64,000 nucleotides of DNA from Asterias rubens (Eukaryota), in NCBI RefSeq assembly GCF_902459465.1, contig NC_047069.1, positions 20,770,001 to 20,834,000 of the forward strand, written 5' to 3'. Each line of letters opens with the position of its first letter. Position 1 is the stretch's first letter. Below, one piece after another: positions 1 to 64,000 of this stretch. The notes under the pieces were generated by a model. It did no database searches. It was not told the origin of the DNA and worked only from the letters and a program-made list of their open reading frames with translations. The translations under genes and the position numbers were made by a program.

Positions 1-680
1 ATGACGTCATTGATCTGAAACTTCACACATATGATCGCTGCCTGACAGTTAACGTGTGTGTAAAATTTGAAGTGATTACAAAAAACTTCACCACACACAT
101 CTTCAAAAAGTCCATTTTGACGAGTTTTCAACCTGCCGCTAGAGGGCGCTGTTGCAATTTGTTACGTCATCAATATTTTTTTTGAACTGCCCACCCTTGC
201 TAGACACTTTCGTCCTTGGAAAGCAACTTCATAACTTTTACCACTTTTGAGTTACAGGGCACTTCCGTTTTTGGCCCATTACGACCGGAAGTAGAGGTCA
301 TGTGAGGTCACGCACACAAAATAAAAGAAAGACCTAATTTATCCCTACATAATCCCGCAAACAGGAACTTACGGTCTCTTTTCGCTGATTTGATATAAAT
401 TTTTAAACATTTTACATAAAACACCTTTAAGATGACGTCACGTGACCAGTGCTGACGTCATCATGACATCCTTGCTTTAAGATCATTATTGCACCATAAC
501 CTTCAATCCCTGAAAGTTTTTTGGGAACTATGCAAAAAATTGCGAGTACTGAATCAGGCAAATAAAAAAAACTTTAACAAAAACAAGAGCTGTTTCGCTG
601 CGCTTTGCTACTAAACAGCTAAAAAAAAATTAACAAAAACAAGAGCTGTTTCGCTGCGCTTCGCTACGAAACAGCTAATA
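1..680. repeat. End of a non-coding interspersed repeat, with a 56-bp tandem duplication
   Basis: No ORF. The unit ttaacaaaaacaagagctgtttcgctgcgct...aaacagctaa occurs at ~574 and ~630. The family cannot be assigned and the element probably starts upstream of the window. Confidence 0.4.
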
Positions 681-2104
681 ATGAAAAACAACAACGAAAA
701 ACAAAGACAATTTTGTTTCCAATTTTTAAACATGCCTGAGCATAATTCAAAACAACTTTTTTTCTTTCTTTTTTCTTAATGTTAAATTTGCATTGGGACA
801 AAAAACATTCAATTTGTTTTTCCAATATACACATATGTGTGTTGGTACTGTATCCTCAGTACTGTGCCCAAGTTCTTTGTAAAAAAAACCACAGGTCTTT
901 ACTGGGGTAGGATTCAAACCCAAGACCCATGCAATTCTAGAGCATATCAAGAATATCAATTTTGGTTTACCCACTTAATGTTTTGCTTGAACTTTATTGG
1001 AGTAATAATTTTACAGGTAAATTATATTGTCTACAATGGCCTTTAACAATTTGTCCAACTTTGTTTTGTAAGTTTAACAACACAATAATACCCATCTCTG
1101 AATGGTTGTAGACTTATTATCGGTTGTGACTATTTAAACACCCTTTTTTTTCTAAGAGTGCAAATTTGTTTGTTTTTAATATGTATCTGATTTAAGTTAT
1201 TGTCATTTTAAATTGATTGTTGTATTTACTGTTATTTCAGAGGTCAGAACTGCTCCCAAGTTGGACTGGCTGTAACCAGGTACTGAGTGAAGTCAGTCAC
1301 ACCATCAGCAACATAGGTTATCTACCAGTAATTGATGCCAATTTTTAGTAGGATTTCTATCTCTTATAATCATAAATCAACTAGAGTAGTGGAGACCCAT
1401 CCTTTACTTGGTACATTCTTGAAAGGTAATAGATCATTACCATGATAATTTGTATTTTTATAATCTTTAGGAAAAGGGTGATTTTTAAGTAAGGAAAATC
1501 AAGATAAGTGAAAGTAATTCATGCAATGTATCATAGGCAATGTGTAATGTACACGTGTGTTACTATTACATGTTTATATGGGATATTGTTAGAAATGCAC
1601 ATGAGCCCATTGGGACAATGCATAGTAATTTAGGGAGAAGTTAATCTAGATTTTTATAAATTATGGTGGCTTTGTAATATCTTTAGTTATTACTGGCAAC
1701 ATTTGGTCATTGGGGTATGTGAATAATAGTTTTGTGTGTGTGAGTTTGTTTGTGCACATTCAAACCGGAGACCTATAACAAAAGAGGACAATAGGGTGAA
1801 AGAGGTAATTTGAACAAAGAAGCAGACTACACAGATAAGAACCAAAATTTAACAATTAAATTTGTTTCACACTTTTGAGCGTACACATGTAGACCTAAAA
1901 GTTTAAGCTGTTAACTTGATTATTATTGGCAGTGACTTTAAGTAGACTTGATATATGTGATAGGGCCACGCGCATCTGACTTTAACTGTTTGTTTTTTCT
2001 AGTGGAATTTATGAATTTCCCCAGATCAAGGTAGTTTATTGTTTACTTAATTACTTGCAGACTAAGTACAGCATACAACTATAAGTGCAAGAAGATCATA
2101 CTGA

Positions 2105-5100
2105 ATGATGGAGTGGGATCAAACCCTGTGTCCCATTTGCAAGAAGCCGGCAGTGGGTGAGGAGCGACCACCAGCAACACTTGGTGTAAAGGGTAGCAAC
2201 GCCATCAACAGGGCAAGCGCAGACAGAAAGGATGTGATCCAAACACGTCCTGGCCAACAGGTACATGAGGGCTATCGCAAGAAGTACTGTAATCCCAAGC
2301 AGATCACCAAGGCACTGAGGGAAAAAGAAGAAGGCCCCTCTACCCAATGTATACCTGTACTTCGATCTACGGAGAGAGAATTCAACTATCAGACGGACTG
2401 CCTTTTCTGTGGAAAGGAAGTGAAGCTCGGGGGCAAGAGAAAAAGTACAGATCTACGATCATTCCCAGTGCGGACTGTTGAATTCAAGGACAAAATCTTG
2501 GACTCATGTGACGAAAGGAAGGATGCCTGGGCAGAAACAGTCAAAGCCCGTGTCCTCCATGTGCACGACCTTCATGCTGCAGATGCGATGTATCACCAGG
2601 TCTGCAGTGTTAACTTCCGCACCAGAAAGCAAATACCCACTGTCCATCAGACCGACAAAACAAAGCCAAAAAAAACAAAAACTTGGTCGACCCAAAGATG
2701 AAACACGAGGGGATGCATTTCTCAGAGTTGCCCATTTCCTTGAGGAAAACGATGATGAGCAGATAACAATCAACGACCTAGTTAGCCTGATGAAAGAGCA
2801 TCTCCAAGAATCAGGGCTTCAAGCATATAGCTACAAACACATGAAGATGAAGCTGGATGAACACTTTGGAGACAAAATCTTGCAAACAGAGGTTAATGGA
2901 AAGCCAAACGTGGTAACATTCCGGAGCACAGCGAAGGTGGTTCTCCAAGATTTCTATGGCCAAGCACAGGCCACTGATCCTGAGAAAGAGAAGATGAGAA
3001 TAATCAAAACAGCAGCTAAGCTGATCAGAGATGACATAAAAAGTGTCAAGACATCACATGAGATGTACCGGGACATGCTGTCAAAGGAGGAAAATCTAAA
3101 TTTCCTGCCAGAAAGCCTAAGGCTGCTGCTTGGAGGATTGTTTGTCGGGAAGAATATGTCCATGAAGATGGCCTCAATTGGGCAAGCAGTTATGCAAGCA
3201 GCCCGACCTCAGGTTCTACTGGCTCCATTGCAGATTGGACTGGGGATCCAAATGCACCATCACTTTGCATCACGCTTTTTGATTGATTCCCTGCACAACC
3301 TTGGCTTTATCTGCTCTTATCAGGAAGTTCAAAGATTTGAACGGAATGCTGTGATGTCACATGGAACAGACATACCTGGCTTCAGTTCGGAGTTTGTCCA
3401 GTATGCTGCAGACAATGTAGACCACATCATCCGTACCCTGGATGGTAACAATACCTTCCATGGTATGGGGATGATTGCTGCCATAACCCCAGCCAGCAAG
3501 ACCAGCAGACCTATCCTCAGGGCACAGGTCACCTCCAGTGATATATCTACAGTGGGAAGAATCCCTATCCATTACCACAAAGAAGAAAGCTGTGGTAAGA
3601 CAACACTGACATACCAGAAGCTGGTGAACATAAAGGCAAATGATCCAACAGCAGACCTTGATCTCCTCTGGAAGACATCCATCATGTTCGCCTCATCAAG
3701 ACCGGCATGGTCTGGACTGATGCAGCTATTGCATCATGGTGACCACCCTGGAAAATCATCGGTGATGTTTCTCCCAATGATCGACATGAATCCCAGTGAT
3801 GTCACGTGCATCTACTCTACACTGAAGTTCGTGTGTGAGCATGCTCGTCGCCATGGTGTTACGCCCATCATCACCTTTGACCAACCACTATGGTGGAAAG
3901 CCCTAATGATCATCGAGAGTTAGCCTACAAGAAGTGTCTTGAATGACATAGTCTTGCGCCTGGGGGGCTTTCATACAGAAATGAGTTTCTTGGGAAGCAT
4001 CGGGCACCTCATGGCTGGATCAGGACTGCAGGAAGTCTTAGAGCTAATCTATGCAGACAACGCGGTGGTACACATGATGACAGGCAAGGCTATTGCACGA
4101 GCAGTACGAGGACATCTCCTTATTGATGCAGCACTGAATGCCTTGATTATGTCAGACGTACTTGGTATGCCACTCCCTCAACCATCTGCAGAGCCACATG
4201 AAGTAGAGGAGACCAATGAGGCAACAGTGCCATTAGATGATGAGCCTACGGCAGACGGAACTGGAAACACTGATCTTGATGAACTTGCTGCCCTCTACAA
4301 GAACCTGATGGAAGGTTCCATGTCTGCAGAGGAGTTCTGCCAAGCTGATGTGTTAACCAGGATCAAGGAGCTCCTCGGGGCCAAAACCAAATCCTTGAAG
4401 TCATTTAGGACTGCCACACTCTGGTTACACTACATGGAGATGGTGGATATACTACGGAAGTTTATCAGAGCAGAGCGCATTGGCAACTGGGCGTTGCACA
4501 TTGAAGCTGTGTCAGAAATGTTGCCCTACCTGGCAGCCTCTGGGCACAACCTCTACACCAAATCAGTCCACCTCTATGTGCAGCGGATGACAAAGCTCAG
4601 GGATGAACATCCAGATGTATACCGGCGATTTGAAGAAGGGTTACATGTTGTCCGAAGAAGTAATCGCCTTTGGGCTGGTCTGTCCGTAGATCTCACCATC
4701 GAACAGGTCCTGATGAGGAGTATGAAGACCAGTGGTGGCCTGACGAGAGGGCGAGGCATGACAGAGCAACAACGTCTCATATGGCTGCTCTCCATGCCTG
4801 CGTGTGCTGATGTCAACAATGCTATGCAGCAGCTCACAGGTGTAAACTACAACACTGGTGAACAAAACAAGGACATGACAAATGCTAGACAAGCACGTGA
4901 CATGAAAGACACACATGCAGTTATCAGCTATCTGCAAGAGAGAACACCCTTCAGCTCAGATCTGAGCTTGCGCAGCATCTCGACAGGGGTGCATGCAACC
5001 AGCACAGTCAATGTGGACTCAGCGAAAACTATTGGAACAGCTATCCTGACCAACATGGATGGACAAATTGCTGCTGACTACACATTCAAGAGAAAGGATC

Positions 5101-6542
5101 AGGCCATCACCTTGGCTGTGAAATCGGCAGTAAAGATTGATGGTGAAGCAGTACAGGTGGATCCCCAGCTGCTGTTCCAGCGACTGACAATTGCTGCAAA
5201 AGCTACAGAGGATCTGGAGTCTGTGTTCAAATATGAGCTGTGCAGTTATCCACCAGCTCTGTTTGATTCCACACTGCTGCTCCAACAGCCACAGAAGCCA
5301 GTGCTAGCAGATGCTATCTGGACACTCCTGACACACGATGCACCAGGAATCACAGGCCAAGTCCACTACGTGTTGGATGGTGGGGCTCTAGTCCAGCGCA
5401 TTCCATGGGCACGTGGCACAACATACAAATGTATCTGCACGCAATACACAGAGTATGTCACAAAGAAGTATGGACTTGCAACAGTCATGTTTGATGGCTA
5501 TGATGGTACATCAACAAAGGACACAACACACCAAAGACGTTCGAGAGGGAATGCTGGAGCAACAGTGACGTTTGATGAAGATATGCAGGTCACAATGAAG
5601 AATGAACCATTCCTGGCAAACAAAACCAACAAGCAGCGCTTCATCAACATGCTCAGTACCAAACTACGGGCACAGAACTGCCAGACATATCATGCTGCAG
5701 GTGACGCTGATCTCCTCATAGTGTAGAAGGCAGTGGATTCTGCTGCCACCACTGATACTGTGCTCATCGGAGATGACACAGATCTGCTCATCCTGCTCAT
5801 CTACCACACCAACCTCAAGTCATGTGACCTTTTCTTCAAACCCGAGCCAAAGAAGAATGTGAAGAAACCGCGTGTCTGGAACATGAAGTACGTAAAGCAG
5901 CAGTTAGGCACCGATGTATCACAGCACATCTTCTTCATACATACTCTCCTGGGATGTGATACTACTTCCCGCTTGTATGGCATTGGCAAGGGAGCTTCCC
6001 TCAACAAATTTAAAACCAGTGCACACTTCCGTGAACAAGCCAATGTGTTTGACAGACAGGCAGCGTCCACGGATGATATTGTACAAGCAGGAGAGAAAGC
6101 AATGGTATGCCTGTACAATGGGAAACCTGGAGAGTCACTCAACGTAGTGCGACACAAGCGGTTCTGTCAGAAGGTCGCCTCCAGCACTTCTCATGTGCAA
6201 CCCCAAAGTCTGCCGCCCACATCAGCAGCAGCGAAACACCACAGCCTTCGTGTCTACTACCAGGTCCAACAGTGGAAGGGCATTGCAGCTGATGAGCTCT
6301 GGCCAGACGACTGGAGTTGGCGGGAAAGCAGTGGAGGACTCGTGCCCGTGCAGACGGACTTGCCACCAGCTCCAAAAGAGCTCCTCAAGATGATCCGCTG
6401 CAACTGCCAGACAGACTGCAGCAGTCTAAAGTGCACCTGTAAGAAGCATGAAATAGAGTGCTCGACTGCATGTGGCAACTGTAGAGGATCGGCCTGTACG
6501 AACTCAACCAAAGATGCTTGTGACAGTGATGATGATGACTAG
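2105..6542 (+). pseudogene. Academ-type (AcademX) transposase: DDE core + XPG/FEN1-like nuclease + C-terminal Cys-rich CXC finger, ~1480 codons with three lesions
   Basis: ORFs 2105-2701, 2478-3923, 3939-5726 and 5733-6542 join into one frame after removing one A from the A8 run at 2668-2675 and reading through in-frame TAGs at 3921-3923 and 5724-5726. Motifs: AADNVD, TFDQPLW, LGGFH, LTIEQVLMR (DDE core); GDADLLIV, GDDTDLL, GCDTTS..YGIGK (XPG/H3TH); CNCQTDCSSLKCTCKKHEIECSTACGNCRGSAC (CXC). The architecture and size match the Academ superfamily. Confidence 0.85.
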
Positions 6543-7202
6543 ACTTTTTGAGGAAGATTGATCAATGTTTCTGTTCAAGTATCGAGTATGGTACTCTGAG
6601 GCTAAGGTAACTACATGCAGTACTATAATAATATGACTTGTACGTCGTACACAATGCATATGCAGTTTGTTTTAACAGCAACCCTAATTTAGATAGTTTT
6701 GGTCATTATTTTCAGTGTATTAAAATAGTTGACATATCCTCAGAATAATGCTTTTTGGTCAGGTTTAGCTATTAAAACAGCTATGATTGGATTCCTCGCC
6801 CCAGAAAATGTATGTCTAGCAATTATAATTAAAGCCCTAAGTCGTTTAGAAGCGGAGATAATTGGAAATGTCTGTTTTATGGCGGCCATTTTGGAAAATG
6901 GCTGCCATTTTTCTTTTTTTGGCCAGGTTTAGCGTAACGAAATGCGTTTCACTTGATTCCTTGTCAGTAAAAATGTATGTTTAGCACTTAAAATCAAAGC
7001 CCTAAGTCATTTAGAAGCGGAGATATTGGGAAATATCGGGTTTATGGCGGCCATTTTGAAAAATGGCCGCCATGACACTTTCCACCACCAGGATTGCTTA
7101 AGAGTTTTGATATGTTATAGAGGACATAATTCTGGGTATGAAACAGTTTACAGACTTTCTGTTGCAATTTGTCCGAGGTCATATCAAATAATGCCTGGAC
7201 TA
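6543..7202 (+). mobile_element. 3' subterminal region and probable right end of the Academ element
   Basis: Duplicated block aaagccctaagtc.tttagaagcggagata...atggcggccattttg at ~6830 and ~6995. The candidate end ...aatgcctggacta at 7202 reads TAGTCCAGGCATT on the minus strand. I found no left partner in the window. Confidence 0.5.
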
Positions 7203-7369
7203 AAGGGCGGGGGGACACAGACACTGTAGCCACCATCATGAAGACCTACCTTAACCTGTACATACTATTTTAAAATGCAATTCACAAAATATTTTCCCCC
7301 TCATTATATTGCAGGAAAGTACATTTGTAATGTGATGTTTGACATTTTTTTATTTTTTGGAGGCGTGGC

Positions 7370-9800
7370 TAGCCAGGGCTAAATGGGGGCTCATTATCCC
7401 CACAGTTTCTGGTTGTTCAAAGCATATTAAACCAGTTCATGTATGCCAGTTAGGGAAAACTAACTACTTTATGATTTACTCGACAAAATTTCATCACTGC
7501 ATGCAAAAGCTGTACATGTAATTACTGTATTTAAAGTAAATTGTTCATTTTTGGCTAAAAATGCACTATTTAACTTCAAAATGGCAGCCATTTTGTAAAC
7601 AGGCACTTTCCATGTTCTTGTGAAATCCTTCCAGATGATAATTTTATGCAACAGGTCAACATTTTTGTATAAAGCTGTTCATTTTAAGGCGTTTCTTATA
7701 TGTTTCTACAAACAAATAGCCGCCATCTTGATTTTTGGCCGCCATCTTGGATTTCTCGCTTGCGAACCTACATTTTTGTGAGAACATTGTTTTTTCTTGG
7801 AAAGGACACCATTCCCTACATTTTGATGTATAGATCTCCCCTTCACCCCTGGGGCTGCAGCATTTTCCTATTTCTAGAGGACTTTTTGCCCTTCCGCCCA
7901 TGGCCTAAAAATGCTACAAAAAAAGGAGACATATTGTGAAAATCTATCAAGAGAAGATTAATAGCATAAAAGCGGAGCGAAACCAGGAAGTGGAAGACCG
8001 TAAGAAAGCGCGTGAGGCCAAGGAACGTCAACTCATTAATCAGACTATATCCAATACAATCAATGCTCTGCAAGTCTGTAGATATATTTTTAAATCTTTT
8101 GCCAAGATCTTTGATATATGACACCAATTTTATACATGTCCCATGTATTTGAAAGTTTTGTGTGCTATACCTATTTATAGCTAAGTTAGCCAAGAAGAGG
8201 ACATTGACCACATAGGGGGGGGGTGGTTGAATGCAAAGAAAATTCCATGACAAGTATAATCATTTGAACATGGTATTGATACAACAATCATGCTTTTATT
8301 TGTAAGAACATAATTGTAGATCATTATCATAGCCCTATACAAGGGAATAAAAGGGTAACCGCGATTTTTTAAACTGCCATTTAAAAGGCCTGGGCCAAAG
8401 GCGAGGGCCTTAATCGCTAGGCCATGTGCTTGGGCCAACAGTGGCCAATGGTTGATTAATTGGCAGGTTATTGGTGTAGGCTGGGATACGTTGGCTTAAT
8501 GTTGGCCCAAAAATGAAATGAACGCAAGTTTGAAAAAAATATGGATGACTGCTTCAAAAAAATCAGTCGATGTCCCAATGCAGTCTTCCAACGATGCAGG
8601 CAAAAGTGAGATTCAAGAAGAAAGTCTAGTGGAAAGACATTCTTGTATCAAAGTAGGTTGATACAAAAGTACCCTATATTATAACATATTGTGTCTGTAG
8701 CATCAGAGTAAACAGAGCTATCTTAAAATTTCAGAGCCACTTCTCTGGCAGCTGAAGATTTCCCAGAGATTGCTGATCTTATTCAACGCAGTTCAACTCT
8801 TTTGGACTGAAGAGCAAAAACAACAACTGGAAAGGTTGATCAGAAGCCACAAATCCATCTTCCCTAAGAATGATGAACTAGGCCGAACCCAATATAAGGC
8901 CAGTGCATTCCAAACATCACCATGGGAGGGTTGGAGGCAACCTTGCTTTTCCTTTGCCAGTTTTGCTACTTCCAGGTATGGTTTCCAAATTATTTAGATT
9001 CGTTCTCTTGTGGTTACTTTTTTGAGGCATATTCTATTAGTTTAGGCACGTATAGTGCAGCCACACCCGCCAGCCCCTAGCACCACTCATTATACTTAGT
9101 CTCTATCCCTGCTGATTCATTCAATGTTTAGTTTTCTTAGTTTCACCAGCTCTTTCTGTTTTCCTGTATAGTACGCTACATGTATCTACGTGTATATTAC
9201 TTAGTTTAAACCTTCCGTAGTCAGCGGAGGGCCCTCTGTATATCCTGCTTGTCATGTGTGGTTTACTTTTGTTGCCTTGTGATTTATTTAAGTAAATTTG
9301 GGTTGCTTAACGTGGTAGTTGTTAACACTCATAGCAACCCAACACTCAACCACTTGGTCCATTACAAAATCATCAGAATGATCAGCAAGTTCAACCAGCC
9401 CAAGCCAGAAACAGATCTGTGATCTACTAGATTCCTACACCACTGGAACAAATAACCTAAAGAAGGACTGCAAAAGCACAAAGTACTTCAAAAAGTTACC
9501 TTGCAGTAGTGAGAGCAAAGATGGCAGAGAAGAAAGAACCAGTCATATAAAACACCAACAAGAGGTCATGGATTTTGAAACCCCCCCCCCTCCATTATTT
9601 TGTTTGCCCCCCCCCCCCCACCTCCCCATTTCAACATTGCAGAGGTATGCTGCAACTGGTCACAACCCGAAAGAACTCAAACAAATACATGGTGGACCAG
9701 GACATGGTCACTGAAGCTCTTGTCATATGACAACCTTGATGACTAGCAAAGGCCCCTTCCCACTACAGATACTGTGACCAATATTGAGGTGATTTGTGTC
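7370..9800 (+). mobile_element. Degraded left part of a second, probably Academ-like element
   Basis: Starts TAGCCAGGGC and has gccgccatcttg / aaaatggcagccattttg subterminal motifs (7580-7750) resembling those at 6880-7070. Broken coding-like patches at 7936-8070, 8790-8880 (FWTEEQKQQLERLIRSHKSIF) and 9360-9760. No partner end found. Confidence 0.3.
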
Positions 9801-12800
9801 ATAAGAGATAGCCACAAAAGGTACAGCTGTGCCAGTAAGGACAAAAAAAAACGTGCTGAATGTTTTTGTTTTAACTATTTTGCAAGCGCTACACATGAAA
9901 TCCTTAACTCCATACACGAATAAGCACACAGAGTATGCCTGTTTCTTCATGCAGTCCTCAAAATTACCAAATGAGTCGCTTCCACATCTTAGTTTTTATG
10001 TACAACACACTACTCATAGAAGTTGATCCACAACTATCACTTTTATCAACAATGTACAGGAAACTGCATTATATAAATGTTATCTTTAAAATCATGCACT
10101 GACTTCCAAGTTTTGGTCATGAGACACAGGGCTGCATGTAAGTGTATACAGTTTGTTTTCTATGTGTATTTGACACGCAAGTTCTTAGCTAAGAATAACA
10201 CTTAACCCAGTAACTTTTCTCAAGTTTCGAGTTAACTTGTCATGCGCCTTTGAACAGCGATGTCTGCAACTGGCGCATTATAATTTAAATTATTATTAAT
10301 TACTATTATTATTATTATTATTAAAACTTCAATCCATGCATAGCCAACCATCACCATGCAAGCCATCTTTTTCGGACTTACATTGTAACATTCATATTTG
10401 TTGAGTGTGTGGCAAATCAGTCTTGTTGCAAATGGACCCAAGATCAGCTGGTAAAAGTAATTTCATGACATGGCAGATGATTAGCAAGAACCAGGCAATA
10501 CTAAGGGTTGCTTAACTAAATTGTACCATATCCTAGTAAATGAAGAAGAAGAAGAAAACAATTCTTAAATCCAGCAAAGTTCCTGATATTGTTAGAGAAA
10601 CACTTCATCGCAGGTGCATTAATATCTTAGACTACAGTTTTGTTTTCCAGGTGTATTTTCCAGGTGCAGGTGTATTAATATCTTAGACTACAGTTTTGTT
10701 TTCCAGTGCGTACAGCAAAACACTCTTCTTGACATGGACATGTTCAAACCAAAAATACATTTGTAACATCATTATGACAAGGACAATAATTTGCAAAATC
10801 ATTACAACTCTTCCGGTTAGGCTAACTCAACTTGTCAAATATTCAGTGATACGAATTTGTTAAACAAATTGAAAAATTGTGCATTCAAGTTAATTTTCGA
10901 AATCAAACTTTATTCAATGCGCTTTTTCATACTTCAAGGGACGTTTTATATTACTTTAATTGAACCCCACACAATAAGAGAGTGTCTGAAGAGTCTGAAG
11001 ATCAGACAGTTGGTTCATAATCATAATAGAATGACTGGCCACTTGACTATGGGAACAGTCAGGAGTAAATATTCTACTCGTACTGTGTGACAGTGTCTAT
11101 TAATGTGCGATGAACTCCAATGCAGGAAATTTTAGGCTGCAGTAAAAACACAAATTGGTAAACACAATAAAACAATACTGCACAACGTGATAAATGACAC
11201 AATGAGGAGGATTCATGAGAAAAAGGCAAATAGTAACTCCTGTCAGGTAGGCTATCCCATACCATGCAACCGTTTCAAATTAACTTCCATTCATTTAAAA
11301 ACTCACAATCATAAAAGATACATCAATCATTGTAGGGTTTTATCTCCGTCAATAAGTGTATTTTTTTGTATGGTATTATTCTTAGGTATTTCTAGTATTG
11401 TCCCGCCCGCCTTCCCCTCTATTTATTTTAATCACTGCATTTCAGGTATTTACTTTGTATTACTTTTGAATGTCTAGTATGCCCGGATACCAATGTAGTG
11501 GGCATTGGCTGCTTATTATATATTCTTGCAGCGTACACCTTACGCTCATTTCTGTTCCTGATTCCGTTACGTTCTGTTCGAGTTTATTTTAGTTCCACAC
11601 CTGTATATTTTCCATAGCCATATCCAGAAGTAACCTTATCTTGTTTTCAACTGTGTTATTTTTGTTAAGCATTTACTTCACTTGTGTAAATATTTTTATG
11701 TAAACCTTCGCAGACTAAACTTTCCTTGTGTAAATATATTCGGCAAGATGCCGTTTTCTTATTTTCCTTAATATAATTATTAATCGTTGTTTTGAGCCAA
11801 TTCCAGCACTCGATCCCCTTTTACGGTTCATAGCCTCTAGAGTATATTTCTCGTGTAATTCATTTTCTTGCTATTGTTTCATTCAGTATTTATTGCTTGG
11901 AATTATTTCTTAGTGTATTCATTTAAATCCCCCGTTGTTTCATGTATATTTATTGTTGGTTTATGTAATGTTTATATCGGAATACTTCAGAATGCCCATG
12001 TTGTTTCTTGTATACTTATCGTTGGTTCATGTAATATTTATACCAGAAAACCGCTTTATGTCCCAGAACACTGCTGTATCATTTCCCATGTGCACGGACG
12101 AAGTATTTGTGTTTCTCCCGGCAATGATGTAAGTTTATTATTATATATTAGTTATTTAACTGTTGTATTTAAACGCCGGATTTGTCTTTTTAGTGTCTTA
12201 ATGTTCAAGTTTCACTCCATATCAGTCCTCAGCCATTGCTTGTTATATTGCTGCATTTCGTCTTGCATTTCAAGTTGTTTTCATTAGACTGTTTAGATTC
12301 ACCTTTGTCTCTCTTCTCTTATTGTTTAATATTATGTGCATTTTCGTGTTATTTAATGAGCCATTTATGTATTTGTTATTTATAGTTTCACCTGTGTAAG
12401 TTTGTACACTGACACTGAAGGTCTCCGCCATCTCCTTTGTACCGTGCATGTAACATAGGGAATGTGAGGAGGTCAGTTATAACTAAACACAGATCTAGTG
12501 ATGGTTCACTCATTGACACTGTTTCAGTTCAGACTATAAACCTTACTTCATGGCCATTGACTGCAAAGACAGAGTAGTAGTAGGGTGGTCACAGCCACTG
12601 CTCTATTAGCGAGGTTTCGGTCGCACACGACTAACGGAACGGCGACGTTTAGTTGCTGTGACGTCATCACTTTTTGTGCAGTTATGACGTTTACTCAATC
12701 GGTCATAGTATTAAAAGTTTTGTGAAGACGTATAGCAGCTCCACTACACGTAAGTGAGAACTTATAGTAAAACTCAGTAATTTAGTCACCATTTCAAGAG

Positions 12801-13154
12801 AAAAACATTATTAATAAGTCATAGAAAGTAGTAGATGATCTCGTCATTCATTTCAGGTGGGATGTATGTTGTGTAGTGTGTGTTTTAGTAGTGTATTTTG
12901 TCATCGAATGGAGGGTGATTTGTGTACTGCGTTTAGGCCTTGCATGCCCTTGCTTAATGGTCGAGTTGTCGTTAGTGCACGTGAACAGTGTGCAGTCAGC
13001 GCGCAGCCTACGATATAATGAGACTATTCAACAGATTTGTTTGCAAGTGAAACCCGTTCACGGGCGTTTTGGAAATTTGCGAGAAAAGACGAGAGTTGAG
13101 CGCTACCCCTGAAAAGGGTCACGGGAAACCCCTAAGGTCACTCGCTGAGCCAAG

Positions 13155-16100
13155 ATGGATTGGTAAGTACAATCATTACATTACACGCTATGAAAACCCC
13201 GTTTTTTCATCTTTTTAAATACATTTTAACGGAAAATTATGCCTTCAAAATTTGCTTCAAAATATGCTCCTTCGTAAATGTACCTCAGAATTTTAAGTGC
13301 TCCTGACTGTTTCGATAAACGGGCTCGAAAACGATGTCGGTATTTGTTGACAATGCAAGTTTTGCGATTGTTTCACACCATTTTCATTTCTACGGGATCA
13401 GGGATTTGTTCTCTTTTTTAAGTTTGAAAATGTCCGTTTTTTCGATTTCGGGCGTATTTACTCTCGAAGTGTGTGACGTCACGTACAATAATTTTACGTG
13501 TGCAACTATACATCGTGCATCACCAATTTCGTGATAAAATCCTAGCCTTGGGCTGCCAATAGAGATGTATTTCATCGTGCATCAACAATTTTGTGGTAAA
13601 ATACTGGGCTTTATTAAACTAAAAAAGAGAAGAAGTGCATCATGCATTACCAATTTCATGATAAAATCCTTGGCTTGAACAAACTGAAAAAGAGATGTAT
13701 TGCATCGTGCATTACCAATTTCGTGATAAAATTCCCAACTTTTTTTAGCAAGTGTGAACAAAATTGCTCTTCCAACCTGATAATATGAATAAATACTCAG
13801 TAAATACTATTATTATTAAATTTTATTTCAATACAATAATGCAGACACTCTACAAAGTACAAGAACAAAAGCCAGTACACTACATTCCGTTCGTCATGGC
13901 CATAATCATGGCAGCTCGTATTTTCTCTGTCGATTTAGTTTTGCAAAATAGTCATAAAACAGGAACGGACAGAACTTGTTCTTTATTCACTCAATTTATT
14001 CTTTAGAACTTACCGGAATGTGCTTATTTTGTTCCCTTGCCTTGAGAGTTGACAAATGTAAACAACAATATACTTAATTTAAATTACTAAGTAACTAAAT
14101 ACTACTTGTGTGTGAAGTGTTTTGTATACAAAGGCAATGGCCATGTAACATGATGGCCATTCCTTCTTTCTGTAGACATTTTAAATCGATTGTCATGTAT
14201 AGTTTTTACATTGTAGATTGTACATGAGAGTGATTGATTCTTTGCATAGTTTTATGCGCAGCTTAGCCAAATAGTTTGCAAACACTTAGTCCACCCTTCC
14301 CCTCTCATCTGTATTTTTTTTTTACATCCGTTGACAATCACAGGCCCAGCAGTCAAGATGACCTCCCCTACTTCAACGTGAAGATTTTGGGAGACTCCCT
14401 GACGAGGTACGTACACCTTGAAAGTCCTTGGTTTTTGGCAGATACTATTACAAAGCCAGGATGCACTGTACGTCGTATGGTTTCGTTGTTGAAAAAGTTA
14501 CATGCAGATCGCAATGGTACTGGACAGAAGCCGCATGTTGTTGTCCTACATGTGGGTACCAACGATCTGGATGAGAGTGTTCTCCACAAAGACCTCCAGA
14601 ACTTTGAGCAGCTGATTTCATTGGCAAAGGAAACGTTTCCATCGGCTAAAATCATAATAAATTCCATCTTGCCACGTTCTGACTTCAAAATCCTCAACGA
14701 GAAGGGCATCATTCTAAATATGCACCTTGCTAAGCTTTGCAAGAAGGTAGGCTGCATATTCATTGATCTAACAGAGAACTTTCCTCCAGAACTTTTCTCT
14801 TGTGATGGACTTCATCTGAATCATTATGGCATTCGAAGGTTGGCGGATGTCATCACTGACGTCACCACATCCCTACTCATCAGAGTAATTCCAGGCTCTC
14901 GTACAAGCTCTACCAATCGGTTCGTTCCAAAAGAACTGCAGCTGCTTGTCAGAAAGAAAAAAAGGAAGAAAGAGCCCATTTCGAAACCCCAATCCTCGCC
15001 CTCATCCGGACCCCCATCTCCATCAACACCGGAAACACAACTCAAAGAGAACGCAACGAGAAAACATCCAAGGCAACCATCAGGAAAAAAGAGAAGTGCT
15101 GCAGTCGACAGTGATGGATTCCAGCAGGTTGGGTGTAAATTCACCTGTCCATCAGTTGACCCCTACTCCCTTCCAGTTTTCCAGCCTATGTGTCTGCCAA
15201 TGAAGGTGATGGTTTACCACCACAAGCTGCATGTGCTGTCGTCATCATGTGTCCGTCCCCCACAACAACCCACGCCATACATTCAGCGTAAAAAAGCTGG
15301 AGTGAAGAAGAGGCGGAGGATGGCCCAGGCAAGGAAGAAGAGGAAAAAGAAAAATCGAAAGGTATTTCACAATGGATTCTTTTAACCAACAATTCACTAT
15401 AAGCTTTTGTACTGTCACGAGTTCAATAGGCCCCCTTACGGATGATGTTTTTTTTTTTTTTTGTAACATTCCTTAAGTGCTGTAACTTTACTGGCACTTT
15501 TCTGACAGTCGTAAACATACATGTACACAATGAATGGGGTTCCATTCTTCTGGAACGTGATAAACAAACCATGATGTCATCAGTACAAGGGTAAAGGCAT
15601 TAGATTTTGAAAAAAATTGAATCCACTGTTGCCTAAATGTTTTTCCAACTATTTCCAACTGCCACCTATTTAAACAAAATTTGAAAAGGAGAACAATTTC
15701 AACATATTTTTGTATGTATGACTTGTAAACAAAGATTTCTTGCACAAAGCTACTTAAAATGAAGATAATTTATTACATTACATACTTATTTTTCCGTTCT
15801 AGGTGCTGGCTGCCTGGCCATGTGGCAAACCTTCATCACTGTCATTCAAGTACAGCAAAGACAATCAAACTCCTACAAAGCTTAGCACTCATACAAAATT
15901 CCTAGAGGTAATAAGGAAGGCCACATGGAAAGGAACTTACGAAGACGAGTTACTTCCATCTAATGCTGCCCTTCGGTTTCACTGGCTCAGGTCCTGTTGG
16001 GTCAGCACAGTGTGGGGTCAAGCTCTAATACCAAACTTCATGTATCCTGATGTTTCAGAGTATGGCTGGAAAGTTTCAAATGAACCTTTTACTTTGGAAT

Positions 16101-16486
16101 TTGTATGGGATACAGAAGAAAACATACAGGTTATCCGCTCAAATGTGAAATTTTTAACAAGAGGTTGCGCATGCTCAAAGAGCTCCTGCCGTACTAAGGT
16201 ATGTGCCTGTAAAAAGGCTAACCGTTCATGTGGGCCAGGGTGTTCCTGTAAGGAATGCCAAAATGTGTTATTTGCTGTGACTAATGCCAATGAAAATGAA
16301 AGTGTGATAAATGTAGAATGTGATGATGTCGATAGTGACAATAGTTCTGTCGTAAGTGACGATAGCAGTTTTGAAGATGATGAAGAATTTTTAAGTACGG
16401 ATGTCAATGATATTCAAAACGATGCAGAAGAGAGACAGTGTGATGACAACACATCCCTCACTGATAATTACACAGAAACAATGTGA
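13155..16486 (+). CDS. Predicted three-exon protein (569 aa): SGNH/GDSL hydrolase + basic linker + Academ-like C-terminal segment with CXC finger and acidic tail
   Basis: Exons 13155-13162 (ATG GAT TG|gtaagt), 14344-15361 (cacag|; AAG|gtattt) and 15803-16486 (ttctag|) have compatible phases (2, then 0), total 1710 nt, no stops. SGNH blocks: ILGDSL, LHVGTNDL, DGLHLN. Downstream: LLPSNAALRFHWLRS and GCACSKSSCRTKVCACKKANRSCGPGCSCKECQN. The splicing is predicted, not observed. Confidence 0.68.
13505..13735. repeat. Four imperfect direct copies of catcgtgcat(c/t)accaattt(c/t)gtgataaaat
   Basis: Seen at ~13511, ~13574, ~13640 and ~13703, inside predicted intron 1 of the SGNH gene. Confidence 0.65.
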
Positions 16487-16729
16487 TGATTTCTTGTGTG
16501 TTCATATATTTCATATTGCAGCTGGTTTTGTTTTCTTCATTTCGGCCAAGTCCTATTGTGCCTCCTGAAAAGAACAAACAAATTGTGTGGTTAGGACATT
16601 ATGTAATATAACTACATGTATACAATTGTTTTACTTTATTTATTAAGGTCAGTAACTTGCCTTTATAGAACAACATTTCGTTCTCCACCGTTTTTAGTAT
16701 CCACCACTTGTAATGTTTTTCTATTTTCT

Positions 16730-17960
16730 AAAGCAGATATTTATGTGTAAAATGTCCAGTTTCTTAAGTGAATGTTTTGGTTGTAGTATTCAATCTAAGT
16801 TTGGACATTTTTGATACGATTGAACTTCTACATTCCACCGCAATGTTAGGTCAGTTCCTTGCCTACATCTGTAATGTTATTTATTTTTATATTGTACTTT
16901 TAGTTTATATTATATATCCAATATTTCATTTTGGGTTTGTGTATTTTATCAATGTTGAAAGCTGCCAAACTGTTTTATATAAACTGCCAAATTTTGTAAA
17001 TGTGAAAGAAGTAAGACAGTTAGTTGTAATAATGTTGATTCTTTATCATGCTAAAGTATGATACATGTATTTACACGGGTCTTTGTACTTAACAATACTT
17101 TCATGTACTATTATATATCCAACAAGTTATACACAAAGGACTTACACATGTACATGTGTTTGCATTTTGGTCTTGTGTATAGTTATCAATACCAACAGCT
17201 GCAAAACTATTTATATAAACTGCAATTTTTTTTAAAAGAAGTAAGACAATTGCAATAATGCTGATTCTTATGCTAAAGTATTGTTTTTAAACGGGTCTTT
17301 GTACTAAAACAATACTTTCGTGTACTATTAGTATTAAACATGTATTATGTATATCCAACAAGTTATACATACAGACCTTAGAGTGTAAATCCACAACTTG
17401 TAAATACTTTTCTACTTTTTACAACAGCTATTTTGTTTAGGTGTAAAGCGTCCAGCTTCTTTAAATAGTGATTGTTTTAGTTTTGGTTGTAGTGTTTAAT
17501 CTAAGTGTGGGCATTTTATATACGATTGAACTGTTACATTCCATCGCTATATTGAACTGGTATAAGTTGTTTGGACAGTTCCTTGCCTACATCTGTCAAT
17601 TAATTTTTTTATATTGTACTATTATTAATATTATTATATTAATGTTTTTAAACGGGTCTTTGTATTGTTTTATTATTAATATTATATATCCAAAAAGTTA
17701 TACACACAGGTATTTTTGTCAATACCGAAAGCTGCCAAACTGTTTATATAAACTGCCATGTTTTAATAAAAAGTAAGACCAAATGTTAATTCTTATTATG
17801 CTAAAGTTGGGTATTTACACAGGTCTTTGTTTTTGTATTAGAACACAAGGGCAATTTATTTCGACTATGCAATATTTTATGACCTTGCAATTTAGATTGA
17901 TATATCAAACAAACAGTATGAAGGAAATCCTAGTGTATGTACTAGTACTTTTTTTTTTTT
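16730..17960. repeat. Diverged AT-rich tandem duplications in the 3' part of the nested element
   Basis: The block gtgtaaa..gtccag.ttct...tacgattgaact..tacattcc occurs at ~16745 and ~17441. The sub-unit gctgc.aaact.tttatataaactgc...aagtaagac occurs at ~16960, ~17198 and ~17730. Confidence 0.65.
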
Positions 17961-20232
17961 TTGCATACATACATTTTTAGTTGTTTTTCTCATTTATTTT
18001 TTAAATGAAGTATTTTATAAGGTGCTATAATTTGTTTACATATTTGTTATGATGTTTACAAGTTCAAACATATATATTGTTGAAATAAATTGTTGTTATA
18101 TCGCTTAAGAAGTTTGACTGTGTTTATTATGACTTATTATTATTAATAGTTACTGCTGAGTGCTGGACTGATGTATAAATGATTGACACACATACCTAAC
18201 TTTTTTAATTTTTTTTTTTACACAACCCCTTCTTCAAAAAAATTGGCTCAAAGTCATTACAAACAAAAATCTTATTTAAAACGATCAGACATTATTAAGC
18301 AGACATACATTATGAAAAATCAGTCACGAATTGTCTGTTTTAAGCATAATTAGAAACATTTTCCATACTCACTTCATTGCGTTTCAAGTTAGTCAAGTGT
18401 CGCGGTTTGTTTACACACAGCAAAGTGTACGAGGCAAATATAATAGTCTGGTTGCTCCATGCCGTCGAATTTTGTGTTGATTCCCGCTTATGCAGTCTGT
18501 TAACCCAACTGCCTTGTGTGCTGTATCGCAGCACGTGATTGGCTGTTTTTGGCTGCAGACGGCTGACCGTGTACGTACGTTGACCAACCATACTTGCGCT
18601 CTGTTGAAATCGAACCCGCAGGCTGAAACTCGTGGTTCGTTGCAGTCCGAGAAACGAGGGTGAACATTTTGACTGCTCCTGACTGTTTCACGGTATTTGA
18701 TGCTCAGAATACATGATTTTTGTAAGAAGAAATGTCTACTCTTTAGATTCGTATATAATTCATGTCTACGGTGGATAGATGAGACAACGTTTGAAGCCTT
18801 TTTACAAGTGCATTTTTTTTTCACGAAAATGCAAATGTTTTTGCTACAAAATCTCACGTAATGTACACCCTACCACTATTATTTTGTTCATGATAAAAAT
18901 CTTGTATATTTTTGTATTTGCATTCCAAATAATTCCAAATTCTACTGAAAACTTTGACAGTTACAAGGTTTTTAAAAAGGGGTCGCCAAGCTCATTAAAT
19001 ATGCACAGCCCAACGGAACGTGCATACGTAAAAAACAAACGGAAGCACTTTTCAGTGGGCTGCGCGCTGACTGTGTGTGTGTGTACTGTGGTCGTACTAA
19101 AACATAACGTTGTCGTTAGGCGTACAACTTAACGTTAGGCGTACATACTGTTCGTACTGTAGCCTATCTATTTCCCCAAATTTGTCATTTGTTGGAACAT
19201 ATGACACTGATTAAATGCAAGATGTTGTACCCTGAAAAAAGGTGTAACTTAAGTTTTCGGCTTTCATTCAAATCAGCATGCATGATCAGGAAGAGGACCC
19301 TCTAAAAAAATTCTCTATTTATTGTTTTTTGTCCTACTGGCCAGCTGCCGCTTTGTTGGACCTGGCAGCCTTCATAGATGGCTTCTGCTGTCTGCCCACA
19401 CTCCCCAACCCCAATACACATTACTAAAGTAAACGTTATACATGAAATTAATATGTATCCTTCCATCTTTAACTTTCAGAATGGCAAACAAATCCGTTCG
19501 ATTTTACCCTGGCCTTGATGTGATTCTCTTGAGGGAGGTCTTGGCAATTTCCAGCGAAGGATTATCAAAAACAGCATAGGAGGGAATCAACAAGATAATA
19601 AATGAAGCCATGAAGACAAAGAATACTTATGTAACACTGAGAGCATGTAAAGATCGCCTTCGTCACCTACAGAATGCTCACCGAAGAAACGAAATGAGTT
19701 CTTTACGAGCGTAAGTATTTTTACATATACAAATTGATCAATATTTAGGCAAATTTCAAACAATCAAACAAATTTAGTTTTTGTACATGTGTCTCAGGAT
19801 TTTAAGCATAGTCTAAATTGACGTCCCATTGAAAAATTACCAAGATGGTGGCATTATGAGAAAGGTCTTATACTCTATTGCAATGCACTGAAGTCACAGA
19901 AGAGGAATAATTAAACACATGAAATAAATAGTAGCCTAATCTTTCTCTTCACTGTGTTACCATTTCAGCTCCGGTACAGACGAGGAGTATGATGAACGGA
20001 GCCAGCTTCTAACAGAACTGGCTGATTTGGATGAGGAGAGGAAACATGAAGATGCCAAGAAAAAGAGTGAGGAGGAAGAAAAAGAAAAGCAGGGCCTAGC
20101 TATTCGAGCAGCAGCGATGGAATCTCTTGTACCTGCAAAGAAGGCACCAGATGGTGACAAAAAAGGTTATTTTCTGACCTGATTTATTTATGTTATTTTA
20201 TTTATTAAATTACATATCCAACAACATATAAG

Positions 20233-20597
20233 CAGAGGTGGCTCTTTTAGGATTTGTTTTTATTTTTTAAGTTGTCAGATATTGCCTGAGATCGCACCAC
20301 AGATCACCTACAATCCAAAAATTTGGACCCCATGCCATTAGGGCTGCACGGTACTTGCCCGCAGGAGCCACAACTTGCAATCACCATTTGCTGCTTGGTA
20401 CATTTCATGCCCCCCCCCCCCCCCCAGCCCCTTCGAAAAATCCTGGATCCGCCCCTAATAAGCAGGCGCGGATCAAGGGGGGAGGGTCAACACCCCCACC
20501 ACCCTGACGAAAAAAATAATACAAAACATAACAGGGGGTTATTATCAAACTTGAAAATCTATACCCCCCTGCAAAAATTCATGGATCCTCCCCTGAA
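20233..20597. mobile_element. Two adjacent short GGCGGATC/GATCCGCCCCTG-type MITE copies in the Myb gene intron
   Basis: cagaggtggctc...ctggatccgcccct (20233-20456), then caggcgcggatc...ggatcctcccctg (20463-20597). No convincing TSD. Confidence 0.45.
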
Positions 20598-20619
20598 CAG
20601 GGCGAATATAAATATAGAT

Positions 20620-20810
20620 CATAAAAAACAAGAAGAAATGTTCAGTTTTAGATGTGGGAGGAAATTCCCAAACGAGGAAAACCCATGTAGTTAGGTAGGA
20701 ACTGAAATCCCAATCCACATGTGAGGCCATGGTCAACCCTAGGTGGGATTCGAACCGGGTCCACAGAGGTGAAAGGAGGGAAGTTGACCGCTATACCAAC
20801 CTGACCATCC
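20620..20810 (-). mobile_element. tRNA-derived SINE fragment
   Basis: The minus strand reads ggatggtcaggttggtatagcgg (A box) ... ccggttcgaatcccacc (B box), then a body with gggttttcctc...tttcctcccaca as in widespread metazoan SINE central domains. Confidence 0.6.
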
Positions 20811-21365
20811 AAGAAATTTTATGAAAGTCTTGTTCTTCTATCCAATCCTTTTTTTTAATAAAACAAAATTTAAAGAGGAGGGAAATTTCTTAATCAATAT
20901 TTTTCTCTCACTCTTCGAGTCTTAAGGCTTAGTTTGGAAATCATTTACATGTCAGCATTGTCATTTTCATATTGTGTATTTTGTAACTGTTCATTATTTC
21001 AGACACAGAGCTGACACCAAGAAAACGCCGAGGCACAGCAGACTCATATGTCAAATATCTAGAAGACAAACTAGAATTTGAACGAGAAAAGTTTGACTTG
21101 GAAAAAAAGGAAAGAGAAGCAAGGCTGGAAAAAGACAAAGAAATGATGACATTGATGATGACCCTCATAAAAAAGTAAAGTGATCCTAGCATGCCGTTTG
21201 AAAACCGTGTTAACAATTTCAAGTTTTTGTAGTTTTTATACCAGCACTTTGTTGTTTTGTTGGAAGTCAGGATTTTCAGCATGTATTGCATAGACATGCA
21301 TTTCTTTTTTTTTACATTTTGTGATGTTTTAAGTCCAATGTTCCACTGAACCATGATGAGTTATA

Positions 21366-21537
21366 CACTCTAAAGAGTGATACTAAAGTGTTGAATCCAA
21401 CACAATATTATTGTTCGAGGATTCAACATCTAAAATGCTGGATTCAACACTTCAACACTTGGATTCAAAACTTTCAAAGTGCTGTCACTCCTCGAACAAT
21501 GGTAAGTGTTGGATTCAACACTTTAGTTTTTAGAGAG
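21366..21537. mobile_element. 172-bp CAC-ended MITE (EnSpm/CACTA-like), TA flanks
   Basis: TA|cactctaaa...actaaagtgttgaatccaacac at left and gtgttggattcaacactttagt...tttagagag|TA at right. Internal ggattcaacac repeats. Confidence 0.6.
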
Positions 21538-22651
21538 TACATTGCCAAAGAAGTCTCCGCCATGAGTAGATCCATAGTCCAGTTTCTTGCCCATTGCAAC
21601 CAAAGTGAAATTGTTGTTTTGAAGTTTGAAGTACATTAATCTATATAATTCATTGCATGACTATACTTATTTTGTCAATGGATCAACAGATAGCCTTTTT
21701 TATTTGACTTTTTGAGAGCAGACCAAGAAATGTGATTTGTTCATGTTCAACAGGTGTCGCCATCTTGGGACTTTGTGGAGGCAGTCATTTGTCACAAAGC
21801 AAACTTAAAAAAGGACTCTTTTAGTGTGGCACGTCGCACAGCCTCAACAAAATCAAAGTGTATAATTGGCATATGTGCAACTGCTACCATCGTTGTTTAG
21901 ATTTACATTATGACGATGGGTCCAAAGATGGAAGTGCCCATAATGTATACAGACCCATATTATCATGTTCGTTTACAATGTGAGGTCACTGACATGTGTT
22001 AAAGGAATTCGCACTGAAAAGGGTATTAAAAAAAAACCAAAAACATTTATCACCACTTTAAAGTAAGGTTAGAGGCTTGTAATTTGTTTTCTCAATTTAT
22101 TAAGACTTATGCCTTTTGGAAAAACAGTGAATCACAGAACTGAATTTGACTTTAAAGGAAGGTTATTATAATTTACGGGTGATGTAATTTCTTTTGCAGT
22201 TGCTTATTGAAATAAAGGTTGAAAAATATCTTGCAAAACTAGTTTCATTTGTCAATATGATTGATAAGGATGGTTTGTTTCCCTTCAAAGTGTAAGGTAG
22301 CAATGCCCAATTTCATGGAATACCTTATTCCATAGTCTTTACCTGCTCAGTAAGTTACCAACATTAGAAGGAAACCAGTGAGATTATACCGCTTTAGTTG
22401 GGGAATAATAAAGGGAATCCAAATTATATAGACCCCTACAGTAAACATTTAAAATAAGAAATAAAATTATAAGTAAAATTAAGAGCACAGCAACAGAAAA
22501 CAACAACTACATGTACTGGTGAACTTGTTGACGGGTCAAGAGCTGATCAATTTTATTCTTATAACCTTTCGGTGTGTGTGTGTGGGGGGGGGATGTTTTT
22601 TTTTTTTTTTTTTTTTTTTTGGGGGGGGGGTTGATCGTTGGGTCCTAAATA

Positions 22652-23212
22652 CAGTGTGTCTCAAAAAAACAAAAACAAAAAACAATCAAAAATTCAATGG
22701 AATTATGTAGAATGTGTAACCAACAGGTATGGTTTGAAACATACACCTTTCCGCTTTAACATGAGACATCAAATAATGTCCAAATCTGTTTACTTTTGAC
22801 AGAGTTATGAGTAATTGTCCGAGAGAGGTCAAGTTGGTTATGGGATCAAGTTTTTAAATGCAATGATAATCGATTCGGTTTGGATGTGCAAGTGTTGCAT
22901 AATCTGTCCCTAGGACAGGCAATTATTCACACAGGCAATCTGGCTACCTTTGACCCAATGCCTAAAACTTAAAACTTGGTCCCATGGTAAATTTAACCTC
23001 TCTTGGAAAACTACTCATAACTCTGCCAAAATTAATAATAGATTTGGACATTTCATGGCTCATTTTAAAGTGAAAATGGCATATCTTTCAAACCATACCT
23101 ATATTATTCATATTGGTTACACATTCTACATCTGGCATTGCATTGGATTTTGATTGCTTGGTTTTGTTGTTGTTGTTGTTGTTGTTGTTGTTTTTTTTTT
23201 TTAAACACACTA
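22652..23212. mobile_element. Tc1/mariner-type MITE between the two Harbinger genes
   Basis: TA|cagtgtgtctcaaaaaa ... tttttaaacacacta|TA, plus an inner inverted pair (atgtagaatgtgtaaccaa / ttggttacacattctacat). Confidence 0.65.
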
Positions 23213-23333
23213 TAAATTTAAGTTACTCAAAGCCTGGCATTGCAAAAATCACTAAATTCTTCCAGGTATAATCCTTTATATGAAGCAAAATTCATGGGTT
23301 CAAAGTTCAGACGGTTGTACATGATGGATGGAA

Positions 23334-24393
23334 TCATGCCAAATAGTCCTCCAATGAGGGTGGATCCAATTGGAAGAAACTGCTTGTCTGGTTAGAGGCA
23401 CGTATGACAGTTGGTGAGGAGCCCGCCAACCAGATAGTACTTAGCCACTGGAGACAACAGTACTTTCAAGTTCTTGCGAAAGTCAAGGAAGGCAAACAGT
23501 TTAATCATCTTGCCAAATTCCCACTCCACGCATTCTCGGACCGATGACATTCGTGAGTTGAATTCTTGTTCCTCATGTGTCAGATCTGCTCCTTTGAATG
23601 GGCCTATTAGATACCGTCTGATTGGATAAGCGGGATCCCCATAAATTGCGTAGGGAAGGCCATTTCTGTCCGTCAGATTTCTTGCCTCAAATTCTCGCAT
23701 CAGTCCACTCATGCGAAGCAGAGCACTATCATGTCTTCTACCTTCCACTGGGCCGTAAAGATGAGCAATCAACCCATTAGGTATCACCACTGACTGGAAT
23801 TTCAAGGCATGTATCCTTTTGTGTCCATTGTAACAGATGCGCTGATGACGGGTCGGCCTACAAATTGGACGAACTGTCCCATCCACGAATCCAAAGCAAT
23901 TCTGCAAAGGTGCCCCTTTATCATAAATAGCATCTGCATAAACTTGCAGATGCGCACGATCTAGCCAAATATTATCGAAGGATTGAAAGCGATTGTGATG
24001 CAAATCATACAAAAGTTCAACGGTCTCATTGACAACAAGCGAAATAGTGGATTTTGGTCTCCCAAACAACTCTTCCAAGTCCGATAAGCGATTTGGATAA
24101 GCGAATCTCCTTAGGACCATGCAAATAGCATCAAGGCCACTGCAAGTGGACTTATTCCTCAACGTTAGTTTCTCTGGAAGTCTAAGTAATTCTCGCAGCC
24201 GGTAAATGTCATCTTTTAGAAATCTGAACTTGTCTAAGCACTGATTATCATTTGGTGTTAATAAATCAAACCTTGGCCACTCTGGATTGAATGTGATCCT
24301 CTTTGGTATTGGTTCATTGCTCAAGAGGAGGTATAGGAAGTCATCATCTTCGTCTTCAATCGCAAAATCGACCATACTCATGGGCGCTGCCAT
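23334..24393 (-). pseudogene. PIF/Harbinger (HARBI1-like, DDE_Tnp_4) transposase with a C-terminal frameshift
   Basis: ORF 23392-24393 has GFVDGT, YNGHKRIHALKFQ, YGDPAY and RECVEWEFG (D-D-E intact). The expected tail NQTSSFFQLDPPSLEDYLA* continues in another frame to a TGA at 23334. Confidence 0.9.
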
Positions 24394-25129
24394 TTTAAAG
24401 TTTGCGCCCTCTATAGCTTAGTTAAATGTAACCGTGGGGTCATCAACGAAACCCTCTGACTATGCGCGTGTGATGGGGGACGCCTATTACGCTTGACGAT
24501 TAGCTATCTGTAGTCGTTCACTCTAACCGTGTGCGACCGAAACCTCGCTATTATCCTGCCGTACATGTACACGCACTACACACACGAACATTGCGGTAGA
24601 TTTCCTGAAATAGCCGATTTTCAACAAAGTCATACAACAGAATTCTGCAATTGTTATATTATTTTTTGACAGGTATTATTATCAAAGTCTGTTCTCAACT
24701 CCTTTCAAACCTGGTAGTAGTGCATTCACAGAAAGTATTTTATTTCCTTTTTTCAAAAAGTCAAGTTTGGGGGCCCGTGTGAAATGGTCTATGTTTTACC
24801 CATTTAACACCGTTGACAATTCACGCGCGCAAACTTGATTCGTTTTTCAAAAACACCCCTATCAAAAATGGTATTTCCTTCAGTGTTGCATTCATCCCAG
24901 TCGTCTGTTGTTTCCATATATGGTACTTGTGACCTTTCTGAGGTCAGACTCGAGTCAGTCATGTCGAGATTGTACTTCTTTCGAGAGTTAGGGGTTCTCG
25001 AACGGATTTTGCAAGACTCGCCATAAACCAGAAAATATAGGTCGGTTTTCATTGACGGACCCACTCTATTGAAGTTAAAAGTCTGCTCTTTCTTTTAATA
25101 ACATCCATTTGGATGAGTAAAGAATGAAA

Positions 25130-39200: not shown

Positions 39201-39833
39201 TCGCAGCCATGTTCTTTCCCGGTTAGACTATTGTAACGGGTTGCTTACAGAAGTCCCACAGGTGCATATTAAGAGACTTCAAAGTTTGCAGAACTGGGCT
39301 GCTCATGTTATCTTTAGGTTAGATCGCCGTCATGATGCCATGCCTCTTCTAAGATCGCTTCATTGGTTACCAATTAAACAAAGGATTGTATTTAAGATTC
39401 TTTTATTTGTTTACAAATTCTTTCACAATCAGGCACCAGTGTATTTTAATGAATGTATTCAGTTGTATCGACCTTTGCGTACAAATCTTCGCTCCAATGC
39501 AGATCCATTTCGCCTTACTTTTCCCATGACTCACAGTAAGGCGGGAGATCGAACATTCACTGTTTCAGCAGCTAAAGAGTGGAATGAACTTCCCTCCTAT
39601 ATTAAATCTGCTGAAACAGTGAATGTGTTTAAGAAGATTCTTAAAACCTACCTCTTTCCTAATTGATTTTGTTTTTTGTTTTTATTGTTGTTTGTTTGTA
39701 TAATGTTTAATTTATTGCTCTTTGTAAACGCTGTGATATGGTTTTACCATGAATAGCGTACCTAAATGCTTAATAATAATAATAATAATAATAATTCACA
39801 GAAATTATCAAAACCCTAGAGGGAATTCAATGA
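36288..39833 (+). pseudogene. Coiled-coil + protein kinase domain in a single exon; frameshifted and split by a LINE
   Basis: Acceptor ttacag| at 36287. Motifs: LGKGSYGVV, IAVK, HCDLKSNNILL, IIDFG, SDVYSYG. After a -1 shift at ~37250 it reads DLKKLSLRCVADLRLR. The missing end FTEIIKTLEGIQ* lies right after the LINE tail (39795-39833). Confidence 0.8.
37305..39794 (+). mobile_element. 5'-truncated L2/CR1-group non-LTR retrotransposon
   Basis: End of an APE domain (QHVIGPTHSHGHTLDLVFTRE), then an open 759-aa ORF (37387-39666) with YRPVSNL, DLSAAFDTI, GLPQGSV and YADDTQLY. Short 3' UTR and an (AAT)n tail at ~39771-39794. Confidence 0.92.
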
Positions 39834-39883
39834 CAGAATGACATTTCAGAATTCAGACACATTTTGCTTCATTGTTCTTCCAG

Positions 39884-42617
39884 ATGACTTCAATATCCGA
39901 GACTGTTGGCACCAGTCTCCTCCTACTGGAGAGTGCCACACCCTTTGCGAGTGCTCTGCCTTCTGCAAATGATGTGCACACAAAGCCTGTCAAAAAACCT
40001 GTCAAAAAACCTGTAAGTTCACCTTCATGGAGTGATGTTACGTGGAACTCTACTAGTGATGATTTCACTCCTCCACAGAAACGAAAATATGCAGATACAA
40101 CACCCAAGAATTCAACACCATACAGTAGTAAGGAATCAACTCCTCTCAGGAAACGAAGCTGCAACAGTAGTTTGTTTCAGAAATTTTGTGATTCTCCGTG
40201 TGTTTCTCCAATCTGTAAGTCACGGCCATTGACATATCCATGTGGAATAGAAGCGCCATTTCCTTTAGCGAAAGAACACAGCACATACTTGTCTAAAACT
40301 GACAAGCAGACATTTTGTAAGAACTACAAAACATACAAAATCTTAATTGATACAATTTATAATGTGATATTCTGTGCCATCAAAAGAAAACCAACCAAGA
40401 CGGAGCGAGATTTGATTGCAATTAATCTTTGCAGGAAGTATCCTGTACTATCCTGTAATGATGACAATGCTCACAGTGCGCTTAGTTATGCGATAAGGAA
40501 GAAGTGCAACAATCACCACAAGAGAAAAGTAGAGAAGATGAAGGGGAAAGATGATGAGATGAGAGAGGAGGCTGTACTTTCCTGCGATGAAAACGTTTCT
40601 CACAATGTGCCAAGTTCCATCAAGGTGACAAAGAGTTGCCATTCCAGAAAAGTATCAGAGCTGCAGGGGAAAGATGGTGAGATGAGAGAGGAGGCTGTAC
40701 TTTCCTGCGATGAAAACGTTTCTCACAATGTGCCAAGTTCCATCAAGGTGACAAAGAGTTGCCATTCCAGAAAAGTATCAGAGCTGCAGGGGAAAGATGG
40801 TGAGATGAGAGAGGAGGCTGTACTTTCCTGTGATGACAACGTTTCTCACAATGTGCCAAGTTCCATCAAGGTGACAAATCGCCGCCGTTCAAGAAAGATA
40901 GCAGGGCTGCAGGAGACTGATGATGATGAGATGAGAGATGAGGATGAAGGTACATGTACTGATGACCAAGATATCGATGATACACCAAGTCAAAAACGCC
41001 ACAACATAGCTCTGCAAACTGAACTAAAGAAGAAAACTCCAAACAGCAAAAGTGTAGACGTATTATTCCAGAAGGGGTCAAAAGATAGAATTGAGTGGAT
41101 ACACAAACTAAACGGAGGAACACGTGCCAAAGATGTCCTGGTGGTTTACCCCTGTTATAGCAAGGCTAGTGTTGTAAGTAATTTGCAATTTAACAGTTGT
41201 TTGCTAATTAACACTACTAGTACTAGTGTATTATAAATCTTTTCAACATTTGTCTTCACACTTCACAGGGCATCTAAAACCAGTATAAAATGTGCCGCTC
41301 TGATTACAGCTGGGTGATGTATGCATCACCCTAACATTGCTTACGACACTCACCGAAGGGGGGGGGGATGGGGATCTCCCTTTTAAATTGTGCGATACAA
41401 CAACAAAAATAACAATTCAGTATGAACTTGCCATCTTTCCAGTAGTCCAAATGGCTATCCACCGTTAAGTAAATTTTTCCCATTTGAATAAAATTTTCTC
41501 ATTTTTTTTCAGTGCCTTCGGCAGCTAGAATTGATGCTATGCCAACCAGGGCTGGTTGATTTTGTTGATGGCAACTGGAAGCAGTTGAAAAAAGTGTTGG
41601 CCAAGCTGATTCAGGTAGGCATGTTAACTAAAGCGATCTCTGGCTGATCTAAAAGCTTAATGGGCATTAATCATCACTCAGCTACCTTTAATCTGATCAA
41701 GGACCAGCCTATCGAGTCCACCTGAAGCAAACTGAGGCCAATCAAGCCAGCATGTAGTTGTGTTAGGGCTATCCAGCCATACAGTGTTTGTGTGAATGCC
41801 TACCATGTGTACACCTGTCCAGCCAGCACAATACGCATGCATAAAACATGGCTTGGTTAAATTCTCTGTTTATGATCAAAATAAAAAATGGTACATTTTG
41901 TTGTCTCTTTGTAGAATGTCATGGCCAAGCGGTCCAGCGCATTGGACTCAAGTTCTGAGGTTGTTGGAATGTGGGTTCAAATCCCGCCATGGCTGGCCAT
42001 GATACTTGTGGCTCTGAGTAAAGACACTTAACAACATCCTTTGAATGGGATGTTAAGTCGTTGTTCCCATGAGTTGTGTAAATGCACGTACAAGACCCAA
42101 GGACACTCTTCGTGAAAGAGAAGGGGCTTGCCCTGGTGTTTCTGGTTTGACTGCCAAATATTAGTGTACCAGAGCGCCCAATAGGCGAAAACCAACACTA
42201 TAAAAGACTCCACTATTGTTATGACCATTATTAATATTATTATTTTTAGATGATGGAAGTGTTCTCCAGATGTTGGTGACACATCTTGCTGGACCGAAGA
42301 ATGCAAAGTATGTGTTGCAGTTTGACGACAAAGGCAGGGATATGGGCAAGACTGAGAGAAACCAACCATTCCTTCTAATTTTGGGAACATTTGGTAACCT
42401 CAAAGAGGTATCTCTTATCATCGACAAACAAATATTCAGCAAGATGAAGGATAACTTAACAGTGGTGAACATCCTGCTATTGCTCTTCGCAGGAAATTTC
42501 ATACTTAATCTGGATTATCCAGTCACCGCTAAGACAATCTATCAGTGTCTTGAATACCATCTGCTCGGAACTTGTGCTAAACCCAAAGCAAAGGCATACA
42601 TTGACTTGTTCAAGTAA
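39884..42617 (+). CDS. SAMD3-like transposon accessory gene, copy 2 (body exons)
   Basis: Exons 39884-41173 (phase-0 acceptor cttccag|), 41513-41614 and 42250-42617. Motifs: AINLCRKYPVL, SKDRIEWI...KDVLVVYPCY, FILNLDYPVTAKTIYQCLEYHLLG. A linking exon before 42250 is needed for phase and was not identified, so intactness is uncertain. Confidence 0.6.
40544..40912 (+). repeat. Three in-frame 123-bp (41-aa) coding tandem repeats
   Basis: The unit GKD(D/G)EMREEAVLSCDENVSHNVPSSIKVTKSCHSRKVSELQ starts at 40544, 40667 and 40790; the third copy diverges at its end. Confidence 0.92.
41915..42248 (+). mobile_element. tRNA-derived SINE
   Basis: A box tggccaagcggtc (~41922), B box ggttcaaatcc (41974-41984), core cttgtggctctgagtaaagacactt and an (att/tat)n tail. 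Confidence 0.7.
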
Positions 42618-45108
42618 TTTGTAATGGTAATGACTCTTTTCCCCTTCTCAGTGATTGTACTGCATGTGTTAGTCAAACTATTGATTATTATGAAACTTGG
42701 GTGTTGTGCTGTTGACTTAGATGTACGTGTACATTGAAGCTCTCAACTCTGACTTAATTTAGGAACGTAGAGACATTACGCTACTAAAGTTTCATCAAAG
42801 GGACATTTCACTAGGTTGGGACATGGTTTGATATTTATCCCTTAGTTATTTAATGTGTGAAAGTGTTTGTTAAAGGTTAAAACAACTTTGGAAATATGAA
42901 GAAAAATGTATTTAGACAAAACATTGACACCAAGTCAGTGTTATGTTTGAGTTTGTAATATTTTGTCAGTTTTTCAACACTCCAATACATAGTTATGCAA
43001 AATCGTTTTGTCATCTAATTACATGTACATGACACAACGCACCAAGAAAAACATTTTACAGCAGTCATTGATTTTATACAACAGAAATGGAAAGACAACA
43101 AAAAGTGAGTAAGGATTTTTAAAGATGCCAAAATGTCACGAGACACAGTATCTCTGTTACGCCCAACTGTTTTTTAATCCTGCCCTTTTGATCAGTATTT
43201 AATCACCTGCTACCGCATCAAACATTTTTCTTTGTGCAATTATGTCCTAAAGTTTGTTTACATTATACATGTTTACCCATATGAGTGTTGAAAAAGGCTG
43301 AAAAAGAAATACCGGATGTACACGAGTGATCCATTGCATGCATTTCCCGATGCTGACACAGAACCACAATTTCAGAGGGTTTTTACTTGAGGATAAATAA
43401 AGTATTTTATTAAATTTTAAAGCCATTAGATTATCCCTTTGGCAGATTTCAAATTGCCACGTTGTTCGTTCAATTTTGATGTTATGTCTCCAACTTAAAG
43501 AGGAAGGGAAATGAACATTTCAATTTTGTGTTGTACAAATTATTGATTGTTATGAAACATGGGTGCTGTCGACTTACATTTAGCTCTCAACTCCCCCTTA
43601 ACTTAGGTGAGTGACATTACTCTACCAAAGTTACATAAAAGTCAAGAATTTGAGAATCACTCAAGTATTGAGTCACAGTTCCAAGAAACTACAATTACTT
43701 TTGTTTTAATTCACAAGCGAAGAGTGCCAAATGACAGTTTTGTGCCAACATAGGCCAAATGTATGCAATGGGTACACTGGGGCTGTTAGGAACCAGACCT
43801 ACCTGATGACGTAGTTGAAAAGCTACTCTTCATCCTCCATCTTGAATTTTGTTTGTGCAATACTGTGAAGCGGCGAAGATTTTCATCGAAACTTTTGGCG
43901 CGAAATCTCTTCATTATAATTCCTAAGGTGAGTGAGCTTTTGTTTTAAACATCAAATATCTATGTAGTACATACATTACTCTATATTTGTGCCAAATCTG
44001 GGCCTAATCTAATGAATCGCAGTGGTTCTTTTGGGCTCCGCCAAAGTTGGTACACGAAAGTTAAAAATGACCCGAGTCGATTTTCAGTGCATTTCGCCGT
44101 ACAATTGTCCTTCAAAATATACGTTAATTTTTCATTTTTTATCGCAAAAAGTACATTCAAAGTGAAAATTAGGAAGTTATATATCAGATTTGAGTTGTTT
44201 TTATCGAAATGATGCATTAACAAAGTGGATGGATTTGGATTTAAAAGGCTTGTATTTTGGGGTCTTCGGTGGCATTTTTGGTCACGTGACCCATTTCCTG
44301 CACTGTGATTGGCTTAATGCTGTGTGTGACGTGTACAACAAAGGGAAAACATAAGATCGTTTCGATTTTGGGGGTTTTATAATTTCCCAGACACAAAGTT
44401 CGTTTTCTTTTTCTTTTAATATATTTGTTATGTTATTTCTTTGTTGGGGGAATTATTTTCATCTGTTTTTCCATTTTCATTTGATCTTTTTTTCTTTATC
44501 TTAGTCTTCTATTTTGTTTCTTTTACTTTCTTTAGGGGGCATATTTGTTTTATTTTAGTTTGATATTTTTTGTCTTTTGTGTCTGTTATTAAGGCTTTTT
44601 TAAATTTCTTTTTACATTTCTCCCTTTCCTTTTCGTTTAATTTAATTTTTATTTTTATTTTCATTCGTCTTGTTTTACTTTTTAAAATTTTTTTTAACTG
44701 CATCTTTTGTCAGAGCCCCCGTTTTTTCTCCTTCTCTTCATTGAAAATGTTAAAAACATGCTGTATTTCGGTTCAGTTAATTATCTTTATTTTTTTTACC
44801 ATCTAGGCGTGTATGCACTGTCGTATGGAACAAGACCTTACCTTGTGACGCAATAAAAAAGGGCCTTCCTTGATACTTCTCTTGAAGGTGAGTATTTCAG
44901 ATTTGTTTTTAAATGTCTATAATATTGTAGTGCACATATTACACTATTTGTGCCACATTTGTGATGTTTTTTTATATATTTCAAAATGATGCTTGGCTTC
45001 CTTTTTGGAGGCAGGTATAATCTCATGACATATTTCTTGTACTGAATTTGGCTGATGGCAATGTGTGACTTGTACAACCAAATATTTAAAAAAGAATTAA
45101 ACCAAAAA

Positions 45109-45274
45109 AAGGCCTCAAATTAACCCACGGAACCCTCAGCAATTGCCGTGTGTGCCCTATGCCATTGCCGTAGTGGCCTTAAAAACCTTCAATACAAATT
45201 TGAATTTTCCTCATATGGTGCCCTTCACTTTTGGGAACTTGACGTGCCCTTTTGAAAACGATATTTGAGGCCTG
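45109..45274. mobile_element. ~165-bp CAGG-type (hAT-like) MITE
   Basis: aggcctcaaat at left and atttgaggcctg at right; the TSD is not clear. Confidence 0.45.
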
Positions 45275-45468
45275 AAAACCTACTTTTTTTGGCTCACTAA
45301 TACTGGGGTTTATTAATCCCAAACCTAAAAATGTATAAAGTTGATCTTTAAAAATTATTCTATTTGTGTGAGGTTATAACCCCCAAAACAACAACAACAT
45401 TTTAAATATTTTTTTTCCCCTCCCTATCTTTCTCTCCCTTTCTCAGTTCATTTCAGTAGTGAAAGACA

Positions 45469-46947
45469 ATGCCTCGAAAAAAAAAAAGTCATCCAGCAAA
45501 GCCACCTGGCCGTCTCCAGCAGTATTTGACTGAAAATTTCAGTTCTCCTGACGCAGACCTCCTCAATGGACATGTTCTGTTCATGTATGTTGAAAATGAT
45601 CGGTCATACGCAAGGACAGTTGAAGCAATCAAGGAAAGGGTAGCAGAGCCAGTTGTAATTCGCCCCTCAAGACTGCACTATCTGGTTGGCAAAACAATAA
45701 TGAAGTACAAACAGCTGGCTCGTGAGAGTGATATGAGGAATCTGGATGCTATTTGCCGTGAGAGATTTGTACTTGCTCATCAGACACAGCAGGAAGAAGA
45801 GCTGGAGGAGACAGAAAATGTGTCTGCTGTTCCTGGTCCATCAGCAACACCTGAAAGTACTGAACCCACAACAGAGATGCCCTCCACTTCACGTGATCCT
45901 GGTTTTTCTCAGCCATCTACATCACGCAGTACTGGTACTCAGCCATCAACTTCCCAAAATCCTGGCAGTGTGCTGACCACACAGAAGGATTTCTTCGGCC
46001 ATCAGCTGCAAGACACAGATGAGACTCTTGTCAAGCTCAGGCAAACGCCAGCTGATGAAAAGATGTTCAAAACTATGATGAAGGAATGTCTATCAGCTAT
46101 TGTCGTCGTTCTTGAACGACAGTATAAGCGATATTTTAGTGTGGATGTGACTGAGCAGCTACGCAAGGAAACTGAATCTGCCCGCTCCCACAACATCGAT
46201 GCGGAGGAGGTAATGGGGATGTTCAGTGCAGCGAAGGACCATGCCCCTAACGCCACACTGTGCTATCTTTCATCCAGAATTCGAGCACAGAAAAACAGAG
46301 TCACCAACTACCTGGATAGTTTGGAAAGGGATAAACGAGATAAACTCATCAAAATGTCCATTTCCCTTGGAAGAAAGCACAGGCAGAGGAGAAGGAAGCG
46401 GTGTTAAATTCAACAGGAAATTGCAAAACGGATCGACCTCAAACACACAAAAAAGGAACAGACACAAAGGAATAAAATTGAAAAGAAACTGAAAACCCCA
46501 AACTTGAACATTGCCGGTGAATTTCCAGATATGCACGCCACTAAACAGGGAGAACTTGCAGACGTACTTGACGGAAAAATTGTGGGACGAGAAATAGTAC
46601 ACGTGTGGTAGTGGTACGACAGTGAAAATAACAAAAAAATCAAGTACCATGGCAAAATCAAGTACCATGGCAAAATCAAGTACCATGGCAAAATCAAGTA
46701 CCATGGCAAAATCAAGTACCATGGCAAAATCAAGTACCATGGCAAAATCAAGTACCATGGCAAAATCAAGTACCATGGCAAAATCAAGTACCATGGCAAA
46801 ATCGAAAAACTGAAAAAGAAAGCATCAGGGACTTATGTGATTGGATACTGGAATGAAGATGAAACCTACGATGATGCCATAGACTATGACATTTCTAAAT
46901 ATGCATTGGCTGCTGACTTTGATTTTGACGAGCTTTCAATATCATAA
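45469..46947 (+). pseudogene. CxxH-family-related DDE transposase, copy B: internal-deletion derivative
   Basis: The 312-aa ORF joins an N-terminal region (LLNGHVLF...) through a P/S/T-rich linker directly to C-terminal LERQYKRYF...ARSHNIDAEEVMGMFS, with no D1, D2 or CxxH motifs. The frameshifted C-terminus continues to 46947 (…YVIGYWNEDETYDDAIDYDISKYALAADF). A candidate right end ...gtcacataccta lies at ~47788. Confidence 0.6.
46636..46803 (+). repeat. Nine perfect copies of an 18-bp unit (aaaatcaagtaccatggc = KIKYHG in the transposase frame)
   Basis: Counted directly: 46636-46797 plus a partial tenth copy. Confidence 0.95.
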
Positions 46948-47789
46948 ATTTGGGATTTAAAGGTATAATTTATTGTTCATGTGGGGTTTTTGGAAGACAG
47001 AAGTCATTCCTATCATCTAGTTTCATAAGACCAACTTTGAAAATTTCATCAAAATCGGTGTTTAAGTTTTTGAGAGCACAAATAATTTAAGAAAATAATT
47101 AATTAATTAATTGATTATTAATTGATTGAATTATTTCTTGGATTGTTTGTGTACTGGACACCATTCAAATGAAAAGTTTTTTCAAAGGTCCTTTACTTAC
47201 AAATCTTGACTCGCGGGGAGCGCTTTTCTATTACAAAATGTTTGTTTTCTTAATTAGTCTCATTAATGTAATTAATTAAATATAATAAGTGTCAATAACA
47301 TTATTTGACAAAACTGAATGGTTATTAGTTAGACCCTTATCAAGAGCTTCATTTTAAGTACCAACATGATGGCGTCCAATGCTGTAGTGAAGGATCCCAA
47401 TGACAGTATATGTATGCTAAATAATAATTAATTAATTAATAAATTAAGTAATTGCGTGATTTGCTTGTAAACTCCTCATCATTCAAAAGTGTTGTGATGG
47501 TCTGTCTTCTAAAACAGTAATTATTTCAATATACTCAGTATTAAGAAAGTTATGACAATTTGTTCACAAAATGCTTCAGTTTGGGTCACACAATTTCTTT
47601 TGTTTTTCTTTAAACAATGACGTCCATCATTAATTAATATTTAAATATCTTAAAAAAATCATAACTTCATTAATATTCACTCAACAGAGATGATTTTTTT
47701 TACCATATGAAAGTATTTTTTAAGCTCTTTCAAATGCATTCCTTTTCATTCACATAGGTTAAAGTTGATTTTTTATGTCACATACCTAC

Positions 47790-47896
47790 AGTATGTGAGC
47801 CAATTATGGCTCATACTTTGAGCCAATCTTGAGCCATTTTTGAACAGAGGAGCCGGCATTTTTTTGGCTCTAACTGAGCCAATTTTATTTCCAGTG
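47790..47896. mobile_element. Unpaired CACTG-type (EnSpm-like) element end
   Basis: Repeated gagcca/tggctc motifs end in ...attttatttccagtg|TA. No matching left TIR longer than 6 bp was found. Confidence 0.4.
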
Positions 47897-48874
47897 TAGC
47901 TGTCAAAATTGTACGTGTTGGACCAGATCAACCGTTTCCGCTCGAAACAATCTCGAGGAGGGTTACGTTATCGCAACTAAACAAGGTGGGCTAAAAAAGT
48001 ACATGTAAGATTAGGATAATCTTCCGGACGTCGCCACCAATTTATCCGCCGTTAATTAACTCCAAAACCACTGAATTTTTTTTCTTACCTTAGAAGAAGG
48101 GTTACCGCATATATACATCCAGAAAAAAAAGAGAGAAAAATAACTAAAAATAAACAGTTTGTAAACAAAGGTCAAAATTGGGCCGTTTTCGACTCCCAGT
48201 GACATCAAACTCCGCCATGTTTATGCTGTTTGTGTGTGTGAGTGTTGTTGTTCAACGCTCCAATCAGTCGGTCAGCGTCCATGCGCAAAGGAAAAAATCG
48301 CTAGGACTGATTCATTTCCGAAATGGGTACACTGAAATTATTTTGGGAAGGGAGGAGGGGAGGGAGGGAGGACGGAGGGAAATTCGAACAAACCACAAAA
48401 TAACCACGTGCGTTTATGAAGGTAATGTTATGTTATAAGAATAGGCTGTTATGGTTTCAATACACTGACCGTCCTTGCATAATAAGCAGGTTGAACTAGT
48501 CTACGGGCCTGTACGGCGGGGGTATTGAGTCATCTCTTATTTTAGCCACCCAGCAAAAATAAGGGGAAATGAAGTCCAACATCCATGTAATGTATAATAA
48601 TCCCTTTAAATTGCAGTTGGATGATATGGACAGTTTGCCTTATTTGAACTTGGGGTCACCAGTTGCTTTTGAGTATGTTTTAGGTAAGGGATCATGTTGC
48701 ATTATTAATCGAATATTTGTAAGGGACGATTTTCTTGGAAGTTATTTAAAGTAATAAACGGTAATGTGTTGGTTGGTTAACTATGATTCTATCTTTGGAT
48801 TTATTTGTCTGGCGTTTCTGCGGAGCAGTGCCTTAAATTAGGGTAGTCGTGAGAGTTGTCGGGGACGGTCCAAT

Positions 48875-49810
48875 TCAAAAACGTTTCGGTGGTTTATACA
48901 ACAGCAAGATGTCACTGAGGATTTGGTCGAAGTGGTCGACCAGGGCATTCTGACGGCGCCACATGTATTCGGCCAACCGGAAACCGAAGCCGTCGGTAGA
49001 GCTGGTAGCGTGGGTGCTCGGCAGACTCCTCTTGATCTGCCACCACTGGCACTCAATATTTTGAGTATGAGCGCCAGTGGTGGGATCAACGAAATTTAAG
49101 GAGTGATTTACCGTGAGATGAGTAAAATTTTCCTGACTGAGGCAATCATATGCTTTCCAACAGTCCGATATGATTGTGGATCCAGCGGCCACATATTCCT
49201 TAATTAAAGGAATAAGGGTCGCTGAATCCCGCTTTGGCACCTCAATCAGGAAAATTTCCTTTGTCTCACGGCAAATGCCGCCTAACACCCACTTACCCTC
49301 GACCAAACGACCTCGGTTGTATTTCCGGCGACCGAATTTTGACTCGTCGATTTCGACCGTCATGCCCGGCCCACCAATCCCCTTGCTGCACCGTTCCTCG
49401 ACGACACGAAGACAAACCTCGCGGCAAAAAGTGAACCAGTCCACGACAGTTTTACTACTGGTTTGTTCACCTTCGTGGACTGATGTTTCTCTAATTGCCG
49501 CAGAGGTTGTCGCTCGTGCCGCTCAGTAGTAGGTGAGCTTGAGGATTTTTTTCAGTGACATCTTGCTGTCGCTAAACCAGCTGCCATGACGGATGCTGCA
49601 ATTGCGAGACCGCTTCCGGCACCCCCGATGTGTGCACCGCCACGAGAACCCGTCGGCATGGTCCTTCTTCACGGACCATGTCAACGGGTGGCGGCAGTAC
49701 CGGCAATCGGGGGCGTCGGCAATTAGTCCACGTTCTTTGCAGAACGCAATTGCAGCATCCGGCGTGGCAACAGTCTCAAACAATCTCTCAGCATTCCAAA
49801 AGGTATTCAT
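48875..49810 (-). pseudogene. Merlin (IS1595/ISXO2-like) transposase with one nonsense codon
   Basis: ORFs 49523-49810 and 48875-49444 are in one frame across YY*AAR (TGA, likely a former TGG). N-terminal zinc ribbon CRYC...WRCTHRGC, then VEIDESKFG, ISDCWKAY, VNHS and HTQNIE. Termini not identified. Confidence 0.85.
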
Positions 49811-50161
49811 GGTTCAACTTAGAAAGCATGACAAGATGACTTCAAGACTTCAAGAGCTTCCTTATATAGCCCAAAAGAACAATTGGGAGACTTTCTAAAT
49901 AATTGCTCTTGGTGATTACGTGCGTCCTCGGTGGAACTCCCCTCGGGACTCATACTAGTGGAACAATCCAAAATAATCTTTCATGTGACTGATGTGTGAA
50001 GGAGTTCGTCATTCAGGACGGTATGAATATTCAACTTATGCAAAGCACTGGACAATCACAGCTTATTTTAATATTCATTAAAATTACATATTCATTATGA
50101 CCTTTATTGACCCAGGTAATGGCAAACACATCTAGGACAGACAACTAAATTTGGTATCAAC

Positions 50162-50250
50162 GCCTCGTAGCCCGGTGGGTTAGGCTATGGACTATTGAAT
50201 GTATAATAACTTGTTAACTCTGCTTTACAGGTTCGACTCCCGGTACTGCA
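50162..50250 (+). pseudogene. Degenerate tRNA-like sequence (tRNA pseudogene or SINE head)
   Basis: A-box-like tagcccggtgg and B box ggttcgactcc, with a long spacer between them. The acceptor stem does not pair, so it is not called as a functional tRNA. Confidence 0.35.
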
Positions 50251-51205
50251 TTACATTATTTCAATGATTACTAACTATCCATTTCTTCCAGCATAGACAC
50301 CAGATAGAAATACATGGAGACTGGATGAGAGTAGGGACTGACATCGTGCTACTGCGCATCACTACTGCGCATGCAGTCTTTTCCATTGATAAATTCGTCG
50401 ATCGATATTTCCTGTTTACCGCGTTGCATGCTGGGAGCGCGTGCTGTTTTGGCATCACACTTTTTGGCATCGGCGATCGTTGCAGGTAAACATCGAAGTC
50501 TACAAAAAAATCCATCTAAATCGACCAATTTTTGAGCAAAAAACATTGATTTTCAGGTAAGAAACCATGTTTTTTATTGATTTAGGGTAAATGGGGTGGA
50601 TGAATGTCGATGAATGTATTTTTAAACGATAATATAGTATCAAAGCTACTTAGAAAAACTTACCTTACGTGGGTTAAGTACATCGCATACCGTCGCAACC
50701 AACTTTTGTTTGGAGGCTCATACTACAACTTGGGATTTTTTCAGCTTATCAAGGCCGTAATTTAAGTAATGTTTACTCATTTTAAATGAATAATATGAAT
50801 ATTTAAGCATATTTTAGGCACATATTTGAGGAGGATTTCGTAAGTTTGTCCGTGTTGTATTTGCAACAATTCAAAGCATTTGTGGGAGTAGCAATGCTAC
50901 TTATAAGTGCCATGTTTGTATCACATGACAGTATATTGGCATCGCTCATTGGTCATGCTGATTAGTACGTCACATACTTCCTGGTTGAGGCTGTTCCATC
51001 AATTATGCTCACTTCCCGTTTTTAGCTTCTTGGTTATCATGGGTTACTGTTGATTTTGGGGCATGATTAAAATGTTTTTTAAACCGGTTTTTGTTTTGTT
51101 TTTTGAGAACCTGTATTACTGTAATGCCAAGAGGCAATTTCTCACTAGTTGCTCAGCTATTATTTCCTTCCTTCCTTCAGACCCCCAACTCTTAATTTCT
51201 GAGCC

Positions 51206-51245
<40 letters not shown>

Positions 51246-51467
51246 ATAAATTCTTGTGGAACTTCACTGTTCCTTTTATTCGGATTCTGTTTCATATGGT
51301 TAAGCTACAACAAATAAACAATTATTTACATAACTATTTTAAATTTAGGATGTTATTTTTAAATAAAATGTGTTAAGATCGGTTTATCGCCTGCACAGTT
51401 TATCAATGCTCTTTCATTAATTTTAATATTTTTATTTCTCTTACAGGCTGTTCCATCTTTATTCGAA

Positions 51468-54160
51468 ATGGGTGTGACTGTAGAGGTATGGCGAATGCAG
51501 ATTGGAACCTTTTCTTCACGTCCCCCCAAAGCTGAGCGCCGTCATTCTTCTTCATCAAGTGATCCAACCACGGGTCCCTTTAGTATGGGAATTGGATGCA
51601 AAACCTTCCTGATAGTTTTGCTAGCTGTTGCTATTGGAGAGGCTGGAATTCATCAGCTATCGAAAAGCTGTAACCCACTTCTGGTTTGTGGAGATATAGA
51701 GCTCAATCCAGGACCATCAACACCAACTCTGCCTGAGGACCTACTTGACAAGTTGAAGAATGCTGACGGCTCAATTTTGCCACTCAACTTTGATCTACTT
51801 AACGGCCATATAATCCAACTGAATAACCTAAAGAAAAGATGTGGAGCGAGTTGGAGTACTTATGCCCAATGGATCACAACTCTAAAACCCGAGCATGTGG
51901 CCAATGATGACGGCTGGGCAAGAAGATTTAGTGTGCAGTCAAAGTCACTTCTTGCAGCATACGAGAAGCTCAAAAAGAACAAACAAAGAAAAGAGGGAAA
52001 GGAACAGCTGGAAGAATGGAAACAGAATGTGTATGTCTTTCCTGAGATTTCTGGTCCACGGCCCAACGAACCGAAACCGTCATGTTTTGACATTTCCGAT
52101 CTGAAGATTCAAAATGAACAGTTGATAAAAGAAAATGAAGATTTAAAGCAAAAAGTTAAGACACTCTCAGAAAGACCAGATGCTCATGCCCAAACCTTAC
52201 AAAAGCGTCGTGAAACTTACCATAAGACACAGTCTTCATCTCTTCGGAAAGAACATATGAATTTAGAAAAGGACTACAACAAGCTATCCGCTAAAAGGCA
52301 AAAAATAGAAGCCCACTGCAGTAACCTTAACAAAGAAGTCTCTCAAGCAAGAGATGAAGTCATGGAAACGAAAGAAGACGCTTTCCAAACAAACACAATC
52401 TTGACAGACCAAATTAATAAACAATCTGAACTCATTAAACAGTTAAGAGAGCACAATGCAATGCTGAAAACAAAGTTGGAAGAGCAAGGTGATGTAATTC
52501 AAACCATGCAAGTTGATGCAGGTGGCAAGTCTTCCTACAGGCCAGAAGTTCGTGCTTGCATTTATAAGTTACTGCAGTTTCATGTAAGCTTTGACAATGT
52601 TTCTGATGTCATCACCACTGTTCTCACAATGATTGGGAAAAAAGCTGACAAACTGCCAACCGGTAAAACCGTCAGTAGATTTAATGAAGAAAGACTGCTT
52701 CTAGCACAAAAGCAACTCCGAACATTAACTGACAAACAAGATCTCACTCTGAGTACTGATGAAACACCAAAAGCCGGTGACATATACATGACATACACTA
52801 TAAATGACCAGGATCAAAACACTTATGTGTTAGGTTTACGCGAGATGGTTTCAAAATCAGCCGAGGATACCCTCACATTTTGAAAGAAATCCTGAGCGAT
52901 ATCAATGATATATGTAAGACTGAACATACAAATGACACAGGACATCAGATTCTTCTGAAAATAAAGAACACGATGTCAGATCGCGCAGCAACTGAGGCTT
53001 TGTTTAACGACATGTTACAAACGTACAGGAAGGAATGCTTGCCCCTCTACACTAAGGGATGGGACAAGTTCAGCACAGCAGCAAAAGAAAAGCTGCTTCA
53101 CATGAACAATTTTTTTTGCGGACTCCACTTACTGGTTAGTATGGCAGAGACAATTTCTGCTTCGCTGAAGGAATTCGAGGATCAGTTTTTTGACGGAAAG
53201 CACCCAGGTGCCCCTAATGTGCCTGGAGTTGGTGGTTTTATAAACCATTCGGAAAGCAGAACAGTAAGACTTATCCGTACATGCACAAAAGCTCTGGCAA
53301 AAGGTGGCGATGAAAAGTCTGGGGTGCATCGTCATTGGAAAACTTTCAAAAGACGAGAAAATATAACAAAACGCTACCTCCAAGTATTCAGGGGCAATCG
53401 ATTTAACATCGTATTTCTACTTGGAGGTTGTGTTCATTTCCTACACGAAAAGGTATTTTACTTTCTTGATAAAGTACAGGGCACTACAAACAGGCTTTTA
53501 ATGGCAGTGCATGCTGACATTCAACAACCGGTATTCCTTGCTGGTTGCAAGGTTCTTGGACTTTTGAACAAGTTAGTCACAACTCCATTGTGGAGAGTCA
53601 CCGAAAGTGACGGCCATATTATTGACTTATGTGACCAGTACACAAAACTTCATAACTTCTTCAGTGAATGCTTGGAAAAAGACACAACACTGTTTAAATT
53701 TATGAAAGGAGAAGTCTCTCCATTTGAGGACAACCTTGTCAACAAAGATGAAGTGTATGACAGTCTAATCACAGAGACACAAAATGATGAAATAGCTATG
53801 AGCATGGCCAGATTTACATTTACTGCTTTAAAGCAACTTCTAGGGAGAGTTGTCAAGGATTTTTTGCCTGGTGGTCAGTATTATGATTTAAAAGTGAATA
53901 AAGAGTTTCTGCAACAGACATTGTCTGTTCCCAAGCACAATAAACTCCCTGAGAGGGTATTTGGTTATTTAGACTTCTTGCTAAAAAAACGACCAAATGT
54001 TAGATCTATCACAAACGAGGCCCAGGTTATGTTTACGTTTAACAAAACTGCAAAATATATGGACTCACTAACACCCGAGCAGCTGCACAGAGAAATACAG
54101 GAAGTGATGGTAAAAAGAGAAGGCAGGATCGAGGAGAGAAGGGAGAAACGGGACCTGTAG
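51468..54160 (+). pseudogene. CxxH-type DDE transposase, copy C, with N-terminal 2A-like peptide; one frameshift, 3' end probably truncated
   Basis: ORFs 51468-52883 and 52880-54160 join by restoring one base in the T run at ~52877-52881. Motifs: LLVCGDIELNPGP, coiled coil, TLSTDETPK (D), NTMSDR (D), FFCGLH, FRGNRFNIVF, HNKLPERVFGYLD (E). A candidate left end TAGGGACTGAC lies at 50332. Confidence 0.78.
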
Positions 54161-54300
54161 ACAAATCACGGGGTGTTTTTTTACATAAATTTTATAGGTT
54201 TTTACTTTTTTTTTTCTTTTTTTTTTTTAACCGATCCCCTATAAAAACCACTTTTTCATCCTAGCCCAATCGATTGAAAACCTCCTCAGGTGCACAACAC

Positions 54301-54331
<31 letters not shown>

Positions 54332-54571
54332 CGGAAGTTGGTGGCGACGACGTAAAATTTTTTCTAAGATTAATACACGGAAAAAGAAAACATCGGTGTT
54401 CAGACAGAAATTCAGAAACCAATCCCACCTACCTTCATGACCTTCCCAAGGTCACTGCTACCATGGAGGTAGAATATACACTGTCGGAGAATATGGAGGG
54501 CTAGGTAGAATGGTGGTCAGGCAGAAGTTCTTTATTTATCCTGCGCGCCGCGGCAACGACAGGCAATACTC

Positions 54572-55108
54572 CTAGAACTATTTCGGTTTCGTCCGGCTAA
54601 TCGTCTCCCTACCGAAATAGTCGGTCCTACTACTTGCCGTCAACTCGCCGACTTGCCGTCAACTCGCCGTCAAATCATTTTCGTGCCGTCAACTCATTAA
54701 ATTTACATGAAAAATCTATAAAAAGGGGGCACGGAAGTGTTAAGTCTGGGCTAAACTACATATTTCTCATGGTTTTCGGTACAAATTCATTCACAAAAAC
54801 GACTTTGTGTTGATAAAAAAAAAGTACCAATCATTGACATCTTGGGCCAAGACTAATCATTGTGAAAAAGCAAGATGGCGGCCGACTGTTTTTTGACTTC
54901 GAGAATTTTTTTTCACGAGAAAAAAAATCAATTTTTATTCCGAAATATGACCTAAAACTTACGCGAATGCTCTTTGAGCTGATACTTTACAGTTCTATGC
55001 TTCTTTTGTGGATTTTAAATGTATATTGGAGGAGTTGACGGCGAGTTGACGGCGCAAGTGAGTTGACGGCGAGTTGACGGCAAGTAGTAGGACCCGAAAT
55101 AGTTCTAG
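54572..55108. mobile_element. ~540-bp MITE with long imperfect inverted ends
   Basis: ctagaactatttcgg (54572-54586) and ccgaaatagttctag (55094-55108), plus inverted blocks gtcctactacttgccgtcaactcgccg / cggcgagttgacggcaagtagtaggac. TSD not seen. Confidence 0.7.
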
Positions 55109-55825
55109 AATAGAAGTACACAGGCAGCAGCATCCCCCACGTTGCAACAGAAACCCGGGCCGGCCGGGTATTCGTAGCAGCTTCTGCCACGACCGTTCTG
55201 CGTGAATCTTTCTCCCTCCCAGGCTTGAGTTCCAGTTTTCGTCCACAGCACTGTTCGTCCAGCTCATTTACAGTGTGTGCGGTCGTCCTCATTCAACTCA
55301 CACTATCGAGAAGAGAGAACAGCCATTTGAGAACTTCTGACTTCTGGGTTTTTAGCATTTTGGGTTGTCACAAAATGAAATAAAGCGTCAAAACATCCAG
55401 AGTCATGTCGTACTCCGCACCACGCTCAAAGCTTCGCAGCTTTAGTCAGGTCCCTAAAATAAAGGTTTGTATGGATGAGAGCTTCGTTTAAGGTTGTCTG
55501 GTTGCCAGACTAACAGTCTTGCGTTGTTAATAAGTCTGGCCTCCTGACTCCTGTATGGTACATTTCTACGAATACGCTCATTCCTTGAAAGCGAACCATG
55601 ATTTACACGGCGTTTTACCTTTTGACTTTGTGTGGGTGGGGGTGTTTATGGGCAATTTTATATGCTGGGTGGTGCAGTTTGTACGATGTTCTAGTTAGGC
55701 CTAGTAGTAGTACTAGTGTAGTAGTAGTAGGGTAGTAGTACAGTAGAGAAGCCGGCGGCCGAAGCGTAGTCTCAATGAGATCTGTTTTGCTCGACATTTT
55801 GTTTTGTAGTTAAACTTCATTGACA

Positions 55826-58800
55826 ATGGTAAGTTTTCACAGCGAAATATTACTGTAGGCCTATAGATTTGTTTTTAGTTGGGGGTTGGGGAGATAGAAA
55901 GGGGGACCTAATGTTTTGAAGAAGCAGACGACGCAGGTTTAAATGATATCTCTGCCATGTCTTCTGTATAGTGTATTTGTGTGCAGACACTGCAGAGTGC
56001 AGGACTACATAATTATCATGGGGACATGGAGCAATAAAGATAATTATAACGTACTGAGTGGTCTGTATCCACTCCAGATGCAGATCTGCCAAACACAACC
56101 AAACGTTGTTCTGTGCGTAAACTTTTGGGACAGGCCTGACAATTCTGATCTTTTATTAAATTTTATTTAATTTTCATAAACACGTAAGAATAAACCAATG
56201 AATGAATGAATGAATGGACTTACTTATTTCGACATAGCTCCATGAAAGTCAATGGTATATTAAATAAGTAATCACTTTTCTTTAGAAAACAAAACAGTAT
56301 TTACAAGTAAACTACTAAGACAAGTAGAGGCATTACACAAGAAGCCGAAGCTTATAAACGGATATGGAAATGGATTTAAATATTTATTTTAACAATACTA
56401 AAAAAGGAAGACAAAATACAAAAGACAGAACACAAAAAAACAAAATGATGAAACAAAAACAGGCAGACAAACAAACAGAGTGGACATAAACGAATTTATT
56501 TTAAAGACATCAGACGGACATTCAAAACATATATACAAGTGAAAAGCAAAGAATTTATTTCCAAATCCAAATAATATTTTTCCTGTGTGTCTCTGAAGGG
56601 GAAGCAATGTACTGTGATAGGTGGATGTGGTTTCCTTGGACGTCATCTTGTAGAAGGTTTACTGGAGAAAGGATATACAGTCAATGTTTTTGACATCAAA
56701 GTTACATATGAAGATAACCGTGTCAAATTCTTTGTGGGGAATCTGTGCTCCAAGAAGGTTTGTATTCATATTTTTGTTTTGTGTAAACAATAGTTGAGAT
56801 ACCAGAACCCTCATCCCTCCGTTATTGCAACTATGTAAACAACTGTTTAAAATTTGTTTTACATTTTGTTGTTTTGCCACATTTCTAATCATACAACATT
56901 GCAAGTTGCTAATATAATTTGAAAAATTCAAAAACCTGACTTAAATATTTCTGTTCGTTCAAGTGCATTTAGGACCTTCTTGGTAGATGCCTGTATGATG
57001 ATATGAAAGACTAGTTTATGAACCTTTCTTTTGTTTCCATAATGCATCCGATAGGGAATAAATTGCTTTACCAGCTGCCTTAGGACTTTCGGTGACATGT
57101 TCTAAAGTTCCCTTTTTGTCCATTTCTAGTGTCACAGGAAATTGCACAATCGCAGTTTTTTGTATAGGTAATTAGTACACTCACTGTCTGTTGACTACAG
57201 TGCCAGGCAGCTGAGTTAAGGATTCATTGAAGTTTCTAATGAAGTTTCTAATGAATAGTTATTTATCACAAGGAATTGAAACGCATTTGTTTATTCCCTG
57301 CAGGAGCTTCTCCCATCCTTTGAGGGATCAGAAGTCGTCTTCAACTGTGCCTCTCCTCCTCCTTCCAGTAATAATAAGTAAGACATTTTGTGGAACTGAA
57401 ATAAGGACCGCCTTTTCATATTATGTTGTCAAAACAATTTCATAAATAAAGTCTTCAGCTTTTTTTTTTTAGCTGTGGACATGAATAAAAGCAATTGTTA
57501 TGTAAGGGAAAAGAATGTTTCTTTTAAATAAAAAAAGTAAATGATTGATCATGATTTGGATGAAGGAAAACATTGAGCAAATCAGTCGTTTTAAAACAGA
57601 TAATACAAAACCATTGCACCATTGAAGACCTGAACATGTAGTACTTTTTTTTTGTAGTTCTACAAACGTTACGATCTATTTTGTTTTATTATACTATTAG
57701 AATACTAAAATTTAAACAGCTAAAGATTTGGGGGTTAAACCAGGCATTTAAGATTAATTTAGTAATATTTTTGTTTACTAGGGAGTTGTTTTACAATGTC
57801 AACTTCAATGGAACAAAGAACATAATTGCAACCTGCAAGGAAGCTGGTGTTAAGGTAGTGTAACAAGAAATGTCAACCATTTCATCCTGCAAATAGGGAG
57901 GTTACTCAAACAAAACTTGCAGAAAAAATTACAAACAAATGCTTTAAGCATCAGAAGATTTTGAAACTGGATCACAATCAGGGCCACAAATTAGCTGACC
58001 ACAGTAAAGTGTTTTTTCTTGTGGTTTGTTCACCTCTGTGAAACCTAACGCATTTTTTTAAGTCAAACTAAATATGAAATACTATATTTAATTTGCCTAT
58101 CATTTTGTTGGCCCTATTCCTTGACTTTACAGTTTTACCAATCAAATTCTAAGGGGCCAAAACTTGTGGATCTTCGACTTTTAGCAACACAAAAAACTTT
58201 GACTATGATATGGTCACTGTAGTATCTGTAATAGCATGGCATGGACCTACATGCACCAAACTTTGACTATGATATGGTCACTGTAGTATCTGTAATAGCA
58301 TGGCATGGACCTACATGCACCAAACTTTGACTATGATATGGTCACTGTAGTATCTGTAATAGCATGGCATGGACCTACATGCACCAAACTTTGACTATGA
58401 TATGGTCACTGTAGTATCTGTAATAGCATGGCATGGACCTACATGCACCAAACTTTGACTATGATATGGTCACTGTAGTATCTGTAATAGCATGGCGTGG
58501 ACCTACTGCACATGATGACCTTTGACATATTATTTGCAAATAGACTAGCTATAAGTCGCTTGTAAAACCAAAATTTTGCATTGAATCAACAGAAACTAGT
58601 GCTTACCAGCAGCGCCAGCGTAAGTTATGAAGGCAAAGACATCAAGAATGGCAGTGAGGAATTACCATATGCCGGTCAACCCATAGATTACTACACAGAA
58701 ACTAAAATCCTACAGGAAAAGGTTTGTACCAGCATATTTTACCATTTCAATTCCGTTTTGATTTTAACATGATTTGTTACTGACAAGTTCTTCCTCCTAC

Positions 58801-61800
58801 ACGATTCATTGGTTCTGAGACCTACCAGCATGTTTAGATTTCCTGTCTACATATGCATATACTTATTATATTGAGATATTTTTGACAAAACCTTTTCTTT
58901 CAATCAAATTTTTTAATTTTCTTTCAATCAAAGTCCACACTTGTAAGAAAAAAAACATTTTCGATCTTTCCTCCCATATAGCACTGATTAAATACATGTA
59001 AATGATATTATAAATAAACCCTCAGATTACTTTGTTAAACATATTAGCCTTTTCGAGGTATGGCGGACACAATAGGAGTACTCAAGTGCACCTTTTGATT
59101 TGGGTAAACACAAACAAGTTTACCCAAACCAAATAATTGTTGTAGCATTGTGTCCGTCATATCTCAAAAAGGCCTTTTGAGGTTCATGTATTCATAATTA
59201 CCAGTACTTCACCAACTTTCAATTCTGACATAGTCTTGTAGAAGACCTTCTGTTCCACCAAGACTACCAAGACAATGCACTACTCTCCGAAGGTGCAAAA
59301 GAGTTCCATAAGGAAACTTCCCATTTTGTCACTTTCCACCACTCGCTTCCTCCCCATTCATAAAACAACCAGCTCTAACATCATATTCTTCGCTCATCAG
59401 ATCAACTGTAACTTACTGTACAGGAGGAACCCATAGTTGCCTACAGACGCCCACCAAGTCTCAGGGATCTCATTGTCTGGGCAGAAGTCCCTCCCATTAA
59501 TGATACTTTTAACCCCCCCCCCCCATGCCAAAGGGAACTTTCAGGTGTTCCAACACTTCCACATGCCAGTGATGTTTGAAGTTTTGCATGGTATGTTCTA
59601 TGGACTATGCATAGTAGAGTCAAGTTGCGAAGCCTTGAGGGCCTTTTCCAACTGATTTATTCAAAATTTGCATTATTCATAACTTGTATGCAAATAAGTA
59701 AAGTGCTGAAAGATTAACCAATCAAAATGCAGACTTGCCCTATACTAGTTTCACCACTACACAAGCCAACCTTTTCAGCAGCAGCTCACAACATCACCGA
59801 CACTCCAAGGTGCACACATCCAGCCAGCAGTCAACTCCAATGCTTCACTTGAGCTCAGATCTTAAGGCATTTGAGAGCTTAGCCACAAAACACTTCCATG
59901 AATTTACTTATTCATTTTGTAACTTATTTTCTTTTGTTGGTTTAGGTCGTCCTAGAAGCAAACAGTGCAGACTTTCACACCGTTGCCATCAGACCTCATG
60001 GCATCTTTGGACCTAGAGATCCCCAGCTTGTACCAACTCTGGTTGAGACAGCTAAAGCTGGCAAGATGAAGTTCATGATTGGGTGAGAATTCCAAAGTTA
60101 AAGTTGAATTTGATTCTTTGCATTGCAGAGACATATTTTACAACCAATCCTTTTGGGTACAATATTGTACCAATAAAAACAGTTGCTTCTTATATAACAC
60201 AAATCTCCATCACTCAGTGCACTCAAGGCACTTCAAGGTATGACCATGGAGGAAGGAAGAGAAGGAGCTCGAATGACCCGCAAAACCGCAGAGTAACAAA
60301 AGAATACCCTGACAATGCCCCTGTCTGACCATAGAGTAAGGGTCTGACCAGTGGAAAAAGATAGGAGACCTCCAGCTGGACGGCCGATTAACGAGCAGGA
60401 TTACATCTCTTTGTACAGAACGTGCGGTACCGCCGCTCTGCACCGTTGCCTTCGTGTAAAGTTGAATCATTGGAGACAAGAATTGTGAATATACACGTTT
60501 TCATTTACCGTTTGCGGTGTTTCACTGAAACATCATGGCATATTTTTACATTTTTTGTGACTTTCCGGTCACTAGCGGTGGTTCAAAATTTAGGTATTAG
60601 CACACGAGGGTGGTTGGTATTCAATTGTGTTTTTTGATTTGGTGAGCACAAGTGTACACAATTTTTATCAGGTCTCAAAAAAGTATTTTTTTCTGTATTA
60701 TATCCATACGTCATACGACACCATAGTTGAGTGAAGAACCAAGTACGCACGCGCAAACTCACATACGCCAGGGGTCGCCCATTGTCTGTGTAAGGTATGT
60801 GGGTGATTACGAGGGGTCGTTAAACGACTGCGGTACCGCTGGTTCGACTTTTGAAGTCCCTTCGAGCTCCTTCTCTTCCTTCCTCCATGGTATGACAGAC
60901 TACTTTGATCTATGAGACCTACTCCTTCAATATAGCATCATGTAATGGTTTACAAGGTGCTGTGGGGCAATATGCAGCCAATCAAACCAGGAACATCAAG
61001 GCGAATCCCCTCTGTGATTATGTGCATTTGGTTCTTTTATGGGTGTTACACACACACACACACGGGGCAATTGCTTTACATTCTATCCCAAGGAAGAAGC
61101 ATCTTGGTTAAATGTCTTGCTTATGGACACAGGTGTCATGGCTCATCAGAAACACCAGAGTTTGAGTCCAGTGCTAGGCCATAACAGCTGTTTTGGTTGA
61201 GGTGGTGACCTTAAAATAGCTAGATGTCTATTCCCAAGAGTTTCATTAAAACATTGCTTGATACGTATATCAATCAAATTATTTGGTATGACTTTAATTG
61301 TACATTTTCTATTTATTCTCAGAGATGGCAGCAACCTAGTTGATTTTACATATGTTAAGAATGTTGTACATGGACATATCTTGGCTGCAGAGAAGCTCGG
61401 CAAAGAATCAGTAGTGTGTGGAAAGGTTGGTTAAGTGAATTCGTGACTACTTTAAGGAAAGACACATTTCCCTCAATGAATGAACATAAATACATTTGTT
61501 GAATGAGATGACTTTGTAACATAGACATAGAAGTTAGATAAAAAGCTTTGAAAACAGACTGTACAAATCTTACAGATACACTGCTTAAATAATAATTGTG
61601 CTAAATTTATAGTAAAAATCAGGCCTGATATTCTTCCTACTAAGTCTGATTTCTGATGTTTTGACCCTTGAAAAATCTGAAAAGTTGTGATTAAATAGCC
61701 TGGAAAGTCTATTTAAGCCTGCACCATGTGTTAATGTATATCAGCCCATGTACTCGATTGAAAAGTCCTACTTTTTTCCCAAGGGCTAAATATCATGCAT

Positions 61801-62172
61801 ATAATGTTTATACTTTCCTTTCTATTTTGCCAACAGTCTTATCACATCACGAATGATGACCCCATTCCTTTCTGGGACTTCATGAGCCTCATCTTAATTG
61901 GTCTGAACTACCAGCCTCCTAAATACCATCTCCCATATGCTCTCATCTACTACCTGGCTGTCTTCCTTCAACTTCTTGTATGGATCCTCAGCCCTCTGGT
62001 GACCTTGAAAATGACCTTTACCCCCATGAGGGTCGCACTAGCCGGAACATACCATTATTACAGCAGTGAGAGAGCCAAGAAAGACATGGGGTATAAACCT
62101 TTAGTGGGACTTGGGGAGGCAATCCAGAAGACAGTTGAAAGTTACCCTCATTTGAAAAACATCAAGAATTAA
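55826..62172 (+). CDS. NSDHL: Sterol-4-alpha-carboxylate 3-dehydrogenase, decarboxylating (3-beta-HSD/extended SDR family), 337 aa predicted
   Basis: GT-AG exons: 55826-55828 (ATG only, least certain), 56599-56757, 57304-57377, 57782-57854, 58593-58721, 59946-60082, 61323-61425 and 61837-62172; phases consistent, 1014 nt. Motifs: [35 protein letters not shown] (YxxxK), [28 protein letters not shown], all closely matching vertebrate NSDHL. Confidence 0.95.
58195..58512. repeat. Intronic minisatellite: five copies of a 64-bp unit
   Basis: aactttgactatgatatggtcactgtagtatctgtaatagcatggcatggacctacatgcacca starts at 58195, 58259, 58323, 58387 and 58451. The copies are near-identical with no spacers. 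Confidence 0.95.
59047..59173. mobile_element. ~127-bp fold-back MITE in a NSDHL intron
   Basis: gccttttcgaggtatggcggacacaat versus attgtgtccgtcatatctcaaaaaggc, with an inner inverted pair tttgggtaaac/gtttacccaaa. Confidence 0.6.
60243..60891. mobile_element. 649-bp MITE with perfect 31-bp TIRs and a 3-bp TSD (Harbinger-like by TSD length)
   Basis: ACCATGGAGGAAGGAAGAGAAGGAGCTCGAA (60243-60273) and its exact reverse complement (60861-60891). ATG on both flanks (60240-60242, 60892-60894). Confidence 0.85.
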
Positions 62173-64000
62173 CAACCAAATGTGCAAACAATTAAAAATG
62201 GTTTTAATCTACTATTTATACTGCGATCCTTGTGTTTCATCAAATCTATGCAGCCTGATCTGTACAACGTGCCGTGGTGCACTTTATAGTGCACTTCATT
62301 ATTGATGTTTTATTTATCGGTAGTAAATCAATTCACATATCATACCAAACTGCAAACTTTTCATTAAATTAGGTGGTGCATTTACAGTTCTTCTTTTGAT
62401 ATGACAAAAAGAAATGCACTTTAAAACAGTGCACAAAATCTATGGCAGAACCTTGCAGCATTATTCAAAGTTTCTCAAAAACACGTCTGCCTACTTTGAA
62501 GAATTCTCTATAGGTTGGAAGATGGTGTGTTTATTTGAAACTAGAGAGCACCAGGGACTTTTACTGATGTACTTGTATTGTAAAGTACAGTTCATATGAA
62601 AAGCAAACACTGAATTTGTTGCTTCAAAAAAAGAGAAACTGATGTTATTCTTTCAAAGAAAATGGCAAGTTTACAAAAGACTTGAATTGCACTGTGAATG
62701 AGGCCTGGAGAAACCCTAACACAAATTTCGAGTCAAACTTGTAACTACATTTGATAATTAAAGAGTAAAGGATATTTTTACAGAATGTTCAAAGCCTTGA
62801 ACACTTCAATGCCTTCCATTAACCGACTTATATTTATATTACAAAATTGCTGGTTTATTTATTGAATGAAAATCAACATAAAATAATTATACTTTCGGTG
62901 TGCTATTATAAGAAATGAATTAAACAACCAATCAACCATTGCAATAAAGATTAAGGTTTTGAGTTGTGGTTTCTTTCTTTTTAATAATGAAAAATGTAAT
63001 AAAAACACCATGGATCTGCCCATGCAGCTTGTAATACAATTCCTGTACATGAATTGGATTTACTTCTGAGACTTCCACAAGATACAACTTCCTGAGTAAC
63101 ATTAAAGTAAGGTTAGGCTAGGTTGAAAGAGTTACATTTTCACAGTAAAAGTAACCGCAATAAGAACTAAAATTTGTGAAGGGTATACATTACGTCTCAG
63201 AATTGGGTGGGTGTGTTGCCGAGGCGCCCGGTCTTTATATTGGCTATTGTTATTCATATCACATTGTGACCAATATTGGTCAATTAATTGCATGAAAGTT
63301 TTCAAGATAAAAATATCAAAATCCAATGGTGAACAATAACAAATGGGAAAATAGCCAGTCAAAATATATGCGAGCCAAAAAAAGGAATTTACACACATTT
63401 TTATACACTTTGGCTTGTGAGGTCGTGAGCTTTGAGATAGAGTGATCCCTGTGTCTTGAAGCAAACTGTCTTGTCACTGGTCACTTGCTTGTGATTATAA
63501 ATCAAGGTACAGCCATCGATTTGGAAAGTGCGATCAGATAGTCCTTATGAGGAATCTCGTAATAGTTTTACCAGAGTCAAAAGATGACCTAGGAATCCAC
63601 GCAATTAAAGCCATCAATTAACCTCTCAATACAGCTGCCCATAAGACTTATTTTATCTTTCCTTACACGTCTGGGCGACTTTTATACCGCTCTAAACTAA
63701 TATTAATTTGTTTGCAATGAGTTTTCTGAATTAAAACCAAACTATTGGATAGGAGTCTTTTCATGACTGGTTCATGTTATCGGTGCTTTGACAGCGATTG
63801 AGATATCAAACTACAAGCTCGGAATTCCTGGTGTTGCCTCTGGTGATGAAAGTGATTTGTCAACTAGTAGTACAGCAGCCCTTCATGCGATTCTATACCG
63901 CCTCAATAACCGCTCAGCACATCCGGCAACCATACGGGGATAACGAATCAGACAACCTTGAAGACACTGAGCGGGAAACCAAGCAACGGAAGTGTCTCCT

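Follow-up and report, generated by a model that had tools for sequence, protein, structure and literature searches.

Within the stretch of Asterias rubens DNA that was analysed (the window, 64,000 nucleotides), positions 12993-19073 are confirmed as a genuine transposon with terminal inverted repeats (TIRs). We consider it most probable (about 0.85) that the element is an internally deleted, non-autonomous copy of an AcademX-type cut-and-paste transposon, and that its most conspicuous feature, an open reading frame (ORF) joining an SGNH esterase to a CXC domain, is a by-product.

Termini, insertion and spliced reading frame

The TIR pair, 16 bp without a mismatch, found no match in 100 shuffles, and perfect TIRs occur only at copies belonging to this element's family. 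An earlier reading made from the sequence alone (the sequence-only reading) had proposed these TIRs together with a TGTG duplication. In contigs from two public runs (X2 and X4), position 12992 is followed directly by the right flank, and one TGTG is missing. The target site duplication (TSD) is therefore real, and the TG repeat does not account for it. The insertion is very recent and remains polymorphic. The TIR pair recurs, as a real element would lead one to expect, at two further loci (c17 and c19) on the same contig. The three copies are 99-100% identical in different flanks, and all three have 4-bp TSDs (TGTG in the window, GTTG and AACT in the others). A segmental duplication or an assembly artefact was rejected on the basis of the differing flanks and TSDs, the empty-site contigs, and an independent 2016 run with the window-type junction; X1 (record 5) shows this junction independently. 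The features of the element are as follows.

12989-12992, no strand: left TSD copy, TGTG; one TGTG is missing in the X2 and X4 empty-site contigs
12993-13008, forward: left TIR, CAGTCAGCGCGCAGCC; an imperfect repeat reaches 13011
13155-13162, forward: predicted coding part of exon 1, ATG GAT TG, with a phase-2 donor and then GTAAGT
13163-14343, forward: predicted intron 1, ending in a polypyrimidine-AG acceptor that abuts the SGNH coding part
14344-15361, forward: exon 2, the body of ORF1 (Pfam; match to 4C1B by sequence and fold)
15362-15802, forward: intron 2, 441 nt, GT..AG, phase 0 (RefSeq models on sister copies; X2 joint)
15803-15868, forward: first 22 codons of the last ORF1 exon; the -1 frame holds the parent transposase ATG at 15820
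15868/15869, no strand: deletion junction with 2-nt microhomology (X2 record 13, X6 records 27 and 28, L067, sister copies)
15869-16486, forward: last 205 transposase codons and stop (alignment to transposase C-termini; Pfam TCR)
16487-19057, forward: 3' non-coding subterminal region, 99% shared with the sister copies
19058-19073, reverse: right TIR, the reverse complement of CAGTCAGCGCGCAGCC
19074-19077, no strand: right TSD copy, TGTG (empty-site contigs; the sister-copy TSDs differ)

The spliced ORF (8 + 1018 + 681 nt) has 569 codons and no internal stop, with GT..AG at both introns, so the three-exon protein proposed earlier is indeed open. Its two splice junctions fared differently. The joint 15361^15803 is spliced in RefSeq models on the sister copies (XP_033631888.1 and XP_033632014.1) and appears as a GT..AG joint in X2, a run of unrecorded library type, where the short side has only 26 letters; family 1, one of the related families described below, has an equivalent intron. 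The joint 13162^14344, and with it exon 1, was found in no run; intron 1 is unspliced in the contigs of all four runs, and the exon 1 donor plays no part in the RefSeq models of the sister copies. Intron 1 and exon 1 are thus predicted from comparison: GCCAAGATGGnnTG followed by GTrAGT is conserved at element position 162/163, at equal distance from the TIR, in the divergent full-length relative L071. In addition, an acceptor precedes the SGNH coding part in every family, and no family has an ATG ahead of the GDS block.

The esterase, the transposase tail and the full-length relatives

The esterase occupies about 14372-14884 and is followed by a disordered Pro/Ser-rich linker and, at the end of exon 2 (about 15275-15358), by a long Lys/Arg-rich helix. 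Pfam Lipase_GDSL_2 (PF13472) matches with 47.6 bits (cut-off 32.9), and the blocks GDS, G, GTND and DGLH all have counterparts in an alignment with the LINE esterase 4C1B; G39, G71-T72-N73, D154 and H157 are invariant in 40 homologues. In the structure model, residues 10-180 have pLDDT >90, with SGNH esterases as the best PDB matches. By blocks I, II, III and V and by fold, ORF1 is thus a predicted enzyme of the SGNH/GDSL hydrolase class. Many short genome matches to SGNH residues 1-42 were also seen. The top match both by sequence (E 1.4e-12, the next being 1e-5) and by fold (Foldseek 6.7e-10, 29-30% identity) is 4C1B, the ORF1p esterase of the zebrafish LINE ZfL2-1 (PMC3905857). Judged by its best matches, the starfish esterase appears nearer to the esterases of retrotransposons than to SGNH enzymes of cellular origin. 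It differs from the LINE protein in that it lies at the N-terminus of ORF1, its gene is spliced, and no coiled coil, PHD or zinc knuckle is visible. Moreover, it is carried by a class II cut-and-paste element, which has no RNA intermediate that would need packaging. ORF1p-type esterases occur in LINEs (CR1/L2/RTEX), Penelope-like elements and some LTR elements; our literature search found no published description of an SGNH domain or esterase in a DNA transposon or in Academ.

Beyond the junction the ORF continues with a helical LLPS..H..R..W module, a CXC domain (16160-16264) and an acidic tail. Residues 23-227 of exon 3 align, at 35-60% identity, to the extreme C-termini of about 30 transposases of 1,640-2,213 aa. 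Pfam TCR/CXC (PF03638) matches exon-3 residues 120-154 with 27.0 bits against a cut-off of 23.5, the nine CXC cysteines are nearly invariant across the transposase family, and a profile of the family matches the LIN54 CXC domain (E 3.9e-6). With these matches, the esterase blocks, basic segment and CXC finger noted earlier are all borne out. The spacing C-x-C-x4-C-x4-C-x-C-x6-C-x3-C-x-C-x2-C is that of tesmin/TSO1 proteins (LIN54; PDB 5FD3). However, LIN54 is a transcription factor with a tandem CXC pair, whereas here a single CXC ends a transposase and its DNA binding is putative. Only these last 205 residues are left: tblastn with the relatives' transposase (E <1e-5) found no further transposase in the window. 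The element is non-autonomous and lacks a catalytic transposase of its own.

Full-length relatives are present in starfish, amphioxus and metagenome contigs, and all of them carry the esterase ORF1 upstream of the transposase. This order is seen in at least seven full-length relatives; in several A. rubens families, Acanthaster, Branchiostoma and two ENA contigs, the SGNH ORF immediately precedes the transposase. The SGNH exon was also considered as a separate LINE fragment; this was rejected because every copy has the exon between the TIRs and all relatives have it immediately ahead of the transposase. Transposase homologues also occur in the sea urchins Strongylocentrotus purpuratus, Lytechinus variegatus and Diadema antillarum. 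The relatives' transposases have an OTU domain, DUF6589, a FEN/XPG-like nuclease and a C-terminal CXC. An AF2 model of the C-terminal 758 aa of one relative (pLDDT 80.5) has a FEN/XPG/XRN-type nuclease fold, matching XRN1/2, T5 FEN, FEN1, EXO1 and Rad2 with a probability of about 1.0; a PDB sequence search gave only a weak match to EXO1 (0.58), so that recognising the nuclease took the fold search. The termini CAGTCAG are common to related families, and one partial copy reads TAGTCAG, which lends weak support to the suggested echo between the CAGTC end of the element and the TAGTC end of another Academ-like remnant in the window. An inverted-repeat scan of window positions 1-12992 gave nothing useful for that remnant, and TIRs of family 1 were not found within the sequence covered.

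The probable assignment to AcademX is based on TSD length, nuclease fold, overall architecture and DUF6589. AcademX elements have 3-4-bp TSDs and an encoded nuclease (PMC10045372, citing Kojima 2020). Here the three copies have TIRs and 4-bp TSDs, and in the full-length relatives the nuclease is joined to one very long transposase with homologues in echinoderms and other marine invertebrates. The window copy differs in having lost the transposase core, and the SGNH ORF1 with its basic tail, the OTU domain within the transposase and the terminal CXC are absent from the literature searched. An unlikely alternative is that the family is part of a different DDE superfamily, perhaps one without a name, that has 4-bp TSDs and a FEN-like nuclease in common with AcademX. 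Pfam names the core of the relatives only as DUF6589 (3.9e-11), no XPG_N or XPG_I profile matches them even at E up to 10, and XRN1 and XRN2 rank above FEN1 and Rad2 in the fold search; DUF6589 as a transposase is not discussed anywhere in the literature searched. Against this, the conserved motifs LFDQ..K..ER.RRD, EESDTQ, S.DRD and GCDF match the XPG-N and XPG-I signatures, and the 4-bp TSD, the very long transposase with a C-terminal XPG/FEN nuclease and the sea-urchin homologues fit AcademX. Academ elements have been reported from sea urchins.

The deletion and the parent element

The three copies share 12993-15868 and diverge after 15868. The window copy passes directly into the transposase C-terminus, while c17 and c19 still have 277 and 385 bp, respectively, from the transposase N-terminus before they return to the shared sequence at 16201 and 16657; their ORF1 ends in ..PLQG and a stop. 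The deletions are independent, because every copy retains sequence absent from the others. Longer copies, for which the sequence-only reading had suggested a search, do exist: X2 (record 13) and likewise X6 (records 27 and 28) have 5,414 nt between 15868 and 15869. Added to the window sequence (49 + 5,414 + 615 = 6,078 nt), this gives 2,026 codons from the ATG at 15820 to the stop, in keeping with the relatives' transposases of 1,960-2,049 aa. The sequence L067, which shows the 5' part of the parent, continues past 15868 into a transposase whose 217-aa N-terminus is homologous to those of the relatives. The 5,414-bp segment is known by its length, by its first 603 nt (L067) and by its homologues. 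Its deletion removed the ORF1 stop, the candidate frameshift motif discussed below and the zinc fingers from the window copy, and, judging from the relatives, probably also the OTU domain, DDE core and nuclease. In the reference genome, nothing matches residues 153-217 of the parent transposase above 47%, so an autonomous copy is absent from it. The full-length parent, of about 11.5 kb, is carried by other individuals and is absent from the reference assembly.

These results suggest the following course of events, with the structure of the parent partly shown and partly drawn from its relatives. The parent would begin with a short ATG-bearing 5' exon, followed by ORF1 (SGNH esterase and basic C-terminal helix), which contains an intron and whose final codons would overlap, in the -1 frame, a transposase of about 2,026 aa. 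The transposase would consist of N-terminal zinc fingers, OTU, a DUF6589/DDE core, a FEN/XPG-like nuclease, the helical module and CXC. All three copies would be independent internal deletions of this parent. In the window copy, the deletion would take away the last 12 nt ahead of the ORF1 stop and everything after them, up to the final 205 residues of the transposase. Because 5,414 = 3n+2, the tail comes into the ORF1 frame and gives the 569-aa ORF. The original transposase ATG at 15820 meets a stop at 15883-15885 in this copy. Since the element encodes no catalytic transposase, it must have been moved in trans by full-length copies. Internal deletions with microhomology are typical of interrupted gap repair after excision. 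Ds elements (from Ac) and deleted P elements, including KP, likewise keep their ends and subterminal regions and lose the middle, have 2-4-nt junction microhomology, coexist as several independent deletions of one parent and need the parent's transposase. They differ in being simple truncations, whereas here an accessory ORF1 is fused in frame to the transposase tail. One of the two origins proposed in the sequence-only reading, an Academ lineage with an esterase and a deletion derivative of it, is thus supported, except that the esterase is an upstream ORF1 and not the N-terminal domain of one protein.

Could the fusion nevertheless have a function? It is improbable that the accidental protein acts as a trans-regulator of the family in the manner of KP and other repressors made of truncated transposase, its CXC module competing with the full transposase for DNA or partner proteins. 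The retained tesmin/LIN54-type CXC is a known DNA-binding fold and the best-conserved C-terminal part of the transposase, the 5' exon and upstream sequence are intact, and the intron 2 joint together with the sister-copy RefSeq models suggests that the family is transcribed. However, the N-terminal zinc fingers, which are likelier TIR binders, are missing here and survive, in the other frame, in c17 and c19, and a regulatory role would remain putative in what is a single recent insertion. The second proposed origin, a captured or domesticated esterase spliced to a CXC module and kept open by selection, is very improbable in spite of the intact ORF with all catalytic blocks and canonical splice sites: the fusion is found only in the polymorphic window copy, both halves are ordinary parts of one transposon joined at a deletion breakpoint with microhomology, a single frame-restoring deletion of 5,414 bp suffices, a family-1 derivative with a like deletion is out of frame, and a search of 5.8 billion database proteins found no 569-aa protein. 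The copies are so similar (0-3 bases over 2.9 kb) that neither decay nor selection has had time to act; the openness of the ORF is therefore uninformative on selection, and dN/dS between copies, with only 3 differences, is not meaningful. Another family does have an independent in-frame protein joining SGNH to the C-terminal module (P0063, 425 aa, on ENA contigs), which leaves some room for such fusions being tolerated or useful.

The ORF1/ORF2 overlap and transposon esterases

In the relatives, ORF1 ends inside ORF2, which is in the -1 frame, and its stop belongs to a conserved GGGG-stop motif that is a candidate site of frameshifting. When each sequence was folded by itself, a hairpin starting 8-9 nt downstream of the motif appeared in five of seven families, with weak z-scores, between -0.25 and -2.3. 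RNAalifold, run on five families, yielded a consensus fold of -3.5 kcal/mol that lacks compensatory pairs and is not convincing. The reading of the conserved TTGCAGGGGTRA as an alternative 3' splice site of the transposase was judged unlikely, since both known donors (phase 2 and phase 0) miss the transposase frame; in addition, one family reads GCTGGGG, with no AG. We tentatively propose, as a possibility that is itself doubtful, that the transposase is produced solely as a fusion of ORF1 and ORF2, through -1 recoding at a conserved G GGG UAA/UGA ahead of the hairpin. By analogy, which applies to the full-length relatives only, OrfA-OrfAB of IS3 and IS1 and retroviral Gag/Gag-Pol also have a short ORF that ends a few codons into a catalytic ORF in the -1 frame, with a conserved slippery run by the stop and a hairpin downstream. 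Their canonical site is X XXY YYZ, whereas the putative G GGG UAA/UGA would need single-tRNA slippage at a stop; the window copy, unlike these systems, has lost the site. Less uncertain than recoding is the linked proposal that the LINE-type SGNH ORF1 is an ancient and integral component of an AcademX lineage spread across the deuterostomes.

Taken by itself, the locus is a deletion derivative of an ordinary kind, and the gene that draws attention to it arose by accident. It nevertheless catches a large echinoderm DNA transposon in the act, with near-identical copies, a polymorphic insertion, at least four independent deletion variants and an autonomous parent that some individuals carry and the reference genome lacks. 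The conserved -1 overlap of ORF1 and ORF2 in the relatives is a testable candidate for a recoding signal. If recoding is true, this would be the first report of a frameshift of the Gag-Pol or IS3 kind from a eukaryotic cut-and-paste transposon, and the 569-aa ORF would be a miniature of the natural fusion protein. If the esterase ORF1 is indeed old, a single accessory module would serve class I and class II elements. The comparison shows that, in starfish and amphioxus, a cut-and-paste lineage has as its conserved ORF1 an esterase of the kind found in LINE, Penelope and some LTR elements. The role of the esterase is therefore unlikely to be tied to packaging of an RNA intermediate, a finding that bears directly on the question of what transposon esterases do.

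Element ends, copies and the longer parent

The element at window 12993-19073 is a genuine transposon; it is young and continues to segregate. Its left terminal inverted repeat (TIR) is CAGTCAGCGCGCAGCC (12993-13008), with its 16-bp reverse complement at 19058-19073 without mismatch; shuffled sequence gave 0 matches to this pair. TGTG adjoins both ends. In the public sequencing runs X2 and X4, contigs of the empty site join 12992 to the right flank with two TG units fewer, indicating a true TGTG duplication and a polymorphic insertion. The 16-bp TIRs and TGTG duplication proposed in the sequence-only reading are thus borne out. The left end was also seen joined to other flanks, in X2 and in the ENA contig L067. 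In the 417.6 Mb genome searched (where the window is G000:C8:20770001-20834000) the TIR was found seven times. Six of these form three pairs, all on contig C8, and the seventh, which reads TAGTCAG, belongs to a copy broken off at the end of contig C98. The TIR pair therefore recurs at other loci, as two further complete pairs on C8 (sister copies c17 and c19). Identity among the three complete copies is 99-100%; they differ in their flanks and carry 4-bp target-site duplications (TSDs) of TGTG, GTTG and AACT; genomic copies differ at 1-3 positions across a shared 2.9 kb.

Each of the three copies arose from the same longer parent by a deletion of its own. Window 12993-15868 is common to all of them. 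From 15869 the window copy encodes TPTKLS..., and in c17 and c19 the common part is followed by 277 and 385 bp encoding a zinc-finger-rich N-terminus in a different frame, the window sequence resuming at 16201 and 16657, respectively. Every copy holds sequence absent from the other two, and microhomology of 2-4 nt marks the deletion junctions. Runs X1 and X4 contain a fourth variant, which goes from 15868 to 16673 with 530 nt in between, and the window-type junction was found independently in X1 record 5. In X2 record 13, 15868 and 15869 are separated by 5,414 nt, and X6 records 27 and 28 are arranged alike. L067 covers the initial 603 nt of what is missing: an ORF (MWQTF...) opens at the ATG that corresponds to window 15820 and continues for 217 residues, to the contig end. 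Counting from this ATG as far as the stop at 16484-16486 gives 49 + 5,414 + 615 = 6,078 nt, or 2,026 codons, a length that fits an uninterrupted parent transposase gene. No close counterpart of residues 153-217 of the L067 transposase N-terminus was found in the reference assembly, which thus lacks an autonomous copy of the window element's family.

When compared with window:12950-18949, run X4 (filed as organism B) has an almost identical element and the same empty site, and run X6 (filed as organism C) has a full-length form about 1% diverged. The presence of the element under two other species labels may reflect close relatives, mislabelling or recent transfer. After window 16843, four of four runs carry 16 more letters (TGTTGAACTGATAAAT) than the window copy, which has therefore undergone a short deletion of its own in the 3' non-coding part. 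About three diverged repeats, each a few hundred bp long (blocks of the form '...ctgccaaactgtttatataaactgcc...aagtaagaca...'), lie in the 3' non-coding stretch 16700-17800, and may be subterminal transposase-binding repeats.

The spliced gene and the origin of the fusion

Proposed coding sequence (CDS) of the window copy
13155-13162 + 14344-15361 + 15803-16486, + strand: 1,710 nt, 569 codons, no internal stop, introns GT..AG

The earlier description of three phase-compatible exons giving a stop-free 569-aa SGNH + CXC protein was correct as written: exon 2 matches Pfam Lipase_GDSL_2 and exon 3 the tesmin/TSO1 CXC family, both above the curated cut-off. Of the two predicted junctions, 15361^15803 is supported by two RefSeq models on the sister copies (XP_033631888.1 and XP_033632014.1), in which intron 2 is spliced, and by a GT..AG joint in X2 at a depth of 44.9 versus 18.6 for the unspliced path, with 26 letters on the short side of the joint and no library type on record for X2. 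The other, 13162^14344, appeared in none of the public runs examined. Exon 1 is likely real, as suggested by comparison of the families: none has an ATG before the GDS block, all have a polypyrimidine-AG acceptor just upstream of it, and the exon 1 donor of the window copy (GCCAAGATGGATTG/GTAAGT, element position 163) compares with that of ENA contig L071 (GCCAAGATGGCGTG/GTGAGT, position 162), with 8 coding nt and phase 2 in both.

The 569-aa protein is ORF1, the esterase gene product, minus its last four residues, joined to the last 205 residues of ORF2, the transposase. The sister copies, L067 and the two RefSeq proteins all have an ORF1 that continues across intron 2 and ends ..KDNQPLQG*, and the transposase occupies the -1 frame relative to it. 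The window deletion begins 12 nt ahead of the ORF1 stop and is 3n+2 in length, which put the transposase tail into the ORF1 frame and thereby made the join. The transposase's own ATG in the window copy runs 21 codons to a stop. Internal deletions naturally preserve the 5'-most and 3'-most coding parts. SGNH genes upstream of transposases in relatives, and the 5,414 nt of parent DNA, support the suggestion that the gene derives by deletion from an Academ lineage that carries an esterase. The alternative, a captured esterase gene kept open by selection, finds no support: the insertion is single and polymorphic, the copies are too alike to test, and nothing suggests selection on the SGNH + CXC gene. 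The locus itself is ordinary in kind.

Comparable joins occur elsewhere. G000:C1:13909800-13914097 and G000:C17:8070665-8074962, 99.8% identical over the 4.1 kb compared, flanks included, carry a derivative of the related A. rubens family 1 in which the SGNH ORF meets the transposase C-terminal module out of frame. Another family supplies an in-frame case, the 425-aa ENA protein P0063.

The parent transposase and its overlap with ORF1

From residue 22-23 on, exon 3 aligns with 44-63% identity to the C-terminal end of long A. rubens frames, two of which reach 2,010 aa; at the same loci, about 6 kb upstream of these matches, a 396-aa frame has 31% identity to the SGNH exon. One such transposase used as a database query returned 46 proteins, about 950-2,200 aa long, whose sources are starfish, sea urchins, crinoids, a brittle star, a sea cucumber, amphioxus and an annelid; DUF6589 is present in most of them, and OTU or CXC in some. 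About 30 of the 46 align to exon 3 at their extreme C-terminus, many of these also aligning N-terminally to the L067 fragment. In Acanthaster planci (L068), Branchiostoma lanceolatum (L069) and two ENA contigs, the transposase is immediately preceded by the SGNH gene; one of the two contigs, L071, is apparently complete (10.3 kb, termini CAGTCAGTCCGCA).

For one relative, the last 758 residues were modelled with AlphaFold (35-sequence alignment, pLDDT 80.5); the model matches XRN1/2, T5 FEN, FEN1, EXO1 and Rad2, and the predicted fold is that of a FEN/XPG-superfamily nuclease. The nuclease is followed by a helical LLPS..H..R..W module and a CXC, which the family profile ties to the LIN54 DNA-binding domain. 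AcademX elements encode a nuclease and make 3-4-bp TSDs (PMC10045372), and the window element resembles them in the nuclease of its full-length relatives and the 4-bp TSDs of its copies. The name AcademX, resting on nuclease, architecture and 4-bp TSDs, is well supported, not proven. Pfam places an OTU cysteine-protease domain at residues 598-740 (2.9e-5) of a family-1 transposase (L061:6102-9998), ahead of the DUF6589 core. At window:2478-6542 (+ strand), three open frames in succession (481, 595 and 269 aa) lack any Pfam match, align weakly to the family-1 transposase (DDE region, E 3.5e-4; C-terminus, E 2e-6) and contain GDDTDLL (XPG-I-like), LPPTS..H..R and CXC. The region is a distant, broken Academ-like element, probably the 'Academ C-terminus' of the sequence-only reading.

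Motif at the ORF1 stop
L067:3496-3575: motif site
C8:17.13 Mb, C8:19.57 Mb, L041, L044, L063, L068, L070 and L071: further sites

In seven families the ORF1 stop lies within a conserved ..GC[A/T]GGGGT[A/G]A, where ORF1 ends ..L(Q/L)G* and ORF2, in the -1 frame, reads ..AGV(K/N/R). In family 1 the ORF2 frame opens just four codons ahead of the motif, and its first ATG is at residue 103, past a conserved zinc finger. A role as a 3' splice site is unlikely to account for the motif, one family reading GCTGGGG. Five of the seven have a hairpin that starts 11-12 nt past the G run (8-9 nt past the stop); its arms are AAGGGGG/CCCCCUU, and AAGGAGG/CCUCCUU in Acanthaster, a synonymous compensating pair of changes. 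RNAalifold did not support a consensus structure at the motif, and the hairpin z-scores are modest. The motif is a candidate -1 frameshift site, at which P-site Gly-tRNA would slip -1 on G GGG beside the stop to give an ORF1-ORF2 (esterase-transposase) fusion. The window copy has lost the GGGG-stop site.

The esterase

The SGNH esterase recognized earlier in the 569-aa protein holds up both in sequence and in the model of exon 2. The best solved relative by sequence is 4C1B, the esterase domain of the zebrafish ZfL2-1 LINE ORF1p (E 1.4e-12), followed by PAF acetylhydrolases at 1e-5 and weaker. The model has pLDDT above 90 over residues 10-180, ranks 4C1B first and other SGNH esterases next, and contains a confident long basic helix (residues 311-338). 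Across 40 homologues the catalytic G, GTN, D and H columns do not vary. At E up to 1e-3, 1,464 relatives were found in a library of representative sequences.

A cluster of SGNH paralogues (43-48% identity) lies at G000:C4:7.69-7.72 Mb (L042, L043, L048). L042 and L043, which lack the exon-1 ATG, start with the related terminus CAGTCAGAGCGCA and have about 150 bp of subterminal sequence in common with the window element. Short frames of 66-79 aa at at least 12 loci match only SGNH residues 1-42 (44 in one) at about 62% identity and look like a repeat family bearing the start of the esterase exon.

Short SGNH-start frames, examples
G000:C20:3417482-3417613
G000:C16:12301869-12302000

Such esterases have been described in CR1, L2, RTEX, Penelope/Athena and some LTR elements (PMC3905857, PMC5408684); neither these papers nor a targeted literature search yielded a description of one in a DNA transposon. 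The esterase of ZfL2-1 ORF1p is weakly active and binds acidic phospholipids. By analogy with this protein, ORF1 of the window element's family may act at membranes or strip an acyl group from a host factor.
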